Below, piece after piece: positions 1 through 64,000 of a stretch of DNA of 64,000 bases (positions are counted from its first letter, which is position 1; each line of letters begins with the position of its first letter). The translations under genes were made by a program, and so were the position numbers. The stretch lies in the IMG/VR virus record IMGVR_UViG_3300049215_000686, positions 32,001-96,000 of that record; one strand, 5' to 3'. The notes beneath the pieces are model-generated. The model was not told the origin of the DNA, ran no database searches, and was given only the letters and a program-made list of their open reading frames with translations. This stretch comes from a virus.

Positions 1-1153
1 TATAAATGCGATCAAATCTCCCCGGACGATCTCGAAGAGCCTCGTCCAGGGACTTCACCTTGTTGGTGGAGGCAACGAGCACCAGCGCCTCGTTGGGCTG
101 AATTCCATCTAATTGATTAAGCATTTCTCCCAGGCATTCATAGTCATGATCACGGGAACCAGAAATCAAGTCTAAATCTTCCATGATCAAAAGGGTCGGA
201 GAGAGTTTGCGAGCCATTTCAAAAATCTGGGCAATATCGTTTGAAGATTCAATCGCCTTAGCCGTCACCCAGAGCACCGTGACTTGGCCCTTAAGCGTAT
301 AGGCTAAGTGCCTAGCCACCATGGTCTTGCCGTTGCCCGGAAGACCTTCCAAGATAATCGCTCGCTTGGTAGGCAATCCATAAGCCTTAAATTGATCGGA
401 TTTCTTGAAAATATTGATAACGTTTTTTTCAAGTTCAAGTTGGAGGGACCGATCAATAACCGGCATCTTTTGTTCAGGAAGTTCTAAGATCGTAAACCCT
501 CTGGAAGCGAGTTCCAGGATTTGGCCCCGAAAGTATTTACTTTGCAAAATCGCATCCTTGATTTCATCAAGAAGCAAGCGATTATAGTTCGAATCATCCC
601 AGCCGGTTTCAATTTGAATTTTTAATTGGCCGGCAGCCGAAACCCCGTATTGAACGACGTAGTTACGCTTTGAAATAGAATCATGAATCCAAAGTTGGCA
701 CTGATCAGGAACCGTAAATTTATTCATCCCTAATTGCACGGGAATATAAATGGGTTCTTCATAATGAATCGGTAAAATCAGTTTTTTATATTCGGGAAGT
801 TTTCTGGGGTCAAAGACTTCAAATCGCGAAGATTCAAAGAATTCCTGAAGGGCGATTAAGGCAACGCCCGTCGGCGAAAGAGATTCCTGGAGCCGGTAAA
901 CGAGTTCCGATCCAGGGAACCCGAAAAAGTCATTTTTGAAATGTTTATCGGTATAGGGAGTCCGGACTTCTTTTTTTCTAGGCAAAAGGTCTTCAAATGC
1001 AATGGCTGCTTGAGCGAGCCGATCTAGGCTTGAGAAATACTCTTTGACAAGCCGATAGGCTTCCATGGCCTGAATTGCGGGGATCTTAAGAAGTTCATCA
1101 AGCCCGATGTTCTCAAGTTGCTTGGTAATGTTTTCTTCGGATTGTTCGCTCAT
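1..1153 (-). CDS. AAA+ ATPase (FtsH/Cdc48-like ATPase domain), 3' end runs off the window
   Basis: Translated by hand from ATG at 1153 (MSEQSEEN...). In-frame Walker A LEGLPGNGKT, Walker B LIMEDLD, and SRH region STNK..LDEALRDRPGRFDRIY. Absent from the ORF track because it has no stop in the window. Confidence 0.88.
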   Translation of the reverse strand, partial: MSEQSEENITKQLENIGLDELLKIPAIQAMEAYRLVKEYFSSLDRLAQAAIAFEDLLPRKKEVRTPYTDKHFKNDFFGFPGSELVYRLQESLSPTGVALIALQEFFESSRFEVFDPRKLPEYKKLILPIHYEEPIYIPVQLGMNKFTVPDQCQLWIHDSISKRNYVVQYGVSAAGQLKIQIETGWDDSNYNRLLLDEIKDAILQSKYFRGQILELASRGFTILELPEQKMPVIDRSLQLELEKNVINIFKKSDQFKAYGLPTKRAIILEGLPGNGKTMVARHLAYTLKGQVTVLWVTAKAIESSNDIAQIFEMARKLSPTLLIMEDLDLISGSRDHDYECLGEMLNQLDGIQPNEALVLVASTNKVKSLDEALRDRPGRFDRIY

Positions 1154-1496
1154 GGTCGTCTTTCTTAGCGGAAAGAACACCATGGAAAATCGCGTCTAGG
1201 GCCTCAGCCAAATGATAATAGGCCAAGCGAGTTTGCTTTTGTAAAGTAACCTGAAACGTGCCTTCTCTCAAAAACCGGATTGCGCTTTGGAAACTGGAAA
1301 GTTCATCGTCCGGAATCGCGCAGACAGTTTCTCGGGTTTGATAAATCCAGTCCCAGGGGCCAAGCCCCACAAACCCCAATTGACGCAAAGCCCGCTGTAC
1401 AAGTTTCTTCTCTTCCATAGTGCCTATTTTAAATATACACTTTCGTTGCGGTGCGAACTGTTGCGTCGCGTCAAGAAACTCGGCGATTCCTTTCAA
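1113..1496 (-). CDS. hypothetical protein
   Basis: 127-aa ORF overlapping the ATPase start; start codon uncertain. Confidence 0.5.
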   Translation of the reverse strand: MKGIAEFLDATQQFAPQRKCIFKIGTMEEKKLVQRALRQLGFVGLGPWDWIYQTRETVCAIPDDELSSFQSAIRFLREGTFQVTLQKQTRLAYYHLAEALDAIFHGVLSAKKDDHERTIRRKHYQAT

Positions 1497-1635
1497 ATTA
1501 AGGATGACGGACGATTTCGATTTTTAGAAGAAAAAATTGACGGATACGAATTTCGAATTTCCAAGCATGAATGGCTAAATAAGCGAAGTGGCGTTCAATC
1601 CAGAACATGATGCCTTCCCCCTTGGCAATCCCTTT

Positions 1636-1878
1636 TTAATGCCACTGACGGACTTTACGAACCGATAAGACCGTTCCATCGGGCAGTTCCGTGGCGTTTT
1701 CGGTGGCTTCCACGATCTTACTGAAAGCCTGTTTAGGACTTTCCGGAAAGACCACGCTTTCATATTCCTTTTGCGGGAATGCCTGGTGAGTTTCGCCAGA
1801 AGATAAGCCGGTTGTCAATCCTCCCGATAAAACCCAATAAACTATCGCCATATTGATCAAAATTAAGAATACCGCCAT
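1636..1878 (-). CDS. small membrane-anchored hypothetical protein
   Basis: GAGGAG Shine-Dalgarno before ATG; hydrophobic N-terminus. Confidence 0.55.
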   Translation of the reverse strand: MAVFLILINMAIVYWVLSGGLTTGLSSGETHQAFPQKEYESVVFPESPKQAFSKIVEATENATELPDGTVLSVRKVRQWH

Positions 1879-1997
1879 ACTCCTCTATTTTAACCCGAGC
1901 GTTATTGTCAGTCAATAGATGACTATTTTTATCAATCACTTGACTTTAAACCTCTTCCCCCTTAAGAAAATAGAAACCGACCAATCTTTAGACACTT

Positions 1998-2309
1998 TTG
2001 AGAGAGGGGATTATGGGTGATGTGAAAGAGAATATGGCCCCATCGAAGCCTGAAACCAAAGGGATCTTTGATCGATGGAAGAGTAAAGATAAAACCAAAA
2101 AGAAAATTGAAACCGATGAGGATGTAGCCAACGAATTCGCCGATCACATCGCTTTTTCAATGGAAAAACTCGATAAACTGATTGAATCAAAGTCCCGAGA
2201 CCTCGCCAACGAAAAAGGACAAGAAAAAGAAAACAAGCGAAAATTAAGCCGCTTAAATGCCATGCTCGCTCATCTTGAAATTATTTCGGATCTGATGGAA
2301 GATTACTGA
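1998..2309 (+). CDS. hypothetical coiled-coil protein (probable start ATG 2013)
   Basis: GAGGGG SD; charged helical sequence. Confidence 0.6.
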   Translation: MREGIMGDVKENMAPSKPETKGIFDRWKSKDKTKKKIETDEDVANEFADHIAFSMEKLDKLIESKSRDLANEKGQEKENKRKLSRLNAMLAHLEIISDLMEDY

Positions 2310-2332
2310 ACGAGCAGAGAGGGGAAGCCACG

Positions 2333-2630
2333 ATGGCAAGGCGAGAAAAGGAATTTTATTGCGATATTTCAGGCGGCGGATGGGGAAAATACTTTAAGAC
2401 ATTTTTAAGAGAATCTTTTTTTCGGCAATTATACAATCCGATGCCCCAATTGCTCTCACGATCATTTTCGCGTAATTGAGCACGGACTGATTACTCAAGA
2501 CCGTCATAACGAACGATACGGAACAACTGAGATCATTCTTTGCTTAAAATCCACGATTCGAGACGTGCCCTGGCATAATGATCCTGTTTTTCGGCGCAAT
2601 CAAATAAAGGCATATCAAGGAGGCAAATAA
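2333..2630 (+). pseudogene. frameshifted zinc-ribbon protein
   Basis: MARREKEFYCDISGGGWGKYF... continues as ...FGNYTIRCPNCSHDHFRVIEHG... only if one T is removed from the T7 run at 2416-2422; the restored frame stops at TAA overlapping the next ATG. Confidence 0.6.
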
Positions 2631-3105
2631 TGCTTCACCAATCAAATATCCGTAAGTTGAAAGGATTAAATTCGACACGGCAACTCGATGAAGCCAAGAA
2701 AAATACATCAAAGCCCAAGAAGAAGGCCGAGCGATCCTCACCCTCGAAGGGCGGCCAATCGATTCCTTTCAGCAAATTACCGACGGTTTTATTATCCGAG
2801 AAATCCTACTCGATCCAACTCAAATTGCCTTTCGTATCTTTGATGAAATTGGGGATCGCCGAATTATCTGGAACGTTTTGGATCAAGAACAAGTCCAGGA
2901 AGCAAAGGTTTTGTTCGATGAATACGTCGGAAAAGGATGGAAGCCTTATGCTATTGATAAGTACGGGAACATGGGTAAACGCATCCGACGTTTCGACTCC
3001 TCGCTCGAAGAAATCGTCTTCGACGACAACTCCACTTATCCCCTTAAGAAGTTTGGTGAAAGGTTTAAAGAAGTCAAAATGATGCCAAGAACGTTTCCCG
3101 GATGA
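2630..3105 (+). pseudogene. frameshifted conserved phage hypothetical protein
   Basis: GGAGG SD. MLHQSNIRK...EAKK joins ...YIKAQEEG...FRIFDEIGDRRIIWN...RIRRFD...MMPRTFPG only with a one-base change in the A5 run at 2699-2703. Confidence 0.6.
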
Positions 3106-3378
3106 ATCCAAACATACCCGCCGAGCGAATCACACAGAAACAACCTCCCGAAATCAGCCCAGACGGGTCTTTAACTTTTAAGAAACCGCAAGACAACTCC
3201 TACGTTAATGGCGACCTGCCATCCAAGACTATTACGGTACGAACGATCATCGCTGGTGATGTTTTAATGAACGCCGAAAACCCTCGTTTATAACGACTTC
3301 TTAGGGGAACCTTTAACAAACAGCACTCTAGCAAATATTTATGCCCAAACAGCAAATTTAATTTCCACTGAATCAACC

Positions 3379-3840
3379 ATGACAACATTTCCCTCATATC
3401 AAATAGTGAGGGACACGACATGGGCGATTACAACGAATGGACAAAATTCGATCTCGATCCCCTCTGGCTTTAATGCGATCAACATCAGTTATGAAAGTGG
3501 AGCAACGGGCACGCTAACTATTAATGCTGAAGCGTCAGTCGATTCTGTCTACTTAGGCGAACTTCTAATCCAAAATCGCTATTCTGTGCTCAAACAAAAA
3601 ATGAGATCAAATTTGTTGATCCAAATAAAAAACAGAAGTAACCGAAAATTCTTAAGCGGGGATCAGAAAATTTCTCCCCAAGAAATAAAGGCAAGAGAGA
3701 CTTTGCGCGATATGATTACTGAATCAGAACGCGCTGGCGCCAACATTAAGAGAATTGAGACACCGCTTTATGCTAGCGATCAAATAAGAAAAGAAGAAAA
3801 CTTATTGCAGACTTATCAAAGACTGAAAAAGACGGCTTAA
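3379..3840 (+). CDS. hypothetical protein, possibly internally deleted
   Basis: 153-aa ORF; EIKARETLRDMITESE followed abruptly by RAGANIKRI. Confidence 0.55.
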   Translation: MTTFPSYQIVRDTTWAITTNGQNSISIPSGFNAINISYESGATGTLTINAEASVDSVYLGELLIQNRYSVLKQKMRSNLLIQIKNRSNRKFLSGDQKISPQEIKARETLRDMITESERAGANIKRIETPLYASDQIRKEENLLQTYQRLKKTA

Positions 3841-4214
3841 TCCGGAAGTTTGGGCTTAATAGAACGGATTTCGCGGGCCACGGTTCTCGCATGAATATGC
3901 GACATTTCGCGATGATACTCTTTGGGCTTTCCTTGCGAATGAGCCTGAGCACGAACATGGCTTCCCATCGTGCTCTCACCGGCCAGATCTTTCTTTCGTC
4001 CTTCGGGCAATAACGGCTGATGAACTCCAGCCTTTCTGAGAAGGAGCATTCCATTAAAATTCTGAATGCTTTTTTCGATATCTGACCAATCAATTTCGTG
4101 ACGCTTTAATGAAGTAGCGCAAACTGCATATGCATTATCTGCACTGCCCTTTTCTTTTACTTCATCAACACAGCGATCGTATTTCTCTGGATTAACGCCC
4201 TTTGGAACTGGCAT
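3837..4214 (-). CDS. small virion/head-associated protein
   Basis: YDRCV..V.....NAYAVC motif seen in phage head modules; EKS/RKA motifs. Confidence 0.6.
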   Translation of the reverse strand: MPVPKGVNPEKYDRCVDEVKEKGSADNAYAVCATSLKRHEIDWSDIEKSIQNFNGMLLLRKAGVHQPLLPEGRKKDLAGESTMGSHVRAQAHSQGKPKEYHREMSHIHARTVAREIRSIKPKLPD

Positions 4215-4236
4215 TAGATCACCTTTTTAAAACAAA

Positions 4237-5043
4237 TTAGGCTAAATTATAAGTGAAGCAGGTTCCATCCACACCAGCGGCAGCCGCATTAGTGAATCCA
4301 GTGGTTGCTGCATCTTTATAAAAACTAATCGAACCGTTCGCACCAATGATCACGCTTCCAAATACCTTTGCCGCATTATCGGTCACAACGCAGGGAAAGC
4401 GCACATCAGCAATCGGTCTGAAAGCAGCCGGAATTTGTCCAGCAGCCGCAAGGATTCCCGTTCCTAAGCCATCCGCAGTCGTTAAGGTCGGAATAAAAAG
4501 ACTTGCAACATTTTTATTTTTAAATGCCTTACAAGTCGTTGCTCCGATGGAATGATCAAATGCAATCGAAACCGCTAGGTTTTGAGAAAACAAAGCCTCA
4601 AAAGCGATCTCGTTTCCATCAATTTTCTGGATCGCTGCCAAAATAGAATCTGTTGCAGAAACCACTCCGGAAGCAGCGGCATATGCCGTTAGAACTTTAG
4701 CGATCACTGCCGCATTTGAAAGAGTCACCGCTCCGCTTGAAGCAAGAGTCGCTTCGCCCGACACGGCGACACTAGCGACTGTAGTCCCATTTCCAACCAG
4801 AATGTTTCCGCTTGTTTTAGCAGAAACATTCGATCCGTGTCCGGTGGCATCTCCAACAATGACATTTCCTTGCGGTACAACTAGCGCACTAGCCAATTCA
4901 GCGCTTAATGCTGCCTGAATCAGATCTCCCAGTTGGATATCTCCGCCATCCACCTCGTGAATTTGCCCCTTTTTAAGGGCAGGGACATAATCGATGAGTT
5001 GATTGACAATTTTTTGCTGAGCAGCCGATAACTTAGTTTGCAT
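4237..5043 (-). CDS. virion structural protein (fibre/decoration-like)
   Basis: Ala/Gly/Ser/Thr-rich with GNILVGNG..VAVSG repeats; downstream of sheath. Confidence 0.65.
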   Translation of the reverse strand: MQTKLSAAQQKIVNQLIDYVPALKKGQIHEVDGGDIQLGDLIQAALSAELASALVVPQGNVIVGDATGHGSNVSAKTSGNILVGNGTTVASVAVSGEATLASSGAVTLSNAAVIAKVLTAYAAASGVVSATDSILAAIQKIDGNEIAFEALFSQNLAVSIAFDHSIGATTCKAFKNKNVASLFIPTLTTADGLGTGILAAAGQIPAAFRPIADVRFPCVVTDNAAKVFGSVIIGANGSISFYKDAATTGFTNAAAAGVDGTCFTYNLA

Positions 5044-5058
5044 TTTATTTTACCAAAA

Positions 5059-5334
5059 TTATAAATTCGTTTTAGACGGAGAAGGAACCAAAACATCACT
5101 TGCGGTCTTAGGAATCACAGCACCCGCATAGTTCGTAACGTTTGTATTGCCGATGCCAGCGACGTTTGCTGTGTCAACATGCGCCAAAAACGCGTTGAAT
5201 TGAGCAATCAAAGCATTAACCGCCAATACGATTTCATCGATTTTTTCAATCGCAAGGTGTTGGCTGTCGCCGGGAGCCCATGTTTTAATGAACTTTCCGC
5301 CAAGACCCTTACCTTTTTCTTGAATATGTGCCAT
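5059..5334 (-). CDS. small structural protein
   Basis: AGGAG SD; short coiled coil; structural operon context. Confidence 0.65.
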   Translation of the reverse strand: MAHIQEKGKGLGGKFIKTWAPGDSQHLAIEKIDEIVLAVNALIAQFNAFLAHVDTANVAGIGNTNVTNYAGAVIPKTASDVLVPSPSKTNL

Positions 5335-5349
5335 TTTTTACTCCTAGAA

Positions 5350-7137
5350 TTAACTTGTCGCCCGTTGGACAGCGATGTCATTGAGAACAAACTCAATTCC
5401 TTCAACCAATGTCACGGTGACTGAGGTATTAATTACGTTTCCATTGAAAGAAACCGTCAAGTCCTTGAATCCCTTGCCGCCCGTGCTTGCATCCGGAACA
5501 ATGATCCCGCTTGAGCGAGCCCCATCCAGAACACTCACCAACAGATTCTTCACAGTCTCAGGCGTAACATCGCTGTTTCGTTGACCGACGAATGTTTCCA
5601 TATTGAGACGAATCGAGAATGCCAACGTATCGGCAGCATAAAGTACGGCTGGACGATTATAAATCCACGCATTGAGGGTTTGACCGTAGGTGGAATTGTC
5701 CAATACAAACCTAAAACCACCGCCCGGAGCCCGCTCAACAAACGTCAAGTTCGCATCAATTGCGTCATCTGCCTGTGTTTCTGGATCAAAATCATTACTT
5801 GGAACGCTGAAACCAGAGATATTCGCCAATTTAAAAGTGTTGGGAAGACCAATAACCGCAGCCGCTTTCATGCCCGCATTGATTGTTGCCAGCATATGAG
5901 GCTGAGCCGTAACGAGTGCTCCAAACGAGTTTTGAACATCCACTTGTTGGAAATGGAGAGAAACTCGTGCCGAACCCAGCGCTGCGGATTTGATTTTCGC
6001 ATTCGCATAAGTCCCCTGATAAGCGGCAAATCCTTGACGCTCTCTTCGTCCTTTAACCGTCGAGTTTTGAACACAATGCGTATTAAGCGCAGCGTGAATC
6101 GAATCGATCGAATAAGAAGAAGCCGCGTCCGTAAGTCCATCGGTAATATCGCTTGCTGCGTCTCTTGAAAAAAGAGGAACAACAAAGTTCACTCGGACCT
6201 TTGAGAGAGCATCCAGACAGCCTTGAAAATTAGACTGAGAAGTTGCTCCAAGTGCACCGCCTGCCAAAGCCGTATTAACCATCGCATCAGGGATTCCGGC
6301 AGTTGCAGTCGGGATGAAGTCAACCAAAGCCGAAAGACCGAAAAAATCCACAATATCTTGAAGATCTTTCTTCACAACATAAGGAGCCGTTTTAATATCT
6401 TGGGCAGTCACGCGATCAAGGACCGTCAAAGGATCATTGATGTGACCATTCAAAACGCTCGCAACATATCCGGGCTGAGTATTTAAAAACTGAACCAATT
6501 GCCCAAGGGTGTTGAACATTGACTTAGAAATATTTAAATTCGAAGCCCCAGTTCCGGTAATCGCTGTAGTGATCGAAGTTGCCCCAATCGTAAGCGTTGC
6601 GGCTGAAACTCCGCCAGCGGTAACTTGGATTTGAATTGCTCCGTCATTTCCGATCGCGTTGGATACTTCTGAAATACCGTTCAAATTGTCCGTGATCGTA
6701 ATCACGTCTTGTCCGGCATTTTGATCAATTTCAATCGTAATAGCGTTTCCTTGCGCTCCCGGAACTTTGGCTTTCACCGTTCCATAAGAAGAAGGAAGAG
6801 CAAGACTTGCGGTTGTGGATTGATTCGTCTTTAAAGTAAGAAGAAGTTGAGCACCACCTAGGATTTGAGGGTCATTACTTGGCGTCAGAGCGATACGCGC
6901 TCCATCCACCAAGGCTCCGCTTCCATATTTTTGCTGAATTTGTGCAAACTGATCCGGAGACCAAGTCACTGAAGAAAGGCCAGATTCATCAGAAAAAGCG
7001 AGTCCCTGATCGGCCTCTCCGATGATCGCCATAACACCCAGTTGAGCCTGAGCCGCGCTGCCTTGTGCCACACGAATTCGTGAATAGGCGCCCGGTTTTC
7101 TTAGGCTCGCACCGGCGAAATTGATAACAATGCTCAT
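5350..7137 (-). CDS. contractile tail sheath protein
   Basis: 595 aa; N-terminal PGAYS, IIGEADQG, PGAQGN..I and sheath-like C-terminus. Confidence 0.88.
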   Translation of the reverse strand: MSIVINFAGASLRKPGAYSRIRVAQGSAAQAQLGVMAIIGEADQGLAFSDESGLSSVTWSPDQFAQIQQKYGSGALVDGARIALTPSNDPQILGGAQLLLTLKTNQSTTASLALPSSYGTVKAKVPGAQGNAITIEIDQNAGQDVITITDNLNGISEVSNAIGNDGAIQIQVTAGGVSAATLTIGATSITTAITGTGASNLNISKSMFNTLGQLVQFLNTQPGYVASVLNGHINDPLTVLDRVTAQDIKTAPYVVKKDLQDIVDFFGLSALVDFIPTATAGIPDAMVNTALAGGALGATSQSNFQGCLDALSKVRVNFVVPLFSRDAASDITDGLTDAASSYSIDSIHAALNTHCVQNSTVKGRRERQGFAAYQGTYANAKIKSAALGSARVSLHFQQVDVQNSFGALVTAQPHMLATINAGMKAAAVIGLPNTFKLANISGFSVPSNDFDPETQADDAIDANLTFVERAPGGGFRFVLDNSTYGQTLNAWIYNRPAVLYAADTLAFSIRLNMETFVGQRNSDVTPETVKNLLVSVLDGARSSGIIVPDASTGGKGFKDLTVSFNGNVINTSVTVTLVEGIEFVLNDIAVQRATS

Positions 7138-7469
7138 TTCTCTTTCCTCCCGAACCCGAACTTGATTAAGCCTTGGTCGTAATCGTTTTGAGTTTGCGGA
7201 TCGCCCAATCCCAAATGCTGGAAATAAGCGCGAATCGTTGTCATGTGATGGGCCTGAATATTATCAAAACGCTTCAGCGCTCCAGTAAACCAAACCAAAA
7301 ACTTCACTTTAGTTTCACCCGGTTTCGCTAAATTCATAGCGGAAGCGGCTTCCGTCTTAGCCTCAACCTTTTGAATTGGCGCGGCTTTGGCTTCGGGCTC
7401 TTTCTCAGGTTCTTTTTTTACAATCACCGTCTTAGAAGAATCGGTCTTCGTCTCGTTTTCCATCGCCAT
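7134..7469 (-). CDS. hypothetical protein
   Basis: 111-aa ORF coupled to sheath by ATGA overlap. Confidence 0.7.
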   Translation of the reverse strand: MAMENETKTDSSKTVIVKKEPEKEPEAKAAPIQKVEAKTEAASAMNLAKPGETKVKFLVWFTGALKRFDNIQAHHMTTIRAYFQHLGLGDPQTQNDYDQGLIKFGFGRKEK

Positions 7470-7521
7470 GCACTTAATTGTCAGACACAGAAGGTAGATT
7501 GATGTTCAATCCCTTACAAAG

Positions 7522-8469
7522 TTAGAGATCGACGGAATCATCGGTTTCATCGCCAAGTTTGTTGGAGGCCTTGATCATTTCAATGAAAGCAACCAAATCT
7601 TGAGATTTCGGCCCTACCCATGACCAAACTGTTTTTGTGGACAAATTGACATACCGCGTCCATACGTTCTCACCTAAAAACGAGTCGTCTTTTGAGAAAT
7701 CGGAAGCCGTCGGCATTGCCAAATCGAGCCCAAAGGTTGCCGTCAATAGCGGGCGAAATTTTAAAAGCCCCCACTGGACCATCGCCCAAAGCCACAATCC
7801 CTCGCTTCGATCAGCGTGACCATGACAAGCGACTGTAAGGGTATCTTCAAAATACATGACGCCCTCACGATAAAGAGCGTCGGAATAAGGATTGATCACC
7901 GTTATTTGGGATAAATCAGCCTGAGAAATCGGGTCTTGTCCGATTTGAAATGCGGTGGGATTGCCATCAACGCCATAACCGATTCCGTATTCTCGCCCAT
8001 TCTTATCTAAAAGATGAAACCCTGGAATGACCAACTTGGCCAAATTAGGATCCATAGAAGAAGGAAGCGTAAAAGAAATAGAAGAGCCATCCGAAGAAGG
8101 AGTAATGAGTGAAGGAGAAAACTCAGGAACCGCAACTTCTCGCTCATAAGGCTGAAGACTTTGACTTAATACAAAGCCAGCATCTCCCATAAAAGACTGC
8201 ACGGGAGTCGATCTTTGTAAATGGATTGTCACCCCAGGAATTTGTGTGGGATCTAAGTCAAAGCCCAAAACAACGGGAATTTTCGTGGTAGTGACCCAGT
8301 TTTTGATTTGTTTAAAGAATCGATCCCCTAAAAGAGCGGCATGAGGATCCAAAGCCGCATCTCCGAAGATTTCAGGGATATAGAGATCAGGGTTTGAGAT
8401 CACTGTTTTTAAGGTGAAATCAACGACATATTTTAATGAAATATCAACTAGAGGCACCGACATGATCAA
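7522..8469 (-). CDS. putative tail completion/terminator protein
   Basis: 315 aa; position upstream of sheath; IPGVTIHL motif. Confidence 0.5.
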   Translation of the reverse strand: MIMSVPLVDISLKYVVDFTLKTVISNPDLYIPEIFGDAALDPHAALLGDRFFKQIKNWVTTTKIPVVLGFDLDPTQIPGVTIHLQRSTPVQSFMGDAGFVLSQSLQPYEREVAVPEFSPSLITPSSDGSSISFTLPSSMDPNLAKLVIPGFHLLDKNGREYGIGYGVDGNPTAFQIGQDPISQADLSQITVINPYSDALYREGVMYFEDTLTVACHGHADRSEGLWLWAMVQWGLLKFRPLLTATFGLDLAMPTASDFSKDDSFLGENVWTRYVNLSTKTVWSWVGPKSQDLVAFIEMIKASNKLGDETDDSVDL

Positions 8470-8675
8470 ATCCCCGATCTTTTATTTTCTTTGCAATAAT
8501 AGGAATGCGCTGGCTGCTTTGTTGTGCGTGCCCCACAATCGCATCTCCAATCTGCTTGGGTATTTCCAGGCAGTTCAGTTCGATGGCCGCGCTCGCAAAA
8601 CCCATATCCTTGTTCGAGAATCTCTTCGAACTGACCTTCTACATCTTTACCGCAATGAGGATAAGAACATTTCAT
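8466..8675 (-). CDS. small Cys/His zinc-finger protein
   Basis: CSYPHC, CERGH, CDCG, HSYYC; overlaps both neighbouring genes. Confidence 0.55.
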   Translation of the reverse strand: MKCSYPHCGKDVEGQFEEILEQGYGFCERGHRTELPGNTQADWRCDCGARTTKQPAHSYYCKENKRSGI

Positions 8676-9613
8676 GTGCCCGATCCCTGAGAGAAGATTT
8701 CATTAATTCGCTTCGCGAATTCATCCGTAACGTATTGCTCAACGTCTTTCATGATATGAACGCCATCAAATCCCGGATGAACCCATTTAGGCTTGTCATG
8801 AACTGCCGCAGGAACTCGGGGGTCAGTAGCCGTCCGCCAGGTTAAATAGCGGCTTTTCATGGAACCGCTGCCGGTCTCAAATTGCACCTTCGTCACCCCC
8901 GACAAAAGAGAACTGGGTTGCTTTTCGAGTTCAAGACGCTTTCGAATATCAGTTTGGAATTCTCGGTATTCCCATTGAGGTCCGCTCGGAGATTTTGTGA
9001 TACTCCAGACTTTGCCTTTAATAGGGCTTCCCGAAGAATCCAAAGAGATCTTTGTATCGTCGGGAGCAAACATTTTCTTCAAGCGCTTTAAGTCTGTAGC
9101 CAAATCCCCCTTGGTAGTTGCCCCAGGAGAGCCCCCCTGAACCACCACAGGATTCATGGGATGTCCTTTGGATGCAAAGGCTTGGACATGTTCAAAAGGG
9201 ATCTTGACGTAGCGACGGCCTGTTTTTTGAGAAAACTGCGATTTCGCGCCGCGAGCCAGGCCTGCCGCAATCATGTCAAAGCCGCTGTAGCCTTCTTCCA
9301 GGTAAACGGCGTCGTTCTCAAGCAAGATCGTCCAAATACCTTCGCCACTTTTAACTTTTTTAAGACCAGAAAGGTATTGCTGAACGGTTGAGTGCAATCG
9401 ATCGGAGGCAAGAGATTGCGCATGGTCGTAGGCATCATCCCAAACGTCTTTAACAACGCCTTGAACTGCCCCAAGATAAGGTGCGACCGCCGCCGAAGCC
9501 GCATCCGATAAGATTTTTTCCCAGCCACCGTCAGGCGAAAATTTAAATTTCACCCTCTCATTCTGATCCCACTCGGCTAGGACGTGACTTCTTTCTTTTG
9601 GCTTCTCAGCCAA
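8672..9613 (-). CDS. putative neck/tail-completion protein
   Basis: LEEG..GFDM, YVKIPFEH, YLTWRT, WVHPGF motifs typical of large-myovirus neck genes. Confidence 0.55.
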   Translation of the reverse strand: MAEKPKERSHVLAEWDQNERVKFKFSPDGGWEKILSDAASAAVAPYLGAVQGVVKDVWDDAYDHAQSLASDRLHSTVQQYLSGLKKVKSGEGIWTILLENDAVYLEEGYSGFDMIAAGLARGAKSQFSQKTGRRYVKIPFEHVQAFASKGHPMNPVVVQGGSPGATTKGDLATDLKRLKKMFAPDDTKISLDSSGSPIKGKVWSITKSPSGPQWEYREFQTDIRKRLELEKQPSSLLSGVTKVQFETGSGSMKSRYLTWRTATDPRVPAAVHDKPKWVHPGFDGVHIMKDVEQYVTDEFAKRINEIFSQGSGT

Positions 9614-10635
9614 TCCTCATATTCTTGTTGCTGCTTTTGGGCCTCAGCAAACGACCCTTTAGGAAGGCCGTATTTAGGAATCCTTTTAGGCGCCTCAACT
9701 TGTTCACCCAGTTTGGGCTGCTCTTGAGGCTGAGAAATAACGCCCGATTCAATCAGTTTTTTCTCGGGAGTTTCATTCCCTTTTTGCTGAAGTCTTAAAT
9801 TAAGTTCTTTTTCGGTATTTTCATCCCAATAGACGACCTGATTCTTGCCCCGAAGTTTCCCGAGTTCTCGCGCCTGAATGCTTTGAGAAATAGTCTTTCC
9901 CACGCCGACAGTCACCGTTGCTCCCACTTGCTTAAAGTAGTTTTGTCTGAATTCTTCAATGTAATCAAGGGCGGCTTGTGGGACCTTCACTTGCCCTTCA
10001 TCGCCACCGGCTTCGATCACCGTTCCGCTATAGGTACCTGCCCATTGGATAAAAAGTCTCATCCCAAGATCAATCCGCTGACTGATTTCTTTTACTTTGG
10101 CTTCATCATCCGTGTATTGAGCACGAGCGACTTGATTTCCGATATTATCGCCGTCCATCGTGACATAATAAAGACCATCATTTTCCAGAACAACCTCAGC
10201 GTTTTGACGCTCAAGTTCCATGGCTTGTTGATGAGCCTGAAGTTCGGCACGCTCTTGGCGCTTTTGCTCGGCACGCTTTAAGATCTCTCTTAAAATCGTT
10301 AATGCGGGTTCAATTCTTTTTGAGACATCTTCGCCCGATATTTGCTCAGAAGCATTCGGAGTTGGAGCATTCGGCTGGGCTTCGGTGTCTTCTTTGCCAT
10401 CATCTTCTTTGGCTAAAATTTCAATTCCTTCAGATTTCACAAGCATCTTGTCAGAAAAACTTGCAAAAAGATCCGTCAACTGGGTGACATTAAGTCCAGC
10501 GGGAAGACCTTTAAGCAAAGCGTCTGGACCAATGAATTTCACTCCGCCTTCAGGGAGATCTTCCGCGCTCATAATAAACTCACCGTTTTTACGGTGAAAA
10601 ACCTTAATCTTTGCCATTGCCTTTAATCCTATCAC
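9577..10635 (-). CDS. protein with mCpol (minimal CRISPR polymerase, GGDE palm) nucleotide-cyclase-like domain
   Basis: YVTMDGDNIG...GTVIEAGGDEG...TVTVGVG......A...GK..GKNQV. Confidence 0.75.
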   Translation of the reverse strand: MIGLKAMAKIKVFHRKNGEFIMSAEDLPEGGVKFIGPDALLKGLPAGLNVTQLTDLFASFSDKMLVKSEGIEILAKEDDGKEDTEAQPNAPTPNASEQISGEDVSKRIEPALTILREILKRAEQKRQERAELQAHQQAMELERQNAEVVLENDGLYYVTMDGDNIGNQVARAQYTDDEAKVKEISQRIDLGMRLFIQWAGTYSGTVIEAGGDEGQVKVPQAALDYIEEFRQNYFKQVGATVTVGVGKTISQSIQARELGKLRGKNQVVYWDENTEKELNLRLQQKGNETPEKKLIESGVISQPQEQPKLGEQVEAPKRIPKYGLPKGSFAEAQKQQQEYEDWLRSQKKEVTS

Positions 10636-13315
10636 GGATCTTGGCCAAAGTCTCTTTGACTTCGGTAAGCCTTCGTTTGTAAAGAATTATTCCAGCGCGT
10701 TTGGTCAAATCGTTTTTGAAATTCAAAATATCTTCTTCTTGCCACTCGCTTTTAAAAAAGATGTTGACCCCTTTTGCAGTAATCTCAATTCTGGGCTTTG
10801 GAAGATTCATATAGCAAATGCAAGCCTCAGATGAACGTTCACAGGCTTGGCATTCGGTTTCAGGATTTTCGATACCCGCTGATAATTCCATACCATGAAT
10901 CGTTTCTACGTGCTCTTTCAGTTGAGTCTGGAGTTTCTTAATTCGATCCGCAATCCCGGCAGAAGAATCGATTAATTTATTTTTGTATTCTTCAAGTTCT
11001 TTTGACTGTACTTTTGCCTCTTGATCCAGTTTTTGAGGAGTTGGATTCTCAAGCGCATCAACCAATTTTTCATGTTCCTGAACCAGTTCCTTTACTGGAA
11101 CTTCGATCGTTTCTTGTTTCTTCCCGGCCACAAGTTTCTCCTCGCTTCCGTACAGTTCCAGTTTTGATTGCAATTGACTCAACACCAACGGAAGCGTCAG
11201 TTTTTCAAATTGATGGATGATATGATTTTCATGCTCGATCCAGCCGCTATATAAATCTGCCAGTACTTTCCGGACTTTAATGGTCTTGCCAGCCAGTTCG
11301 AGGGTTGCTGTATCGTCTTTTTTAAGCGGAACAAGATGTTCTTTGCCCCAGTCCAAAAGTTCGGGCGCTACTGAGGCCATTGCCTGATCATGAGACTTAG
11401 GATCAGTCAGGGTTTCGCCGTCTCCTTGAGTGAAAGCCTTTTTCACCGAATCTTCTTGTTGGTCCTCATAGACAACCGTGGTTTTCCCGGCGTGGCCATG
11501 AACTAACAGACAATCATGAATCGAAGGATAAAACGCAAGCGATCCCCAACGAGTCAGCCAATTCATCCCGACCCAACCATTAGAAAAAATAACGCCCTCA
11601 GCCACTCGGCCAGTTCCACTTACTCCTGATTCATCTTGTTCGCGCCAAAGATAGAATTTCTTAATCTTGCCGCCTTCTTTAAGTTCTCCAGACAACCTTT
11701 CTGATTTTGAGATCCCTGAAAATTGCTCTTTAACGTCTTTAGGCACGCCCGTAGTCCTGAAAGTGGCCTCTTCGTGCTCTAATCCGCTCTTTTTTGCATG
11801 CTCATCAATCATCCCAAGAGCATGCTCCAAAGAAATCTTCTCTGAAGAAGGAACGAATCCTTCATCGCTCGGTTCAGTGAATTGACCCGTTAATGCGCGA
11901 TGCACGGCGTCATGCATAACTGTATTCAATTCCCGGTGAAAGTCTTCATCCGAGATCTTATGTCCTAATTTTTCAGAAATTTCTCGCTGTTTATGAGCAG
12001 CCAGCCACTCCCAATGCACCGCCCGCTTGGCTTCACGAGGAGACCGAACTCCCATTTTTCCCAGTCTTCGGCCTTCTCCGTATAAGTTGTTCACTTCCGG
12101 GTAAGTCAGCGCATGCGAAAGTTCATGGACTTTTCTCCAAGAACGTGTGAACGCCTCATTTTGAAAATCTCCGCCACTTCCCGGAGAAGGATCCCAAATC
12201 ATTAAATGTTTGGTGTTGTAGTTCTTGGCTTTTAGATCAGGCCGGCCATATTTGCCGCCCGCAAAGTAAGTTTTATAGCCATGCTCAGCGATCATGTGAT
12301 CAATTGCTGGCTCATGACGTTCAATCCCACCATAAAAGTTAAGATTACTTTTATGATTAGGTAAAATATGACCATAACGTTCAGCGATAGGCCGATACGA
12401 TGCCACGCCCTTTCCGGCGGCTTGAGCATTGTCAGAATGAGGTTCTTTAATAGGCTCTGGGCGAGGAGAACCGCGAGTACTTTGCGTAAAAGACTCGGCC
12501 TTTTCAATATTTTCAGCATCATCAGAATAAAATTCGGTATGCCCGTCGTGCCAATCATAGGCATGCGGATGAGCCGCGCCAGGAGCGTTTTCTCTCAGCA
12601 TCGAAGGAGGATGCCCGTGAATCACAACCGCAGGCTCTCCATTTTCTTGGGCTAGTGAAATCGTATCTTCGAGTTTTTCATCATCCGGATCTTTTACATG
12701 AACGCCCGGTAAATGATCATGAGATTCATGCATTGCATGAAATATATTGATGCCAAGAACCGATCCATAATGATGAGGATTATGGATTTCTTTTGTTTCT
12801 TTTTTCTTCTCATGAAATAGCAAATCAAACGGCTTTTCATCGGCCTTTTTGACCTCAGGCTCTTCGACATTCAGCCTAAATCGATGGCCAGACGGAAGTT
12901 GCGTATAAAACTCTTTTAAATGCGGTCCATGAGAAAAACCTTCACCGGTCCAAGAGGGCCTGCCATCTTGGAAAACGAGTTCGCTTTTATTTTCAGAATG
13001 ATGAAGAACGGCCTCTTGGCCATATTGCCATCCTATATTTTCGATCGCTTTTCGATGCTCTGGAATCCCTTCATGGGCTACCAAATAGGATTCTTCCGGA
13101 TGGCTATAATGACCCTTAACGGGAGTTGCCTCGAATCCGGCTTGTTTTAAGTCTTGAGCCAAAGAGGAATGAGCATTCGCATTGTGTTCAGGACTGTTTT
13201 GCGCAGAAACAAGAGAAAAATGCTTGGGGAGCCCAGGGAATGAAAAATGATCCGGATATGACGGATCATGCAGCGGATGAGTACTCGGAAGGGCTGGATT
13301 TATTTTCTCTGCCAT
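10604..13315 (-). CDS. large His-rich multidomain protein: SAM-lyase/DUF3293-like N-terminus, HExxH domain, GVSGTG domain
   Basis: SAQN...L..DL...G.....VKGHY...EESYLV...YGQEAVL; VHELSH; DESGVSGTGRVAEGVIFSNG...HGH. Confidence 0.7.
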   Translation of the reverse strand: MAEKINPALPSTHPLHDPSYPDHFSFPGLPKHFSLVSAQNSPEHNANAHSSLAQDLKQAGFEATPVKGHYSHPEESYLVAHEGIPEHRKAIENIGWQYGQEAVLHHSENKSELVFQDGRPSWTGEGFSHGPHLKEFYTQLPSGHRFRLNVEEPEVKKADEKPFDLLFHEKKKETKEIHNPHHYGSVLGINIFHAMHESHDHLPGVHVKDPDDEKLEDTISLAQENGEPAVVIHGHPPSMLRENAPGAAHPHAYDWHDGHTEFYSDDAENIEKAESFTQSTRGSPRPEPIKEPHSDNAQAAGKGVASYRPIAERYGHILPNHKSNLNFYGGIERHEPAIDHMIAEHGYKTYFAGGKYGRPDLKAKNYNTKHLMIWDPSPGSGGDFQNEAFTRSWRKVHELSHALTYPEVNNLYGEGRRLGKMGVRSPREAKRAVHWEWLAAHKQREISEKLGHKISDEDFHRELNTVMHDAVHRALTGQFTEPSDEGFVPSSEKISLEHALGMIDEHAKKSGLEHEEATFRTTGVPKDVKEQFSGISKSERLSGELKEGGKIKKFYLWREQDESGVSGTGRVAEGVIFSNGWVGMNWLTRWGSLAFYPSIHDCLLVHGHAGKTTVVYEDQQEDSVKKAFTQGDGETLTDPKSHDQAMASVAPELLDWGKEHLVPLKKDDTATLELAGKTIKVRKVLADLYSGWIEHENHIIHQFEKLTLPLVLSQLQSKLELYGSEEKLVAGKKQETIEVPVKELVQEHEKLVDALENPTPQKLDQEAKVQSKELEEYKNKLIDSSAGIADRIKKLQTQLKEHVETIHGMELSAGIENPETECQACERSSEACICYMNLPKPRIEITAKGVNIFFKSEWQEEDILNFKNDLTKRAGIILYKRRLTEVKETLAKIRDRIKGNGKD

Positions 13316-13361
13316 GCCGCTATTATCACGCGAGATACCCAGCCGAGATTTTCGAATTCAT

Positions 13362-13889
13362 TCACTTTTCAAGCGATAAGAACCAGGCAGTAGGGTAGTC
13401 TTTGCCCCGTTTAATCCATTTTGCGACTGTTTTTGGCTTTCTTAAACGAGTCGTCCCTTGGTCGGGAGAATAATGGTCATTAATACAAATCCATGAGCCC
13501 CGAGAGGTCCCGGCAATAAAACAAAAATGATCTCCGATTTGGCCGCTTTCTCGCCAACGGTAAGAAAGAGCCACCGCTCCGCCAGATTTCAAATGTGCCC
13601 GGATTTGCGCCAGAGTAGGATGTTTTTTACGCCTGACCTTAAAATTACCCTTACCGACATAGCGTAAAACGCGATCAAAATCCTGGTCCGTGGTTCCATT
13701 GGCATCAAAATCATCGGGGAATTCGGGATCAATCGTTCGACAAGAAAATTGAAGAAAAGGAAGATGGTTACGACTCGATGCATCAATTCCGGACCACTTC
13801 ATTGCGTTCAAGATTGCCGTGGGTCCGCACGAGAACGAGTCAACTTGTTGACAATATCTCGGCATACTTCCACCGAAAACCTTAAACAA
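13362..13889 (-). CDS. C39-like cysteine peptidase
   Basis: QQVDSFSCGPTAILNA (Q..C), HFCFI, IND: Cys-His-Asp/Asn triad pattern. Confidence 0.7.
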   Translation of the reverse strand: MFKVFGGSMPRYCQQVDSFSCGPTAILNAMKWSGIDASSRNHLPFLQFSCRTIDPEFPDDFDANGTTDQDFDRVLRYVGKGNFKVRRKKHPTLAQIRAHLKSGGAVALSYRWRESGQIGDHFCFIAGTSRGSWICINDHYSPDQGTTRLRKPKTVAKWIKRGKDYPTAWFLSLEK

Positions 13890-13946
13890 GAGTTAAAGAA
13901 AATGCCGTCATTAATACATTTTGAAGGCAAAGAGACAGGCGGGAAT

Positions 13947-14420
13947 TTATCCAAAAACACTTTGAACAGCGCCGACAATACCCGTCTGCTGAGAACCAGG
14001 ACCATAAAATCCGATCGATTTAATGTTCCAAGTCTCAATCAGAACGTTTTCGGCATCAACAGAACCTGAACGTCTGAAGAGCCATGCGCGAGGAAGGAAA
14101 AGAATGGTTTTATCCGTTTGCTTATCTCGGATTTCAACGGAAATATAAGGAGTCTTGGTGAACGCATCTAAGGGGTTCGCAGAATCACCCAATGGAGCGA
14201 TCAAAGAGCCTACAGGATCATTATCGGGAGTTCGGTAGACTTTGATATCCATCGTGACCCGAATCATATCTGGGGCCAATTCAGTAGGAACAATATTGTC
14301 TAGGCCGTGGATATCCACCTCGCCCGTTTCAATGCTGTAATCAAGCACAAAACCGGCAGCAACCACGTCGTTATTAATCTTTAAGACGGTTCGATAACCG
14401 GCTAAAACCTGAGGAATCAT
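13947..14420 (-). CDS. tail tube-like protein (paralogue 3)
   Basis: PQVLAGYRTVLKIN N-terminus aligns with the two upstream paralogues. Confidence 0.6.
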   Translation of the reverse strand: MIPQVLAGYRTVLKINNDVVAAGFVLDYSIETGEVDIHGLDNIVPTELAPDMIRVTMDIKVYRTPDNDPVGSLIAPLGDSANPLDAFTKTPYISVEIRDKQTDKTILFLPRAWLFRRSGSVDAENVLIETWNIKSIGFYGPGSQQTGIVGAVQSVFG

Positions 14421-14447
14421 AAAAACTTAAAGAACAATCCTTAAAGT

Positions 14448-15032
14448 TCATTTCTTTTTAGGCGGCTGGACTTCGGCAGGATTTTTAGGAACTTTCACCT
14501 GAGTCTGCTTAGCGGGCTTAACACCCATCAAGGATGCTTTATTGACAGTTGTCGTCGGAGGTGAACCCGGAAAACCAATGACCGAACCCAAAGTAGGTCC
14601 GCCCATGGCTCCATCCTTTTTCACATCACCCTTTTGAACACCCTTTTTGTCTCGAAGGGATTGCTGATGAGATGACATGTTTTCTGAATGAACCGGCCCA
14701 TCTTTGCTTGGTTTTTCTGAAAAAGGAACCGAGGTCGAAGGATTCTTTTGGGTTTTCTCAAAATTGGGATGCCAATTGCTTTTTACAAAACTCTCGGCAA
14801 ATGATTCTAGGATATGTTTTTTTACTGTAGGGACAATCGTTTCTTTAATATCCGGGTATTCAATGGGCTCAGGAACCTTGATCTCTTTTGGAGCAATTCC
14901 GCCGCCCTGCACCATGGGAGCCAATTTGTCGGCTACTTCCATCAGTTTGACCTGAACGGACTTTTCCAGCCGATCAAAGCCACTCAGCATTCCTTTGAAT
15001 TTTAGGATCTTTTCCCTGAAGCCATCGCTCAT
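14448..15032 (-). CDS. low-complexity protein, probable internal head protein
   Basis: Many K-S/K-A/K-G motifs (RLEKS, FVKS, VQKG, VNKA). Confidence 0.6.
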   Translation of the reverse strand: MSDGFREKILKFKGMLSGFDRLEKSVQVKLMEVADKLAPMVQGGGIAPKEIKVPEPIEYPDIKETIVPTVKKHILESFAESFVKSNWHPNFEKTQKNPSTSVPFSEKPSKDGPVHSENMSSHQQSLRDKKGVQKGDVKKDGAMGGPTLGSVIGFPGSPPTTTVNKASLMGVKPAKQTQVKVPKNPAEVQPPKKK

Positions 15033-15547
15033 AGACCGTAACCATCCGTAGCCGAATTGCTCGGAGAGCCGCCCGAAGCGCTATATCCGGCATCATAAAT
15101 GCCAACAAAGTTAATTCGCTCATTGGCAATATCGTTTGCGTTCATAGACTGAGTTCGTCCCGAAAAACGACACCCCTTCACAGAAGCAATCGTTGCCTCA
15201 GTCACCCGGTCCTGAAGAACAATATTGATATCCTGAGCCGACGTAATAACATTCAAAACAGGCTCAAGGCCAATTTCAATAGAAGAAACTTCTGAATCAT
15301 TGCCAGTAACTTTTCTTGCAGCCAAATCTGCATCCGCATTAAAAGCATTTACGGGTATTACTCGGCCAATGCTGACATCGACATCATATGCCAACGTGTC
15401 GATAGCCGCAGCATTCATATCTCCCACCACATGGGTCGGTCGGACGTTATGCCGGATATTTACCGTGATATCGGTTGCAATTGCCAAAGTCTGAGAGCCA
15501 TTTTTAATAAGCCCTCTGGCTCCGCTTAGTAATTGTGGATTAGCCAT
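15029..15547 (-). CDS. tail tube-like protein (paralogue 2)
   Basis: PQLLSGARG...IGRVIPVN...CRFSGR...IANERINFVGI. Confidence 0.7.
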   Translation of the reverse strand: MANPQLLSGARGLIKNGSQTLAIATDITVNIRHNVRPTHVVGDMNAAAIDTLAYDVDVSIGRVIPVNAFNADADLAARKVTGNDSEVSSIEIGLEPVLNVITSAQDINIVLQDRVTEATIASVKGCRFSGRTQSMNANDIANERINFVGIYDAGYSASGGSPSNSATDGYGL

Positions 15548-15557
15548 CGTTTACTCC

Positions 15558-16046
15558 TTAAAGCCCGATGCCATCGTCGGTATTGTTCTTCGCATCGAAG
15601 ATCCCGACGAGTTGGATGCGTTCATTCGCGATCTGTTGCGCCGATAGGTTCATGGTTCGTCCGGCAAAACGGCAGTTTCGCACTTCCGCAACCGTAGTTG
15701 AGGTAAGCGAATCCACCAAAGAAACCGTCACGTCTTCAGCCAAAAGCATTTGATTAATAACGGGTTCGATCCCTGCGAAGGCCGCTGAAGTCGTGCTCGT
15801 ATCGACTGCCGTGCCATCAGGCTTATTAACGGGAATCACACGACCAATTGTTACGTTTGCGCTATAAGAGAGAGGCTCAACCGACCGAGCGTTAGGAGCA
15901 CCAAAAGTATGGATCGCCCGAACGTTTGCCTGGATATTAACGTTTACATCGGTCACAAACGCGATGATTTGCCCATTTACTTTGAGTTGTCCGCGCGCAC
16001 CGGAAAATAACTGGGGTCTTGAGTGGCCCCCTGCTGGAATTGCCAT
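15558..16046 (-). CDS. tail tube protein (paralogue 1); true start probably ATG 16046
   Basis: GAGG SD before MAIPAGG; PQLFSGARG...IGRVIPVN...CRFAGR. The ORF-track extension to 16163 runs into the tRNA. Confidence 0.72.
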   Translation of the reverse strand: MAIPAGGHSRPQLFSGARGQLKVNGQIIAFVTDVNVNIQANVRAIHTFGAPNARSVEPLSYSANVTIGRVIPVNKPDGTAVDTSTTSAAFAGIEPVINQMLLAEDVTVSLVDSLTSTTVAEVRNCRFAGRTMNLSAQQIANERIQLVGIFDAKNNTDDGIGL

Positions 16047-16132
16047 TGATTTACCTCTTGGGAAAGAAAGGAAGGTTGTCCCTAGAGGTAATCGTAGAGT
16101 AAGATCGCTAGATCGTAGATTTAGCCAAAAAT

Positions 16133-16208
16133 TGGAAGCGGGCCGAGGAGTCGAACCTCGCAATCGTGGCGTATGAAACCACTAAGATGCCCTTTCTTAA
16201 TGCCCGCA
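16133..16208 (-). tRNA. tRNA-Met(CAT), initiator-like and atypical
   Basis: TGCGGGC...GCCCGCT-T-CCA with U1:U72 mismatch; GTGGT-TTCATAC-GCCAC anticodon arm; CGAGG-TTCGACT-CCTCG T arm. Confidence 0.75.
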
Positions 16209-16235
16209 GTTTCAATATACCTTTTTTGGATTAAA

Positions 16236-16700
16236 TCAGGCCGAACCGGTCTGAAGAAGAATATGGGCAGATGATTGCTGGGCAGGCCGGTTTAGTAAGG
16301 AATCGTAAGGGTGGAAGTCATGAATCTGATACCGGATATCGGGAAGCATATCGGTAAACATATGCTCATCCGGAAACAAATGAGCCCTTTTTTGAGGATT
16401 TCCAAAAGCACAAGAATGGAACCTTTGATCTGGATTCCAGCCTTCTTTTTGATCCAATCCCCGATGGGTATTATCAAAGGCGCCCGAAAAGTCCCCAGAC
16501 ATCACGATCTTCATCAATTCAGTAATATGTTTCCAGAATAGTTCCTGATGAAAATGACTCGCAATCAGGTCATCTGATTCGGACCGGAAAAAATGATGAC
16601 TTGCGGCTAAAAAATGAGCGTCAATCAGCGCTAGTTTTTCTCGCGACAACTTGATGCTGTAAAAGCCATCAATGATCGATGAATATCTCAAAAATGACAC
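16236..16700 (-). CDS. hypothetical protein
   Basis: 154-aa ORF filling the gap; no motif recognised. Confidence 0.35.
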   Translation of the reverse strand: MSFLRYSSIIDGFYSIKLSREKLALIDAHFLAASHHFFRSESDDLIASHFHQELFWKHITELMKIVMSGDFSGAFDNTHRGLDQKEGWNPDQRFHSCAFGNPQKRAHLFPDEHMFTDMLPDIRYQIHDFHPYDSLLNRPAQQSSAHILLQTGSA

Positions 16701-16815
16701 CAGGCATTACTCCTGGCTCTAGTTTAAGTCTTTCCTGATTCTTTTTCAAGCGGCGGTTATTGTCAAAACTGACACACCCTGGATTGATAGAGATTTTCCG
16801 AGAAATCAATCAAAT

Positions 16816-17637
16816 TTATGGACCAAAACTTCCATCCCGAGGTTCAGGCCGATCGGGCTCGCCCACTGAATCACTCGAATCAAATGGGATAAAATCTTTT
16901 CGACAAACCGCTAATTGAGGGAACCTTGCCGCAACATTATTTTCCCCAGGCGCACTTTGGGTTTGCGCCATCCGTAAATGATGGGGAAGATTTAAGACCG
17001 TATAAACCGGGCGCGTATAATAGTTCACCGAATAAATCGCTCCTCGATCTAAAACAGGATCCCATTCGGGCCGATCCGCAACCCATTCAATTCGACCATT
17101 TTTTACAACGAAATCCACACCCGGACGATATCTTTTCCCGGTATTATCGATCAAAAAATCAACGGTTACTGCCGGGAACTGAAGGCGATCAATCCCAGAT
17201 TGGGAATGCTCCACTCGCTGGTAATATCGAACCAAAGGAGCATCCGGCAAAATAATCTGATCGAAGTATTGAACATCCATAATCTCGCCTGATTGATTAT
17301 AAACGGGCACGATAATCTGGACCTGATCGAGATCCCATGTACCATTCATATTGAACTTGCGATCAATTTGGTTTCCCATAAAAGCGCCGATAAATTCGGT
17401 GGGATGATAATAGATAAACCCATTGAAACATTCATTACAGGCAGGTTGATGATCCGGCTGATAAAGATCATGGACAAACGGACAAGGAACCGGACGAGAA
17501 TGAATCATCCGAATGCCTTGCGCTTTTATGAATTGTTCAAAAATGGCAGGATTCAGCGTCGTTTCCAGAAGCGGCGTTTGCATCTGGATTTTAGTGATCC
17601 CCGGCAAAGAAATCTTAGGAATTTTTGGCTGGGTCAT
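16816..17637 (-). CDS. head-tail adaptor/neck protein
   Basis: PCP...CNECFNG.IY motif and YSVNY...P.Y, as in large-myovirus head-completion proteins. Confidence 0.65.
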   Translation of the reverse strand: MTQPKIPKISLPGITKIQMQTPLLETTLNPAIFEQFIKAQGIRMIHSRPVPCPFVHDLYQPDHQPACNECFNGFIYYHPTEFIGAFMGNQIDRKFNMNGTWDLDQVQIIVPVYNQSGEIMDVQYFDQIILPDAPLVRYYQRVEHSQSGIDRLQFPAVTVDFLIDNTGKRYRPGVDFVVKNGRIEWVADRPEWDPVLDRGAIYSVNYYTRPVYTVLNLPHHLRMAQTQSAPGENNVAARFPQLAVCRKDFIPFDSSDSVGEPDRPEPRDGSFGP

Positions 17638-18664
17638 CTCCGTTGCCTTCCGATTTCATAAACGCTTTCCGAATATTAAAAAGCGTAACCATGGCTTTTT
17701 CAACTTTACTGGCCGGCTTCGTAAGTTTTACCTGATGCGGCTCAACATAAATTGTATGCGCGGCAGACGGCCCGAGTTGAACACCGATTTTCCCTGGCAT
17801 ATTCGGATCATGGCCGGTAACCACGCCCTTTTTTCCATGAGAAGGATGGCCGATAGAATGAATTCTAACGAATGCCCCTTTTCGATGTTCCGGCTTCAGT
17901 TCTTTAAATGCATGAGCCTGGGCGCGAGCGGCATATCCAGGAGGCAAAGGAATTCTTTGAGCATGAACCAATTCCCCGGTTTCTTTATGAACGGGGTATG
18001 CGTATCTTAAATGATTTCCTTGCGGGAACTTTTGCTGAACTTGAGTTTGCTGATCTTCACTCAGTTCATGCATCATTTTATAATTGTGCTTAGGATCGCC
18101 CTTAATCGGGCTGAGTCCCCATTTAGGCTGGACCACCCCATGTTGCATGTATTCTTTTCTGGCCGGACTTGCATCGATAAAAGGGTTTACAAATCCTTTT
18201 TGAAGATCAAGATCCTTTTTTTCGGATTTAGCAGATTTGTCCGTATAACCGCACTGACAAGCACCCTCTTTTTCGATTTCACAGTCTTTGCAATCGCAGC
18301 CTTTTTTTATGTCTCTGCCGCAACCGCAAGGACATTTCATCAATACATCGGTTTTTCTCATTTTAAAAACGGTGTGTTTGGCCTTTTCGACCAATTCCCT
18401 GGATTTTTCCGATTGTTTTCGCTGAGCAATCACCCAGACCCGTTTAATGTGTTCAGAAAGCGCTTTTAAATAATCATCGGCTTGGCGATGCATTCCCATG
18501 GCGCGCATCTTTCTTGCCGTCAATTCAGCAAACATCTTGGCCTGCCGGGTATGCATCTTCACTTGCTCTTGCTCGTTTTTAACAGCAGCATCCGTCGCTT
18601 GAATAATACATTCAATGGCTTGCTCATGAAGAGATTTTGCGGCTGGAGAAAGTGGGCTTGCCAT
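17615..18664 (-). CDS. probable internal head protein with Cys cluster
   Basis: CPCGCG..CDCKDC..CQCG; about ten K-S/K-A motifs. Confidence 0.6.
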   Translation of the reverse strand: MASPLSPAAKSLHEQAIECIIQATDAAVKNEQEQVKMHTRQAKMFAELTARKMRAMGMHRQADDYLKALSEHIKRVWVIAQRKQSEKSRELVEKAKHTVFKMRKTDVLMKCPCGCGRDIKKGCDCKDCEIEKEGACQCGYTDKSAKSEKKDLDLQKGFVNPFIDASPARKEYMQHGVVQPKWGLSPIKGDPKHNYKMMHELSEDQQTQVQQKFPQGNHLRYAYPVHKETGELVHAQRIPLPPGYAARAQAHAFKELKPEHRKGAFVRIHSIGHPSHGKKGVVTGHDPNMPGKIGVQLGPSAAHTIYVEPHQVKLTKPASKVEKAMVTLFNIRKAFMKSEGNGDDPAKNS

Positions 18665-19120
18665 TTAAAAACTCGGAGCGCTATTCGGCGCAGGTAAAGG
18701 ATCGATTTCTGATCGAGTGAGAACAAGAGCCATCGATAACACCGTGATATAGGTATTGGAGCCATCGGTAACGGTGACTCGCATATTGCTTGACATCATA
18801 TTTGAGGTATCTACAGTCGTAAGCGGTAAATACCAAATTGAGCGATCATCATCCGGAAAAAGCATCGAAGCATTTCGGCGAACCGAGAAATCTTGCTGGA
18901 CTCTTTGATTGCCAGAACTTCCAAAAACATCAGGGAATCTCGCGATTTCAACAAAAACTGTCGCCGATGCACCCGGCAAAAATCTGATCCCCTTTTGATC
19001 TTGATCCACCAACTGGAAAACAAGATTCAGGCTTTCACCTTGATTGATTTTTTGATTTTTAATTACCGATATTGAGTTAACCGTCGCGGTATTATTGAGA
19101 AGTTGAATGCCTAATTTCAT
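18665..19120 (-). CDS. virion structural protein
   Basis: beta-rich 151-aa ORF in structural operon. Confidence 0.6.
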   Translation of the reverse strand: MKLGIQLLNNTATVNSISVIKNQKINQGESLNLVFQLVDQDQKGIRFLPGASATVFVEIARFPDVFGSSGNQRVQQDFSVRRNASMLFPDDDRSIWYLPLTTVDTSNMMSSNMRVTVTDGSNTYITVLSMALVLTRSEIDPLPAPNSAPSF

Positions 19121-19129
19121 GTGATTTCC

Positions 19130-19993
19130 TTACCAAGCAGCAAAAAAGATATCGCTTCCATAATGAGTCTTTAAAAGATCGACCAATCGATCTCGTTCGG
19201 TCTGTAGTTCCTGAAGCCTCAGTTGAAGCCAAGTTGGGCCTGCGGTCGAAACCGACTGTCCCATTCCATCAATACTCACGTTTTGGCTGACAACCGGAAA
19301 AAGAGCAGGAGCCATCATCGATAAAAACTTAATCGCAGCCATATGTCCGACGCAATCATTGACCAAATCCGGGATCATATCGTAATCCATGCCGGCAAGA
19401 TAAGTCACACGCCACAAATTCGGCCATGCCTTAAGACCACCCAAGACAACGGCCCGATAAGCCGAAGATGACAAAAAATTGGCATCCGCGTTCACAAGCG
19501 TTCCGGAATTTGGAATAATTCGAATCAGTCCTTGATCTCCCTGAAGACTCACCCAAGAAGTCGGATAATCGATTTCCTGAGTCGGTCCATCAGGAGCCAA
19601 AGATTCATTTCTACCTGGCCAGAGGGCTTTTAAATTTTCAACCTTAAGCACCGGCCAACGAGTCAGCCTACGAGTCCCAAAAGCGATATCATCGGCTCTT
19701 TCGAAATCAAAACGATCCGTAATTCTTACCGGATTCAGCGGAACCCTGACTGCGGCCTCAAAATCGCCTACCCCTTTTCGAATGAATTGCTTTAAGGTTT
19801 CATCATCGACTTCTTCACCAGTTAAAGCGGCTTTCAGTGGGATACCAAAAAGATACTCTTTTTTTAGGCGTTCAGAATCAATGAGTGGCCCATATCGATC
19901 AAATCCAGGCTCGCCTGGACCTTGATTAAAAACAGTTCCGGCGCCCTGCGTTACCGGATTATCATTTCCTGGTGGGATAGTGATCGTACTCAT
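19130..19993 (-). CDS. head-tail connector protein
   Basis: YLFGIPL, WPVLKVE, VTYLAG, SQNVSIDGMGQSVST motifs typical of adaptor proteins. Confidence 0.65.
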   Translation of the reverse strand: MSTITIPPGNDNPVTQGAGTVFNQGPGEPGFDRYGPLIDSERLKKEYLFGIPLKAALTGEEVDDETLKQFIRKGVGDFEAAVRVPLNPVRITDRFDFERADDIAFGTRRLTRWPVLKVENLKALWPGRNESLAPDGPTQEIDYPTSWVSLQGDQGLIRIIPNSGTLVNADANFLSSSAYRAVVLGGLKAWPNLWRVTYLAGMDYDMIPDLVNDCVGHMAAIKFLSMMAPALFPVVSQNVSIDGMGQSVSTAGPTWLQLRLQELQTERDRLVDLLKTHYGSDIFFAAW

Positions 19994-20017
19994 GCCCTTT
20001 ATTGTAGGGCCGGATCA

Positions 20018-20842
20018 TTAAATGGGATTATCCCAAAGCGAAGGAGTTTTGGGTCTCGGCGGGATATAGATACGTTTTTTAGGAACAATCGGAGTTACGC
20101 CCTCAGGCCAAACCTCGATAGGAGTTCTTGATTTGACTTCAGTGCAAACCAAAGGAGCCTTATCGCTACAGCCGCAACCTGCATCTAAAAACAAATAATG
20201 CTGATAATAACGAGGAGTAAAAAGCCCCGCTTGCAATCGATGGATATGCCCACAAACTCCCACCAACTTATTGCCGTCTTTATCTTTATGATGCCGAGAC
20301 TTGCCTCGCTCATCTTGAATGTAGGTCCAAACCAGTTCACAAGGCTCTAATGGCCGATTTCTTAAATGAGGAGCGCGATCTTTATCTTTGGGGCAAGGAG
20401 CATGGCTAAAAAAGAATCCTTGCTCTTCATGAAATAGCCGTAAAGAGTCCATCCAATCTAGGTAATCATCCGGAATGGGGTTTTGTTTGCCAGGATTGGG
20501 GTCTTGCTCGCCTACAGAAAAACTGGCAAGCGTCTTATGCCCACCATTAGCAGGATGTGTCCAAAGCGAAAAATCATACCACCTTCCACGACGCAATGCG
20601 TTTAAACACAAAACTTCATGGTTTCCCTTAAGAACCACAACGGCGTGAGGATAGTCTCTTTCAAGAGCGCGAATCGTATCTAAAACGCCTTTAGAATCCG
20701 AGCCTCGGTCAATCATATCGCCCATAAAAATGAGTCGATCGGTCGCAAAATCAAGCAAATGCTCGTCTTTTAATTTCTTAAGGAGAGGCTGAAAAAGATC
20801 ATTTCGGCCATGGATATCGGGAATTGCGAAGATACGGAACAT
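20018..20842 (-). CDS. metallophosphoesterase (Ser/Thr protein phosphatase, NinI/PphA-like)
   Basis: DIHG, GDMIDRG, GNHE, SHA, GHIH, LDAG motifs; start placed at MFRIF. Confidence 0.85.
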   Translation of the reverse strand: MFRIFAIPDIHGRNDLFQPLLKKLKDEHLLDFATDRLIFMGDMIDRGSDSKGVLDTIRALERDYPHAVVVLKGNHEVLCLNALRRGRWYDFSLWTHPANGGHKTLASFSVGEQDPNPGKQNPIPDDYLDWMDSLRLFHEEQGFFFSHAPCPKDKDRAPHLRNRPLEPCELVWTYIQDERGKSRHHKDKDGNKLVGVCGHIHRLQAGLFTPRYYQHYLFLDAGCGCSDKAPLVCTEVKSRTPIEVWPEGVTPIVPKKRIYIPPRPKTPSLWDNPI

Positions 20843-20870
20843 ATTCCCATTATACCGATGATTCGATCTT

Positions 20871-21227
20871 TTAAACAAGATCTGCGTTGTAAGCAAAAAT
20901 CCCGGCGGCGCTCCCTCGAACCCAAGCCTTGGCTCCGCTATTCAATACAAACTTCTCACCCGCAGCAATCGGGATTCCGTCAGTAGCGCCTGTTGGTGCG
21001 CTCATCGATTGGTCACCAAATGCGACAAAAAGAACACCGCCGGTAGAATTATAGAGCATGACCGGAGTATTTTCACCCACTCGAACCGCATTTGTAAGAT
21101 CTCCCTTGGGAGTCCAGTCCAAACCAGCCTGAGCCACCCGAATTACCGCAGATAAATCGGCAAAAATAGCCTGAAGAATGGTTCCAATATTGGTTATATT
21201 TTTAACGGGTTTTGTTCCAACGCTCAT
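20871..21227 (-). CDS. small structural/hypothetical protein (start MSVGTK)
   Basis: GGAG SD before ATG 21227; the longer ORF-track version overlaps the patatin gene. Confidence 0.65.
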   Translation of the reverse strand: MSVGTKPVKNITNIGTILQAIFADLSAVIRVAQAGLDWTPKGDLTNAVRVGENTPVMLYNSTGGVLFVAFGDQSMSAPTGATDGIPIAAGEKFVLNSGAKAWVRGSAAGIFAYNADLV

Positions 21228-21237
21228 ATGCTCTCCA

Positions 21238-22071
21238 TTATGTGCTGAGTTCTTCAGATGTAAGGGGGCCTGAAATCGCAGTTTTAAGCCCCGCGTCAAA
21301 TGCCAAATTGATCTTTTTGGAATCAAACTCGATTGTCCCCATCCATTCACGATCCGGCGCGTAAACTTGGATATCCAAATTCCGATATCGGGGATCTTGA
21401 TTGAGTTCCAGGGCCAATTGGACATCTGTCCGGAAAACTTGATGTTCCAAAAGATCAATTCCTCTAAGACCGATCTCAATAAACGAGAAAAAACCACTTG
21501 GCATCGTCCAGCCGGTCGGATCAGCCGTCCAAGGATTGCAAAGCACAACAATCAACCTCTCCGCACCATCATCAATCGCTTTTTTGAGTGGCGTTTGTTG
21601 TCTTGTCCCCCCATCGATATACGTTCCAATGGGCTCCATGATTGCCGGGATTGCAGAACTTGCCAAAACGAATTCAATCAAAGTTTCTCTTGGCATAATA
21701 CCGCTGTCGCCATAGAGAACTGAGCCATTAATTAAATCCGCGTAACACGGATGAACCGTAAGCCAGGAACTCATCCCTAATTTTTCTTTGAGATTCTTCC
21801 TAAGAGGGTTCAAATTGTAAATCCCATTTGATCTCAGTAAAAGGGTAGACAAATTGAAATCTAAAATGTCGGATTGCTTGATTGTTCGCCAAACAGGCTC
21901 TATTTTTTCAGGAGCAAATCCCAATAATGCTGCATTAATAGCCCCAACTGAAGTTCCATACACCGCAATGGCCTCTTTTAAAGCACCCTCATCATAAAGC
22001 GCCTTAAGAACGCCCGCCTGAAACGAGCCTTTCACTCCACCCCCAGAAAGGACAATGGATGTCTTACTCAT
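21238..22071 (-). CDS. patatin-like phospholipase
   Basis: GGGVKG, GTSVG nucleophile motif, ASSAIP, DGG. Confidence 0.9.
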   Translation of the reverse strand: MSKTSIVLSGGGVKGSFQAGVLKALYDEGALKEAIAVYGTSVGAINAALLGFAPEKIEPVWRTIKQSDILDFNLSTLLLRSNGIYNLNPLRKNLKEKLGMSSWLTVHPCYADLINGSVLYGDSGIMPRETLIEFVLASSAIPAIMEPIGTYIDGGTRQQTPLKKAIDDGAERLIVVLCNPWTADPTGWTMPSGFFSFIEIGLRGIDLLEHQVFRTDVQLALELNQDPRYRNLDIQVYAPDREWMGTIEFDSKKINLAFDAGLKTAISGPLTSEELST

Positions 22072-22636
22072 TATTCCCTACATAAGAGATGAAATTGACG
22101 ATCACATTAGGACTCACACTTTGAGAAACGGAAGTATATGTCACTCGAACAAAAACTCCTGCCGGAAGACTTTGACTGATAGAAACGTCAGTCACTTCGT
22201 TTGGGATGTCTGGCATGACATACCATTGAGTGACATATTGCCCGAGCACCGTCGGCTGGTCTGGCGTTCCTCCAAATTTTAAAACATTATTTTTATCAAT
22301 CACTTGGACGTTAATGTAATCTCCTATCGAAGCATTAGGAGAAAACAAAACACCACCCCTTAAAACCATGATCCGATCGAGTTCTAAATCGAAACTTGCG
22401 GTGGTTCCGAATGGAACAGCAAAAGACATCCCCCGAGGAGATAGACTCCACTGATCAGACCCTAAAACTTGAACCACTTTTTGGGGCTCGCCGATCTGAA
22501 CCATCACCGTCGAATTCAAATCAACTTGATGAGAAGTGTCCGTAGGACAAGTCGTCGGACGGTTAGTATTATCCGGCAAAAACCAGAATTTATCCAAATT
22601 CTCTGTAAAACAATGAATTCTGTATTTAAAAATCAT
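22064..22636 (-). CDS. virion/tail-fibre-associated protein
   Basis: 190-aa ORF directly downstream of the tail fibre. Confidence 0.6.
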   Translation of the reverse strand: MIFKYRIHCFTENLDKFWFLPDNTNRPTTCPTDTSHQVDLNSTVMVQIGEPQKVVQVLGSDQWSLSPRGMSFAVPFGTTASFDLELDRIMVLRGGVLFSPNASIGDYINVQVIDKNNVLKFGGTPDQPTVLGQYVTQWYVMPDIPNEVTDVSISQSLPAGVFVRVTYTSVSQSVSPNVIVNFISYVGNNE

Positions 22637-22651
22637 AACTACCCTCTTTAC

Positions 22652-25600
22652 CTATGAGCCGACTCGGATTGCCATCAAACTTCTTCCAACAATAGTAGAA
22701 GTTCCCGTACTCGTGTTCCATTGAGCCGTAATGACATTTGATCCGTTAACCGTAATAACCGCAGTGGATCGACAACCCAAATTTAGGTTATTTTGAGTTT
22801 TAAAGATCCTAATTGAATCAGAAATCTGGCTGGCATCAGAATAAATACTAAATGTAGTTAGTGCGTTATTCACAGAATTTGAAAAAACGCCCTCAAAAAA
22901 GACCACATAAGTTCCAGCAACAGGAGTCACGGTCATTGAAGCAATGGCAGAATTAGATGCAGATGATGTCGTTGCTGAACTCGTGGATGCGGCCTTATTG
23001 TTCGATATCACCGTATTGTGAACATGATCCGATCGTGCAAACGATGCAGCCGATCCTTGATCATTGGCTATCCCCGTGTCATTAACCGTCGCCGTCGGCA
23101 CATTGTGAACGTGTCCAGCATCCGCGTATTTATTGGTTGATCCTGCGGAAGCCGAAAGATCTGGAGTCAAATTATGGATATCGGAAGATGATCCAAACAT
23201 CAAATTGACATTTAAGAGGGTTCTATTATCAGAAAGAGCCGTAATCGCAGCACCATTGCTAGAAAAAATCGCTAATGGAACGGCGTTCGGAGGTGTGCTC
23301 GTTGATGTGGTTGATTTAATTACCCCATCTACGTCAACATAAATCCTTCCGTTTGTCGCACCGGTTACGACCGTAATCGATCCAGCCGAGATGCTAATAG
23401 TCGTTCCATTAATTCTTGCTTTTCCAGCGGTGTAATTGGCAACTAATCCTGCACCCTGGCTGACCAGCAATTCATTGGGACCAATTGTCGTATCGACAGT
23501 AAAATTTCCCGATCCATCATCGGTAACGGTAGTGCCTTTCCCTGGATCAATCGATAAGTCTCCAAACCGCTGAGTTCCGCCCGTTCCAGCCTTTAATGAG
23601 TGAACACCTTTATGAACATGATCGGATTTAGCGAGGGTCGTCGCTACACCTTGTGAATTTGCTGAGCCAATATCGGTAGGCGCTGCGGTTGGAATATTGT
23701 GAACATGATCCGCTCTTGCAAAATTGGCACTGGTTCCTGCGTTATTGGATTGGTCAGCGTTTTGGGTAGAAACAACACCCGATGAAATCGCGTGAGTATG
23801 ATCTGACCGAGCAAAAGAGGCTGCCGAACCTTGTGTATTCGTAGAATTTGCATTAAGGCCACCCGCTGCCGCTGTAGGGATGTTATGGACATGATCGGCT
23901 CTTGCGAAATTTATCGAAGATCCATCCGCATTCAGTTGATCCGGGGTTTGAGTCGCCGCCGCCGCAGTCGAAAATGTGTGGAGATGATCAGAGCGAGAAA
24001 AAGATGCCGCAACCCCATCTGATGAAGAAGCAGCGATGGTCTGATTTGCCGGGACTGCGGTAGGGACATTGTGGATATGGTCTTGTTGAGCAAAGGCGGC
24101 AGCCGAGCCTTGACTATTTCCGGCATTCGGAGTCAAAGCACTCGGAGCCCCAGTAGGAATATTGTGAACATGATCGGCTTTAGCGAAATTAATGCTCGCT
24201 CCCGCCGCGTTTGTTTGATTGGGAGTCTGAGTCGAAGGGACACCTGAAGCGATAGCATGAGTGTGGTCAGCCCGAGCAAACGAAGTCGAGGCTCCTTGCG
24301 TATTTGTGCTTGCTGAATTCAGCCCCACAGCAGCCGCCGTAGGCACGTTATGAATGTGGTCAGCCCGAGCCAAACTGGTTGAAGTTCCTGGAGCATTTGC
24401 TTGATCTGGATTTAATGTAACCGCTGCCGCTGTCGGAATTTCATCGGCTCCTCCGGGCTGATGCCTAGCGTGATGATTTTCAACGACAACGCCATTCGCT
24501 GTTCCTAGATTGGTAATATTGTGGGTACCGAGATTAAAATCTCCCGTTGCCACATGAGTTCCGTCATTTCTCCAATATTGCGGATGATCGTCACCGACCG
24601 TCAATCCAAGAAGATTCCGATGAAATGAAGCCGCCGATACCGAACTTGGAGCCGATCCTACTCGTGGTCGCTCATCGCGAATTTCGATGATATTGGTCAT
24701 TCCCTGTTGAACGATCAAGGAAGCGATAGGGACTACACCGTCAAGAAAGTAAGGAGGAGGCGTGGGTCTTGGGCCTTGCTCAGCCAGAGTTAAGGCAGTG
24801 TATTGGACTTGAGAATAAACCAACAAATATTTTTCATTAATTCCTTCGCCGACCAAATAGAGGACATGCTTTGCAAAATTGCCGGCGCCAATGGGAGCAA
24901 GAGTTCCTGTCCCATTATCAAAAAAAGCATTATCTACAACATTTTGTGAAACTTGAGAAAAACCGCCAGTTCCATTTTGATAATAAGCGGTCCATGAAAC
25001 CGCAGTAGCACCAGACGGCATAAACCGATTGGTCGCAAGATAATAAGTACCGGGAGTAACGTCTAACTGCCTTGTACCGTTTTCAGTAACAATAGATCCG
25101 GAAGAAAAAACACCCCCAATTGCGTTTCTGAATAAATCGTCATATCGATTTGAAGAATGTTCCGCATCTATACCGGAACTATCAATGAATTCTATCCCAG
25201 TCGAATTGGTTACAACCCGGCCCAAAAGAATAACAAGATGAGTGTCCGGGAAGGTCGAAGTAGTCGTTAATGCCCCGGTATTATCAAAAATAAGATAAAG
25301 AGCCTGATTGGGAGGAAGCGTAATTGAAATATCCCCCCAAAAGAATTGTCTGAAAATCTCGGGCTCAATCTCTAAATATCCAAATCCTGCCGAAATATTA
25401 ACGGTGAATCCTGACCCCGAAGTCAGTTCTCCTCCGTCCATCACGCCCATGGTGGCAGATTCCGTCCCTAATAGGGTGATATCAATGACATCTGCAATGT
25501 TTTTGGCGTAAAGAACTCTTCCGGTAATTACAATATCTCCGGTCTGTTCATCCAAAAACGCCATTTTTACATCGGTGGCAGAAGAGATCACCGAGATTTT

Positions 25601-26704
25601 GCTTCGGTTGGCGACTCCCTCAAAAGAAACAAAAGCATTAGGGTTATCAATCAAAACATCCCAGTTAATGGAACTTTCGATATGAACCGCGTCACAATCC
25701 AGTTCAGTTCCCGCAGCCGTTCCATCCATATGAATTCCTGTTCCGAATCCACGAATGAAAACGCTCAAAACTCGGCAGTGAGCCCCGTCACTGACCCTGA
25801 TACATTCGATCGAGTTTGCCGCCTCTACACGAAATTGCCCAGAATTTAATAAAATCTCAGAATTGGGACCAGTCGCCCAAAACAAATAATCTGGATAAGG
25901 CGCCTGAAGGGCTGTCGTCGTGCCAGAACGCATGACGATAGACGCTCGGAAAGTATTAGTGTTTCTAGCCAAAAAACCGTGATTAAATGAATAAACAGAT
26001 CCAAACCGACAATCAAACAAGAAAAGATTCGAGTTTCCTAAGAGGCCATCAGCGATAGCCAGCGTATCATTGCTTCCAAATCGAATTTGCTCAACCCAAA
26101 ACGCGGCCTGTGTACTTGCAAATGTGCTTTGATAAAAAATAGCAGCAAAAGAAGGTCCGGTAGCGCCTTCCAAAAGGCACTTACTGATCCCAGAGAAATC
26201 AGCCCCAGTAATCAAATGAGCATTCGGGTTAGCCGCCTGAATAATCGTCTGCTCCGGACCAGAACCCTCAACCCAAACATAGGATTTCATTTGAATGGGT
26301 TGTTCAACAAAAACTCCCGGACCCACTGAAATCAAATAAGGATTGGAAGGAGAGTTTCCTGTAATGCTCACCAAAGCATCGTTAATGGTCGCAAAATCTT
26401 GTGAATTTAAAACGGGGTTCTTAACGACCCTCAGAACCTTAGCGACCGGCGCTTGACCATTTCCAACAACCGTCCATTGACCAGAAGAATATTGCTCAAG
26501 GCGTCCGTCGTCCAGATTGTAAACCAAAAGCCCTTCGCTTGGAGTTGAGATCGCATCTCTTTGCGCGGTCGTCATTCTGGGGGCTAAAAACCCTTGCGAA
26601 GTGCTTTGAAGATTAAAAATTGCGGAAGGATCGTTAGAAGAACCGCCGATTCCAACGCCAGGCTTTGTATTGGGAGAAATTTCGTTGACAGTAATTTTAC
26701 TCAT
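22652..26704 (-). CDS. long tail fibre/spike protein
   Basis: STSQGFLAPRMTTAQRDAI N-terminal motif, pectin-lyase-like beta-helix region, DDHPQY, 11 HxH repeats. Confidence 0.8.
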   Translation of the reverse strand: MSKITVNEISPNTKPGVGIGGSSNDPSAIFNLQSTSQGFLAPRMTTAQRDAISTPSEGLLVYNLDDGRLEQYSSGQWTVVGNGQAPVAKVLRVVKNPVLNSQDFATINDALVSITGNSPSNPYLISVGPGVFVEQPIQMKSYVWVEGSGPEQTIIQAANPNAHLITGADFSGISKCLLEGATGPSFAAIFYQSTFASTQAAFWVEQIRFGSNDTLAIADGLLGNSNLFLFDCRFGSVYSFNHGFLARNTNTFRASIVMRSGTTTALQAPYPDYLFWATGPNSEILLNSGQFRVEAANSIECIRVSDGAHCRVLSVFIRGFGTGIHMDGTAAGTELDCDAVHIESSINWDVLIDNPNAFVSFEGVANRSKISVISSATDVKMAFLDEQTGDIVITGRVLYAKNIADVIDITLLGTESATMGVMDGGELTSGSGFTVNISAGFGYLEIEPEIFRQFFWGDISITLPPNQALYLIFDNTGALTTTSTFPDTHLVILLGRVVTNSTGIEFIDSSGIDAEHSSNRYDDLFRNAIGGVFSSGSIVTENGTRQLDVTPGTYYLATNRFMPSGATAVSWTAYYQNGTGGFSQVSQNVVDNAFFDNGTGTLAPIGAGNFAKHVLYLVGEGINEKYLLVYSQVQYTALTLAEQGPRPTPPPYFLDGVVPIASLIVQQGMTNIIEIRDERPRVGSAPSSVSAASFHRNLLGLTVGDDHPQYWRNDGTHVATGDFNLGTHNITNLGTANGVVVENHHARHQPGGADEIPTAAAVTLNPDQANAPGTSTSLARADHIHNVPTAAAVGLNSASTNTQGASTSFARADHTHAIASGVPSTQTPNQTNAAGASINFAKADHVHNIPTGAPSALTPNAGNSQGSAAAFAQQDHIHNVPTAVPANQTIAASSSDGVAASFSRSDHLHTFSTAAAATQTPDQLNADGSSINFARADHVHNIPTAAAGGLNANSTNTQGSAASFARSDHTHAISSGVVSTQNADQSNNAGTSANFARADHVHNIPTAAPTDIGSANSQGVATTLAKSDHVHKGVHSLKAGTGGTQRFGDLSIDPGKGTTVTDDGSGNFTVDTTIGPNELLVSQGAGLVANYTAGKARINGTTISISAGSITVVTGATNGRIYVDVDGVIKSTTSTSTPPNAVPLAIFSSNGAAITALSDNRTLLNVNLMFGSSSDIHNLTPDLSASAGSTNKYADAGHVHNVPTATVNDTGIANDQGSAASFARSDHVHNTVISNNKAASTSSATTSSASNSAIASMTVTPVAGTYVVFFEGVFSNSVNNALTTFSIYSDASQISDSIRIFKTQNNLNLGCRSTAVITVNGSNVITAQWNTSTGTSTIVGRSLMAIRVGS
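23020..24480 (-). repeat. ~31-aa tandem repeats (F/L)AR(A/S)DHxH within tail fibre
   Basis: Nine consecutive repeats plus two more near the C-terminus, read from the translation. Confidence 0.85.
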
Positions 26705-26907
26705 AGAACCAGTAACTCCGCGCCTTCTTCAACTGTGATAATCACCCCTAAATCCACTTTCATATCCGGCTGAATTCTCGTAAAACCCGCCTTCACCGTA
26801 ATCGGAAAATTAACTTCATGACGAATCTCGATGCCGCGATCGATTGTCGGCATCAACTGGAACTCACTCGTAAAGGGATTAAAAATCGGTCTAACCTGAT
26901 TACTCAT
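26701..26907 (-). CDS. small fibre-associated protein
   Basis: FNPFT motif; ATGA-coupled on both sides. Confidence 0.65.
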   Translation of the reverse strand: MSNQVRPIFNPFTSEFQLMPTIDRGIEIRHEVNFPITVKAGFTRIQPDMKVDLGVIITVEEGAELLVL

Positions 26908-27497
26908 GTAGTAACCGCCTGAGTGATATTAAAAAATGCATCATAAGTAAGGGTTACCGTGCTCACCAATATGTTTTTATAAAAGTACTGAGTCTGAGTC
27001 ACGTTGCCGTAAGCATCAAAAGAATTAATAATTTTATCAAACGGCTGTTTAACGAGGCCATTGGCCGGAGCCACAGGAAGAGGATTGTCGGGAGTAATAT
27101 GTTGCCCGAAAGAATCAACGAGAACTTCCCGCTGAGCAACCGCTGGCTCTTCTTCGTAAATTTGTCTTTGGATTTCATTTAATGGTATTGCGTTTCTATT
27201 TTGCTCTGGTGCAAAAACACTTGAAGTTAAACCGTAGGATGAAACGTCTACTCGATCCAAAAGAGGAGCACCGACCCTGCCGACTTCGATCACCGGGAAA
27301 ATGGTCGTGCTTCCAGAAGGAGCGCCAGTTACTTTTTTTATTTCAAGAGCAATTTCGGGTAAAATCGGATCCCGAAGTTGAATGCGCTGTTTGACGTGAA
27401 GTCCCAGTGCAGAAGAAAGCGTCAATTTTCCGTCCGAAGTTCCGGAGGAAACGACGGAATAAGGCCCTGTAGCGAGCCACTTTTTTTCGTTTGCCAT
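26904..27497 (-). CDS. structural/hypothetical protein
   Basis: 197 aa; C-terminal TLTYD strand motif. Confidence 0.65.
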   Translation of the reverse strand: MANEKKWLATGPYSVVSSGTSDGKLTLSSALGLHVKQRIQLRDPILPEIALEIKKVTGAPSGSTTIFPVIEVGRVGAPLLDRVDVSSYGLTSSVFAPEQNRNAIPLNEIQRQIYEEEPAVAQREVLVDSFGQHITPDNPLPVAPANGLVKQPFDKIINSFDAYGNVTQTQYFYKNILVSTVTLTYDAFFNITQAVTT

Positions 27498-27722
27498 AAC
27501 CCATTTCCCAAAAACCTAAAGACACGACCCTTGTCGTATCACTTAGGATTATCCGGCTTTTCGGGTAGGTCAGGGCCGCTTCGAATATAAAGATCAATCT
27601 CAAAACAGAATTTAAGATCATGCCCCTTTTGGCAAAAGAATTCTTCAATCGCCCGAAGCCATGACCTTTCCAGCAAATAAGGATCACAAATAGAAGAAGG
27701 GCCATTGATGGACTGCACCCCG

Positions 27723-28676
27723 TCAGCTGGAGGGATTTCCCGGCAGTATCATGACCGGCTGAAGACCCAGTTTTTGTAGCTGCTTCCGTTCAGCCAGTTT
27801 CTCAAACTCCTCCGGGCTGAAATAGCCCAGAGAAGAGTGGATGCGTTTCTCGTTATACACAGACTCAATGAATCGAGGAACAGCTTTCAGCACGTCCTCG
27901 AGCGTTTCGTACTCCGTCAGGTACACCTCCTCAGCTTTCAGGGTTTTGAAGAACGTCTCCGCGAAGGCGTTGTCGTAGCAGTAGCCCTTGGCGGACATGC
28001 TGGGCACGATCCCGCACTCGGCCAGTCGGCCCTTGTAGGCGTCGCACGCGTACTGGACTCCGCGGTCCGAGTGATGGATCAGTCCGGATGCGGGTTTCCG
28101 CCTCTGGATGGCGATGTTCAGCGCCTCCAGGCAGAGCTCCGTATCGATCTTCGCTGAGATCGCCCAGCCGACGACCCGACGAGAGAACAGATCCAGGATC
28201 GTCGCCAGGTAGACGAAGCCCGAGAGAATCCGGATGTAGGTGATATCCGCCACCCACACCTGGTTAATCCCGGTGATTCGTCTGCCTGGCAGAAGATTCT
28301 TGGCATAGCCGAAATTATGGTCGGGGTCGGTCGTCTTGATCTTCCAACCACGCCAAATCAGGGCTTTTAGGCCGTATTTCTTCATGATCCTGAGAATCCG
28401 TTTCTCGTTGATCGTGATGCCGCGCTTGCGTTCGAGCCATTCGTGGAGTCGCCGGTACCCGTAGAACGGGAACTCCCGTTGGGTCTCCTCGATCAGATCC
28501 CGAACGTCAGCGTCCGCCTGCGCTCGCTCTACCGGGTCCCTCTTGGGCCTGTAGTAGTAGCTGGAGGGGGCAAGGCCAACGGTTTTGCAGGCTTCTGATA
28601 CTGAGCCAAGTTCCGTGACGTGTAGATCAACGAATCTTCGCTTTTGAGCCGCTGTTTGAAGGCCTCCACTTTTTTT
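27723..28676 (-). CDS. IS3 OrfB DDE transposase, reached by -1 frameshift
   Basis: YGYRR, WVADITYI, DLFSRRVVGW, HHSDRGVQY, DNAFAETFFKTLKAE; AAAAAAAG slippery site at 28669-28676. Confidence 0.9.
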   Translation of the reverse strand, partial: KKSGGLQTAAQKRRFVDLHVTELGSVSEACKTVGLAPSSYYYRPKRDPVERAQADADVRDLIEETQREFPFYGYRRLHEWLERKRGITINEKRILRIMKKYGLKALIWRGWKIKTTDPDHNFGYAKNLLPGRRITGINQVWVADITYIRILSGFVYLATILDLFSRRVVGWAISAKIDTELCLEALNIAIQRRKPASGLIHHSDRGVQYACDAYKGRLAECGIVPSMSAKGYCYDNAFAETFFKTLKAEEVYLTEYETLEDVLKAVPRFIESVYNEKRIHSSLGYFSPEEFEKLAERKQLQKLGLQPVMILPGNPSS

Positions 28677-28930
28677 AGGAGGTCGATGGTCATCGTCAGC
28701 TCGCCGATCTTGGACTTGAGCTTCTCGTTTTCGCGCTCCAGTTCTTTCTCCCGGTCGCCGGCCTTGGGACTCAGAGTCCCCGCCGTATAACGCTGGATCC
28801 ACCCCTCGACCACCGTCCGCTGGAGCTGGTTCTCGCGGCAGATCCCTGCCACGTCCTGGATTCCCGCCTCGATTCGCTGGCAGACCTGGATCTTGAAACT
28901 TACGTCGAACTTTCTTCGGATCTTTCCCAT
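28529..28930 (-). CDS. IS3 OrfA (HTH)
   Basis: RRKFDVSFKIQV...W...Y; coiled coil ELERENEKLK; AGGAG SD. Confidence 0.85.
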   Translation of the reverse strand: MGKIRRKFDVSFKIQVCQRIEAGIQDVAGICRENQLQRTVVEGWIQRYTAGTLSPKAGDREKELERENEKLKSKIGELTMTIDLLKKVEAFKQRLKSEDSLIYTSRNLAQYQKPAKPLALPPPATTTGPRGTR

Positions 28931-28999
28931 ACTGGATTACTCCTATATCACAGTCACTGGAACTCCGCTCCAGTGGCTGATTTCAGGGGCTTTATCCAG

Positions 29000-29206
29000 T
29001 CATAAAACCTTCAGGAAAAACTCTCCAGTTTTCGGGGTGCAGTCCATGATATAATGCCAAATCACCCGTTCTTTGATCTTGTTTTCGTCAAAATCGGGCA
29101 AATCAACAAATTTCAAAATAGCCTTGGGATATCCATGAGTTTTAGAAAACTCACGAATCGAGGAAAGAACCAAATTAGAGATAAACCTAGAGTCTTGCTG
29201 CGACAT
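29000..29206 (-). CDS. hypothetical protein
   Basis: 68-aa ORF ending 1 nt before the IS. Confidence 0.5.
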   Translation of the reverse strand: MSQQDSRFISNLVLSSIREFSKTHGYPKAILKFVDLPDFDENKIKERVIWHYIMDCTPKTGEFFLKVL

Positions 29207-29390
29207 CCTTTAACAACTCGGCGCGATCGGAATAAACACGGCACTCCATAATCGTTTCATCACCACCACAAAGCGCCCTTAAAACATAACCGTTATCTAC
29301 TTTCTCAATAATAAGGCAATCCAATCCAGATCCACCGTCTCCGCCACCGAATTGAGGCCTAAGTTCGGTGATTTTGTTCATAGTGCTCAT
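29187..29390 (-). CDS. hypothetical protein
   Basis: AAGGAG SD; IIEKVDNGY motif. Confidence 0.6.
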   Translation of the reverse strand: MSTMNKITELRPQFGGGDGGSGLDCLIIEKVDNGYVLRALCGGDETIMECRVYSDRAELLKDVAARL

Positions 29391-29404
29391 CGCTGTTTCT
29401 CCTT

Positions 29405-29848
29405 TTAGGGTTTAAAAAACCTTAAATGTCCGGGCAATACCTGTCTTGTGTCTAAATGCACCCAGTTCGCCCCGAATCCATTATCTTCCATCCTTAGATC
29501 CCATTCATTCAGTTTGCCGTTTTGAAAGATCGCCTTTTTCACTTCATCGCAAGAAATGCCTTGAATATGAAAATCGACTGCGGCAACCCCTGGTTCTAAA
29601 GCCATATGAGAAGAATTAGCCGCCCCCTTAACAAGTTCGTTGTATTTTTGGGGGCGATAGGCCACATGGACCAAAATAGGATGACCAAAATACTCCCGAA
29701 CCTTATCCATCTTTGAAAAGACAGATTTTAAGTTAGATAAAACCGAATCGGTAAGGCCATCAGAGGCTTCAGCATGTCTTCCCCAAGAAGGAAGCCATAA
29801 GGCCTCATGAACCGTAAAATAAGAAGAAATTAGAGAAGAGTAATCCAT
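29405..29848 (-). CDS. peptidase M15-family endolysin-like protein
   Basis: YRP..YN..V.GA.NSSHM...AVDF...WVHLD zinc-peptidase motifs. Confidence 0.8.
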   Translation of the reverse strand: MDYSSLISSYFTVHEALWLPSWGRHAEASDGLTDSVLSNLKSVFSKMDKVREYFGHPILVHVAYRPQKYNELVKGAANSSHMALEPGVAAVDFHIQGISCDEVKKAIFQNGKLNEWDLRMEDNGFGANWVHLDTRQVLPGHLRFFKP

Positions 29849-30351
29849 TAAGCGTCATCCCACTCCCGCTTAGTCCCAGGAGCGTTCCAATAAGAACAGC
29901 ACATTTTCTCAACCCCATCTTTGAGGCGCTGATTGACTTCTGGATGCTTACAAAAAGAATTTAAGATATCGACAAAATGGCAATTAGAACATTTCACGCC
30001 GTCTTTGACACTGGGCGGGAAAGTTACCAAATCAGCCTTTTCAGCACGCTTCAAATCCTCTTTTTCGGATTTTAAAAGCCCTGACTCTTTCATCGATTCC
30101 GCCAATTGTCTTAGTTTTTCAGGATCCGTGGCTTCTAACATCTCAGCCGCCGCCTTAAAGCGCTCCATGCGATTATCGATCAGTGTCAATTTCTCAAGAA
30201 TATGAAGGGGTAAAGGGCTGGTTTTCGGATTAAGAATCTGAATGAGTTGGGAGAGCATTGCGGTCAGTTCGGGATCATCGACCAGATCTTCCGCAGAAAC
30301 CGATCCCACAACCCGAGCAAGCAAATCTAATAGTTCCTGGTCCTTAAGCAT
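29848..30351 (-). CDS. hypothetical protein with C-terminal Cys cluster (HiPIP-like pattern)
   Basis: KCSNCHF...FC...CCSYW. Confidence 0.6.
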   Translation of the reverse strand: MLKDQELLDLLARVVGSVSAEDLVDDPELTAMLSQLIQILNPKTSPLPLHILEKLTLIDNRMERFKAAAEMLEATDPEKLRQLAESMKESGLLKSEKEDLKRAEKADLVTFPPSVKDGVKCSNCHFVDILNSFCKHPEVNQRLKDGVEKMCCSYWNAPGTKREWDDA

Positions 30352-30363
30352 GTTCTCATCGTA

Positions 30364-32367
30364 CTATGCCGTTTCTAGGCGACTTTCTTCGGCTTCATAA
30401 ACAACCCGAATCACCTTTGAAAACATAGCCTTAAACTCGCTGGAGTGATCAATCACCAAAACCGGGCGAGTCTTAGAAACTTCCTCCAAAAGAGCCATGG
30501 CTTCAGTTTTACCTACCACATCAAGGCCACCCAAAACTTCATCTAAGAGGAGAGGAAGCCCTTCACCCGCTGCCTCGGCGATGGCAATGTCATAAGCCAA
30601 AGCGGCCCGCTCCTCCATCCCGCCAGAAAGATCATCTAAAGGCACTTCGGAACCATTTTTCACCATAATCGGCTTTAGAATGAGTTTTTGATTGCCCTTA
30701 GAGTCTTGCGAGAGTTGCTCTAGATGAGTGGAATAAACGCTATCGGTCATAATGCCCAAAAGTTGCCCAGCCCGATCGCTGATCCTTTCAATCAGACCAT
30801 CAAAGCAGACCGCACGATATCCCTTTGAACCAAAGATATCGACCAGATCCAAAGATTCGTTAAGATCCAGTTTTGTTAAATTGAGTCCTGATTGAGCCTT
30901 TTTAAGTTCCCCGTCGAGTTTGGAGAATTGAATTTCTAATTGGTTATATACTTCACAATTTGAATGAAGCGCACGTTCCAAATGAGAAAGTTCCGTATAG
31001 GCCTTCTCGACTTCATGTTGAAGAACCATTTGCTGATCTTTGTATTTCCTTAAAATAGAATCCTTAAGTGCTTGAGCGTCTTTTTTGAGAGACCTTTCCT
31101 CAGATTTCTTCTGTTCCATTTTTAATCGCAATTGATCCAGTTCCAGTTTCATCTGATGAGGAGGAGCCTCAGCCGCCGATTTCGCCAAATAAAGTCGCTG
31201 AACTGCTTCTTCCTGCTCTTTCTCAAGAGCAAAAATATCGGGAACCTCCCCTAGCCGACCAATTGTTTCTAAAATAGAGTCCGCCAAAGATTCATACTTC
31301 AGCGTTTCTTCTTCCCTGGCTTCTTCAGGAAGAAGTTGTTTGCATTGCGAACAAGAACCCTGAGCAGACGAATGGGCTAGGTTTTTAGCGTTTTGATAAT
31401 CCCATTTTAGCCGCTCGATCCTGTTTTTTAATTGAAGAGCATCTGACAGTCTCTTTTTTAGATCTTGAACGGTAGCCTCCGCCAAAACCGTATTCTGATC
31501 CTTTTTTGGAACTGGATCGATTTTCTTTTGTTGAAGATCAATCTCGCCCTGAAGCACCTGAATCTGAAACCCCACATCAGCGATTTGCTCAATTAAAGGA
31601 TCGATTGCCTCGTGGACTTCTTCTTCAGATTTCTTCTTAGAATCAAAAATAAATTCATCAAGCCGCATTTCCATCCGAAACGCTTTTTCTTTTGCAAGAG
31701 AATGTTTTTTTTCGGCCTCTTTTCGATTTAAATCGGCCTTTGCCAATTGAGCCGGAAGGTCATGTAATTGGGTTTCATAAATTTCTATTTTAGTTTTGAA
31801 GGATTCAATCTTTTCTTCCGCTTCTTTTTTTAATTCTTTAGCCTTCTCAGCAGCCCGATCGAGTTCTTCAAGCCCTACCACAATTGACATCAAATCCATT
31901 CGCTCATTATCACTCATCCAATAAAAGGAGCGCGTCCGACGCTGGGGCATGTAAACACAAACTAAAAATCGCTCCGCACTCATGCCAAGCAAAATTTCAA
32001 GTCCCTTTTGATCCATTCCCTTTTGTTCAATTCCATTTTTCCAAACCGTCAATCGATTGGGCCGTTGTCGCTCGATCGAAATCTCATCCGGTCCGAATCT
32101 TTCGGTAATCTTGACCCGAGTTGCGCCGGCTGGTTGATTGTATTTTCGTCGGATTACCGCGTCTGACTGACCGCCTTTAGGCCCCTTCCACCTTGGGAGC
32201 CATCCATACCGGCACCAAAACCAGCAATCCAAAAGAGAACTTTTGCCGCAAGCATTACTTCCTCCAGTATCTTTATTAAAGCCATCAATCAAAGTGAGAC
32301 CTTCAGGAAGTTCCCAATCAATCTTTGGAAATGACCGAAAATTCTCGGCCTCGATTCTAAGGCTCAT
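30364..32367 (-). CDS. sbcC: SbcC/Rad50-like ATPase
   Basis: Walker A GSNACGKSS, coiled coil with CSQC zinc hook, LSGG signature, LLLDE. Confidence 0.9.
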   Translation of the reverse strand: MSLRIEAENFRSFPKIDWELPEGLTLIDGFNKDTGGSNACGKSSLLDCWFWCRYGWLPRWKGPKGGQSDAVIRRKYNQPAGATRVKITERFGPDEISIERQRPNRLTVWKNGIEQKGMDQKGLEILLGMSAERFLVCVYMPQRRTRSFYWMSDNERMDLMSIVVGLEELDRAAEKAKELKKEAEEKIESFKTKIEIYETQLHDLPAQLAKADLNRKEAEKKHSLAKEKAFRMEMRLDEFIFDSKKKSEEEVHEAIDPLIEQIADVGFQIQVLQGEIDLQQKKIDPVPKKDQNTVLAEATVQDLKKRLSDALQLKNRIERLKWDYQNAKNLAHSSAQGSCSQCKQLLPEEAREEETLKYESLADSILETIGRLGEVPDIFALEKEQEEAVQRLYLAKSAAEAPPHQMKLELDQLRLKMEQKKSEERSLKKDAQALKDSILRKYKDQQMVLQHEVEKAYTELSHLERALHSNCEVYNQLEIQFSKLDGELKKAQSGLNLTKLDLNESLDLVDIFGSKGYRAVCFDGLIERISDRAGQLLGIMTDSVYSTHLEQLSQDSKGNQKLILKPIMVKNGSEVPLDDLSGGMEERAALAYDIAIAEAAGEGLPLLLDEVLGGLDVVGKTEAMALLEEVSKTRPVLVIDHSSEFKAMFSKVIRVVYEAEESRLETA

Positions 32368-33710
32368 TTTTGTTCCACCGGAATTTGAATTTGTCGATTC
32401 TTATCGTCATTTGCAAAAAGGTGGGTCGCACATCGATCATAAGAACTCACGCACTGAACAGCGACCGGACAATGGCCGTTTCTGACCTTATCCAAAAGAA
32501 AAACGATTCGGTTCTCTTCCACATCCGATTCCGAGCGGTTCATAGTAATGACGTTGCTTGATTTTTTTACCGTCCCCCAAGAATCGCCAACATCTGTACA
32601 GCGTAAAAGATCCGCCCCCGAGCGATTCATTTTGTGGGCAAGGCGATTTACTTGAGCACCGCCCGCTCCTGCAACATTCAGTTCACAGCAAAGTTGTTTC
32701 AATTCCCCGGTGACATGCTCATGAAGGCTATAAAGGCTGTCCATCGTCTTAAAGGCTTTGGTCTTGAGACATTGAAGATAGTCATCGATCAGCAAGTGAT
32801 ATTCCCATTGATCCAACATTCTTCGGGCTTGATCACAAACACTTTCAACGAAGGCCTCCTTGCCGTACATAAACCGTAAAATAACGTACTCTTTGATCAG
32901 TTCATCCGCCTCTTTGATCTTTTTATTATCCTCTTCCGATCGCATCGATTTTGGCAGAACCAATCGATTATACGGAACTTCAGAAAAACATGAAAGGTAT
33001 CTCAGTTTTGTCGGGATCTCCTCGTCTTCATGAATCATGACAAAGGTTCGCTTTTTTTTGAGTAAACAAGCCGCTTTAGCCAAATTCGGACAAAGCATGG
33101 ATTTTCCGACGTTGGATCCCCCCAAAAAGGTCGTCCAGGTTTGGGGCATCATCCCACCTTGCATCGACTGATCAATAATGTGGATGCCAGTAGGGATCGT
33201 CTCTTTCGTTTGTAAGGCGGCTAATTCCAAAAGTCGATCAGCATCACCGAATCGAACCAAGCGGTCATTCTCAAAATCAGCGTCATGAAGTTCCGCGAGT
33301 TTGTTTCGGATAAAATCATAACAAGATTGCCGATTGCCCGAATTATAAAGATCCACACTTTCTTTAATCGAACTCACAAAGATGTTGGCCTGAATGAACG
33401 CGGTCAATTCCTTTTTCAAATAGTCTCGACCTATGCTTTCAGTCGCCAGGATCGAGTCCAACTCTTTTCGATAAAGGTCTTGCTGGTCCTTATGTTTAAG
33501 AATCTCGCCCGCTAATTCTTCTGACCCCGGCGAGCGGCCAAATTCCTTAAAGAAATCAGTCACTTTTCTATAAAACCACGACAATTCTCCGCTAAAAAAG
33601 TCATCTCGAAGGTAATTTGAAGCCTTAGAGCAAAATACCCGATCAGCAAGCATGGTCTTTATGACGCATCTCTGAAATTCAGGACCATGTCGAAGGGTGA
33701 TTGATGACAT
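32364..33710 (-). CDS. DnaB/gp41-like replicative helicase
   Basis: GGSNVGKS, IDDY, AQVNR, DKVRNG. Confidence 0.85.
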   Translation of the reverse strand: MSSITLRHGPEFQRCVIKTMLADRVFCSKASNYLRDDFFSGELSWFYRKVTDFFKEFGRSPGSEELAGEILKHKDQQDLYRKELDSILATESIGRDYLKKELTAFIQANIFVSSIKESVDLYNSGNRQSCYDFIRNKLAELHDADFENDRLVRFGDADRLLELAALQTKETIPTGIHIIDQSMQGGMMPQTWTTFLGGSNVGKSMLCPNLAKAACLLKKKRTFVMIHEDEEIPTKLRYLSCFSEVPYNRLVLPKSMRSEEDNKKIKEADELIKEYVILRFMYGKEAFVESVCDQARRMLDQWEYHLLIDDYLQCLKTKAFKTMDSLYSLHEHVTGELKQLCCELNVAGAGGAQVNRLAHKMNRSGADLLRCTDVGDSWGTVKKSSNVITMNRSESDVEENRIVFLLDKVRNGHCPVAVQCVSSYDRCATHLFANDDKNRQIQIPVEQK

Positions 33711-33823
33711 GAAAATGATCTCCTTTAATCAATATACGTTTATTGAATTTTGGCTTAAGCATCTAAATTGGTCTTGTTTTTTTGAATCAATTGACCTATA
33801 CAATCAACGAAAGAGGTATTTGA

Positions 33824-34165
33824 ATGAGTAAGCGTAAGAAGTGGACGCCCGAGGAAAAGGAGCAAATTCTTCAAAAGATTAAAGAATTAAAAGCCCAAAT
33901 GCCGCTGGTTAAGGCCTGCAAAGAAGCCGGGATCAATTACAATACTTATTTCACCTGGAACAATCCTCGCAACAAGAAGAAATACCGGAAGCGTAAGCCT
34001 GTAATGGTTACTTCTTTAGTGGCAACAGATCCCATACCTCAAAGCCCAGACTATTTCAGACAGTCCTTGGGCGAAAACCCCAATAAACCTACCACAAACC
34101 AAGTCGCAGAAATGCTTGCCGTAATGAATGCGCACGCTTTAAGGACGCTGCTTTCAGGAGAATAA
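33824..34165 (+). CDS. HTH DNA-binding protein (transposase-type HTH)
   Basis: RKKWTPEEK...ACKEAGINYNTYFTW; GAGG SD; upstream TACAAT. Confidence 0.7.
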   Translation: MSKRKKWTPEEKEQILQKIKELKAQMPLVKACKEAGINYNTYFTWNNPRNKKKYRKRKPVMVTSLVATDPIPQSPDYFRQSLGENPNKPTTNQVAEMLAVMNAHALRTLLSGE

Positions 34166-34168
34166 TCC

Positions 34169-34627
34169 ATGACTCAAACAGCAACCGAAAAAAAGAAAAA
34201 CAAAAACCAATTGATCTTTGACTTTTCTCTCGCTCGATCGCCCGAAAAGGTCGCAGATAAAAAAGTCCCTGTAGGAACTTATTTTCGGAAACAAACCTTT
34301 TTCAATATCGACTTCAGATTTCGTCATCGGGGCTTTAACGAAATTTCCCGTCAAGCAGGAATTAACCTCAAGGAACTTTCGCCAGGCAATGTGGTTGTTT
34401 TCTTAAATACAGCCCAAACCCAAATCATCATCGCCTTTAGCGACCAAGGAATGTACCATTGGAATAATGGTAAAAGAAAAATTGAACTTCGAGCCATTGA
34501 CGATATGATCATCCGCTTCAATCGAATCGGCAAAATGGCTTACGAAGATGGATTGGCTGATTTCTTAATTAAGCGCGGACATGGCGTTGAAGACGAAAAA
34601 GTAAAAAAGAATTCGAAACTCAATTAA
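34169..34627 (+). CDS. IS66 accessory TnpB(Orf2)-like protein
   Basis: IDFRFRHRGF...PGNVVVFLN...I resembles the DMRK..DGL...G.LFVF.N motif. Confidence 0.5.
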   Translation: MTQTATEKKKNKNQLIFDFSLARSPEKVADKKVPVGTYFRKQTFFNIDFRFRHRGFNEISRQAGINLKELSPGNVVVFLNTAQTQIIIAFSDQGMYHWNNGKRKIELRAIDDMIIRFNRIGKMAYEDGLADFLIKRGHGVEDEKVKKNSKLN

Positions 34628-34899
34628 GGCTTTTTGTTCTTAATGATGTTTTCAATATCGCCCTCGGATGACTGCCCATCCTGTCCGACAGTCTTATTTT
34701 GATCATCAATTTGAGATTGGGTATCAGTTCGGTCTTGCTGGGTGGCCGTGTTAGCGGCAGCGTCTTTTTCGCCTTTGATCCAGCGCATAAAGAAAAACGC
34801 TCCGATCCCAATCCCCAATCCAAAAACAAGTTTTAGGATGATTGTTACCAAATCACCCCCAAAAACGTTGCTCAAGATATTCAATAAATCCATGACCAT
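34624..34899 (-). CDS. single-TM protein (spanin/holin-like candidate)
   Basis: N-terminal TM followed by polar tail. Confidence 0.55.
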   Translation of the reverse strand: MVMDLLNILSNVFGGDLVTIILKLVFGLGIGIGAFFFMRWIKGEKDAAANTATQQDRTDTQSQIDDQNKTVGQDGQSSEGDIENIIKNKKP

Positions 34900-35867
34900 T
34901 TTCCTTTAACGGGATCATATTCACCGATGACAGATCGCCCATGGATAGTTAAAAGCCGCAAAACGTGGAATCGAGCGGGATCAAAATCAAAAATTGCTTC
35001 ACGATCAATTTTAAAATCAGAATCAAGCGCGATTACTGAAACATTCTCATCGCCTGAGATTTCAATTTTTGAATCTTTTTGGACGATTGCCGGAATGGGT
35101 AAAGGGAGAAATTTCGTATCGTAGCCATCAATGAACCAACTGATTCTAAGCGGTCCAGAAGGTAAAAAAGCAACCCCATTGAGAACACAGGTCTTCACTC
35201 CCACTTCATCTATAAATTTATTGAGCGGAATATTTAAAATACCATTTTCAACGGGAAGGTTTACCGGATTTGGCTGAACTCCACAAAGGGAACTTTCAAA
35301 AGCCACTTGAACCTGAGAAGCGTCTCCTACGTCCGGAATCACCGCAATTTGAGTTGGATTTTTACCAGCGGCCACCTTATCGGCGAATCCCATAAAAGAC
35401 TGTCCAGCGTTAAGAACTCGAATCCACAAATGTCCAACAAACGAATGAATAACGAGCCCGCTCGAATCTTCCTCAGGAAACTCGGGAGAAACAACAAAAC
35501 TAATAAGACAACTTTGAGAAGCCTTGCCCGCCAAATAATAGGGAACCAAATTGTTGCTTAAATAACGCACGGAATCAGGCAAGGGATTATCCAGTCGGCA
35601 ATTCGTCGAAACGCGAATTGTGCCTTGGTAATATCCTTGAATTGCAAATCCCACATTATCAAGATCTTGCTCGGTTAAAACCGGACAAATCCCGATCCCG
35701 TGGAAACGCTTCCCACAAGCAGAAAATTCAGCAGAATGGTAATTGGCTTGAGTAGAGGGAATCACGGAATCATTTCTGATCTGATTCCCTCCACAAGAAC
35801 TGAGAAAAAGACTTAAGAAGAGGAACCAGAAGCCGGAGGTGCAGGCGGGGCGGGAGGATTTTGCCAT
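34881..35867 (-). CDS. lipoprotein
   Basis: FWFLFLSLFLSS-C lipobox. Confidence 0.65.
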   Translation of the reverse strand: MAKSSRPACTSGFWFLFLSLFLSSCGGNQIRNDSVIPSTQANYHSAEFSACGKRFHGIGICPVLTEQDLDNVGFAIQGYYQGTIRVSTNCRLDNPLPDSVRYLSNNLVPYYLAGKASQSCLISFVVSPEFPEEDSSGLVIHSFVGHLWIRVLNAGQSFMGFADKVAAGKNPTQIAVIPDVGDASQVQVAFESSLCGVQPNPVNLPVENGILNIPLNKFIDEVGVKTCVLNGVAFLPSGPLRISWFIDGYDTKFLPLPIPAIVQKDSKIEISGDENVSVIALDSDFKIDREAIFDFDPARFHVLRLLTIHGRSVIGEYDPVKGKWSWIY

Positions 35868-36190
35868 CCAGAAATTGCTCCTTTAATTGCTGACACAGCA
35901 CGCATCATATAATCCATCACCTTAAGCATCGTTGCGGAAAGTGGGATATTCGCATGAGGGAATACTTCAAGAACAGGCAACACGTAAGTCTGCCAAACAG
36001 TTACAATTTTTGCCGCAAGTTCATCATCAGTCTTTGACGCGGTGAGCGAAACAATAAATTGTAAGAGTTCAATGAGGATCGTCATTACAGGAACAAATGC
36101 GATCCCGTAAGCGCCAATAATGCCCAAAATACCGAATTTTGCACCCAGCATGGCAAGAAGTGGCTGAAGAATAGAAGAAATAATGTCCAT
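35813..36190 (-). CDS. holin-like membrane protein
   Basis: AAGGAGG SD; hydrophobic helices; LT.SKTDD motif. Confidence 0.55.
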   Translation of the reverse strand: MDIISSILQPLLAMLGAKFGILGIIGAYGIAFVPVMTILIELLQFIVSLTASKTDDELAAKIVTVWQTYVLPVLEVFPHANIPLSATMLKVMDYMMRAVSAIKGAISGWQNPPAPPAPPASGSSS

Positions 36191-36247
36191 AAAAACCTCC
36201 TTAATGGAATGAACCCATTATCGAAGGCAAAAGGCAGATTGAGATTT

Positions 36248-36323
36248 TGGAGCCGCTGGACCGACTTGAACGGTCATCACAATCGTACCGGGATTGTGTT
36301 TTTACCAGTTAAACTACAGCGGC
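36248..36323 (-). tRNA. tRNA-Thr(GGT), C at position 33
   Basis: GCCGCTG/CAGCGGC-T-CCA; CAATC-CCGGTAC-GATTG. Confidence 0.85.
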
Positions 36324-36324
36324 A

Positions 36325-36410
36325 TGGAGCCGATAGGATGATTCGAACATCCGTGGGATCTCTCCGCTCGTTTACAAAACGAGTGCAATCGTCCTCTATG
36401 CGATATCGGC
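36325..36410 (-). tRNA. tRNA-Thr(TGT) with long variable arm
   Basis: GCCGATA/TATCGGC-T-CCA; CTCGT-TTTGTAA-ACGAG; 14-nt V region. Confidence 0.85.
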
Positions 36411-36427
36411 AATAACATCGGCGAATT

Positions 36428-36501
36428 TGGAGCCTCGTGGCTGAATCGAACAGCCGATTGCTGAATACGAATCAGCAGTTATACCGTTTAACTAACGAGG
36501 C
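36428..36501 (-). tRNA. tRNA-Thr(CGT)
   Basis: GCCTCGT/ACGAGGC-T-CCA; GCTGA-TTCGTAT-TCAGC. Confidence 0.9.
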
Positions 36502-36516
36502 AAAGATCAGCAAATT

Positions 36517-36591
36517 TGGTGCGCGAGCCGGGAATTGAACCCGAATCTCATGACTGGCAGTCACGCATCATAGCCTTTAGACCACTCACGC
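36517..36591 (-). tRNA. tRNA-Gly(GCC)
   Basis: CGTGA-CTGCCAG-TCATG; encoded CCA. Confidence 0.88.
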
Positions 36592-36593
36592 AT

Positions 36594-36668
36594 TGGACCG
36601 GGTAGCGGGAATCGAACCCGCGAATCGACGTTGGAAGCGTCGCGTGTTACCACTAGCACTACACCCGG
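36594..36668 (-). tRNA. tRNA-Gly(TCC)
   Basis: CGACG-CTTCCAA-CGTCG; U73, CCA; C1:G72. Confidence 0.9.
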
Positions 36669-36727
36669 AAAGAAAACTATCTTTTACAAAATCCCCCATT
36701 TTGGATAAAATAGTTTCCATTTTTAAA

Positions 36728-36808
36728 TGGCGGGGTACACGGAAGTCGAATCCGTCTGATCTCTCGCGTGACAGGCGAGTGGCCACTCCCATCGCAGCCC
36801 CGTACCCC
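36728..36808 (-). tRNA. tRNA-Asp(GTC)
   Basis: GGGGTAC/GTACCCC-G-CCA; CTCGC-CTGTCAC-GCGAG. Confidence 0.88.
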
Positions 36809-36848
36809 AAAAACAAAAACCCCAGGAACCTTTCGGCACCTGGGGTTT
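36809..36848 (-). terminator. attenuator terminator of the Asp/Gly/Thr tRNA operon
   Basis: AAACCCCAGG-TGCCGAAAGGTT-CCTGGGGTTT-TTGTTTTT, ending immediately before tRNA-Asp. Confidence 0.85.
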
Positions 36849-36874
36849 GGAAACTTTTTGTTATTAAGCAAAAG

Positions 36875-36952
36875 TTACACAATCACCCCAGGAAGATTTG
36901 TATCTCCGTCCGTACCGGTTCCAGTGATGGTGTTTGTAATGAATTTGCTCAT
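36875..36952 (-). CDS. leader peptide MSKFITNTITGTGTDGDTNLPGVIV (Thr/Gly/Asp-rich)
   Basis: Translated by hand; 6 Thr, 4 Gly, 2 Asp; 3' CCTGGGGT is complementary to the terminator 5' arm. Confidence 0.8.
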   Translation of the reverse strand: MSKFITNTITGTGTDGDTNLPGVIV

Positions 36953-36958
36953 ATGTTT

Positions 36959-36987
36959 ATAATACCAAAATGAGTTCAGACCCACAA
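36959..36987 (-). promoter_or_regulatory. sigma70-like promoter for leader 2
   Basis: TTGTGG-17 nt-TATTAT with TGn extension, 6 nt before the leader ATG. Confidence 0.6.
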
Positions 36988-37002
36988 CGGTATAGTACAG
37001 AT

Positions 37003-37194
37003 ATGCCTGACATTACCATGTGCGACAATGAAAAATGTGCGCTGCGGCAAGACTGTTACCGCTTTACGGCTCAGCCTTCTCGATTTCAGTCTTATGCCCA
37101 TTTTGAGCCCCTAGACGAAACATGTTGCGATCATTTCTGGTGCAACAGTTCAGAAAAATTGGCACCGGACACAGGAGTCGAACCCGTTTCTTGA
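37003..37194 (+). CDS. small Cys-rich conserved phage protein
   Basis: MPDITMC...C.LR..CYRFTA.....QSY......C..FW pattern; TATAGT 6 nt upstream. Confidence 0.6.
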   Translation: MPDITMCDNEKCALRQDCYRFTAQPSRFQSYAHFEPLDETCCDHFWCNSSEKLAPDTGVEPVS

Positions 37195-37230
37195 ATTTTG
37201 GAGGTTCAATTGCGCCCCGCGCTATCCGGT
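37160..37230 (-). tRNA. tRNA-Trp(CCA), short D loop
   Basis: ACCGGAT/GTCCGGT-G-CCA; loop CTCCAAA; D arm GCGC-GGG-GCGC. Confidence 0.75.
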
Positions 37231-37280
37231 GTCTTATCCCTTATAGGTAATAAACTGGCTTTATAACCTATGGGTAATAA

Positions 37281-37358
37281 TGGTGCCGCAGATCCGAATC
37301 GAACGGATATTATGTCTGATCTTCAGTCAGATGCCATGACCACGTAGGCGACTGCGGC
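37281..37358 (-). tRNA. tRNA-Phe(GAA)
   Basis: GCCGCAG/CTGCGGC-A-CCA; TCTGA-CTGAAGA-TCAGA. Confidence 0.9.
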
Positions 37359-37363
37359 AAATT

Positions 37364-37439
37364 TGGTGGACCGACCCGGACTTGAACCGGGAATCCCTCG
37401 GTGCAAGCGAGGAGTTTTACCAATTAACACTATCAGCCC
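37364..37439 (-). tRNA. tRNA-Ala(TGC)
   Basis: G3:U70; CCTCG-CTTGCAC-CGAGG. Confidence 0.92.
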
Positions 37440-37444
37440 AATTT

Positions 37445-37530
37445 TGGTCGGAGGAGCAGGACTCGAACCTGCGAAGCCCAAAGACGCGTGATTTACAGTC
37501 ACGTGGGTTAGCCGCTCCCACCATCCTCCG
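37445..37530 (-). tRNA. tRNA-Tyr(GTA) with C1:G72 and long V arm
   Basis: CGGAGGA/TCCTCCG-A-CCA; CGTGA-CTGTAAA-TCACG. Confidence 0.9.
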
Positions 37531-37735
37531 AAATTTTCACATCAACTCCGAGTTCAAACCATCCCTTCCAGTGTTCGCCATTCCAAGTTTTTCTCTCAGA
37601 CTGAAATAGCCGCTTATTATCCCGAGATCTTCCTCCAAAAATCAAGAACATGTATTCTCCGTGTTCATGAATCCGGTTTTTGGCTCGATGGCTAATTGGG
37701 ATGAGTTTGACTTTGATACCTTTGTCCATTTCCAT
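37508..37735 (-). CDS. hypothetical protein
   Basis: 75 aa; stop lies inside the tRNA-Tyr 5' end. Confidence 0.5.
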   Translation of the reverse strand: MEMDKGIKVKLIPISHRAKNRIHEHGEYMFLIFGGRSRDNKRLFQSERKTWNGEHWKGWFELGVDVKISEDGGSG

Positions 37736-37914
37736 AAATCACTTTTCCGAATTGAAATCGCCTGCATCCGTCCTTGATAAACTCGTAAAGTCCGGTTCCA
37801 ATAACTCACGATCAAGGAAATCAGTTCGTCACTTTCTCCAAGAACTTTTTGAATTTCGAAATCAATATCGAGACAACTCATGTGTCGATAAAGATGGCCA
37901 GATTTAATTTTCAT
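37642..37914 (-). CDS. hypothetical protein
   Basis: 90 aa; G.LYRH..CLD motif. Confidence 0.5.
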   Translation of the reverse strand: MKIKSGHLYRHMSCLDIDFEIQKVLGESDELISLIVSYWNRTLRVYQGRMQAISIRKSDLWKWTKVSKSNSSQLAIEPKTGFMNTENTCS

Positions 37915-38104
37915 TTTTTGGCTTCCATCGCGTCTTTCGATACCGTTTCCAAGATCTCCGAGACCTAGACCATCCTCGCTTTGAATTTTCTCCTCGATTC
38001 GGCGGACAAATAGGGCATCGAAGTTTTACCCGCGAAGCCTTCTTATAAACCGCGCTATTGGTCGTTCCCGTTAATTCGTTATGATTTCGTCTTTTATCAC
38101 CCAT
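37904..38104 (-). CDS. small basic K/R-rich protein with CPICPP
   Basis: GGAGG SD inside an upstream hairpin. Confidence 0.55.
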   Translation of the reverse strand: MGDKRRNHNELTGTTNSAVYKKASRVKLRCPICPPNRGENSKRGWSRSRRSWKRYRKTRWKPKNEN

Positions 38105-38161
38105 TGCATGAATCCTCCCTAGTGGAAGGTCATGCGTCCTCGAATGTGCTTCATAATTTTT

Positions 38162-38236
38162 TGGTGGGGCCGAAGAGAATCGAACTCTTTCCTGGCAGAT
38201 TAAAAGTCTGCGGTGCCGCCTTTACACCACGACCCC
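38162..38236 (-). tRNA. tRNA-Lys(TTT)
   Basis: GCAGA-CTTTTAA-TCTGC; CCA. Confidence 0.9.
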
Positions 38237-38240
38237 AATT

Positions 38241-38315
38241 TGGCGGGATCGCAGAGACTTGAACTCTGATACACGGATTAAGAGTCCGCTGTAATAGCCG
38301 TTATACGACGATCCC
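38241..38315 (-). tRNA. tRNA-Lys(CTT)
   Basis: GGGATCG/CGATCCC-G-CCA; GCGGA-CTCTTAA-TCCGT. Confidence 0.9.
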
Positions 38316-38368
38316 CAATTTTTCCTTTCGTTTTCGTTTGTGTCGTTTCATATCGTTCCTTTAAATTT

Positions 38369-38443
38369 TGGCTCCAGGGGCAGGTTACGCTCCTGCATAT
38401 GACGCGTTAACAGCGCGTTCCTTTACTAGTCAGGCACCCTGGA
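38369..38443 (-). tRNA. tRNA-Asn(GTT), atypical T loop
   Basis: TCCAGGG/CCCTGGA-G-CCA; ACGCG-CTGTTAA-CGCGT; T loop AGCGTAA. Confidence 0.82.
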
Positions 38444-38831
38444 ATATATCTTTTCTTAAGCCCCGAATCTTACACGAACTGAAAGTCCCTCTCGCCATCC
38501 CAACAATTTTACAAGCATCATGTTCTGAATGTCCTAATTCTATAAGTTCAAGAACCTTAATGAACTTTTCATCAGAAATAGTCCTGGCTTCGGACTGGGG
38601 AATATCTTTAAATCTCTCACTCAAGTCTTTCTTTGTTTTTTCTAAATGGCATGACCGACAAAGCACTTGACATTTTTTAAGTTCCGCGTCTCTTTTAGAT
38701 TGAGTCCAACTCCAAATACGTGAAGAAACTTTAGTTTTAGGATCAATATGATCTAATTCCAATTCTTGCCATGATCCACATTGAACACAAGGTCCCTTTG
38801 CATCAAACCATTCCTTACGTCTTCTCGCCAT
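38430..38831 (-). CDS. HNH endonuclease with C-terminal HTH-like region
   Basis: CVQCG....LELDHIDP...KCQVLCRSCH. Confidence 0.85.
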   Translation of the reverse strand: MARRRKEWFDAKGPCVQCGSWQELELDHIDPKTKVSSRIWSWTQSKRDAELKKCQVLCRSCHLEKTKKDLSERFKDIPQSEARTISDEKFIKVLELIELGHSEHDACKIVGMARGTFSSCKIRGLRKDIFQGA

Positions 38832-38906
38832 CCATTCCCTTTGATACTTTCAAAGGTACTCCCTTCTTTCTTCCCTGATCGGCATATATACAACATACCG
38901 ATCGCC

Positions 38907-38949
38907 AAAAAACGAAAACCCCGCTCAATCTTTTACGACTGGCGGGGTT
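38907..38949 (-). terminator. attenuator terminator of the Asn/Lys/Tyr/Ala/Phe/Trp tRNA operon
   Basis: AACCCCGC-CAGTC-GTAAAA-GATTG-A-GCGGGGTT-TTCGTTTTTT. Confidence 0.85.
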
Positions 38950-38976
38950 CTTAGAATCTTTTTTGTTTAAACAAAC

Positions 38977-39057
38977 TTACAAGAAAGATTTCACCCCGCG
39001 AGCCACCCAATTGGTCGCATTATTTTTAAAGTTATAGGCGAAATAATTCTTGTTCAT
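38977..39057 (-). CDS. leader peptide MNKNYFAYNFKNNATNWVARGVKSFL
   Basis: Translated by hand; TATAAT at 39067-39072; internal GCGGGGT is complementary to the terminator 5' arm. Confidence 0.8.
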   Translation of the reverse strand: MNKNYFAYNFKNNATNWVARGVKSFL

Positions 39058-39101
39058 ATATTTACTATTATACCTTTTTTTGCTAGATCGCAACTTTATT
39101 T

Positions 39102-39371
39102 TCACTTTTTTACAGCAGGTGACGGACTCGGAGCGGGAGCCGGCGACGCATTGGAAGCAACGGGCTTACTCCAGCAAACTTCTCCGCCCTTTGAAAGGTA
39201 ACAAATCACCTCAGTCGTTTCGCACCGAGAAAAACCAACCTTTTTATCTAACTGCAAACAAAACTTTCCCTGGATTACGGGCTTTTCTTCTTTCTTTGAT
39301 TCTTTTGCAAAGGCCAGCGAAGAAACCAACATCATTAAAAAAATCCATTTTCGCATAATGTTCTCTCTCAT
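39102..39371 (-). CDS. small secreted protein
   Basis: MRKWIFLMMLVSSLAFA signal peptide; 4 Cys; PAPAPSP tail. Confidence 0.6.
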   Translation of the reverse strand: MRENIMRKWIFLMMLVSSLAFAKESKKEEKPVIQGKFCLQLDKKVGFSRCETTEVICYLSKGGEVCWSKPVASNASPAPAPSPSPAVKK

Positions 39372-39379
39372 TCTAAAAA

Positions 39380-39800
39380 TGGTGGAGGTGGGCGGAATTG
39401 AACCGCCGTCCAGAATCTTTCAGTCACCAAGTCATTCACACGCATATCTGGTTTTACGATCCAGCAATCAGGGTACGACCCGTTTTACCGAGTCTCCACC
39501 ACTTGGTTTATGTCCAAGAACAGGAGAGGCGTTTCCGCGTCCACCAGCCGCCAGTTTAACGTCTCGACGACCCGACGTTTTTGCCTTTCTTCTGTTTCTC
39601 GGCTCAGGCAGCCTCATTGTTTCCTAACCTAGGTCAGGCTACAAGGCGGAGATCAGCCTTACGGCTGAAATCCACGCGAACGACGTTGTCATTAGCATTT
39701 GTTGTTTGCATCTTTGTTTCCGGGGAATCCCCAAGGCAGCCTCATGCTCTGCCTGCGCGCACTCAATTTCCTCGTTATCCTGTCGAAACCTGTCACCCCC
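39380..39800 (-). ncRNA. ssrA: tmRNA; tag peptide ANDNVVRVDFSRKADLRLVA* (39634-39696)
   Basis: 5' GGGGGTGACAGGTTTCGACAG; 3' GACGGCGGTTCAATTCCGCCCACCTCCACCA with G3:U70; AND-type resume codon. Confidence 0.93.
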
Positions 39801-39810
39801 ACATTAAAAG

Positions 39811-40035
39811 TTATCCCTCTAATTCTAAATCAATTTCGGAGACCTTCTCTTTTGTTGCTTCATTGAGATGCCCCGCCCACTCGATTTCTTGCTTTAACCA
39901 AGGGTAAAGATATAGGCGAAAAAACGCAAGAACATCTCGACTCTTTGTTTGGGCCGCCTGATCATAAATCTCAATCAGTTTTTCTACCCGAATCGCCGCT
40001 TCACTCATCTCAATGATTTCGGTGAGAGCGCCCAT
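39811..40035 (-). CDS. hypothetical protein
   Basis: AAGGGG SD; 74 aa. Confidence 0.55.
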   Translation of the reverse strand: MGALTEIIEMSEAAIRVEKLIEIYDQAAQTKSRDVLAFFRLYLYPWLKQEIEWAGHLNEATKEKVSEIDLELEG

Positions 40036-40158
40036 TTTATGGTCCCCTTATTTCGTTGATTCACAATGTTAATATACCAAAACGGCTATTTTATAAGAGT
40101 TCCAGGCGTGTCCAACTTGACACATTGTATAAATTGGGCGTTGCGTTATTCTTGGGAT

Positions 40159-41670
40159 ATGAAGATCCAACGTCTTTTAATAATTTTGGTCAGTGGGTTC
40201 CTTATTGAGATCACGCTTTCGGCCTGTAATGCACCTACCGATGCGAACACTCAAACCAATGATTCTTCTCAATCTTCGACACAAGACGATGTTTCCAGCA
40301 GCCCTGGCAATTCAGCCGATCAAGGAAATTCACAATCTTCAAATGCAAATTCGAACTCAAGTAATTCCCCTAAAGGAAAAGGACCATCTCAGCCAGTCCC
40401 CAATCCTTCATCTACGGCTTCACCTTCCCCTACACCAACGCCGACTCCTACACCAACTCCTACGCCAACGAATTCAGCGCCGGTAATGAGCACTCTCAAT
40501 CAATCGGGAGCAGAAAATAGCGCATTGGTATTTAATTTGGTCGCCAACGATGCCGACAACGATCCTTTAACTTATTCTTGTGTGTCAAGTTGTCCTGCCG
40601 GGCTGACAGTTGATGGGCCGACCGGCAATGTGGAATGGACGCCTGCTTTTGGTACAGCCGGGACCTATCATGTCAACTTCGGAGTATCTGATGGAGTGAA
40701 CCCCCAAGTCACCCAGTCAGTCCAAATTACAATCGCTCACACCAATCGGCCCCCTGTCATTCAGCCGCTTACGTCTCAAAGCGTGAGTACTGGACAGACT
40801 TTAACCATCACTCCCGTTATTTCAGATCCAGACCAGGATGCCTTAACTTTAACCATGAATAACCCTCTGCCCGCCAACTCTGCTTTTAATGGTACTTCTT
40901 TCAGTTTTAGCCCCACCAACGCACAAGCCGGACAATATACCGTGACCTTTAATCTCAGCGATGGTGTTTTAACGACTTCTGAAAGAGTGACTATCACATC
41001 AAACTCGGTGAACATCGCGCCGCAAATGGCTTCGATCGCCAGCCAAAGTATTTCCCAACAACAGCCCATTACATTTGCCGTTTCCGCGACCGATGCGAAC
41101 AATGATCCGTTAGTCTACAGCAGCGCGAATCTTCCAGCAGGAGCGACTTTTGCTAATAATCAATTCTCTTGGACACCTTCTTGCGGACAAAACGGGACTT
41201 ATACGCCGACCTTTACGGTAACCGATACCGGAGGTTTGACGGATACAAAATCGCCCACAATCACGGTTTCAGCCAGCGACTATTACACAGTTACTTGGAA
41301 CTCCAACATTGCTCCCTCATTATCGGGAACAAACGGAAACTCGACAAATGCCTATGCGGGAATCGGGTTTTATCTCGGAGCAGGAGGACTGACCTATTCC
41401 TATGTTGCTGAATTCGATTGTAATAACAAGACATGGAATAAGGCATGGAATGCTGGAACAAGGACGCTTTCGGTAACAAATCCGTTTGGGAGTCTCGATC
41501 CCGGCAAACATTCCTTCTTGGTCTATGTTCAAGACTCTTGTGGAACGAAATATTACCGCTTCATTCAGGTCACGGGATATAACGGCAGTTTCTCGATTCA
41601 GAAATCAGACCAAGGAGCGACTTATTCAACCGCTGGACTTTGTGGTGGAGGCCATGTTTATCAGCATTAA
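40159..41670 (+). CDS. surface lipoprotein with PT linker and three cadherin/Ig-like repeats
   Basis: MKIQRLLII...TLSA-C lipobox; PTPTPT linker; N.(A/P)P...D.D.D.L...LP.GA...WTP repeats. Confidence 0.8.
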   Translation: MKIQRLLIILVSGFLIEITLSACNAPTDANTQTNDSSQSSTQDDVSSSPGNSADQGNSQSSNANSNSSNSPKGKGPSQPVPNPSSTASPSPTPTPTPTPTPTPTNSAPVMSTLNQSGAENSALVFNLVANDADNDPLTYSCVSSCPAGLTVDGPTGNVEWTPAFGTAGTYHVNFGVSDGVNPQVTQSVQITIAHTNRPPVIQPLTSQSVSTGQTLTITPVISDPDQDALTLTMNNPLPANSAFNGTSFSFSPTNAQAGQYTVTFNLSDGVLTTSERVTITSNSVNIAPQMASIASQSISQQQPITFAVSATDANNDPLVYSSANLPAGATFANNQFSWTPSCGQNGTYTPTFTVTDTGGLTDTKSPTITVSASDYYTVTWNSNIAPSLSGTNGNSTNAYAGIGFYLGAGGLTYSYVAEFDCNNKTWNKAWNAGTRTLSVTNPFGSLDPGKHSFLVYVQDSCGTKYYRFIQVTGYNGSFSIQKSDQGATYSTAGLCGGGHVYQH

Positions 41671-41709
41671 AAAAAGGCCAGATCGACTTCTTGCAAATCG
41701 ATCTGGCCC
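41669..41709. terminator. intrinsic terminator hairpin
   Basis: GGCCAGATCGA...TCGATCTGGCC, with the U tract on the - strand. Confidence 0.75.
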
Positions 41710-41832
41710 CGAGAGAGAGGAGTAGTATGAGCCGCTTCTTGCGGAACTCATCCACTCTGAGCGAGCAGCCATAAAAAAGCAAATGAAAAACTCTTATTTA
41801 AAGATATCAGACACAATGGTATTTTTAAAAAA

Positions 41833-43392
41833 ATGAAAGCAAATGAAATCCCAATTGGCACCCCTTTCGGAGACTGGATAACGCTAAGCGTCTATGATCC
41901 TGTCACGAAACGAATTCTTTGCCGTTGTGTTTGCCAAACGGTTAAATCGATATCTGCCGGATCTCTCATCAATAAAGACTCCACTGGATGTGGCTGTAAG
42001 GCCAAAGAAAAGCGCCGTCAAACTCGAATCAACCAAGGAGACTTTCAAGACTTAACCGGAAAACGTTTCGGTAACTGGTTAGTCCTTTCAAAATCAATAG
42101 CCCCCAATAAATATTGGGTTCAATGCGAAGGCTGCCAAAATGTAAAAAAAGAAGTTTGGGCAGGATCCTTACTTCAAGGAAAGTCAAAGGGCTGTAATAA
42201 GTGTGGGGTCAAGCAGTATCGAGAAACTATGAAGAAAAAGTACGGTGAAGAACATCCGCTTCGATTAAAGGAATTTAAGGAAAAACAAATTCAAACTAAT
42301 TTACAGCGCTATGAAAAAGAAAACCCGGCCCAAAATTCTATCATTAAAAAAAAGATGGAATCGACACTCTTTCTCCGTCACGGCGTAAAAAACGCAATGC
42401 AATGTCCTAAAATCAGACAAAAAGCCGAGCAAACAACTTTAGCAAAATATGGAGTAAAAAATATCCTTCAGTCCGAATCCGTTCGGGAAAAACTTCTTAA
42501 AGAATCTTCCCAAGGAGAAAAAGACATTCAAGCGTTCCTTCATTCTTTAAATATCCAAACCCACTCTAAAATTTGCCAAATAGGGGATAAAGTTCATCAA
42601 TTTGATCTTTATGATGATCAAACAAAAATCGCCATCGAATACAATGGAGAATACTGGCATAGCGAATCGGCAAAAAGAGGAAGGAATTACCATCAAGACA
42701 AAAACCGCGATGCAGAAACCCTCGGAATTCGACTTATTCACATTTTCGAATTGGAATGGAAATCAAAAAAAGAGCAGATTAAAGGATTCCTTAAAAGCGC
42801 ATTTGGTAAAAACGAAATTCGGATCTTTGCTCGAAAATGTGAAATCAAAAAAACAGAAAAAGAATCCGCCCGTGAGTTCTTAAATCAATATCATATTCAA
42901 GGAGCAGGTCCGGGAGGATTTCACTACGGGCTCTTCTATGATCAAGCCCTCATCGCAATTATGACGATTAGCAACCATCACCGAATCCCCCATGAAAAAA
43001 TCATGTCTCGCTGGTGTGTAAAAAATAACATCACAATAAGTGGCGGGCTCAGCCGTCTGATTGAATTTGCGATGCGAGATCTTAATATTACAGAAATTAC
43101 AACTTGGGCTGACTTACGCTGGAGTACCGGTAACGGTTATCTAAAATCCGGCTGGGAACTCATCTCAAGAATTCCTCCCGATTACTTTTATTATGACGCA
43201 TCTGCTCGGAAAATAATATCAAAACAAAGTAGGAGAAAATCAGCAGTCGGAACACCGCCAGGAATGACGGAAAGAGAACATGCCGTCCAAGATGGACTTC
43301 ATCGAATTTGGGATTGTGGCAAATTAAAACTTTGTTATCGCTTAAAAAATAAAAAAGGGACGCCAGATATTCCGGCGTCCCCAATCTATTAG
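41833..43392 (+). CDS. homing-endonuclease-like protein (zinc-finger repeats, KYG repeats, PD-(D/E)xK nuclease, C-terminal GNAT-like region)
   Basis: DLTGKRFGNW; KYGVKN; FDLY..IAIEYNGEYWHS; IFARKC..HIQG..ADLRWS..IWDCG; AT-rich and antisense to neighbours. Confidence 0.75.
   Translation: MKANEIPIGTPFGDWITLSVYDPVTKRILCRCVCQTVKSISAGSLINKDSTGCGCKAKEKRRQTRINQGDFQDLTGKRFGNWLVLSKSIAPNKYWVQCEGCQNVKKEVWAGSLLQGKSKGCNKCGVKQYRETMKKKYGEEHPLRLKEFKEKQIQTNLQRYEKENPAQNSIIKKKMESTLFLRHGVKNAMQCPKIRQKAEQTTLAKYGVKNILQSESVREKLLKESSQGEKDIQAFLHSLNIQTHSKICQIGDKVHQFDLYDDQTKIAIEYNGEYWHSESAKRGRNYHQDKNRDAETLGIRLIHIFELEWKSKKEQIKGFLKSAFGKNEIRIFARKCEIKKTEKESAREFLNQYHIQGAGPGGFHYGLFYDQALIAIMTISNHHRIPHEKIMSRWCVKNNITISGGLSRLIEFAMRDLNITEITTWADLRWSTGNGYLKSGWELISRIPPDYFYYDASARKIISKQSRRKSAVGTPPGMTEREHAVQDGLHRIWDCGKLKLCYRLKNKKGTPDIPASPIY
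43351..43382 (-). terminator. terminator after major capsid gene
   Basis: GGGACGCC-loop-GGCGTCCC followed by T6 on the - strand. Confidence 0.8.
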
Positions 43393-43406
43393 AGAACAGA
43401 ATTCGC

Positions 43407-44921
43407 TTAGGCGACTCCGATGTTCTCGATGACGCCGCTCTTACGAGGGGCGAAGAGAATCAATGCGCCAGCAAGCCAGAGCAAGAATTCCTTAGCGGTA
43501 GAAATCGCCGCTAGATTGATTTTGAGCAGTGGGCTCAATTGTCTCCAAATCATCACTTCCGGACGCATATCCAGCATATAAGCCGAAGCAGCACCAGGAG
43601 CGCGATTTCCAAGATCCGTGAACAGCGTAGCGCTGCCGGTTCTTGCGACATAACCGATGAACAACGCCGAGCCAGTGCCCAAGTTGTTCGTGCGGTAAAC
43701 CGCGTAATGAGTCGGCTGATTGCCAGCAGACGGATCGGAGATCTTGAAGGTAACATTGTTACCATCCGTAGCGATCGTAACCGCTACAGAAGTAATGAAT
43801 GCAGCGCTTTCGCCCTGCTCATTCACCGAGGTAACGCTGTAGACGTAAACGTCACCAGCCTTCAATTTCGAACTAGCCGCAGTCTGATCCATGCTGTTTC
43901 CAGAACCCGCAGCGACCGAAGCCGCAGCAGCGTTCTTGAGGTCAGCAGGAGCGCCAGGCACACCCATACGATCCGGATTCGCCTTGGTTCCCTGTTTTTG
44001 TTTCAGGAACACGTTCGGACGAAGTTGAATTCCTCCAGCCGTGGTCACCATCTCGCGAACGATATAACCCGCACGGCCACTTTCGACGCCGAGTTGGTTT
44101 ACGCGTTCTTTTGGATAGAACTGCTTAATGAAATCCGACAACTGCTTCGGAGGAAGGTGCAATTCCGAAGGGCGACCGAAGTTCTCAACCAACACGTTGG
44201 CTTCGAATTCGATATCGCTTTCGTTCAGAATGTCCCCATCTTTCGAAAGGATTACGGTCTGACTTCCGCCGTATCCATCAAAAGCGCGGGCCTGAGCAGC
44301 GAAATCACCATCGCCAGAACGGATCTGTTGCTCGATACCATTCAGGTTAAGATTCTGCATCTTGATCGGGATCGCAGCGACCAATCCATCGAACTTACCG
44401 GCGTTGCTGTAATCAGCATTACCTTTGTAAAGTTCGCGCTCAAGTTTCTCAAGCATCCAAAGCGTCCCGTTCTGGGTCTCAAGCGACTCGATGTCATTGC
44501 CGAAATTCTGGCGAACCAGAGTTGCAGCAAGCGAAACACCACGTCGGGTCGAGAAGAACATGACCTTTTGTGCATGCCGATTATACTCGGCGTCGTTCAT
44601 CACAGGCGAGCCGCTTTCAGGGATGTATGGCGAGCCACCATCACCGTAGGCGGTCGTGCGAACATATTGCTCAGCGAGCGAATATGCGCGATCTTGGCTA
44701 ATTGACGGCCACATGACCAAATTCGTCGCATCGTAAGTCACGCTTTTAAGCGTTCCATCAATGCTTTCCACACCCAAAGCACCACCACCCACCAATTGGG
44801 TAGGAGCACCAAGATAGCCATGACCCACCTGAAGAGTCTTTAACAACTCCTCACCCTGGTTCGAGTCCATCGCTTGCGATGCACCGGCTCCGATTTCTAC
44901 TGAAAAAAGATCATCAAACAT
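43407..44921 (-). CDS. major capsid protein
   Basis: GGGAL.VESIDGTLK, EQY.R...YG, FDGL, L.PLLKINLA motifs of SPO1/Twort-type capsids; GGAGG SD; biased codon use. Confidence 0.85.
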   Translation of the reverse strand: MFDDLFSVEIGAGASQAMDSNQGEELLKTLQVGHGYLGAPTQLVGGGALGVESIDGTLKSVTYDATNLVMWPSISQDRAYSLAEQYVRTTAYGDGGSPYIPESGSPVMNDAEYNRHAQKVMFFSTRRGVSLAATLVRQNFGNDIESLETQNGTLWMLEKLERELYKGNADYSNAGKFDGLVAAIPIKMQNLNLNGIEQQIRSGDGDFAAQARAFDGYGGSQTVILSKDGDILNESDIEFEANVLVENFGRPSELHLPPKQLSDFIKQFYPKERVNQLGVESGRAGYIVREMVTTAGGIQLRPNVFLKQKQGTKANPDRMGVPGAPADLKNAAAASVAAGSGNSMDQTAASSKLKAGDVYVYSVTSVNEQGESAAFITSVAVTIATDGNNVTFKISDPSAGNQPTHYAVYRTNNLGTGSALFIGYVARTGSATLFTDLGNRAPGAASAYMLDMRPEVMIWRQLSPLLKINLAAISTAKEFLLWLAGALILFAPRKSGVIENIGVA

Positions 44922-44949
44922 TTACGTTTTCCTCCTGATCTCGGCCCGG

Positions 44950-45684
44950 TTATTCGCTAAGAATGCCCAAGGCTTTTAGTTTTTCGTCGTCCCCCTTCAT
45001 CAACCGTCCTTGCTCGACTCGGGTAATGAAAGTGGTGTCCACACGCGGATCTCCGGACTTTTTGAGTTCCAGGAGTTTGCCGACAAGTTCACCCTTACGG
45101 AGTGGTGCCGGTCCCTCGTTTTTCTTAAGAGGCTGATATCCAGCAAGACCTTTGCGCTCTTTCGGTTGAGCCGCGATTTTCTTGACGGTTTCAGCAACAT
45201 TTTGAACTGTCTTTGCGAGAGCCTCAAAACGATCATCGAAAGATTTACGAAGATCCGAAAACTGTTCGCCAGCCTCTTCGGATTTCTTCATAGATGGTTT
45301 TTCTGCGGCTTTTTCGACTTTCGCCATCAAGCCACGCTTTTCCATCTTAGTGATGAGGGATTTGTAAGTTGCCATCAACTTATCGTCGTCTTCCTCTTCT
45401 TCGCTTTCTTTCTCTTTATCTTTCTTGTCTTCTTTGTCGCCTTCTTTAGCCATGATTCCAGCCGTAGAAGCGTCACCGATTCCGGGAGTAGACACGGGCT
45501 TTGGCTTCACTTGCATGCCACCGCTCACATCCATCGCATCATCGATACCCATCTGGGCCTTTTTCATGTCACCAGAAGAACCCACTTCGGTTTCATAAAT
45601 TGCCAAAGCCTCGTCCAGAACATCTGCGACGGCCTTAAGCAATTCTTCTTGCGAAGTTTTCTTTTCGGTATTTTCTGTAGCCAT
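44950..45684 (-). CDS. capsid scaffold-like protein
   Basis: Acidic/charged coiled coil upstream of capsid with many K-S/K-A motifs. Confidence 0.7.
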   Translation of the reverse strand: MATENTEKKTSQEELLKAVADVLDEALAIYETEVGSSGDMKKAQMGIDDAMDVSGGMQVKPKPVSTPGIGDASTAGIMAKEGDKEDKKDKEKESEEEEDDDKLMATYKSLITKMEKRGLMAKVEKAAEKPSMKKSEEAGEQFSDLRKSFDDRFEALAKTVQNVAETVKKIAAQPKERKGLAGYQPLKKNEGPAPLRKGELVGKLLELKKSGDPRVDTTFITRVEQGRLMKGDDEKLKALGILSE

Positions 45685-45713
45685 TTATATTGACTCCTGT
45701 CCTTAAATTTAGA

Positions 45714-46172
45714 TTACTGTCCAGAAGCGCCGAGACGAGCATCGTTCGGCAATTCATAAGCGACAGCAGCATCAGTCATGTGGGCTTCATCAAGATTACC
45801 GACCGCCACAAAACCAAACTTCACAGAACTCGTGCCGAGCCTTTTGACAATGGCAGCGATCAATGCAGTATCAGTTTGTGAAGCAGCAGTGCTGATCAAC
45901 ACATAAGCCACATGCTCAGGCAAGCCTTCCGCAGCAGACGAAGACAATTCAGCAACAACGTTGAATGAATTATAGTGTCTCTGAGAAATGCAAATTGCCG
46001 CCTTATTCGTTCCGCCCAATGAAACCATTAAAAACGGATCATTGGCTTGCGGAGCACCACCGGAACCAGTTCCAGCGGTCAGTGATGAAACCACTGCATA
46101 ACCGTTGGTCAACTGGAGGTCCGCTTGCAGTCTTTCCGCCAATTGAAAACGTGTATTAGTTGCTAAAGCCAT
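45714..46172 (-). CDS. head structural protein
   Basis: GGAGG SD; located between protease and scaffold. Confidence 0.6.
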   Translation of the reverse strand: MALATNTRFQLAERLQADLQLTNGYAVVSSLTAGTGSGGAPQANDPFLMVSLGGTNKAAICISQRHYNSFNVVAELSSSAAEGLPEHVAYVLISTAASQTDTALIAAIVKRLGTSSVKFGFVAVGNLDEAHMTDAAVAYELPNDARLGASGQ

Positions 46173-46190
46173 TTTTTTATTCCTCCAACT

Positions 46191-46925
46191 TTAGGCTGTT
46201 TTGGCCATTAAGTTTTTGATTCTTTCCAATTGCGCCTGACATTTCATCAAACGAGTCTTAGAATCATTTTCCTCACGATTTGCCTTTAACTCTTTAATAA
46301 GTTCTCTGGCATTCACCGCAAGATCATAAAGACGCTCAATTGGGCTCGCGTTCTTTTGTTCAATAAAAACAGGGACAGTATCGCTTTCGCTTTTAATTAA
46401 TGCCTCAGAGGCGCCCATACTTTTCACGATTCCAACCACATCGGTTCTTGTCGTTCGGTTAGCCGGATGAACTGTGAGCGCCACTCCTTTAATTAAAGTG
46501 CGCTTAAGGACACCGTTTTTTCCTCTTTCGATCGTTTTGCCTTCTACAGACAATTTGACCGGCGGCTCTTCACCCTTCGAATGGTAGTAATTGTAAATAG
46601 AACCAATCGCGTCCGCTTCTTTGTGCCCGTGACCATCCCAGAGTTCGATCTTGGTCCACAAAAAGGGCTTTTTCATTTCATTGAAATATTTGATTTGGGA
46701 CGGGGTTTCGCAATCCGAAAGATCTTTAATCTTTTTTGCTCCAACTATCCGACCTACCAAATGTTCAAAACGACCTGAATGATCTGAATTAGCAAAACCG
46801 CGTCCCTCAAGAAGAGGGCTGATATCGGCCCCATCAATGTCGAGACTCTCGCCCTGCTGATCTCTCGCAGAAGTCGCAGCCACCCCTTCAATAATGGTCG
46901 CCTTTTTCAAATCCATTGGCCCCAT
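46191..46925 (-). CDS. prohead protease
   Basis: IEGVAATSARDQQGE, DHS, LSVEG, VALTVHPAN. Confidence 0.85.
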   Translation of the reverse strand: MGPMDLKKATIIEGVAATSARDQQGESLDIDGADISPLLEGRGFANSDHSGRFEHLVGRIVGAKKIKDLSDCETPSQIKYFNEMKKPFLWTKIELWDGHGHKEADAIGSIYNYYHSKGEEPPVKLSVEGKTIERGKNGVLKRTLIKGVALTVHPANRTTRTDVVGIVKSMGASEALIKSESDTVPVFIEQKNASPIERLYDLAVNARELIKELKANREENDSKTRLMKCQAQLERIKNLMAKTA

Positions 46926-46962
46926 ATCGAAAGAGTTTGACGAAAAAAAGTTAGACTGAATT

Positions 46963-47271
46963 TTACAAGTCTAAAAAATCTTCAGGTTCTTGAGATTCGG
47001 TTGAATTTGGACTCATCTTTCGACGAAAAGACTGAAGGACTCGTTTGACTTCATTGTCATCCATCATCAAAAGGCGAGCAATGCGATGAGTGGAAGCGGT
47101 TTGGCCATTATCGGCCATGTATTTAAAGAAGCAATAATTAGATTCGGCATCAGCCACAAACCAGGGGCAGCCGCCTTGTTTGCCCTGCCGGGATAAATCA
47201 ATTGCCTTTCGGCCTTCCGGGCAAGCAGAGCAAGGTAATTTTTTGAGGTTTCTTGGGCATCTCGGATCCAT
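46963..47271 (-). CDS. Cys-rich protein with C-terminal HTH-like helix
   Basis: CP..C..C..CPW..C; IARLLMM...EVKR. Confidence 0.55.
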   Translation of the reverse strand: MDPRCPRNLKKLPCSACPEGRKAIDLSRQGKQGGCPWFVADAESNYCFFKYMADNGQTASTHRIARLLMMDDNEVKRVLQSFRRKMSPNSTESQEPEDFLDL

Positions 47272-47518
47272 CTTGGTTCCTTTTTTTGAGTTCTTCCTTG
47301 AATGTAGAAATCAAGGCTTTTATTTTTCGATAGAACGGAAGACTGATGATTTTCGCTTGCCCCGATTCAAGAAAAAAAACGTTCTCTTGAAGGTCAATTA
47401 AGGTTTCTTTGAGTTGTCGGTCGCTGTAATCAGCCAGATTTTCTTTCACGGAAACTGCAAGAAGAACAGAAAGTGTATTTATACCTTCCGAATTCGACTT
47501 CTCCTGTTGATTCGCCAC
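47198..47518 (-). CDS. hypothetical protein
   Basis: 106-aa ORF in operon. Confidence 0.45.
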   Translation of the reverse strand: MANQQEKSNSEGINTLSVLLAVSVKENLADYSDRQLKETLIDLQENVFFLESGQAKIISLPFYRKIKALISTFKEELKKRNQDGSEMPKKPQKITLLCLPGRPKGN

Positions 47519-47735
47519 ATTTTGGGCATAAATCTTTTGTTTTTTCTTTCGGCTCAGGCTCCTTCGAAAGTTTTTCTTCTGATACTTCAGCAGTAAATCC
47601 CTGATACGTCATTGAATTTACTGCCGCATTTAATCTTTGAAGTTGCTTCCTAAGACGCGCGTTCTCACGGCGGAGTTGCTGGTTATCGGAATGAGTCCGT
47701 TTACGATCACTTCTCCCACGGGTTCTTTCATCCAA
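47430..47735 (-). CDS. coiled-coil plus zinc-ribbon protein
   Basis: LRRENARLRKQL; CPKCG...CSSC. Confidence 0.6.
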   Translation of the reverse strand: MDERTRGRSDRKRTHSDNQQLRRENARLRKQLQRLNAAVNSMTYQGFTAEVSEEKLSKEPEPKEKTKDLCPKCGESTGEVEFGRYKYTFCSSCSFRERKSG

Positions 47736-47786
47736 AGCCTTAAGCCCCCTTTTCTTTAGTTTAGGGGCGCTTAAGTAGGCTGAATT

Positions 47787-48449
47787 CTAGGCTGGAGTGG
47801 GGTCTTGCGCGCTTTCCGGATGCTCGGTCGGCTTCTCTTCCTGAGGTTTAGGTTTCCGAAGTCCTAAAAGACAGATCTCAGCCATATCTGTTTGACCCTG
47901 AAGACCCAGCGGGAAAACTTTTACTTCTCCGACTTTCATCCCCTTCAATACATCGTCCAGTTCAGGGAAAAGTTCATAATCGCCAACATTCACGCGACAT
48001 CGAGGCTTTCTCTCTTGAATCAGTTCTTCACCTTTATTGAAGAATTTAATGGAAAAAATTGCTGAATACCCCTTTTCGGCAATGTCCTCATCCGCGATTT
48101 GCATTCCTCTGGCGATGTCTTCATCGTCGCTTTCTTTATTAAATTCTTCGATCTTCAATTGCTCGGCAAGTTGTACAATTTGTTCCTCACTCGGGAATTG
48201 AGGGATATTCATTTTTGTACACTGATCGAGAAGTTTCATGATCGCCAAAGAGCGCCATTCCGCCTGGTCTGCGTATAGGCACATCTTTGAAAGCATTTTA
48301 TTTACGTTGCGCTCAAATTTGAAATAACGACCGCTCAATTCCAAAATCAATTGGAACAATTGATTAATCTGTTTTTGGATATTTTCGGCGTTAATCTGCG
48401 CCTCTTTTAAATTCCTTTTTCTAAAATCCGTCATCCTTGAATTACTCAT
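47787..48449 (-). CDS. coiled-coil protein with C-terminal FKBP/trigger-factor-like domain
   Basis: AEKG......F..GE.......VG...LFPELDDVLKGMKVGEVKVF. Confidence 0.65.
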   Translation of the reverse strand: MSNSRMTDFRKRNLKEAQINAENIQKQINQLFQLILELSGRYFKFERNVNKMLSKMCLYADQAEWRSLAIMKLLDQCTKMNIPQFPSEEQIVQLAEQLKIEEFNKESDDEDIARGMQIADEDIAEKGYSAIFSIKFFNKGEELIQERKPRCRVNVGDYELFPELDDVLKGMKVGEVKVFPLGLQGQTDMAEICLLGLRKPKPQEEKPTEHPESAQDPTPA

Positions 48450-49108
48450 TAAAATTCAGGTCCTTCCCTTTCCATTTTTGAAAGTTGTAAAAGTAGTTCT
48501 TTTTGGGCCTTTTGAAACGCATCCGTATCAACACCCGGATTGAGCCCCGATGGAATAGACTTATTCCCCATTGGCTTTGCGCTACCTGGATTAAACATAA
48601 CTGGCTTAGAAGGCGCAACGGCCACGGGCTGAGGTACTTGGGTTTGTCGTTGAAGAATGGTTTGCGCTAAAACCTTAATGGCCTGAGTTTCTTCAACCGT
48701 AAATCCAGAAAGGCTAAGAGATGTTTTTGGAGGAGCAAGGATCTTCTCCATCATTTCATCAACCCAAGCCAGATATAAAACAGTAATCATCTCTCGAATG
48801 GATTCATCTGAAACTTTTGGGGGCCGATTCCTGATTTTTCTAAAAGCATTCAAAACAGAGATCTTCTCATCCAAAGACATTTGTTCAATGTCTTTTATTG
48901 ATCTCGTTCCCACTGACTGAATAATTTTAGATACTTTCTTAGGCTCTCCATCGGAATGACCTGATCGCACTCCGGGCAATCCGCTGACTCCAGAAATATC
49001 GGGGACCGTTGTGGCAGGATCAGTTCCCTGCACCTCGGGCACTCCACTTGGGGTTCCCCCGTCTCGGGATGAAGATAAACCGGCAGTTGTCTCACGTTTC
49101 TTTCCCAT
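48449..49108 (-). CDS. hypothetical protein
   Basis: 219-aa ORF coupled to the next gene. Confidence 0.6.
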   Translation of the reverse strand: MGKKRETTAGLSSSRDGGTPSGVPEVQGTDPATTVPDISGVSGLPGVRSGHSDGEPKKVSKIIQSVGTRSIKDIEQMSLDEKISVLNAFRKIRNRPPKVSDESIREMITVLYLAWVDEMMEKILAPPKTSLSLSGFTVEETQAIKVLAQTILQRQTQVPQPVAVAPSKPVMFNPGSAKPMGNKSIPSGLNPGVDTDAFQKAQKELLLQLSKMEREGPEF

Positions 49109-49131
49109 ATGTCTTCATTATACAAAACCGC

Positions 49132-49983
49132 CTATTTTAGCCTTCCACTCCGTTGCCTGGCAAATTCGTCATGAGATTTACTGATATAGACCTTTTTGTT
49201 ACCTGAGAATCCCCAGCCCGGCTTGAGTTCCTGAAGAATAAAATGGCGCTCATTCGGGTGGGTGTTATCTATCGTAGGCTTCCAATCCCGTCGCTTACGC
49301 CCAATATTCGATCCGCCCGCAATCAGTTCACTCATTTTATAGACACGCGGCGTTATACCATCATTCCAAAACCAAAATTTCTTACACTCATCACAAACCG
49401 CGCCATCCATGGGACCGACTTTATAAACCACTATCTCTTCAGGGGGATTCTCCTTGTTGTTGTATAAGATCGCGTCCATGGCTCCGTAATTGGATGCCCG
49501 AGCAAGTTCCGTATCCACAATCAACTTCCAACGATTCCGCCATTCCTTGACCGTATCGTTGAGTGCATGGCCTAAGTATTTTTGGGCCTGATCCTTATCT
49601 CGAAGAAGATCGTAAACGTGAGCGCCTTCTTGTCGATTAGTGAACGGCATGAGTTGTGCCTCGATTCTTCCCAACAAATCAGAAGTGAATTGCTCAGCCG
49701 CCTTATCCGCATATCTGGAAAACATCCTTTCCAAAAAATCAATTGCACCCTCACGCACATCTTTGGGTGCCGGAACAACGGAAGACTGAGAATGAGTCGT
49801 CAAATAAGACCTTGCCACCGCAGCCTTAGGGGCCTGAGCAGAAGTAATCAGCCCCGAACGAACCAAATCCTTCAGTTCCGCTCGACTTAAAGCGTGCGGC
49901 CCAACCGAGCGGTATTTTAACCAAGAAACGAATCTCTTCATCGCTTGGGTAATTTTAGATGCGGTTTTAGGTTTGAGCGCCAT
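49132..49983 (-). CDS. head morphogenesis (MuF/SPP1 gp7-like) protein
   Basis: IVDTELARA, C..C, HPNER; directly after portal. Confidence 0.7.
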   Translation of the reverse strand: MALKPKTASKITQAMKRFVSWLKYRSVGPHALSRAELKDLVRSGLITSAQAPKAAVARSYLTTHSQSSVVPAPKDVREGAIDFLERMFSRYADKAAEQFTSDLLGRIEAQLMPFTNRQEGAHVYDLLRDKDQAQKYLGHALNDTVKEWRNRWKLIVDTELARASNYGAMDAILYNNKENPPEEIVVYKVGPMDGAVCDECKKFWFWNDGITPRVYKMSELIAGGSNIGRKRRDWKPTIDNTHPNERHFILQELKPGWGFSGNKKVYISKSHDEFARQRSGRLK

Positions 49984-51998
49984 TATTCAGGTTTCTTCTT
50001 GTCGTCATCTCTCTCGCCGACATCGTCTTTCAAGGCTTCAATAATATCTTTCACCAAGAAATTCGCTCCACGTTCGAAATCAGAAATAAGCCCTTCTCTT
50101 AGCCGGTCGATATGTTCGGCATTGGCTTCAGATTTTGCATCAGCCTTACTGAGGTTCTCGTGGAAACTCTTAAAGAGTTCTGGATTGGCTTCAATAAACC
50201 GATCAATTGCCATAGACTGTCCCTGGGCTTGAGCCTGTTGCTCCATGTGACTATCCATCGCTTGTTCATGCTCAGCCTTGCGATCCATCTTTTTGGCTTT
50301 TTTAGGGTCTTCGGGGCGTTTTTTAGGTTCCTCAGGCGGCTCTTTCTGCATTGAGGCTTCGGCTTGTGATTGTTGCTGAAGCATCGTCATCTGCATTTGC
50401 TGCCATTGGAACCAAAATTGATCAGGGATATATTGAAGATCTGGACGATTCGAAGCACCCGGAATATTCATGAACTTCTCCATAAACATCCCTTTGGGCA
50501 TATTCTTCTCAAGATACTGAAGCAAAAGAGCATTCAGAATCAATCCGCCACCTACTTCAAGAGGCGTAAGGTCGGCTTGTTTTCGCGCTTCGTCGAGGGT
50601 TGTGTGCAACTGGACTTCGTTTTGAAGACGCTGAATTTCTTCATTGCGAGTCTCAGCATCCAGCCCCACAAAACAAATCTGATAACGCTCCGCATAATCC
50701 CTTCTCCATGCTGGAAGGATGTCTTCATTAAGAATTTGTTCCAAACGATTCAAAAGTGGGCGCAAGCCTCGGTCTCTGGAAGCGGTGATTTTCCACTCGT
50801 TTGAACTCTCCGAAAGCGCTCGCTGCTCTACTCCCTTTGAAAGGTAACCAAAGCCGGTTTCTTCTGGATCGATCGCAAAGCAAGAATGAATCGTCCGAAT
50901 CACGTGATCCTGATAAGCCGCATATTCCATGTCGCGATTAGTGGCCGTAAGCGGCTGCCATTGAACGGCTTTAATACCGGCCAAAATAGGCGTCCGCCAA
51001 GCCGATTGCGGACCAGTCGTTTGCTGCGTCCATTGAGCCTGAAGCGTTCGCATTTGATTCGGCGTGACATCGCCCTGAATAACTAAAAGCCCTTTAGAAG
51101 CGACGCCGTGCGTAAAAAACATCTTTTGATGGTTTTCGATTTGAAGGTGAGCCGTGATCATCGAAATCGCGCGCTCCAAGGGGCCAATCGAATAGCCATT
51201 TAAATCAATATCGGTTTGAAGGGCGAACCGAGCAAAGATCAATTCCGAAGCAGTAAACCCCTCCACGACCTTGCCATTGATCACTTGCAGCCAAGTATAA
51301 TCGTGTTCTGGGCTTTCAAAATCTTGGCCTAGATCTTCACCATTCATTTTTCGATATGCTTCTTTATAGGAATCGATCGTATTTTGAATGGTGTTTTTAT
51401 CGATTAGTTTTTTATTAGCGTAATAAATCGTCTCAGCCGGAAGAGGCAAGAAGGCGTAAAGATTACCTTCCATATCGTGAACCTTTTCAATCGTGCAATG
51501 TCCATATGTAAGCATGTCAAAGGCAAGGGCATATGCCAACTGATCCAATGTCAGCGTATCGTCCTTGGATCGATTATCGGTTCGGCCTGTATTTAAAATA
51601 AATTCTTCAATCTCTTTGACTTCTTCGGCATTACCTTCCACTACGCCGTCCCGAGGTTTGACCTCAATGCCGGTATCAAAACGATTCGAAGGCATCCTAC
51701 AAAATGCAGCGACCTGAGTGGCTCGGGTATGAAGGATCGTTGAAACAATGGGATCTCGGCGAGAAATCAGTTTTAGGATCAGATTTGATATAAATCCTGA
51801 TCCCGCACCTCTTGGCTTATAAACTCCCCCAGAATATCCAACATCAGTGAACGGATCGAAAATCAGACCCTTTCGCCCGTAACCGTCTTCTTTCAACCGT
51901 TTTTCAAGGGGTTCGCCGCTTTCAGGGAGATTATATTCCGCCAATCGGTCATCAAGTTGCTGTTCAATGACTCCTGTGATTTGGTTAATGATACTCAT
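49983..51998 (-). CDS. portal protein
   Basis: GYSIGPLE, FFTHG...KGLL, AWRTPIL, DMEY, FAIDPEETG, GLRPLL, TLDEAR. Confidence 0.88.
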   Translation of the reverse strand: MSIINQITGVIEQQLDDRLAEYNLPESGEPLEKRLKEDGYGRKGLIFDPFTDVGYSGGVYKPRGAGSGFISNLILKLISRRDPIVSTILHTRATQVAAFCRMPSNRFDTGIEVKPRDGVVEGNAEEVKEIEEFILNTGRTDNRSKDDTLTLDQLAYALAFDMLTYGHCTIEKVHDMEGNLYAFLPLPAETIYYANKKLIDKNTIQNTIDSYKEAYRKMNGEDLGQDFESPEHDYTWLQVINGKVVEGFTASELIFARFALQTDIDLNGYSIGPLERAISMITAHLQIENHQKMFFTHGVASKGLLVIQGDVTPNQMRTLQAQWTQQTTGPQSAWRTPILAGIKAVQWQPLTATNRDMEYAAYQDHVIRTIHSCFAIDPEETGFGYLSKGVEQRALSESSNEWKITASRDRGLRPLLNRLEQILNEDILPAWRRDYAERYQICFVGLDAETRNEEIQRLQNEVQLHTTLDEARKQADLTPLEVGGGLILNALLLQYLEKNMPKGMFMEKFMNIPGASNRPDLQYIPDQFWFQWQQMQMTMLQQQSQAEASMQKEPPEEPKKRPEDPKKAKKMDRKAEHEQAMDSHMEQQAQAQGQSMAIDRFIEANPELFKSFHENLSKADAKSEANAEHIDRLREGLISDFERGANFLVKDIIEALKDDVGERDDDKKKPE

Positions 51999-52645
51999 TT
52001 TTCTTCACTCCCCGTTCCGCCAAACAACGTCCCATCACAAAGGGAGCACCCTCTGATGTAGGCAAGCCCGATCAAAACGGCATCACAGGCATCGTTCATA
52101 TTTAGAGGAAGTTCGTAACCAAAATGTTCCTTAAAACATCGCAACGCCGCATGCTTACGGGTAATTTTTCCAACCACTTTGCCATCGATTTTGGCGAGCC
52201 GTTGACCGGTCTGTTTTTTGATTCTGGAGATTTTAACGTTGAGTCTTTTTTCTTCGTCATTGAGGTTAGCCCCAACTTTCGAGCGCCAAATACCAGTTCG
52301 GATATAACTGACCCTAACTTTTTTGGACTGTAACCCCGTAAGAACAGCATAATGGATAAAATCCAGTATCTTTTGGGAATATGGGTTCTTACCGGCTGTG
52401 ACCTCTTCGATCACCACTTCCACGTCAGGATGATTAACCTGAATCAGTGAAACTTCAGAAACGATCCTAATACCAACGTCTTTGGCAAAATCGGTGTAAT
52501 TAAAAGGATATTTTCCGTACTCTTTGATCTGCTTTTTCGGAAACAAGGTCTCAAAATGAAGGCTTTTAATGTCGCCATCTTTGATATGAAAGCGCGCGAT
52601 TCCAGACTTTGTTGAGAGATCAAGAGACACAATGGTTCTTTCCAT
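51995..52645 (-). CDS. RuvC-like Holliday junction resolvase
   Basis: VSLDLSTKSG, VVIEE, WRSKVG, DACDAVLIG. Confidence 0.75.
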   Translation of the reverse strand: MERTIVSLDLSTKSGIARFHIKDGDIKSLHFETLFPKKQIKEYGKYPFNYTDFAKDVGIRIVSEVSLIQVNHPDVEVVIEEVTAGKNPYSQKILDFIHYAVLTGLQSKKVRVSYIRTGIWRSKVGANLNDEEKRLNVKISRIKKQTGQRLAKIDGKVVGKITRKHAALRCFKEHFGYELPLNMNDACDAVLIGLAYIRGCSLCDGTLFGGTGSEEK

Positions 52646-53566
52646 TTATTCCGCAAAAAAGACAAAGCCGGTAGCCACATTGATTCCCGGATTAAAAAGG
52701 TTGAGTTGATAAATCTTTCCACGCTTCAAAAGTATTCCAGGGTTTCCTGCAAGATCACCATTCACGGGAGGCTCAATTACAACACCACTTCCCGAGTCCC
52801 CGTTGAATTGGGCACTCACCACATGATCAATCGCCAAAAGCATCCATTTGATGGCCTCTGGATAGATGACTACTCCGGTCGTAATTCCTGAAATCGTTTC
52901 TTCAATTGCGGCTGGATTTGAAAACTGAACGAATTCATCAGTGACTCGGGTGATTTTAAATTGACCTTGATTAGGAAAACTAAAATTAGAATTGCTAATG
53001 TCTAAAACATCTCCCACCTGAACTGGGCCACTGGAGTAAACATCGACTTGACCCACAACCGTTTCTGCCATCCCAATTGGATTTACAAACTCGATATAAT
53101 CCGAGCCCTTATTTACTATGACAAAATCTCCTTGGTTGAAGGTGTTGAAAGGAGATCCAAGGGTCACTCCGTCTCCGATTTGAATGCTGGCAAAAGTCGG
53201 GGCGGTCCCTGTACCGCTAAATTTTGCCTGGATTATCGAATTCGTCTTAATGATTTGCCATTCAGTAGTTCCATCACCATCGAGTCTTCCCGTTCGCTGT
53301 TCCAAAGACGCCTGGAGTTGAACATCAGAAGAACCCGGTACTTGCGCAATACTAAACGAAGTCGCTCCGTTAAAACTAATCGAGCGCGTCACCGACATGA
53401 TGGCCTTTGTTTCTCCTGGAGAAAGAGTCACCGGAACCATTTGAGGAGAGTCAGTGGGCATTCCCAACATCGACCATTTCAGATCCGTAAACTTCACAGA
53501 AGGATTCACAGTCTTTAAGGCATCTGCATAACAGACCAAATTTAAAGAAACATTAATCAGTGACAT
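52646..53566 (-). CDS. virion structural protein
   Basis: beta-rich; two GD.......FNQG.F.I repeats. Confidence 0.55.
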   Translation of the reverse strand: MSLINVSLNLVCYADALKTVNPSVKFTDLKWSMLGMPTDSPQMVPVTLSPGETKAIMSVTRSISFNGATSFSIAQVPGSSDVQLQASLEQRTGRLDGDGTTEWQIIKTNSIIQAKFSGTGTAPTFASIQIGDGVTLGSPFNTFNQGDFVIVNKGSDYIEFVNPIGMAETVVGQVDVYSSGPVQVGDVLDISNSNFSFPNQGQFKITRVTDEFVQFSNPAAIEETISGITTGVVIYPEAIKWMLLAIDHVVSAQFNGDSGSGVVIEPPVNGDLAGNPGILLKRGKIYQLNLFNPGINVATGFVFFAE

Positions 53567-53606
53567 TGCAATCTCCTGTTAGGATTGTAAGCCGGAATAT
53601 TTATAA

Positions 53607-55448
53607 TCAAGTCCAACTCCACAATGGCCCGCTTGGTTTAAAGCCTTCTCCGTCCGAATCGACCTGTCCGGGCTCCCGGTTATCCATGAACTGAAGGCCA
53701 TGTTCTCTGGCGATTTGATCTAAAGAAGGGATGTTTGACTCAGTGCGTCCAGTGGTCGGGGTATGAAAATCAGAACCGACTTTCATTCTCATTCTTCCAA
53801 AAAGCCACCAAATCATATAACGAAGGGGATCCAGATAGTGGTCATTGCCCTCTTCCGGGGGTTCGTTGTCCAGGATCTTGCCGGTCGGATCCTGTTTCTT
53901 CTTATAAATTTCGAATTCTTCAATAATCCCTGGAATACCAGGAATATTACTTTGGAGATCGGGTGCCAAAAAGATTCTTGATTGCCCATTGGTCCCCGGA
54001 ATCCTCAAAAGCCCCTTAACGAGGTTTAAGCCCAATGGGATAGATTTATCGATTTCATCAGTCGTAGGAAGTCCGGCTTGCTTTAAAAGCGCATTTCCAG
54101 AGCCATTCGCCAAATCAGGGCAATACATTTGAATATCATATTGTCGGTGAACGGTTGTTCGAATGAGTTCAATGAATTCTGGATCTGGAGTAAAAGTTCG
54201 ACCAACCGCGTCGATAATATAACAATACTCTCGCCGATCGACTGCCATCACCACGCAAGTCGAAGGACTTGACCAACCCCAGTCCACTCCAGCATAAAAA
54301 GTCGCTCGCCGTCTTTTAAGTTCAGCAATAAAAGAATCTCGATTAGCAAAAGGGTTTTCCTCACCCGTTAAAACTTTCCACATGATGTCCCATCCCGGAA
54401 CATGGATTTGACGATCAAACTCAAAGTAAATGAGTCCTTCCGAAGAAGGTTTCATGGACATAATTTGGGCAACACCCCAGTCCCATGAACCAGACATTCG
54501 GATTTTGTTAATTACGTCATCGATTTTTCTTAACAAAACGCTCTTACTTTTTTGTTTCTTAAGATCACCCAAACAGAATGCCGCAATTGGACACTCTCGG
54601 CATTTATCAAAAGTGTCATCGGTCCGCTGAAACCCGTCCGTTTTTCCGGCAGGAAGACCCATGAATTCTTGTTCAGTAAATTTAGTCCCTTTCAGAGGAT
54701 GGACATAAAGAGGAGTCGGAATAGTCCCGGATCGCTCATCCGGACATCGTTCGGTAGAGTCTAATGTGGTCCATTTCAAAACCTCAATTCCGGTTTTGGC
54801 AGCATCTCTGAGTTCTTGCTCGGCCAGAGAATGCCCCTTTTGGCGGGAAGTAATCTTCACAATAACGCCGGGCTTGCCTTTGGTTGAACTTCCCACGATA
54901 CCGTGAGCATCCGCATAGGCCCGAATATTCGAAGGCTCCATAGAAGAAGCCAACTCGTCAAAAGTCAAAAGAGAGCAATGCGCGCCTTGCACGGCTTTAG
55001 GGGTTGCCGGAAGGACTTCAAGGCCAACATCTTCACCGTTAATATTAAGCCTGATTTCTCTCGTATTTTGTTTAGTAATCGATTGCCGAATCAAGAGTTC
55101 CTTATTGATGAATTTTTCTAGATAGTTTCTGGCACGAGATGCCTGTTGAGTCGTCATCGCGATATGAACCGTATTTCGGCAATCGTGAAGAAAGGATAAA
55201 AGATCGATGATCGAAAGGCTCAAAGTTTTCATTGAATCTCGACCTGCAACAGCCAAAAATCCCGCAGAATCTCCGTCCATAATCGCGCGATAGACTCTCC
55301 AAACAAAATCTAAAGGATTGCTGTTTGAAAAACGAGAAATGGTCTGATTCGGAAAATCAAGACCTGTATATCTTTTAATCCATGCCTTAAGATGCTCCGG
55401 ATCCCCGCAAGGACTCATAAGCATTTGCAGTTCGCTGATGTTGCTCAT
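53607..55448 (-). CDS. terL: terminase large subunit
   Basis: AGRDSMKT Walker A variant, TFDE, GVDWGWS, NDHYLDPLRY. Confidence 0.88.
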   Translation of the reverse strand: MSNISELQMLMSPCGDPEHLKAWIKRYTGLDFPNQTISRFSNSNPLDFVWRVYRAIMDGDSAGFLAVAGRDSMKTLSLSIIDLLSFLHDCRNTVHIAMTTQQASRARNYLEKFINKELLIRQSITKQNTREIRLNINGEDVGLEVLPATPKAVQGAHCSLLTFDELASSMEPSNIRAYADAHGIVGSSTKGKPGVIVKITSRQKGHSLAEQELRDAAKTGIEVLKWTTLDSTERCPDERSGTIPTPLYVHPLKGTKFTEQEFMGLPAGKTDGFQRTDDTFDKCRECPIAAFCLGDLKKQKSKSVLLRKIDDVINKIRMSGSWDWGVAQIMSMKPSSEGLIYFEFDRQIHVPGWDIMWKVLTGEENPFANRDSFIAELKRRRATFYAGVDWGWSSPSTCVVMAVDRREYCYIIDAVGRTFTPDPEFIELIRTTVHRQYDIQMYCPDLANGSGNALLKQAGLPTTDEIDKSIPLGLNLVKGLLRIPGTNGQSRIFLAPDLQSNIPGIPGIIEEFEIYKKKQDPTGKILDNEPPEEGNDHYLDPLRYMIWWLFGRMRMKVGSDFHTPTTGRTESNIPSLDQIAREHGLQFMDNREPGQVDSDGEGFKPSGPLWSWT

Positions 55449-56062
55449 TTCTTATCCGCCTCTGCCATTAAGGCTTTCTTAATGTCATCAGCCCCGTTTT
55501 GGGTAAGAACGATTTCGGGCTTATCTTGATTATTCACAGTCACCGAGACAAGAGGAGTCGATTTGTCAGTCAAGTTTTTATCTTGAACAGGAGAAGTGAT
55601 CTCCTTCAACATGCTGATCAAGTAGCCATAAGAATGAATATTGTCGGGAATGATCTTTTTAGGGGCCTCATTCTTGTCTGGATCTGCAATAAAATTAAGA
55701 ATTTCTTTTCGATACTTAACGTGAGTCGCCGTGATTACATCCGCCAAAAATCGAATACTTTCCATCCTAGCGGAAAGAGCCGCGTTTAAGGTCTCTTGCT
55801 GCACGACTTTACGGTATTGGGCGCGAGTGTCGTCCCAGTTATAAGAGATCTTTGCCCATAAAAGAACTTCGATTGGATATTCTGGGAACCATCGCTTAAT
55901 GTCTTCGCAAGAATAGCCCAAGCAATAAATCTCGCCTAAGCGTTCGGCTTTGTATTTAGCGAGCCCCGGTTTCCCGTCCTCAATCCAATTCGAAAGGAGT
56001 TTAGCCTCTTCTTCAGTGAGCCCCTTTTTTACAAGATCGGGAATTTGATTATTCGATGACAT
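55445..56062 (-). CDS. hypothetical protein (possible small terminase)
   Basis: Directly upstream of and coupled to terL; helical. Confidence 0.5.
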   Translation of the reverse strand: MSSNNQIPDLVKKGLTEEEAKLLSNWIEDGKPGLAKYKAERLGEIYCLGYSCEDIKRWFPEYPIEVLLWAKISYNWDDTRAQYRKVVQQETLNAALSARMESIRFLADVITATHVKYRKEILNFIADPDKNEAPKKIIPDNIHSYGYLISMLKEITSPVQDKNLTDKSTPLVSVTVNNQDKPEIVLTQNGADDIKKALMAEADKK

Positions 56063-56540
56063 GCACTTCCACCTGATATTGAGGCGGCAAATATTCTTTT
56101 GCCAAAACCTTAATATTTTCTTCTATCCCGTAAGGAGCCCCGGCCTTCGCCAATGCCAAAAAGGCCGCCTTTTTTAATGTGGGGTTTTTGATCGTTTGCT
56201 GAACCTTATTTAAGGCTTTCCATTTAAGAAGGGCGCCTGGTTCTAATTTTATTTTATAGGTTACTTTAGGATTCTTGCCGTTATTAGCATCATCGCGATC
56301 AATCTCAAGAACGACGCCTTTGTGATAAACGCCTTTTTGGGAGTATGCATAAAGAAGAAGCGTATCAATCGCGCTTTCTGGGATGACTCCGGCACTGACC
56401 AGCCATTGTTCGGCCAACCATTGCTGAGAAGTCTCATTCAAAAATAAGGCTTCCTGCGGAGACAATAAGTCGCTCGACTGGCGTTCTCCATTTCTTTCCT
56501 TGTATAAAGGATTCAAGTTTTTCACGTTTTGTCTTTCCAT
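56049..56540 (-). CDS. hypothetical protein
   Basis: 163-aa ORF; start uncertain. Confidence 0.55.
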   Translation of the reverse strand: MERQNVKNLNPLYKERNGERQSSDLLSPQEALFLNETSQQWLAEQWLVSAGVIPESAIDTLLLYAYSQKGVYHKGVVLEIDRDDANNGKNPKVTYKIKLEPGALLKWKALNKVQQTIKNPTLKKAAFLALAKAGAPYGIEENIKVLAKEYLPPQYQVEVHVIE

Positions 56541-57444
56541 GATTTCCTGGGATATTCACTGCGCCTCTTTCCGGTATCAGCGCATCCACTACCCGTCTTG
56601 ACCCAGAACGGAGAGCCTTGGCTTTCGGAGTCTTCCAAAATTCGGCGATCTCCATCGGAGTCCCTCGGCCCATGATTTTATAAGAACTCTTAGGATTGGG
56701 ATTCGGCAAAGCCTCAAGTAAGGAATCCACGAGCGGTTTGGAAATGTCTTGAGGCTGAATCACCTCAAATCGAGGCATGTCCAAATCATGCTCCTTAATT
56801 AAGGTGTATCCTGTTTGGCTTAAATGGATCGTAAATACCCGCTTTTCTTGACCCGCTTCACCAAAACTGTGCTGAAAAGGCGTACCAGGATACCAAACAT
56901 TTTGAATTTGCTGACGCTTATGAACATGACCCGAGATCACAGCCCCCAAATGGGCAACGCATCCAGGATCAACTCCATGGGGATCAAAATACCCATTTTC
57001 AAAAGTCGCCCCTGTAAATGATTGATGACAGAAAAGAACAGACTGCTTCGGTAAAGACCGACAAGCCAATTCAAATTCCTTACTATCTCTAAAAAAAGGA
57101 AGAAAATAGACTCCAGCGAAACAAGAGGGAATTTTACTATCCACAACTTGAATCTTTCCTTTAAAGACCTCAAGGGCATGACTTCCGCCGCTTTGACCTG
57201 CAAAATCATGATTACCGACAAGCGTGATCACTTGGGTTTTGTTGTGAACATGTTGGAAAAACTCATTCCAAAGGCTTAAAATCTCACTCCTCACCACTGC
57301 AAACGTATGAAAGAGATCTCCAAGTAAAATCAGCGTTTCATGCTGAATCGACAAATCGTATAACCGCTCAATGAACTTTCTTCCGTCATCAATGCGCTGG
57401 ATTTGAAGATGGGGATCTCCAACGATTAAACTCTTAAGTCCCAT
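56434..57444 (-). CDS. sbcD: SbcD/Mre11-like nuclease
   Basis: GDPH, LGDLFH, VGNHD, CHQ, SGHVH, YPGTP. Confidence 0.88.
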   Translation of the reverse strand: MGLKSLIVGDPHLQIQRIDDGRKFIERLYDLSIQHETLILLGDLFHTFAVVRSEILSLWNEFFQHVHNKTQVITLVGNHDFAGQSGGSHALEVFKGKIQVVDSKIPSCFAGVYFLPFFRDSKEFELACRSLPKQSVLFCHQSFTGATFENGYFDPHGVDPGCVAHLGAVISGHVHKRQQIQNVWYPGTPFQHSFGEAGQEKRVFTIHLSQTGYTLIKEHDLDMPRFEVIQPQDISKPLVDSLLEALPNPNPKSSYKIMGRGTPMEIAEFWKTPKAKALRSGSRRVVDALIPERGAVNIPGNHGKTKREKLESFIQGKKWRTPVERLIVSAGSLIFE

Positions 57445-58303
57445 TGGCGTCGTCTACCAATTCGATCCCATCCGAAGTGATCTTCAAAAAGAAATCTTTA
57501 CGGCCAGGGTTCATTTTATCAATATGGTTCTTGAATAACTGCCACTTTACGATCGCGCCCTTCCTGACCTTCTCTCCATCAACAGTTTTTTCTAACCACT
57601 TCACACGACTCGTTTGATAAGTAAGTGAAGAAAATAAGTTGACCGCCTTTCCTCCGGCATTCGTTTTCCCATGAGACCCGATATTATCATAAGTGTAATT
57701 CACGATCAAAAAAGCGATGTTTCCTTCGTCTCTTTTAATGACCATTTTATTCAAGCCCAGGCGATTAATCTTCCCCTTACTTCCAGGCTGCTGAGAATGG
57801 GTCACCATATTCATCTCGGCATCATGCAACCCAACCGTATTTCCAATTGAGTCAAAAACGACCAACAATTTACCATCGGGATTGAGTCCTTGTGCGGCAT
57901 CAATCGTCTGAAACATGGCCTCAAAAGCATATTCGGCTCGCCCATCCTTAATCAGACAAATCTGAGTAGGATCTACTCCCCATTCTTGAAGATCATGAGT
58001 CGTCGTCTTTCCTTCGGTCTCAACGTAAATAATTCCATAACCCTGAGACTGTGCTGCTTTCATAGCGACAATGGCTGCGGAAGTTTTACCTGAATCAGAA
58101 TCTCCGGCAATCATCGTGATCCTCCCAAGATAAATCCCACGAGTATTAGTCGCCGCTTGCCACCATTCCGGCATTTCAATACATTCACCCGACTTTGGGT
58201 CAGGAAGATCCGATCCAATTCCGATACATTTAGCCAAATCCGGGTCCGTTTTACTCAGTTTCTTTTTGAGCGTTTCTGCTATTTCAGCCATGTTAAATGC
58301 CAT
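57434..58303 (-). CDS. recA: RecA/UvsX-like recombinase
   Basis: GDSDSGKT, YVETE, VFDSIG, AGGKA, KNH. Confidence 0.82.
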   Translation of the reverse strand: MAFNMAEIAETLKKKLSKTDPDLAKCIGIGSDLPDPKSGECIEMPEWWQAATNTRGIYLGRITMIAGDSDSGKTSAAIVAMKAAQSQGYGIIYVETEGKTTTHDLQEWGVDPTQICLIKDGRAEYAFEAMFQTIDAAQGLNPDGKLLVVFDSIGNTVGLHDAEMNMVTHSQQPGSKGKINRLGLNKMVIKRDEGNIAFLIVNYTYDNIGSHGKTNAGGKAVNLFSSLTYQTSRVKWLEKTVDGEKVRKGAIVKWQLFKNHIDKMNPGRKDFFLKITSDGIELVDDANGT

Positions 58304-58706
58304 TGCTACGAATCTCCTTTTGAATCTGAGAGTAAATTTGTCGGTATAAAATGTGAGCGTTATTAAAAATGTCGTAATGCTGTCTTAAAAAATCGATATC
58401 GTTCTGAAGTTCTGCCGCCTTCTTTGTCGCTAAAACATATTCAGGATCGGCTTCGGCAATGACCTTTCGTTCAGTGATGTTCTTCCCTTCAGCCCGAATA
58501 ATAGCCAATTTATAAGCCGTACTTTGCTCGGCAACCGCACCGACATGCTGATTTGAGAATAGATGCCGCATATGGGCCACATAGGAGCATGCCCGGAGAA
58601 ACTCAATAGCCCGGAACTCTGCCTCATCCGGGGTGACCATCTTCTTTTCTTCAGATATTTGAAGAAGATCAATGAAACGAGAAAGTGTTTCGCGAAGATC
58701 CGCCAT
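58293..58706 (-). CDS. helical protein, possibly UvsY-like
   Basis: ERKVIAEADPEY motif; next to RecA-like and SSB-like genes. Confidence 0.4.
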   Translation of the reverse strand: MADLRETLSRFIDLLQISEEKKMVTPDEAEFRAIEFLRACSYVAHMRHLFSNQHVGAVAEQSTAYKLAIIRAEGKNITERKVIAEADPEYVLATKKAAELQNDIDFLRQHYDIFNNAHILYRQIYSQIQKEIRSNGI

Positions 58707-58780
58707 AATCGGGTTCCAATAAGAGTTGATTTAGAAAGAGGCCGACCCATAAAGAGCCGGCCCAATTCAGGGAGTCGATC

Positions 58781-59653
58781 TTAGACGTTTGTTGCCTTAA
58801 GAAGATTCAAACGATCAATTTCAGACTGGATGTCACCCACCTTATTAGAAACAGCCGGCGCTTTTGCAGGCTGCTCGGCAGATTCCCCACCATTTAGCAT
58901 CTTCTTTAATTCAATTGCGGTTACAGGATCATGTGCAGTATGAATATCCTGCATGAGGCTTCCATATTGGACCTCGCCAGAATTCTTCAACTCTTCTCGG
59001 ATTTGAGCCAAAAGTTCCGGAGGGAGCGGCGAACGATCGGGTTTATCCGCAACACTTCCATCTTCCAAAGTGACCGAAGTTTTCTTGAAATCAACCGAAT
59101 ATTCGGTATCAAACATCTTGCCAGTCCGAGTAAATTCAAACCAAACGCCACTTTCAAGAGAAACCGGATCAAAAGCGCCCACCTTGCGACGACAAGCCTC
59201 TAGGATCTTCTTCGCCAAGGCATCATGGGCAGTTTTACCAAGTTCAAGCATCACAACTCGACCATCTGAAGTCACGGCATTGTAGAGCCAGAAACGACGG
59301 GCGCGAAACTTTGAAATATATTCCTTGAGTTCTTTTGCTGAAGAATCATTCCCATTAGCCTCAGCACGCTTCAATTCATCCTCAGCCTGTCTGACTTGAG
59401 CACAAACCGGGCAAAAACCCTCATGTGGATAGGAACAGCCAACGCTTCTCTCTTTTCCATTGTTCCCAATAAATCCCCAATGCATGGTGTACTTATGAAA
59501 CAAAGATCCACCATGATTCGTTCCAAAGGGAGGGAGAATTCGGTAACAGGAAACCCCGTCCTTAATCCTCTCTCGGCGTCTTACAAAATTACCGGAAGAA
59601 TTCTCGATACCATCGATATTAAAACTCAAATTTAAGTTATTTAAATCACTCAT
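58781..59653 (-). CDS. gp32-like single-stranded DNA-binding protein
   Basis: YRILPP...HW...C......CPVC...YNA...FDP...G...TEY. Confidence 0.72.
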   Translation of the reverse strand: MSDLNNLNLSFNIDGIENSSGNFVRRRERIKDGVSCYRILPPFGTNHGGSLFHKYTMHWGFIGNNGKERSVGCSYPHEGFCPVCAQVRQAEDELKRAEANGNDSSAKELKEYISKFRARRFWLYNAVTSDGRVVMLELGKTAHDALAKKILEACRRKVGAFDPVSLESGVWFEFTRTGKMFDTEYSVDFKKTSVTLEDGSVADKPDRSPLPPELLAQIREELKNSGEVQYGSLMQDIHTAHDPVTAIELKKMLNGGESAEQPAKAPAVSNKVGDIQSEIDRLNLLKATNV

Positions 59654-60260
59654 TTACTTGTCTCCTCATCTCTATTTGGTTAGTTTTTTCCATGATTGCT
59701 TTGGCCACCTTCTTGATAGCCCCTGCACTTGAATTGGGTTTTAGAAAATAATCGGACTTCACTTTATCCGGATCTTCACCCACAAATATTGTGACGAACT
59801 GTTTTCCTAACAGTCGCTTAAGTTCTAAAATTTCATTGGCACCAACATTGGTGACAATATGAATTCCATCCTTTTGATCTTCGAAATACGAAACCAATTG
59901 ATCAAGAAGCCAATATTCACCAAAGGACTGAACTCCCACATAATAAATGAAAAAATAAATAGCCTCTGCTGGCGTGCCCAATACCTTTCCTACAAAGTTC
60001 TGAACGGGGCGAATGCCTAAACTCAGTTTTGAGAAGAAGTGCCTCACATGCGAATCATTCACAACGAGAGGGGTTTTAAAGGGATGATCAAGTGATCTTC
60101 CAATTGACTTAGACAATGCGTCCAAAACCAATTGCTCAATAGGGAAAATAGACGCGGCATGAGGAGTGAGGCCAGAAATTATCCCCTGAATCTGTTCTTG
60201 CTCCAAACTGTGGTCATAAGCGACGGCAACCAATTTTTTTATATTAGCCGGTTTTTTCAC
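59646..60260 (-). CDS. hypothetical protein (degenerate dNMP-kinase-like)
   Basis: VG....GEYW.......IVTNV resembles the kinase C-terminal half, but no P-loop. Confidence 0.4.
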   Translation of the reverse strand: MKKPANIKKLVAVAYDHSLEQEQIQGIISGLTPHAASIFPIEQLVLDALSKSIGRSLDHPFKTPLVVNDSHVRHFFSKLSLGIRPVQNFVGKVLGTPAEAIYFFIYYVGVQSFGEYWLLDQLVSYFEDQKDGIHIVTNVGANEILELKRLLGKQFVTIFVGEDPDKVKSDYFLKPNSSAGAIKKVAKAIMEKTNQIEMRRQVNE

Positions 60261-60660
60261 GAGAGATCTCCTTGCTGCAATTTAGATAAACTTCCGTTTG
60301 TGTCTCAATAAACTTAGGAAAATCAATTCGACTACGGTCTAAAATGATGACGGAAACACCAATTTGAATTCGGTCCCCATCTTCATTGTTTTGAAAAACC
60401 GGCTTATCTAAGCGATCTTCTTTTTCAAGAATATAAGCCAATTGATGCGCCAATATTTTGGCTGAGGCTTGTTCTTCCATTCTTGCATCCCGCGCGGTCT
60501 CACAAATCATCCGCCTCTCAAGCAAAAACATGTAATCCATATTGCCATTCACCGGCAAATTGACATGAACACCCGAAATCACGTATCCATTCTTCAATTC
60601 CGAATGAAAGATGGATCTCTCCACCAAACGAAGTAACTCATTAAAACGATTTTGGTCCAT
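60244..60660 (-). CDS. hypothetical protein
   Basis: 138-aa ORF. Confidence 0.55.
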   Translation of the reverse strand: MDQNRFNELLRLVERSIFHSELKNGYVISGVHVNLPVNGNMDYMFLLERRMICETARDARMEEQASAKILAHQLAYILEKEDRLDKPVFQNNEDGDRIQIGVSVIILDRSRIDFPKFIETQTEVYLNCSKEISREKTG

Positions 60661-60672
60661 TGATGTCGCCCT

Positions 60673-63600
60673 TCAAAATTGATTGATTGCCTGGACCGAT
60701 AAAGACCACTTTCCAGGTTCTCGGCTTTCTCTTAATATACCTTTTACGAAAATTATCTTTCCGTCCTTAGGCGCCCCAATTTTGGCGTACAAATCAGGCC
60801 AGAGTATGCATTCCAGGGAATCCCCGTCATTAACGATCTGACATCGAAGGGCAGTTACTTGCTGGTTGGTTTTTTTGTCCTTATACCTAAATTCTTCGTG
60901 CTTCTGGACAAGACCAACCCATCCCACTTGAGGAGTCTTTAGTGTGGGAATTTGTCTTAAATTCCGAATTACACGAATTGTTTCATTATTAATCCGGCCC
61001 GAAATTCTTCCCGTGTCATCATAAAGGAAGTATTTCTTCATCAATAAATCTTTAAAATAGTCGTGAACATCCATCCGATAAATGGGGAGGAGTTGTAGTC
61101 TTAAAATCTCAAGTTCGACATCGTCCGAATAAAGAATCGGGACATCGACCTTCTTCCCCGATTTGAGATAGGCCTCAACCGCTGCAAAAAGTTCTTGTCC
61201 CCTTTTTCCACGACCGATCTTCAAATCTTCTACGCGCCTAAACGCATGATAGAGCCACAATAGTTCTTTGGGTTTAGCAGTCGCGATCGGATCAAAGGCG
61301 CCACATAAGACAAGAGCATGCATGATCTTTTGATCCACGGCTTGTTTATCGATTCGGTCATAGAAATCTTGAAAACTCTTAAAATCGCCGCCCGCCTGTC
61401 TGGCATTTCGAATACTTTGACATGCCGAATCACCAATGCCGTCAATCAAATAAAGGGGCGCATGAACTTTCCCATCTCGCAATTCGAAGGTATCCGTTGG
61501 GCCATTAACGTGAGGCAAAACAAGCAAGTCCTTAATCGCGTAAGCGTAGCCTTTGTCTCGAATATCATCGGTCTTTGCGTTTTGAAGAACAGCCGTCCAC
61601 CACTCCAGGGGATAGTAATGCTTCAGGAACATGCATTGATACGCAACAGTTGCATAACTAGCGGAGTGCGCTTTATTGAAAGAATAACTTGCCGACGCAA
61701 CGCACAAATCGATTAAAACTTTAATCTGCGCTTCCGTCCAATTTCGCTCATGAAGGCGCTTGCGGATCTCTGGAAGAGTTTTTTCCATGTCCTGCTTTTT
61801 CTTTTTTGCAATCAGTTCTCTGATTTGATCGGCTTCTTCGGGAGAATAGCCCGCGAGGTCTGAGAAAATTTGTTGGAGTTGCTCCTGATAGACCGCAACC
61901 CCATAGGTCTCTTTTAAAATGGGCTCAAGGCCAGGATGGACATAACTCTCGCCTAATTTGCCATCACGACGAGCGATGAACGCTTCCGTCATGGTATAAG
62001 AGCCTTCTTCCGGATTAGGGATGCCAGTATCAGCCGTCAAGGGTCCAGGTCGCACTAAGGCGACAATCGCGCTCAAATCTTTAAGAGAGCGCGGACGAAT
62101 TCGTTTACAGAATGCGGTAAGAAGAGGAGTATTCATTTGAAAAACAGTTTCAGTTTTGCCTAAATCAAAATCTTTAAAAACGGCTTCTTCTGCGGGTAAT
62201 TGATAAATATCGAGGATTTTTCCATCCGGCATTGGAACCTGGTCAACACCCAGGTCACCTTGCCAAATATCAAAACTCTCCGATTGGATCGTTATTTTGT
62301 CGCGATTTACTTTATAGCCTAAACGTTTTTGTACGAGGCGAACACACGCCGAAATATCCGAAAGAGTATTTACTCTGAGAAAATCGAATTTGATTAAACC
62401 AGCCTTCTCGCTCGGAACCGCCGTGTATTGAGTAACAATATTACCGCCGATATTGCAGGTCGGAACCGATTCCCAAATCGGACGATCTGAAATAAAAAAA
62501 GCCGACGCATGCCTCCCAACGCTTCGCGGTATCCCCAACAATTTCAGGACCATGCGGAATACATCGTCATATTCCTGAAAGAACTTTTTCAGCACTGGAT
62601 TTTGATCAAGATGTCCTTGATGGATATGCCCTTCGGCATCGGTATATCCCACCAAAAAATCCTCATCAGCAACACCAGTCGGTGTATTGGGGATGGTTTT
62701 GGTTACTGCATCAACTTTAGGATCTTGAGAATTCATTCCCAAAAGGACGCGGCAAGCGTCCTTAATCGCTGACTTAATCTTCAGCGTTCCATGAGTTGAA
62801 CATTGAGCGAATTGATTACCATAAGTTTCCGAAAGTTTTGCGATCAAAAGATCTCGTTGACCCAAATCCCAATCAATATCTGGGAACTTCCCGCGTTTTA
62901 ACCTTCCCATTGACAGAAACCGCTCAAAGGGCAGGTTTAGATCAAAAGGATTAAGATGCGTAATTTTCAATAAATAACATAACAAACTGCCAGCCCCAGA
63001 CCCGCGACCGGGAGCAGATAAAATAGAGTGATCACGAGTCCACCGACCCCAAAACTCCAAGAACAAAAAGTACCGAGAGAAATCAATAATCCCATTATCG
63101 CAGATAATCGTAATTTCTTTAGACAGCCGGCCAACATATTTCGGATCATTCCAATCCATCCTTCCGTTCTCTTGAACTCTTTTCATCAAAAGAACTTTAA
63201 ATTTATCAGCATCAGGAATCTGTGCAGTCTCAATCTCTACAGGCAAAGAGATTTCAGGCTGCTTAAATTCGTCCTGGATTTGAAATCCCTTAGCCCGATC
63301 GGCGATTTCATGGTTGGATTGAACCGCCTCTAAAAAAAGAGACGACTCTTTCTTGCCGCTCCCAATGTGTTTTGACCAGTGTTCCCATGCTTCTTGGGTC
63401 GTCATCATGTGGTAAGAATTATAAAACCTCCAACCATCGGGATCTCCGTTTTGTAAAAGAACGTCTTGAACCGCCTTTTGCTCTGGAGAAACAAAATGAG
63501 AATCAATTGTCAACAAAAGAGGAAGATGATACTTTGCAGCAAAATCAATATTGCGAAGATTGCATGCCTTTTGAAGGTCTCCTTCAGGAGAAAAATCAGT

Positions 63601-63999
63601 GCATTCATTCTGGATAAACTTTTTCAATTTTCGGTCATAATTATGAGTTACACAATGCGGCATGACCTCTAAATAAAAGCGCCCCTTAAATACATCGAGC
63701 AATTTAATAAGGTTTTGCTCCGCGCCATCATATTCACCTTGTAAAAGAGATTTATTAATTGCGCCGATCAGGCACCCAGAACCCAGAACCAATCCTTCAT
63801 GATACTGAAACAATTCATTAAAAGTGATTCTCGGTTTTTCCGATCCAACCTTTTTAACAACTCGTTTTGACCCATCCGGAAGTTTTTCATCAAAAGAAAT
63901 TGAGCCCAAACGAAGAAGATTTCGATATCCCACGTCATTCGTCGCCCACGCAGTGATATGGTAATAATCGTAAGGTTTGCCTACAAATTGGTAATTCTT
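60673..63999 (-). CDS. dnaE: DNA polymerase III alpha subunit, 5' end beyond the window
   Basis: PHP remnant (GSGCL.G, DSHF), PGRGSGAGS, FERF, PDIDWD, GRHAS, KFDFL, RPGP, YQEQ, SFNKAHS; frame stays open to the window edge. Confidence 0.95.
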   Translation of the reverse strand, partial: KNYQFVGKPYDYYHITAWATNDVGYRNLLRLGSISFDEKLPDGSKRVVKKVGSEKPRITFNELFQYHEGLVLGSGCLIGAINKSLLQGEYDGAEQNLIKLLDVFKGRFYLEVMPHCVTHNYDRKLKKFIQNECTDFSPEGDLQKACNLRNIDFAAKYHLPLLLTIDSHFVSPEQKAVQDVLLQNGDPDGWRFYNSYHMMTTQEAWEHWSKHIGSGKKESSLFLEAVQSNHEIADRAKGFQIQDEFKQPEISLPVEIETAQIPDADKFKVLLMKRVQENGRMDWNDPKYVGRLSKEITIICDNGIIDFSRYFLFLEFWGRWTRDHSILSAPGRGSGAGSLLCYLLKITHLNPFDLNLPFERFLSMGRLKRGKFPDIDWDLGQRDLLIAKLSETYGNQFAQCSTHGTLKIKSAIKDACRVLLGMNSQDPKVDAVTKTIPNTPTGVADEDFLVGYTDAEGHIHQGHLDQNPVLKKFFQEYDDVFRMVLKLLGIPRSVGRHASAFFISDRPIWESVPTCNIGGNIVTQYTAVPSEKAGLIKFDFLRVNTLSDISACVRLVQKRLGYKVNRDKITIQSESFDIWQGDLGVDQVPMPDGKILDIYQLPAEEAVFKDFDLGKTETVFQMNTPLLTAFCKRIRPRSLKDLSAIVALVRPGPLTADTGIPNPEEGSYTMTEAFIARRDGKLGESYVHPGLEPILKETYGVAVYQEQLQQIFSDLAGYSPEEADQIRELIAKKKKQDMEKTLPEIRKRLHERNWTEAQIKVLIDLCVASASYSFNKAHSASYATVAYQCMFLKHYYPLEWWTAVLQNAKTDDIRDKGYAYAIKDLLVLPHVNGPTDTFELRDGKVHAPLYLIDGIGDSACQSIRNARQAGGDFKSFQDFYDRIDKQAVDQKIMHALVLCGAFDPIATAKPKELLWLYHAFRRVEDLKIGRGKRGQELFAAVEAYLKSGKKVDVPILYSDDVELEILRLQLLPIYRMDVHDYFKDLLMKKYFLYDDTGRISGRINNETIRVIRNLRQIPTLKTPQVGWVGLVQKHEEFRYKDKKTNQQVTALRCQIVNDGDSLECILWPDLYAKIGAPKDGKIIFVKGILRESREPGKWSLSVQAINQF

Positions 64000-64000
64000 T

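Follow-up and report, generated by a model that had tools for sequence, protein, structure and literature searches.

The question raised by this locus is whether two blocks of phage tRNA genes are controlled by the short open reading frames (ORFs) and hairpins that precede them. The window (the whole stretch of DNA analyzed, 64,000 nucleotides) lies in a 157,131-bp contig of a myovirus-like phage, called G000. Phage tRNA arrays counter the loss of host tRNAs; the T5 tRNAs, for example, escape anticodon nucleases. The arrays studied here are like those of the T5 type in that phage tRNA sets replace or supplement host tRNAs in infection. However, the T5-type accounts deal with the tRNAs alone and do not include a sensing or regulatory element upstream; no such element ahead of phage tRNA arrays was found in the searchable literature. 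A literature search likewise yielded no published description of tRNA genes under leader-peptide attenuation. Judged from the sequence, it is likely that candidate ribosome-mediated (leader-peptide) attenuators control each tRNA block as one transcription unit.

Layout of the tRNA blocks and their leaders

All 13 tRNAs of the window are encoded on the minus strand, in blocks of seven and six. Eleven were called by ARAGORN in 36248-38315, tRNA-Asn was added by Rfam, and the weak tRNA-Trp was seen only with relaxed ARAGORN settings; these calls together reproduce the two blocks and 13 tRNAs of the preliminary description. Every element that it had placed before each block (a -10 box, an ORF of ca. 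25 codons, a G-rich segment, and a terminator) was also present, on the minus strand. The features of unit 1 are as follows.

39067..39072, minus strand: -10 box of leader 1 (TATAAT), read from the sequence; the ATG follows 9 nt later, with no Shine-Dalgarno sequence
38977..39057, minus strand: leader ORF 1, MNKNYFAYNFKNNATNWVARGVKSFL, 26 codons plus stop
38993..38999, minus strand: region 2 of leader 1, GCGGGGT (codons 20-22), complement of the terminator 5' arm ACCCCGC
38907..38950, minus strand: intrinsic terminator 1, hairpin and U-tract (-22.6 kcal/mol, z -5.5)
38430..38831, minus strand: HNH homing-endonuclease gene (PF01844; phrog_4234, E 1e-28)
37160..38443, minus strand: tRNA block 1 (ARAGORN and Rfam)
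38443-38372, minus strand: tRNA-Asn(gtt), block 1 (Rfam)
38315-38241, minus strand: tRNA-Lys(ctt), block 1
38236-38162, minus strand: tRNA-Lys(ttt), block 1
38104-37904, 37914-37642 and 37735-37508, minus strand: three small ORFs within block 1
37530-37445, minus strand: tRNA-Tyr(gta), block 1
37439-37364, minus strand: tRNA-Ala(tgc), block 1
37358-37281, minus strand: tRNA-Phe(gaa), block 1
ca. 37230-37160, minus strand: tRNA-Trp(cca), block 1, weak (relaxed ARAGORN)

The HNH gene sits between terminator 1 and tRNA-Asn, a point missing from the preliminary description. It is not found at this place in the relatives G001, L325 and L327, where little or nothing separates the terminator from tRNA-Asn. 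The features of unit 2 are as follows.

36959..36964, minus strand: -10 box of leader 2 (TATTAT); the ATG follows 6 nt later
36875..36952, minus strand: leader ORF 2, MSKFITNTITGTGTDGDTNLPGVIV, 25 codons plus stop
36885..36892, minus strand: region 2 of leader 2, CCTGGGGT (codons 21-23), complement of the terminator 5' arm ACCCCAGG
36809..36849, minus strand: intrinsic terminator 2 (-23.3 kcal/mol, z -5.1)
36248..36808, minus strand: tRNA block 2, Asp(gtc), Gly(tcc), Gly(gcc), Thr(cgt), Thr(tgt), Thr(ggt)
36970..37194, plus strand: small gene phrog_20586, divergent from leader 2 and outside the switch

An AT-rich box, not previously described, is common to the -10 of leader 2 and the divergent plus-strand promoter of phrog_20586.

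The series of -10 box, ATG 6-9 nt on, short ORF, terminator and tRNAs occurs three times in G000. The third unit, absent from the preliminary list, falls beyond the window; leader MNTMRRSSVVMISRSMIIESTGVCA there precedes tRNAs for Arg, Met, Ile, Val and Arg, and the unit obeys the same leader/tRNA rule. A D-armless tRNA-Arg(acg) lies behind tRNA-Val; once this tRNA is counted, leader 3 has a downstream match for its CGT, CGC and AGA codons as well. Leader codons with no downstream tRNA also exist, e.g. five Ser codons in leader 3. Eight further units were found in four relatives (G001, L324, L325 and L327), for a total of 11 units in five phages. The ORFs are 16-30 codons long, and the distance from the -10 box to the ATG is 6-9 nt (exactly 6 nt in nine of the 11). 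No Shine-Dalgarno sequence was found before the leader ORFs, so their translation would rest on leaderless initiation. The arrangement TATAAT-N6-ATG is also found ahead of a few longer ORFs, which is the sole other hint that the leaders are translated.

Codon match between leaders and downstream tRNAs

Leader 1 has 18 of 25 residues in its own set (N, K, Y, A, F, W), and 2 and 3 in the sets of the other two units. For leader 2, in which codons 10-18 form an unbroken run of nine T/G/D codons, 12 of 24 residues belong to the own set (D, G, T), and 4 and 5 to the other two. Among the 676 ATG-initiated ORFs of 20-40 amino acids in the genome, each of these leaders was the sole top scorer for its own set. 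When the same DNA was read in the other frames, the own-set residues fell to 4/24 and 3/24 (leader 1) and 3/23 in each frame (leader 2). Stop-free shuffles gave p < 5e-5 for leader 1 and 5e-5 for leader 2. The earlier assertion that the codons of each leader mirror its own block was thus borne out.

Own-set residues in the remaining leaders numbered 12/24 (leader 3), 9/21, 13-17/24 and 7/15 (G001), and 13-21 of 24-29 (the other relatives); the other frames held 0-8 over all units. The match is frame-specific in all 11 units, and the leader ORFs are enriched in the codons presumed to be sensed. Across units, the stop-free shuffle p ranged from < 5e-5 to 7.5e-3, with a Fisher-combined p of 2e-11 for the five distinct tRNA sets. 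In a 6x6 leader-by-block matrix, the diagonal was the best of 720 permutations. The codon roster is also complete: all 11 leaders hold a cognate codon for every downstream anticodon (leader 1 covers the seven of block 1, leader 2 the six of block 2). The probability of a complete roster was 0.012-0.063 per unit, and the product over six units was 2e-10.

The preliminary description had called for leader/tRNA co-variation among homologues, which was found: the tRNA sets of G001 differ from those of G000, and its leaders differ to match. The G001 blocks Asn-Tyr-Trp, Gly-Ala-Ser-Ser-Pro-Pro-Phe and Leu-Leu-Gln are preceded by leaders rich in N/Y/W, S/P/G/A/F and L/Q, respectively.

These data bear on the reading that coincidence or base composition accounts for the pattern, i.e. 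that the ORFs are untranslated chance frames in the AT-rich DNA next to promoters, that the terminators are ordinary insulators or the ends of upstream transcripts, and that leak-through or unrecognized promoters give constitutive tRNA expression. In its favor are the lack of Shine-Dalgarno sequences, the preference of AT-rich sequence for N/K/Y/F codons, the more distant matches G004 and G005 (in which the layout is present but the codon match is not significant), and Myxococcus phage Mx1, in which the module is missing despite many tRNAs. However, the match is specific to one frame even for the GC-rich sets T/G/D and S/P/G/A and survives composition-preserving shuffles, leader composition shifts with the cargo in G001, the roster covers every anticodon in 11/11 leaders, and the ATG is fixed at 6 nt from the -10 box in 9/11 units. 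Coincidence is strongly disfavored, and we regard it as very improbable.

A second reading, that the short ORFs encode functional micro-proteins (e.g. membrane or regulatory ones) with an incidental resemblance to the cargo, draws on the C-terminal ...GVIV of the unit-2 leaders, which is kept in three phages. However, orthologous leaders of unit 1 keep their amino-acid composition while the order of residues is shuffled (e.g. MNKNYFAYNFKNNATNW..., MGTFNFAFNNYKKAAANW..., MSTKKFANFNNYAAANW...), and the conserved ...GGG GTG... part maps to the RNA pairing segment. Because the anticodon match and the terminators are also left unexplained, this reading is given very little credence.

Terminators and the alternative pairing

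A Rho-independent terminator lies between leader ORF and tRNAs in 10 of the 11 units; the exception is G001 unit C, which has a codon-matched leader. The relative L326 has a terminator before tRNAs Asn-Tyr but no leader of comparable type. The five terminators of G000 and G001 have folding energies of -17.7 to -23.3 kcal/mol (z -4.1 to -5.5). A strict scan of the 157 kb returned only ca. five strong intrinsic terminators, including those of leaders 2 and 3; terminator 1, with its looser stem, was not caught. The other two come after ordinary genes, with neither a promoter nor a short ORF ahead of them.

A separate promoter between terminator and tRNAs, the alternative source of transcription considered in the preliminary description, has no room in four of the five terminator-bearing G000/G001 units (leaders 2 and 3, G001-A and G001-B), since there the first tRNA starts no more than 3 nt from the U-tract. 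In unit 2, the U-tract stops 1 nt short of tRNA-Asp (36808). Weak promoter-like sites may be present within block 1, downstream of terminator 1.

Near the end of each ORF, region 2 copies the 3' arm of the terminator and can pair with its 5' arm. In leader 1, this pairing with ACCCCGC constitutes the antiterminator (shuffle p 0.005); in leader 2, the complementarity to ACCCCAGG had a p of 0.0034. A change in region 2 goes along with changes in both arms of the terminator, whether units or orthologues are compared: region 2/5' arm is GCGGGGC/GCCCCGC in unit 1 of L324 and L327, and in unit 2 it is CGGGGGT/ACCCCCG in L324 and TTGGGGGT/ACCCTCGA in L327. The p for complementarity was 0.0002-0.09 per unit, and Fisher's method gave 6e-11 over ten units, or 0.0035 when just the worst p of each of the four families was taken. 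A 7-bp upstream complement (p 0.07) was likewise found for an ordinary terminator that follows the capsid gene, so complementarity in a single unit is weak evidence.

Minimum-free-energy folds with ribosome-covered segments masked switched between terminator and antiterminator in all ten terminator-bearing units, which is the outcome that the preliminary description had led us to expect of folding with and without the ribosome. With the ribosomal A site at codon 13 or earlier, the 5' arm paired with region 2 in 10/10 units, and at codon 16 it still did so in 8/10; in folds of the nascent RNA, this pairing was lost with the ribosome at codons 18-20. The antiterminator cores are 6-11 bp, as against 10-14 bp for the terminators, and the switch must therefore be kinetic. 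In most units the untranslated RNA folds as the antiterminator; in contrast to trp, such a unit would be ON by default. A hairpin of the 1:2 type, the pause or anti-antiterminator element by which an untranslated leader leads to termination in the classical scheme, was not seen in the folds of most units, with G001-B and L327 unit 2 alone having one. Across the unit-1 family, region 2 is followed by the stop codon at a distance of 11-20 nt.

Some of these features could be accommodated if leader, terminator and cargo were linked in a way other than stall-dependent antitermination, such as opposite polarity (translation being needed for read-through), Rho, RNA processing or stability, or timing only. 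G001 unit C retains its matched leader with no intrinsic terminator, the missing 1:2 hairpins and the antiterminator fold of untranslated RNA point in the same direction, and in leader 1 of G000, L325 unit 1 and L327 unit 1, three of the four orthologues of this unit, region 2 is largely exposed when the ribosome is at the stop codon. However, region 2 is always located where a ribosome at codons 18-24 covers it, and it co-varies with both terminator arms in ten units; the classical mechanism predicts this placement and co-variation, and the alternative linkages do not require them. A linkage of this other sort is rather unlikely, and attenuation by the leader peptide is the reading that we favor; the computational checks put forward as decisive in the preliminary description all came out on its side.

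Proposed mechanism and comparison with known systems

In the scheme that we infer, the -10 boxes serve as the promoters, ribosomes translate the ORFs, the hairpins stop the polymerase, and kinetics decide the outcome. Transcription would start so near the ATG that little or no untranslated RNA precedes it, and a ribosome would load and translate an ORF of 22-30 codons, rich in those of the downstream tRNAs. If decoding were fast, the ribosome would reach codons ca. 18-24 and cover region 2 while the polymerase made the terminator; the hairpin would form, and transcription would halt before the first tRNA. Were any cognate tRNA scarce, the ribosome would stall upstream and leave region 2 free to form the antiterminator with the 5' arm, and the polymerase would enter the tRNA genes. 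The leader would then be removed by RNase P. New tRNAs would speed leader decoding and turn the unit off, a negative-feedback loop for each tRNA set. Given a codon-matched leader and a switchable stop ahead of each block, the tRNA set is probably made only under slow decoding. That host anticodon nucleases (PrrC, PARIS, PtuAB) are the trigger is speculation; any slowed decoding, including a shortage of host tRNAs for the codon usage of the phage, would act alike.

T-box riboswitches are similar in that the state of a specific tRNA sets the choice between terminator and antiterminator and translation-related genes are controlled; in a T-box, however, it is the RNA itself that recognizes the tRNA, by a specifier codon and at the acceptor end, and no ribosome takes part. 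Permissive Rfam scans of the window region and the third unit gave no match to the T-box (RF00230; Stem I with specifier loop, T-box sequence, antiterminator bulge). Among other Rfam leader families, only a chance-level hit to the Pseudomonas rnk leader (E 0.43) was obtained.

To our knowledge, the leader-peptide attenuators described so far all regulate genes for amino-acid biosynthesis or aminoacyl-tRNA synthetases. The pheM leader of E. coli pheST (phenylalanyl-tRNA synthetase) senses the charging of tRNA-Phe through Phe codons. It, too, is a case of leader-peptide attenuation of a gene of the translation apparatus, but pheM controls a synthetase rather than a tRNA, responds to one amino acid, and belongs to a cellular gene. 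In enterobacteria, multivalent leaders include thrL (Thr and Ile) and ilvL of ilvGMEDA (Leu, Val, Ile); trpL, hisL, pheL and leuL are also known. In these and in the phage units alike, promoter and structural genes are separated by a short ORF enriched in more than one kind of regulatory codon, and the 5' arm of the terminator has an alternative upstream partner, with the position of the ribosome (as predicted here) deciding which pairing forms. In contrast, the phage leaders list up to seven or eight codon families, with at least one codon per anticodon; they have no Shine-Dalgarno sequence and an ATG 6-9 nt from the -10 box (leaderless type); region 2 is within the ORF and not past its stop codon; most units do without the 1:2 hairpin; and the element is phage-borne. 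The phage units would also regulate tRNA genes (with a few small hitch-hiking ORFs) rather than biosynthetic enzymes, so that the product would feed back on decoding directly and not by way of amino-acid supply.

Anatomy of the leader-headed tRNA blocks

The source virus, a 157,131-bp contig of which the window covers bases 32001-96000, is a large myovirus-type phage, because tail sheath, portal, large terminase, major capsid protein, DnaB-type helicase and SbcC-like nuclease genes are encoded in the window. Its capsid protein shared only ~30% identity with the capsid proteins of SPO1-like Bacillus phages and of Myxococcus phage Mx1. A nucleotide search of cultured phages with the tRNA region returned no DNA-level resemblance, just scattered tRNA matches.

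All block tRNAs of the window lie on the minus strand. ARAGORN located 11 tRNAs in 36248-38315 and a tmRNA at 39380-39800; tRNA-Asn (38443-38372) was added by Rfam, and tRNA-Trp(cca) (~37230-37160), which has an atypical D arm, was detected under relaxed settings only. The preliminary description had placed two tRNA blocks in this segment, each behind a -10 box, an ORF of ~25 codons and a terminator, and every one of these elements was recovered at its minus-strand position. A second tRNA cluster, headed by a third unit, was found near the genome end, outside the window.

Features of the three units (window coordinates unless marked "genome")
39072-39067, minus strand: -10 box of leader 1, TATAAT, then 9 nt and the ATG at 39057
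39057, ending 38977, minus strand: leader ORF 1, 26 codons, MNKNYFAYNFKNNATNWVARGVKSFL
38950-38907, minus strand: terminator 1, hairpin and U-tract
Minus strand: block 1, tRNA-Asn, Lys(ctt), Lys(ttt), Tyr, Ala, Phe, Trp
36964-36959, minus strand: -10 box of leader 2, TATTAT, then 6 nt and the ATG at 36952
36952, ending 36875, minus strand: leader ORF 2, 25 codons, MSKFITNTITGTGTDGDTNLPGVIV
36849-36809, minus strand: terminator 2, hairpin and U-tract; tRNA-Asp begins at 36808
Minus strand: block 2, tRNA-Asp, Gly(tcc), Gly(gcc), Thr(cgt), Thr(tgt), Thr(ggt)
Genome 156002-155869, minus strand: unit 3 module, TATAAT, 6 nt, ATG, ORF MNTMRRSSVVMISRSMIIESTGVCA and terminator 3
Behind terminator 3: block 3, tRNA-Arg(tct), Met, Ile(gat), Val(tac), then Arg(acg)

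Hairpins 1 and 2 had energies of -22.6 and -23.3 kcal/mol (z of -5.5 and -5.1 against dinucleotide shuffles), and the unit 3 terminator -22.2 kcal/mol. No Shine-Dalgarno sequence precedes leader ORF 1 or leader ORF 2. The tRNA-Arg(acg) directly after tRNA-Val (genome ~155106-155036, minus strand; ~5107-5037 in record L004) was detected only in the permissive/mitochondrial mode of ARAGORN. Its acceptor, anticodon and T stems are perfect and it ends in CCA; a D-replacement loop stands in place of the D arm.

Several minor features were recorded. An HNH homing-endonuclease gene (38430-38831, minus strand) is inserted after terminator 1 in block 1, and its stop codon lies within the 5' end of tRNA-Asn; a 75-aa ORF inside the block (37508-37735, minus strand) ends within tRNA-Tyr. 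The tRNA-Trp(cca) (~37160-37230, minus strand) has a very short D loop, was missed by both standard ARAGORN and Rfam, and overlaps the 3' end of a plus-strand gene (36970-37194). The 86-nt tRNA-Thr(tgt) (36325-36410, minus strand) has a long variable arm, which is unusual among Thr tRNAs. The tmRNA (minus strand, tag ANDNVVRVDFSRKADLRLVA) lies just upstream of leader 1. A ~95-nt repeat is common to the contig end (genome 157040-157131) and positions 230-320, both outside the window, with the sequences diverging beyond it. An isolated tRNA-Met(cat) (16137-16207, minus strand) has a TATATT box 5-6 nt 5' of its start and neither leader nor terminator; thus, not every tRNA of the phage is under leader/terminator control.

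Codon content of the leaders and its co-variation with the tRNAs

For each leader, the residues after Met1 that belong to the amino-acid set of each block were counted.

Residues of each leader that belong to the amino-acid set of each block
Leader 1: block 1 set, 18; block 2 set, 2; block 3 set, 3
Leader 2: block 1 set, 4; block 2 set, 12; block 3 set, 5
Leader 3: block 1 set, 2; block 2 set, 3; block 3 set, 12

Measured against the phage's own protein composition, binomial p values for leaders 1-3 were 3e-6, 6e-4 and 1e-3. All six frames of the genome contain 676 ATG ORFs of 20-40 codons, and in this pool leaders 1 and 2 were each the single best scorer for their own set, with leader 3 among the top five. 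The other two frames of the same DNA scored low (leader 1, 4/24 and 3/24; leader 2, 3/23 in both; leader 3, 5/23 and 6/23); the codon match therefore belongs to the reading frame rather than to base composition. Stop-free shuffles of the ORF bodies gave p < 5e-5, 5e-5 and 7.5e-3, respectively. At the codon level, no anticodon of any block lacks a cognate codon in the leader of that block; the chance of such full coverage in random ORFs drawn from phage codon usage was 0.013, 0.042 and 0.014 for blocks 1-3. Frame-specific counts, shuffles and the complete anticodon roster thus agree with the earlier claim that each ORF mirrors its own block. Unit 3, absent from the preliminary list of two, served as an independent check of this rule, which held there too. 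With tRNA-Arg(acg) counted, the leader 3 codons AGA, CGT and CGC all have a downstream cognate tRNA. The presence of this D-armless tRNA was predicted by the CGT/CGC codons of the leader.

Relatives were examined for the same architecture. The closest in IMG/VR, G001 (a 46-kb fragment; capsid 76% identical), came with arrays that emerged from a scan of whole relative records, several of its tRNAs (Gly, Ala, Ser gct, Trp) needing relaxed settings. It carries three units with promoter-ATG spacing as in the present phage and with different cargo. A capsid-protein search of a large protein collection yielded three long contigs with orthologous units, L324, L325 and L327 (capsids 88%, 84% and 79% identical).

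Leaders and tRNA cargo of the units in relatives
G001 unit A: leader MKSVALNLNAYANYNWNNCAMR; Asn, Tyr, Trp
G001 unit B: leader MNVFSPSVSVSPGSFGAGAAVYAGV; Gly(tcc), Ala, Ser(tga), Ser(gct), Pro, Pro, Phe
G001 unit C: leader MTNAFSLRLALQLQLS; Leu(taa), Leu(tag), Gln(ttg)
L324 unit 1: leader MGTFNFAFNNYKKAAANWQLAGRGLF; Asn, Lys, Lys, Tyr, Ala, Phe, Trp
L324 unit 2: leader MNKFTTITTGITGTGGDDSCAGVIV; Asp, Gly, Gly, Thr x3
L325 unit 1: leader MSTKKFANFNNYAAANWAVRGATLLML; Asn x2, Lys, Lys, Tyr, Ala, Phe, Trp
L327 unit 1: leader MSTMNVNFAFNKKYAAANWAARGARNVFMI; Asn, Ala, Lys, Lys, Tyr, cat-type tRNA, Phe, Trp
L327 unit 2: leader MSLFVGTTITTGTGTGSDDSCLGVIV; Asp, Gly, Gly, Thr x3

Leader/tRNA co-variation among homologues, proposed in the preliminary description as a check, was found: the tRNA sets of G001 differ and its leaders differ accordingly. 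The 6x6 matrix of leaders and blocks from the two phages was strongly diagonal, the true assignment being the best of 720 permutations, and anticodon coverage was full in 6/6 leaders (product of chance probabilities, 2e-10). All five leaders of L324, L325 and L327 matched frame-specifically (13-21 of 24-29 residues vs 1-6 in other frames; shuffle p <= 1.5e-4), with a complete anticodon roster in 5/5. Among the unit 1 orthologues amino-acid composition is kept and residue order is not, which fits selection on codon content, not on a peptide. Unit C of G001 has a matched leader, but its terminator is absent; in a further relative, L326, Asn and Tyr tRNAs lie behind a terminator, but no comparable leader precedes it. 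In G001, L324, L325 and L327 the orthologous block likewise ends with a weak Trp tRNA.

The predicted terminator/antiterminator switch

Each unit with a terminator has, around codons 20-23, a segment (region 2) that copies the G-rich part of the terminator 3' arm and complements the 5' arm. Arms were tabulated unit by unit; MAFFT alignments of the units placed the hairpin arms out of register.

Region 2 and terminator 5' arm (leaders 1-3 are those of the present phage)
Leader 1: GCGGGGT; ACCCCGC
L324 and L327 unit 1: GCGGGGC; GCCCCGC
Leader 2: CCTGGGGT; ACCCCAGG
L324 unit 2: CGGGGGT; ACCCCCG
L327 unit 2: TTGGGGGT; ACCCTCGA
Leader 3: CGGGGGT; ACCCCCG
G001 unit A: CGCCATGAGGT; ACCTCGTGGTG
G001 unit B: AGGGGTG; CACCCCT

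Region 2 and both arms vary jointly across these units. Against ORF shuffles, the complementarity had p values of 0.0002-0.09 per unit; single-unit values mean little, since an ordinary terminator of the same genome also reached an upstream complement at p 0.07 by chance. The complementarity was at the same place in 10/10 units (Fisher over 10 units, 6e-11; 0.0035 when only the worst p from each of four families was used).

Nascent RNA ending where the 3' arm begins was folded with ~29 nt masked around the ribosomal A site. As long as the ribosome had not passed codon 13, the 5' arm was paired with region 2 in 10/10 units. At codon 16 this pairing was kept in 8/10 units (lost in leader 1 of this phage and L324 unit 2), and at codons 18-20 region 2 was covered and the 5' arm was free for the terminator. 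The cognate codons occupy leader codons 2-18. Stalling on them is thus predicted to keep the antiterminator and running through them to remove it, the switch expected in the preliminary description being obtained in all ten terminator-bearing units. At 6-11 bp, the antiterminator cores fall far short of the terminators in strength; the outcome must therefore be settled kinetically, as it is in classical attenuation systems. Unlike trp, most phage units lack a 1:2 hairpin, so read-through is predicted when they are untranslated. Leaders of the unit 1 family have their stop codon 11-20 nt downstream of region 2, and a ribosome waiting there largely uncovers region 2 in 3/4 orthologues (leader 1 of this phage, L325 and L327).

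Constitutive transcription from a separate promoter between terminator and tRNAs was also considered. The tRNA start is <=3 nt from the U-tract in units 2 and 3 of this phage and in units A and B of G001, leaving no room for such a promoter; the tRNAs of these four units are therefore transcribable only through the terminator. Internal promoters may still exist in block 1, where weak promoter-like matches were no more frequent than in shuffled sequence. A strict scan returned only ~5 strong terminators in the whole genome, and the two not heading tRNA blocks lie behind ordinary genes with no promoter or short ORF before them.

In all units the ATG is at a leaderless distance from the -10 box, and translation would start without a Shine-Dalgarno sequence. 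TATAAT-N6-ATG also precedes longer ORFs of 74, 274 and 91 aa (window 36970, plus strand, a phrog_20586 gene; window 20842, minus strand; genome 156965, minus strand), and N6 is the commonest spacing among N3-N12 in the genome (5 vs 0-3). These occurrences are circumstantial support for leaderless translation.

Proposed attenuation and its wider occurrence

The best-supported reading of these sequences is that a ribosome-mediated attenuator precedes each tRNA block and would act by negative feedback. If the codons of a block were decoded slowly in its leader, read-through would follow and more of those tRNAs would be made, whereupon decoding would quicken and termination resume. Candidate causes of slow decoding are a poor fit of phage codon usage to the host tRNA supply, decay of host tRNAs once the host is shut off, amino-acid limitation and tRNA-cleaving defences.

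A narrower reading makes the attenuators a counter-defence sensor: when a host anticodon nuclease or a tRNA-depleting defence system cut one tRNA family, ribosomes would stall on the matching leader and only the replacement array would be turned on. The odd-shaped tRNAs (D-armless Arg, atypical Trp, long-arm Thr) might then resist nucleases, and the tmRNA, RF-1-domain gene and suppressor tRNAs of the phage group might belong to the same translation-rescue tool kit. This defence idea, raised in the preliminary description, is compatible with the data; as the specific role of the attenuators it is judged unlikely.

Leader-peptide attenuation is a textbook mechanism. To our knowledge, the leader-peptide attenuators described control only amino-acid biosynthesis operons and pheST (a synthetase). 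No description of leader-peptide control of tRNA genes was found in the full-text literature searched, with most subscription journals outside its coverage. The mechanism is thus already known; as far as was found, what is new is that it targets tRNA genes, that the leader codons make up a complete roster, that the start is leaderless and that the system belongs to a phage. A virus would here apply attenuation logic to the tRNA genes as such, each tRNA set having its own sensor. If correct, this would explain how the dosage of tRNA cargo is set in large phages, a point usually left open, and the codons that the phage "expects" to run short in its host could be read out directly. Leader composition would predict downstream anticodons and so find non-canonical tRNAs, here the D-armless tRNA-Arg. 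The unit would offer synthetic biology a compact, modular, multi-codon sensor reporting decoding speed, and "tRNAs on demand" in infection, including under tRNA-targeting defences, would become directly testable.

Searches for further cases were made with sequence patterns and homologues. The promoter pattern AATGTGTATAATA-N5-ATG gave 96 matches in viral contigs, of which only G001 itself was relevant. The terminator pattern in viral contigs led to two more distant phages with a shared terminator tail, both of which have the layout but no significant codon match. One (G004) has a leader and terminator, with a TTGACA-type site behind the latter, and its codon match gave p 0.23-0.28; in the other (G005; 217 kb, 58 tRNAs), a 45-codon ORF was uninformative, nearly all amino acids being covered. 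In metagenome contigs the terminator pattern had at least 119 matches, none followed by tRNAs among the matches listed. A simple scan of Mx1 (capsid 30% identical, ~40 tRNAs) found no terminator-headed blocks, and a homologue search with the small ORF inside block 3 returned none. The 328-aa gene that lies downstream of the arrays has homologues in six contigs, none with tRNAs; the arrays are therefore lineage-specific cargo. Two of three IMG/VR relatives identified via the capsid gene (L001-L003) have a tmRNA without an adjacent tRNA array.

A tmRNA near the capsid gene is also present in L001, L002, L324 and L325. Between tmRNA and leader 1, relatives carry an RF-1-domain (PF00472) gene (L324 14124-14501; L325 14390-14764). 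Two suppressor-like tRNAs of L324 and one of G001 have anticodon cta, and tca occurs in L325, the listed coordinates being L324 19111-19269, L015 2725-2803 and L325 14312-14388. Together, the RF-1-domain gene and these tRNAs suggest a translation-rescue or stop-codon-reading tool kit.

Follow-up and report, generated by a model that had tools for sequence, protein, structure and literature searches.

Several enterobacterial amino-acid operons are preceded by leader-peptide attenuators (e.g., trpL, hisL, leuL, and pheL). Some of these attenuators are multivalent: the thr leader senses Thr and Ile, and the ilvGMEDA leader senses Ile, Val, and Leu. The E. coli pheST operon, which encodes phenylalanyl-tRNA synthetase, also has an attenuator, with a Phe-rich leader, pheM. 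Large phages such as T4 and T5 carry clusters of tRNA genes, which are seen as compensating for codon-usage mismatch, for host tRNA decay, and for anticodon-nuclease defence. The regulation of these genes is essentially undescribed and they are usually taken as passive cargo; as far as we searched, the phage tRNA literature treats them as simply expressed. The full-text literature searched (many subscription papers were beyond reach) contained no description of tRNA genes, whether of phages or of other origin, that are controlled by attenuation or by a leader peptide.

The element studied here, which we call module B, occupies positions 36,809–36,987 on the minus strand of the window (the whole stretch of DNA analysed, 64,000 nt long) and stands before a tRNA-Asp gene. 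From its sequence and from modelled folding, we consider it likely that module B is a ribosome-mediated (leader-peptide) transcription attenuator gating a phage tRNA operon. Several features of such attenuators were found at the site: a short ORF, a block of control codons, an intrinsic terminator, and a ribosome-sensitive antiterminator, the last in silico. As in the enterobacterial leaders, the short ORF has control codons for more than one amino acid, the antiterminator and the terminator are mutually exclusive and share a strand so that the position of the ribosome would set the fold, and the intrinsic terminator lies ahead of the first regulated gene. In contrast to these leaders, module B is phage-encoded and would regulate tRNA genes rather than biosynthetic enzymes, has no Shine-Dalgarno sequence and is apparently leaderless, and has no clear 1:2 protector hairpin, its untranslated state being predicted to be ON.

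By analogy, the pheST attenuator is the nearest functional counterpart of module B; in both, leader-peptide attenuation would control a decoding component for an amino acid that is sensed. The pheST system differs in being chromosomal, in responding to a single amino acid, and in regulating a synthetase gene, whereas the product of module B would be the tRNA itself, so that the feedback loop would close directly on tRNA supply. T-box riboswitches likewise use antitermination to gate decoding or aminoacylation genes by the state of a specific tRNA, but they bind uncharged tRNA through one specifier codon without translation, whereas module B has a translatable ORF with many codons. An Rfam search gave no T-box match at gathering or E-value thresholds, and among the amino-acid leader families (Trp, His, Thr, and Leu) the only match was His_leader, whose 23.7 bits (E = 0.71) fell short of the cut-off of 49. 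Module B belongs to no curated RNA family.

Genome and tRNA genes

The source virus record is a single sequence of 157,131 bp that codes for a portal protein, a DnaE-type polymerase, a DnaB helicase, SbcC, and an HNH endonuclease. The portal protein shares 33% identity with its counterpart in Myxococcus phage Mx1 and ∼30% with the portals of SPO1/Twort-like myoviruses. Nearly all genes, and every RNA gene, are on the minus strand. Genome-wide, 18 credible tRNA genes were found by ARAGORN at a relaxed threshold; two more relaxed calls, one with a four-base anticodon and the other a 103-nt Gly(CCC), were set aside. Seventeen of the 18 stand downstream of one of three putative attenuator modules (A, B, and C; Table 1).

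The genome also encodes a tmRNA, which was found by ARAGORN at the default threshold. It lies directly upstream of module A, without a module of its own, and its tag is unusual (20 residues, ending in LVA).

Leader ORF and putative promoter of module B

Codons 6–18 of the leader ORF encode the peptide T N T I T G T G T D G D T. The original prediction, made from the sequence of this site, was that 11 of these 13 codons specify Thr, Gly, or Asp, that all four Thr codons are used together with GGA/GGT and GAC/GAT, and that every downstream isoacceptor is thereby sampled; reading the ORF bore this out on each point. The Thr codons are ACA, ACC, ACT, ACC, ACG, and ACA, the Gly codons are GGA, GGT, and GGA (with a further GGG at codon 22), and the Asp codons are GAC and GAT; each of the six anticodons encoded downstream (GTC, TCC, GCC, CGT, TGT, and GGT) therefore has at least one cognate codon. 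The block also holds unmatched Asn and Ile codons, and the Asp codons number only two. When all 314,186 stretches of 13 codons in the six frames of the 157-kb genome were compared, 11 Thr, Gly, or Asp codons were reached at two places only, the second being a poly-Gly run near genome position 140.5 kb.

The leader is preceded by a putative promoter with an extended −10 element and a −35-like hexamer; the latter, TTGTGG, was not listed by a promoter consensus scan (3 of 6 positions match TTGACA). Because the −10 element ends so close to the ATG, the mRNA would be leaderless or nearly so, with transcription presumably starting at or beside the leader ATG. In the sister modules, TATAAT ends 9 and 6 nt before the ATG, and a Shine-Dalgarno sequence is absent before all three leaders. 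These positions suggest leaderless messages in all three modules, and translation of the leader would depend on such a start.

A gene for a small Cys-rich protein is divergent from the module B leader. A plus-strand promoter-like site (36934–36963) falls within the leader ORF, and thus the promoters of the leader and of this gene may interfere with one another.

Predicted alternative hairpins of module B

The pairing proposed in the original prediction was recovered base for base. The 8-nt segment CCTGGGGT (36892–36885) is an exact complement of ACCCCAGG (36846–36839) in the terminator 5′ arm, the pairing is extended by AACTTTT (36876–36870) with AAAAGTT (36858–36852), and the U tract, which was said to adjoin tRNA-Asp, ends at 36809, i.e., one base before that gene (36808–36728, ARAGORN). 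The terminator hairpin folds at −22.7 kcal/mol and the antiterminator hairpin (36892 to 36839) folds at −19.9 kcal/mol. In the full-length minimum free energy (MFE) fold, codons 5–9 pair with codons 22–25. When the untranslated RNA before the terminator was folded, the predicted structure was the antiterminator by default; therefore, the default state would be read-through, unlike trp superattenuation.

Table 1 Features of module B and of the related loci in the genome. Positions are those of the window unless the genome is named.
Feature	Position	Strand	Remarks
Module B, −35-like hexamer TTGTGG (putative)	36982..36987	−	Read from sequence; 17 nt upstream of −10
Module B, extended −10 TGgTATTAT (putative)	36959..36967	−	Ends 6 nt before ATG
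Module B, leader ORF, 25 codons + TAA (MSKFITNTITGTGTDGDTNLPGVIV)	ATG 36952, TAA 36877–36875	−	Read from sequence
Module B, control block, codons 6–18	36899..36937	−	6 Thr, 3 Gly, and 2 Asp in 13 codons
Module B, antiterminator 5′ strand, CCTGGGGT (codons 21–23) + AACTTTT (overlaps stop codon)	36870..36892	−	
Module B, shared strand, AAAAGTT + ACCCCAGG	36839..36858	−	Predicted to pair with leader end (antiterminator) or terminator 3′ arm
Module B, intrinsic terminator + U tract TTTTTGTTTTT	36809..36848	−	Hairpin 36848–36817, 32 nt, GAAA loop
Module B, putatively gated genes Asp(GTC), Gly(TCC), Gly(GCC), Thr(CGT), Thr(TGT), Thr(GGT)	36248..36808	−	ARAGORN + Rfam RF00005
Module A	38916..39057	−	26-codon leader 39057–38977; terminator 38950–38916
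Module A, tRNA set Asn(GTT), Lys(CTT), Lys(TTT), three small ORFs, Tyr, Ala, Phe, Trp(CCA)	37160..38443	−	
Module C	Genome 156002–155855 (outside window)	−	25-codon leader rich in Met, Arg, Val, Ile, and Ser
tmRNA	39380–39800	−	421 nt; Rfam 87 bits
Small Cys-rich protein gene	37018–37194	+	phrog_20586, E = 6e-9
tRNA-Asn(GTT)	38369–38443	−	Rfam 45.7 bits + relaxed ARAGORN
tRNA-Trp(CCA), atypical	37160–37230	−	71 nt
ORF of 74 aa, strong Shine-Dalgarno	Genome C1 155420–155779 (L004 1921–2280)	−	Between tRNA-Arg and tRNA-Met/Ile/Val
HNH endonuclease ORF	38430–38831		Between module A terminator and tRNAs

The effect of the ribosome was simulated by folding the RNA that precedes the terminator 3′ arm with a 28-nt ribosome footprint masked at each A-site codon; energies were equilibrium MFE values, which ignore folding kinetics. 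In module B, stalls at codons 2–17 left 7–8 of the 8 core terminator-arm bases sequestered, and those from codon 18 to the stop codon left 0–3 of 8. The switch occurred at codons 17 and 18 in modules A and C. Across the three modules, early stalls (to codon 16 or 17) sequestered 7–8 of the 8 core bases and later stalls sequestered 0–5; the simulated read-through range thus coincides with the tRNA-matched codon block in all three. The predicted logic is that fast translation would lead to termination and that slow or absent translation would lead to read-through.

Two of the downstream genes are unusually long for their type: tRNA-Asp (36728–36808, minus strand; 81 nt), which has an enlarged D loop, and tRNA-Thr(TGT) (36325–36410, minus strand; 86 nt). 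The tRNA-Asp gene was not reported by Rfam at either of the two thresholds used.

Sister modules in the same genome

Each of the three modules has a leader of 25–26 codons in which GGG-GTG stands near the end; their terminators fold at −22 to −23 kcal/mol, and the first downstream gene begins directly at the end of the U tract or a short way beyond it. Exactly three copies of the motif GGGGTG..ACCCC..GGGGTTTT are present in the genome, and a tRNA operon follows each of them. A generic detector, which required a terminator, an upstream complement of its 5′ arm, and a short ORF, was applied to 191 terminator-like hairpins and returned the three strong modules and three weaker, unrelated sites.

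The leader of module A is rich in Asn, Lys, Tyr, Phe, Ala, and Trp, and 15 of its codons 2–17 match the downstream tRNAs (Asn, two Lys, Tyr, Ala, Phe, and Trp); its segment GCGGGGT complements the terminator arm. In module C the complementary segment is CGGGGGT, and the U tract ends two bases before tRNA-Arg(TCT), behind which lie a small gene and tRNA-Met, tRNA-Ile, and tRNA-Val; five Ser and two CGN Arg codons of this leader have no phage tRNA. When each leader was compared with each of the three tRNA sets (3 × 3 test), the match to its own set was 0.72, 0.50, and 0.50 of residues, and the match to the other two sets was 0.08–0.21. For codons 2–17 only, these values were 0.94, 0.62, and 0.62, as against 0.00–0.19 for the other sets. 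Neither base composition nor codon usage can account for this specificity, since the three leaders come from a single genome. The leaders have no sequence in common except the Gly-Val dictated by GGGGTG.

In the operon of module A, the 5′ end of tRNA-Asn(GTT), which was missed by ARAGORN at the default threshold, overlaps the stop codon of the HNH endonuclease ORF; this ORF is placed as if a homing endonuclease had been inserted in the operon. In the tRNA-Trp(CCA) gene the D arm is reduced and the anticodon stem is closed by a C-A mismatch; the gene was found by relaxed ARAGORN only and not by Rfam, and a plus-strand gene overlaps it with its 3′ end. A functional tRNA-Trp gene would agree with this location and with the one Trp codon in leader A. 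In module C, the 74-aa ORF lies inside the operon, so that a protein gene would be co-regulated with the tRNAs. A Lys/Arg-rich ORF of 16 codons (38351–38301, minus strand), which has a good Shine-Dalgarno sequence and overlaps the first 15 nt of tRNA-Lys(CTT), was considered as a further attenuator and rejected: it has neither a terminator nor an alternative hairpin, and the actual module of the tRNA-Lys block is module A, upstream at 39057–38916.

Survey of viral contigs

Because no orthologous locus was found through the neighbouring proteins, IMG/VR was searched by pattern. Scans of IMG/VR with the 328-aa lipoprotein-like gene and with DnaB gave no relatives, and a wider protein search gave relatives at 33–44% identity; the contigs of these relatives (L001–L003) carried no tRNAs, and therefore there was no orthologous module to align. 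A search of IMG/VR with the module motif returned 116 stretches, eight of them before tRNA clusters. At these tRNA loci the leader mirrored the tRNA set in three distinct cases, and the other two were unclear or incomplete.

A leader-blind search of viral contigs was based only on a terminator abutting a tRNA (ACCCC..GGGGTTTT..T-loop), with no selection on the leader, and yielded 89 distinct sites. At 26 of the 89, the upstream sequence contained a complement to the terminator arm that was 7 nt or longer, whereas shuffling that sequence gave an expectation of 2.4 sites; a short ORF was present at each of the 26. No such complement was found at the remaining 63 sites (45 had no leader even at 6 nt); therefore, a module cannot be diagnosed from the juxtaposition of terminator and tRNA alone. 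In most cases, the 5′ strand of the antiterminator fell within the final few codons of the leader, its median start being 18 nt ahead of the stop codon.

Leader composition tracks the downstream tRNA set, both within the genome and across 37 distinct leaders (34 from the survey and the three of this genome), whose ORFs were chosen blind to composition. Over the 37 leaders, 0.417 of residues matched the downstream tRNAs. Permuted tRNA sets gave 0.243 ± 0.016 with a maximum of 0.311, and none of 20,000 permutations reached the observed value (z = 10.7). The other five frames matched at 0.19–0.22 (Wilcoxon test, P ≈ 1e-6 to 2e-7), and nucleotide-shuffled leaders matched at 0.236 ± 0.013. These three controls exclude base composition as the cause; the original prediction that base composition does not lie behind the codon match was thus upheld, by these controls and by the 3 × 3 test. 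At the level of synonymous codons, 99 of 144 informative codons were readable by the encoded anticodons (72.7 expected, z = 4.5). Individual loci showed the same trend: seven Ser codons in a row, of four codon types, stand before four tRNA-Ser genes (L231), a Leu-rich leader stands before five tRNA-Leu genes (L229), and Pro/Gln/His leaders stand before blocks of Pro, His, and Gln tRNAs. Across loci, the composition of the leader was kept and its sequence was not.

Two further kinds of site were observed in IMG/VR. At one locus (L181), the module stands before a suppressor-type tRNA (anticodon TTA) and tRNA-Tyr, and the leader contains Tyr-Tyr. In a large group of near-identical sites (e.g., L219, L221, L122, and L129), mostly without a leader ORF, the terminator abuts a single tRNA-Ala(TGC) gene; this arrangement is different from that of the attenuator modules.

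Proposed mechanism and alternative explanations

Under the attenuator model, transcription would start at or beside the ATG of the 25-codon leader, and a ribosome would translate the leader behind the RNA polymerase. When Thr-, Gly-, and Asp-tRNAs are plentiful, the ribosome would reach the last codons and the stop codon, where it would cover or unwind CCTGGGGT/AACTTTT and leave ACCCCAGG free for the terminator; the transcript would then end in the U tract, one base before tRNA-Asp. When any Thr, Gly, or Asp codon within codons 6–18 is decoded slowly, the ribosome would stay upstream, the −19.9 kcal/mol antiterminator would form first, the terminator would be blocked, and polymerase would read through into the Asp-Gly-Gly-Thr-Thr-Thr operon, after which RNase P would presumably remove the leader. 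The net effect would be negative feedback, the tRNA set being made on shortage of these charged tRNAs and stopped when supply returns. Thus stated, the Asp, Gly, and Thr tRNAs are probably made mainly when ribosomes read the matching codons slowly, and the genome would hold two more circuits of the same kind for other tRNA sets. The attenuator reading of the original prediction drew support from three independent computational lines: the sister modules, the leader-blind survey, and the simulated stalls.

An unlikely alternative is that the switch is real but senses the general status of translation rather than the supply of specific tRNAs, the codon match being secondary. A ribosome at the leader end would still cause termination, and loss of translation through host shut-off or ribosome shortage would turn the operon on. 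The predicted default folding of untranslated RNA as antiterminator agrees with such a sensor, and a leaderless start could make initiation the variable step. A general sensor needs no codon match, whereas leader composition was observed to follow the tRNA set in this genome and over the 37 leaders, down to synonymous codons.

It is also decidedly unlikely that the hairpin serves to process, stabilize, or insulate the tRNA precursor at its 5′ end, or that it simply terminates transcripts arriving from the upstream tRNA block, with the ORF left untranslated. Three observations are consistent with this explanation: the lack of a Shine-Dalgarno sequence, the upstream Tyr-Ala-Phe-Trp operon, which has no obvious terminator of its own before the site, and the many viral terminator-to-tRNA sites that have no leader. 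However, a constitutive terminator would silence six tRNA genes, because the U tract and tRNA-Asp leave no space between them for a promoter. The in-frame ORFs from ATG to stop, whose composition tracks tRNA identity in the ORF frame only, would also be left unexplained, as would the 11-fold excess of upstream complements of the terminator arm.

A chance ORF beside an ordinary terminator is a further alternative, given that short ORFs abound and that attention was drawn to the Thr/Gly/Asp match post hoc; the rarity of an 11-of-13 match in any frame of the genome, the three paralogous modules, and the family-wide z = 10.7 make that explanation very improbable. A functional micropeptide encoded by the short ORF, for which we found no specific point in favour, is hardly credible, since the three leaders share nothing beyond the Gly-Val dictated by GGGGTG and composition, not sequence, is kept across loci.

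If the attenuator model is right, the classical trp/his mechanism would have been reused for the direct supply of tRNA, with the product closing the feedback loop, phages would monitor the decoding of defined codon sets in real time, and the grouping of phage tRNA genes in blocks would have a regulatory logic. The modules would then be compact natural parts of ∼140 nt that report the availability of chosen tRNAs. More tentatively, and with somewhat less than even confidence, we propose a general, modular "tRNA-on-demand" circuit in large phages, in which every tRNA block would stand behind a leader that samples precisely the codons read by its tRNAs. Synthesis of the phage tRNAs would be turned ON once the matching host tRNAs are depleted or cleaved, and OFF by the phage tRNAs themselves. 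Such loss of host tRNAs could be triggered by codon-usage mismatch, host tRNA decay, or anticodon-nuclease defence, and the element would be both a homeostat and a sensor of tRNA-targeting immunity. The proposal gives a simple hypothesis for how a phage responds to host tRNA depletion or to anticodon nucleases.

Cultured phages and prokaryotic genomes

In blastn searches of cultured phages, the module B region and three IMG/VR modules gave tRNA-level matches or nothing. Judged by its portal protein, Myxococcus phage Mx1 is the closest cultured phage; it has 37 tRNA genes in the 23-kb stretch examined (ARAGORN) and 29 in the whole record (Rfam). The detector found no leader module in this 23-kb stretch, and Mx1 was rejected as a ready model system for that reason; one terminator abuts tRNA-Lys there, without a closed short ORF.

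The leader-blind pattern was also applied to one genome per prokaryote species. Eighty-one sites were found, seven of them with an arm complement (3.0 expected), and only two convincing modules were observed, both on contigs of metagenome-assembled genomes (MAGs; L345 and L315). The rarity of the design in the prokaryote survey makes it largely a phage feature: it is seen in dozens of unrelated viral contigs and hardly in prokaryote genomes. The two MAG modules are probably phage or prophage DNA binned with bacteria. The first has a Leu/Ser/Tyr leader before tRNA-Tyr, two tRNA-Ser, and three tRNA-Leu genes, and the second has a Met/Arg/Ile/Lys/Val leader before a block of 11 tRNAs.

Follow-up and report, generated by a model that had tools for sequence, protein, structure and literature searches.

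In classical attenuators, a ribosome that reaches the stop codon of a short leader ORF leads to termination, while a ribosome stalled early in that ORF leads to read-through. The locus described here, on the minus strand of an uncultured phage genome, resembles thrL (Thr/Ile), the ilvGMEDA leader (Ile/Val/Leu), trpL, hisL, leuL, and pheL in that a short ORF carries regulatory codons, and it resembles the enterobacterial attenuators in having mutually exclusive 1:2, 2:3, and 3:4 helices and an intrinsic terminator ahead of the first gene. Unlike the enterobacterial systems, it is phage-encoded, has no Shine–Dalgarno sequence, has a −10 box 9 nt before the AUG, and would control tRNAs (plus an HNH gene) instead of biosynthetic enzymes; it also samples six amino acids rather than one to three, mostly through scattered single codons and with several synonymous codons among them. 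To our knowledge, leader-peptide attenuation has so far been described for genes of amino-acid biosynthesis and for a few synthetase genes. The best-supported reading of the locus is a known mechanism in a new setting, namely phage tRNA genes with many inputs per leader, and we consider it probable, with good confidence, that the locus (hereafter unit 1) is a translation-coupled, ribosome-mediated leader-peptide transcription attenuator that gates a phage tRNA operon.

Like the pheM leader of pheST, which senses one amino acid and controls a synthetase, and like T-box leaders, in which a specifier codon and the T-box sequence hold uncharged tRNA directly and no translation is needed, unit 1 would make the expression of part of the translation machinery depend on the state of the cognate tRNA. 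It departs from the single amino acid and the synthetase of pheM and from the direct tRNA binding of T-boxes; a T-box riboswitch was rejected as a candidate because no Rfam T-box match at E ≤ 1 was found in 35500-40200. Nor did positions 38907-39072 match any Rfam leader family, which rules out a known member of these as well, the only leader-family match in the window (the whole 64-kb stretch analysed, bases 32001-96000 of the 157,131-bp record) being that of His_leader to a sister unit, unit 2. In mycobacteria, leaderless short ORFs encoding polycysteine are Cys-responsive attenuators, and, as far as the accessible part of that report goes, the likeness to unit 1 lies in a short ORF that opens a polycistronic transcript and adjusts, through its codons, the expression of what follows, whereas the mycobacterial ORFs respond to one amino acid and serve cysteine-related genes and unit 1 would govern tRNA output from an AUG start that is only inferred (bioRxiv 10.1101/834739). 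In the portions of the sources available to us, phage tRNAs are treated as a means of counter-defence or of supply (van den Berg et al. 2023, PMC10264068; Burman et al. 2024, PMC11464382), and tRNA-cleaving defences are taken up in these two reports and in PMC12409363; the same portions of PMC10264068 and PMC11464382 deal with the same class of cargo from the side of tRNA function, and no codon-sensing switch upstream of it is evident in them. We found no description of leader-peptide control of tRNA genes in the full-text literature, in which subscription journals are poorly covered, and an older report is possible.

Genomic setting, leader, and operon of unit 1

The IMG/VR virus record represents an uncultured phage (157,131 bp, about 96% complete by estimate, 45% G+C) whose closest cultured relative, judged by a DnaB-like helicase, is Myxococcus phage Mx1, at 28% identity. 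Along the minus strand of the window, the order is a phage tmRNA gene (39800-39380; Rfam, 87 bits) directly upstream of unit 1, an 89-aa ORF between the two (39371-39102), attenuator 1 (39093-38907), an HNH ORF, tRNA block 1, attenuator 2, and tRNA block 2. The predicted tag of the tmRNA is atypical, with 20 residues and a Leu-Val-Ala end in place of the usual Ala-Ala. Relatives found through a neighbouring 328-aa protein or through the DnaB-like helicase have no tRNA genes, so that there are no orthologous leaders to align and no orthologous conservation of the attenuator. In the closest relative contig (L002, 44-53% protein identity), one 691-aa gene separates a 504-aa gene from 118-aa and 333-aa genes; within 35800-44900 of the window, the interval matching this 691-aa gene contains two plus-strand genes, the tmRNA, and both tRNA operons. 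From this comparison, the tmRNA/tRNA module looks like an accessory insertion, and the tmRNA and tRNA blocks form a translation-support module absent from the relatives of the phage.

The leader ORF of unit 1 (39057-38977, minus strand), of 26 codons and a TAA, stands between the promoter-like box and the first gene. Its content bears out what the earlier note had read there: 15 of the 16 regulatory codons 2-17 (39054-39007) encode Asn, Lys, Tyr, Phe, Ala, or Trp, the sole exception being one Thr, and both Lys codons are present (AAG at codon 3; AAA at codons 11 and 23), with tRNA-Lys(CTT) and tRNA-Lys(TTT) both encoded downstream. Over the whole leader, 18 of the 25 non-start codons belong to its own tRNA set, compared with 2/25 and 3/25 for the other two sets of the genome, and among 676 ATG ORFs (20-40 codons, six frames, whole genome) leader 1 alone attains 72% for this amino-acid set (binomial P = 3e-6 against the composition of the long ORFs of the phage). 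A simulation in which AT-richness alone explained the enrichment had been named in the earlier note as a result that would refute its reading, and composition failed it: none of 200,000 nucleotide shuffles of codons 2-17 (48 nt) reached 15/16, and shuffling of the whole leader ORF likewise attained the observed match in 0/200,000 trials. AT-rich composition or chance as the source of the codon match is ruled out by these shuffles together with the survey of 676 ORFs.

The promoter-like region (39093-39067, minus strand) consists of TTGCGA (39093-39088), a 15-nt spacer, and TATAAT (39072-39067), which ends 9 nt ahead of the leader ATG. In sister units 2 and 3, TATTAT or TATAAT ends 6 nt ahead of the ATG, a spacing at which the usual transcription start would fall on the A of the AUG. 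A −10-like box 4-9 nt ahead of the ATG is present in all three leaders and in only 10 of the 676 short ORFs of the genome (1.5%). No Shine–Dalgarno sequence precedes leader 1 (no SD-like 4-mer in −18 to −4), from which we infer that translation of the leader must be leaderless or coupled. That the leader mRNAs are leaderless or nearly so is an inference from the position of the −10 boxes, without transcription start data, and initiation at the AUG of leader 1 is likewise inferred, given that there is no Shine–Dalgarno sequence and that the promoter, because of its 15-nt spacer, is not listed by a simple consensus promoter scan. An in-frame GTG at 39105 (minus strand) lengthens the leader ORF to 42 codons and overlaps the TGA of the 89-aa ORF (GTGA), an overlap that could couple translation from the 89-aa ORF into the leader on read-through transcripts.

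Past the terminator and ahead of the first tRNA comes the HNH endonuclease ORF (38831-38430; Pfam HNH, PHROG HNH at 1e-28), which overlaps by 14 nt the gene for tRNA-Asn(GTT) (38443-38372; 45.7 bits with Rfam/Infernal, found by ARAGORN at a relaxed threshold only). There follow, also on the minus strand, tRNA-Lys(CTT) and tRNA-Lys(TTT) (38315-38162), three small overlapping ORFs within the operon (38104-37508; 66, 90, and 75 aa) that match neither Pfam nor PHROG families, tRNA-Tyr(GTA), tRNA-Ala(TGC), and tRNA-Phe(GAA) (37530-37281), and a divergent tRNA-Trp(CCA) candidate (37230-37160). ARAGORN at default settings calls five of these seven tRNAs, namely the two tRNA-Lys and the tRNAs for Tyr, Ala, and Phe. 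In the tRNA-Trp candidate the acceptor stem is 7 bp long, the T-loop is canonical, and the anticodon loop reads CUCCAAA; the candidate is called by ARAGORN at a relaxed threshold only and is not reported by Infernal. The claim that the leader names exactly the six specificities encoded downstream holds for Asn, Lys, Tyr, Ala, and Phe and is only weakly supported for Trp, the weakest element of the match.

Position alone places the HNH gene under the switch, and a weak promoter-like site lies inside the ORF. Only in unit 1 does an HNH gene stand between terminator and first tRNA; in units 2 and 3 and in the foreign lineages of the L051 group, L067, and L083, the first tRNA begins 0-40 nt past the terminator, which makes the HNH ORF look like a later arrival that is co-regulated by position, probably a secondary homing-endonuclease insertion. 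HNH genes are also scattered through the tRNA regions of Mx1 and T5. On the plus strand, a divergent Cys-rich ORF of 74 aa (36970-37194, region 36934-37194; no Pfam match) has its ATG 6 nt past the TATAAT of a called promoter-like site (TTGTAA/18/TATAAT); its promoter stands back to back with that of attenuator 2, and its 3′ end overlaps the tRNA-Trp candidate.

Alternative helices and the proposed switch

The intrinsic terminator predicted for unit 1 (38951-38907, minus strand) has a hairpin at 38951-38915 (−23.1 kcal/mol) and a U-tract that runs to 38907. It is among the six strongest terminator-like sites in the 157-kb genome, and three of these six stand directly before the three tRNA blocks of the genome, where a constitutive stop would be oddly placed. 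Upstream of it, the full-length MFE fold has segment 1 (39053-39036) paired with segment 2 (39001-38979), and segment 1 would act as the anti-antiterminator; segment 2 as a whole (39004-38979; codons 18-26, with GCGGGGT at 38999-38993) is the predicted 5′ strand of the antiterminator, and segment 3 (38966-38937, with ACCCCGC at 38948-38942) is both the 3′ strand of the antiterminator and the 5′ arm of the terminator. The MFE fold of the 163-nt leader (−53.8 kcal/mol, z = −5.7) combines the terminator with the 1:2 helix, in which nt 5-22 (early codons) pair with nt 57-79 (codons 19-26) and which had been absent from the earlier note.

When the full-length leader was folded with a ribosome masked at any position, the terminator was always retained; the full-length RNA at equilibrium prefers the terminator, and the switch must therefore be kinetic. 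Antiterminator folds were computed for a transcript that stops short of the 3′ arm of the terminator, as the transcript does when the decision is made. In such a transcript, the 2:3 antiterminator pairs nt 54-79 with nt 92-121, and constrained folding recovers, at the very same positions, the GCGGGGT/ACCCCGC helix that had been proposed from inspection, together with its extension by AATCTTT/AAAGATT (−24.6 to −27.8 kcal/mol). The predicted antiterminator amounts to −27.8 kcal/mol without a ribosome and to −26.5 to −24.6 kcal/mol with the A site at codons 5-13, and drops to −5.6 at codon 17, −2.5 at codon 20, and 0 kcal/mol at the stop. The loss of the helix from codon 20 to the stop agrees with the earlier expectation that a ribosome at the end of the leader covers the antiterminator strand. 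A ribosome at codons 14-17 already masks segment 2, so that not all 16 codons can induce, and the effective inducing positions in this folding model would be only about codons 2-13. The six-amino-acid readout that had been put forward keeps its codon match but loses codons 14-17 as inducing positions.

In the mechanism that we propose, transcription would begin at, or a few nt ahead of, the AUG of the 26-codon leader. If the leader were not translated, segment 1 would bind segment 2 and the terminator (3:4) would form, and it would also form when ribosomes quickly reach codons 18-26 or the stop and cover segment 2. A ribosome slowed at the early Asn, Lys, Tyr, Phe, or Ala codons (about 2-13) would instead cover segment 1 and leave segment 2 free to bind the 5′ arm of the terminator ahead of the synthesis of the 3′ arm, and RNA polymerase would then read through into the HNH gene and the genes for tRNA-Asn, tRNA-Lys (two), tRNA-Tyr, tRNA-Ala, tRNA-Phe, and tRNA-Trp. 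A tRNA shortage would turn the operon on and the accumulation of charged phage tRNA would turn it off, possible sources of shortage being a poor host supply for the codon usage of the phage, cleavage or degradation of host tRNA, and amino-acid starvation. Since the switch would sense the very codons that its downstream tRNAs decode, the arrangement would be a demand sensor with a negative feedback loop, and the phage probably makes these tRNAs only when ribosomes decode the matching codons slowly. The ORF, the codon match, the predicted terminator, the alternative helices, and their recurrence are read from the sequence itself, while the transcription start, the translation of the leader, the stalling, and the physiological trigger are inferred, with no RNA or ribosome data at hand.

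Sister units and units in other phages

Two further units in the same genome fold like unit 1 and share its build (25-26 codons, a −10 box 6-9 nt before the ATG, and GGG GTG in segment 2), and leaders 1 and 2 align over much of their length. Attenuator 2 (36987-36809, minus strand) is made of TTGTGG, 17 nt, TATTAT, 6 nt, a 25-codon ORF (36952-36875), and a terminator (36848-36809) that abuts tRNA-Asp, the first gene of operon 2 (tRNA-Asp, Gly(TCC), Gly(GCC), Thr(CGT), Thr(TGT), and Thr(GGT); 36808-36248, minus strand). Half of its leader codons (12/24) encode Thr, Gly, or Asp, 11 of them within codons 6-18, and all four Thr codons are used. Attenuator 3 lies outside the window (L001; genome 156014-155855, minus strand), with a 25-codon ORF at L001 2424-2501 (genome 156002-155925) in which 12 of 24 codons encode Arg, Met, Ile, or Val, and it precedes tRNA-Arg(TCT), tRNA-Met, tRNA-Ile, and tRNA-Val. 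The off-diagonal matches between leaders and tRNA sets among the three units amount to 2-5 of 24-25 codons. Leader 3 has, in addition, five Ser codons, and no tRNA-Ser was found in block 3, a mismatch that is unexplained.

Block 3 also holds two tRNA-like remnants that no tool calls (L001 ~1546-1619 and ~1705-1767; genome ~155046-155118 and ~155204-155266, minus strand), in one of which an acceptor stem of 7 bp, a good T-arm, and an Arg-ACG-like anticodon loop (CTACGAA) go with a degenerate D-arm, and the other of which has D- and T-arms and no anticodon arm. Sub-threshold Rfam matches were seen in unit 2 (window 36811-36942, minus strand; His_leader, 23.7 bits for a cut-off of 49, E = 0.99) and in unit 3 (L001 2357-2470, minus strand; Pseudomonas rnk leader, 25.8 bits, E = 0.22), and we take them as architectural resemblance only.

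Since close relatives have no tRNAs and orthologues are lacking, IMG/VR was scanned with a pattern of structural bases only (GGGGTG, 30-50 nt, ACCCC, 12-26 nt, GGGGTTTT), which is blind to ORFs and tRNAs. The scan returned 80 loci, 12 of them with same-strand tRNAs within 600 nt downstream, and in three independent lineages the tRNA is at most 40 nt away (expected fraction 0.4%, P = 0.0035). In these three lineages and in a fourth, L070, the ORF that leads into GGGGTG is enriched in codons for the amino acids of the tRNAs that follow: the leader core of L067 has 15/17 codons for Thr, Pro, Asn, Ser, Gln, or Arg before tRNA-Thr, Arg, Asn, Pro, Ser, and Gln (two), and the L083/L135 leader has 14/16 codons for His, Lys, Ser, Phe, or Trp before tRNA-Trp, His, Phe, Ser (three), and Lys. 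Four more units were added by a rule-based scan of the tRNA regions of the same records, which is free of the pattern and asks for a terminator with an ATG ORF ending just ahead of it; they include a Leu-rich leader ahead of four tRNA-Leu genes and a Met/Gln/Ile/Glu leader ahead of tRNA-Met, Gln (two), Met, Ile, and Glu (two).

Both scans together gave eight foreign leader/operon pairs from four unrelated phages. Among the resulting 11 pairs from five phages, the own tRNA set ranked first of 11 for 10 leaders and second for the remaining one, and none of 200,000 random pairings equalled the true one; when the test was restricted to the eight foreign pairs, 3 of 200,000 did. A caveat to this test is that two foreign units (the first unit of L136 and L139) offered two candidate ORFs, of which the better-matching one was taken. 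As for structure, pairing extends 2-4 bp past the bases fixed by the pattern in 6/6 independent tRNA-adjacent units, against a mean of 0.84 bp in the 69 other matches, and the antiterminator fold was obtained in 10/10 units tested, better than in shuffled controls (z = −1.8 to −5.1). The L139 unit (920-985) has a TTGACA/17/TATACT promoter and an AAGGA Shine–Dalgarno sequence ahead of its leader, which supports the translation of leaders in this class.

The leader of L067 (minus strand, ~330-510), from an unrelated 179-kb phage, has a 3′ end nearly identical to that of attenuator 2 (window 36875-36900), the common stretch being GGGGTG, one differing base, and then TTGTGTAAC. The sensor codons of L067 are wholly unlike those of attenuator 2 and match a different tRNA set, and the likeness, as judged by these letters, suggests that a shared cassette may have been re-coded. 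A T7-like promoter motif (CACTATTATAGGGAGG) is found ahead of the L067 leader. In one giant-phage record, near-identical attenuator terminators occur at L132 1001-1038 and L133 1169-1202; their leader ORFs differ and each matches a different tRNA set, a pattern that fits cassette duplication followed by re-coding of the leader. The design is not universal, since no terminator-gated tRNA blocks were found in Mx1 (37 tRNAs), and no such terminators were found before the tRNA genes of T5 as annotated or in the three tRNA-bearing stretches examined of the huge phage LR756508.1.

Rival readings and biological meaning

No terminator separates the 89-aa ORF (39371-39102) from the hairpin of unit 1, so the hairpin must also end upstream transcription, and it could be nothing more than the ordinary terminator of the tmRNA and 89-aa ORF unit, preceded by a chance short ORF, with the tRNAs transcribed from other promoters and nothing sensed. 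The consensus scan, which calls no promoter at leader 1, and the weak promoter-like site within the HNH ORF would agree with such an arrangement. Nevertheless, it leaves unaccounted for a codon match that 0/200,000 shuffles attain and that is seen again, for other amino acids, at the two further tRNA blocks and in four unrelated phages, the −10 box found 6-9 nt before 3/3 leader ATGs as against 1.5% of short ORFs, and an antiterminator complementarity above background, and we hold it to be highly improbable. The helices may also be real and the switch set in another way, by T-box-like binding of tRNA, by an antitermination protein of phage or host, or by an antisense RNA, a possibility that gains from the alternative helices being the best-supported part and from the lack of a Shine–Dalgarno sequence at leader 1. 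One RNA, however, could hardly carry specifiers for six tRNA identities, and no T-box or other riboswitch was matched at E ≤ 1; moreover, the enrichment resides in codons in frame with the ATG and not in nucleotide motifs, shuffles of the same bases failing to reach it, and one member of the family has a clear Shine–Dalgarno sequence. A switch operated without translation seems to us quite unlikely.

The purpose of a ribosome-mediated switch is a separate matter. The same mechanism could sense amino-acid starvation through uncharged tRNA, the matching tRNAs serving general stress timing and not tRNA supply, and, as far as the available part of the relevant analysis goes, stalling in attenuators of the trp/his type does not reveal whether a tRNA is absent or uncharged (Elf and Ehrenberg 2005, PMC1183508), so that a stalled ribosome cannot by itself exclude this. 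We find it rather unlikely, given that an additional tRNA gives no relief of amino-acid starvation and that a supply-and-demand loop predicts just the one-to-one allotment of amino acids to leaders and tRNA blocks seen in 11 units. Within the reading that we prefer, a leader-peptide attenuator gating a tRNA operon, the units could further belong to a horizontally spreading family of cassettes, with which large phages would sense an attack on, or a shortage of, specific host tRNAs through the speed of the ribosome on a test peptide and would transcribe the exact replacement tRNAs block by block, attack here meaning anticodon nucleases or tRNA degradation during infection. This extension is put forward tentatively, with more doubt than conviction. 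Frequent targets of anticodon nucleases are tRNA-Lys, tRNA-Asn, and tRNA-Tyr, the tRNA-Lys for example of PARIS. If the extension were true, these leaders would constitute a counter-defence sensor coupled to translation, in which each switch could take as many as six or more inputs.

The presence of tRNA genes in phages has been a matter of debate for decades, the explanations proposed being codon compensation, replacement of degraded host tRNAs, and escape from tRNA-cleaving defences. A decoding-speed switch placed at codons served by its own tRNAs would show that tRNAs are produced on demand, and such switches would split the tRNA repertoire of a phage into separately regulated supply units. 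Attenuation would thereby be extended to tRNA genes and to many inputs per leader, in a design that recurs in unrelated uncultured phages, and leaders of this kind could serve as compact sensors of tRNA availability.
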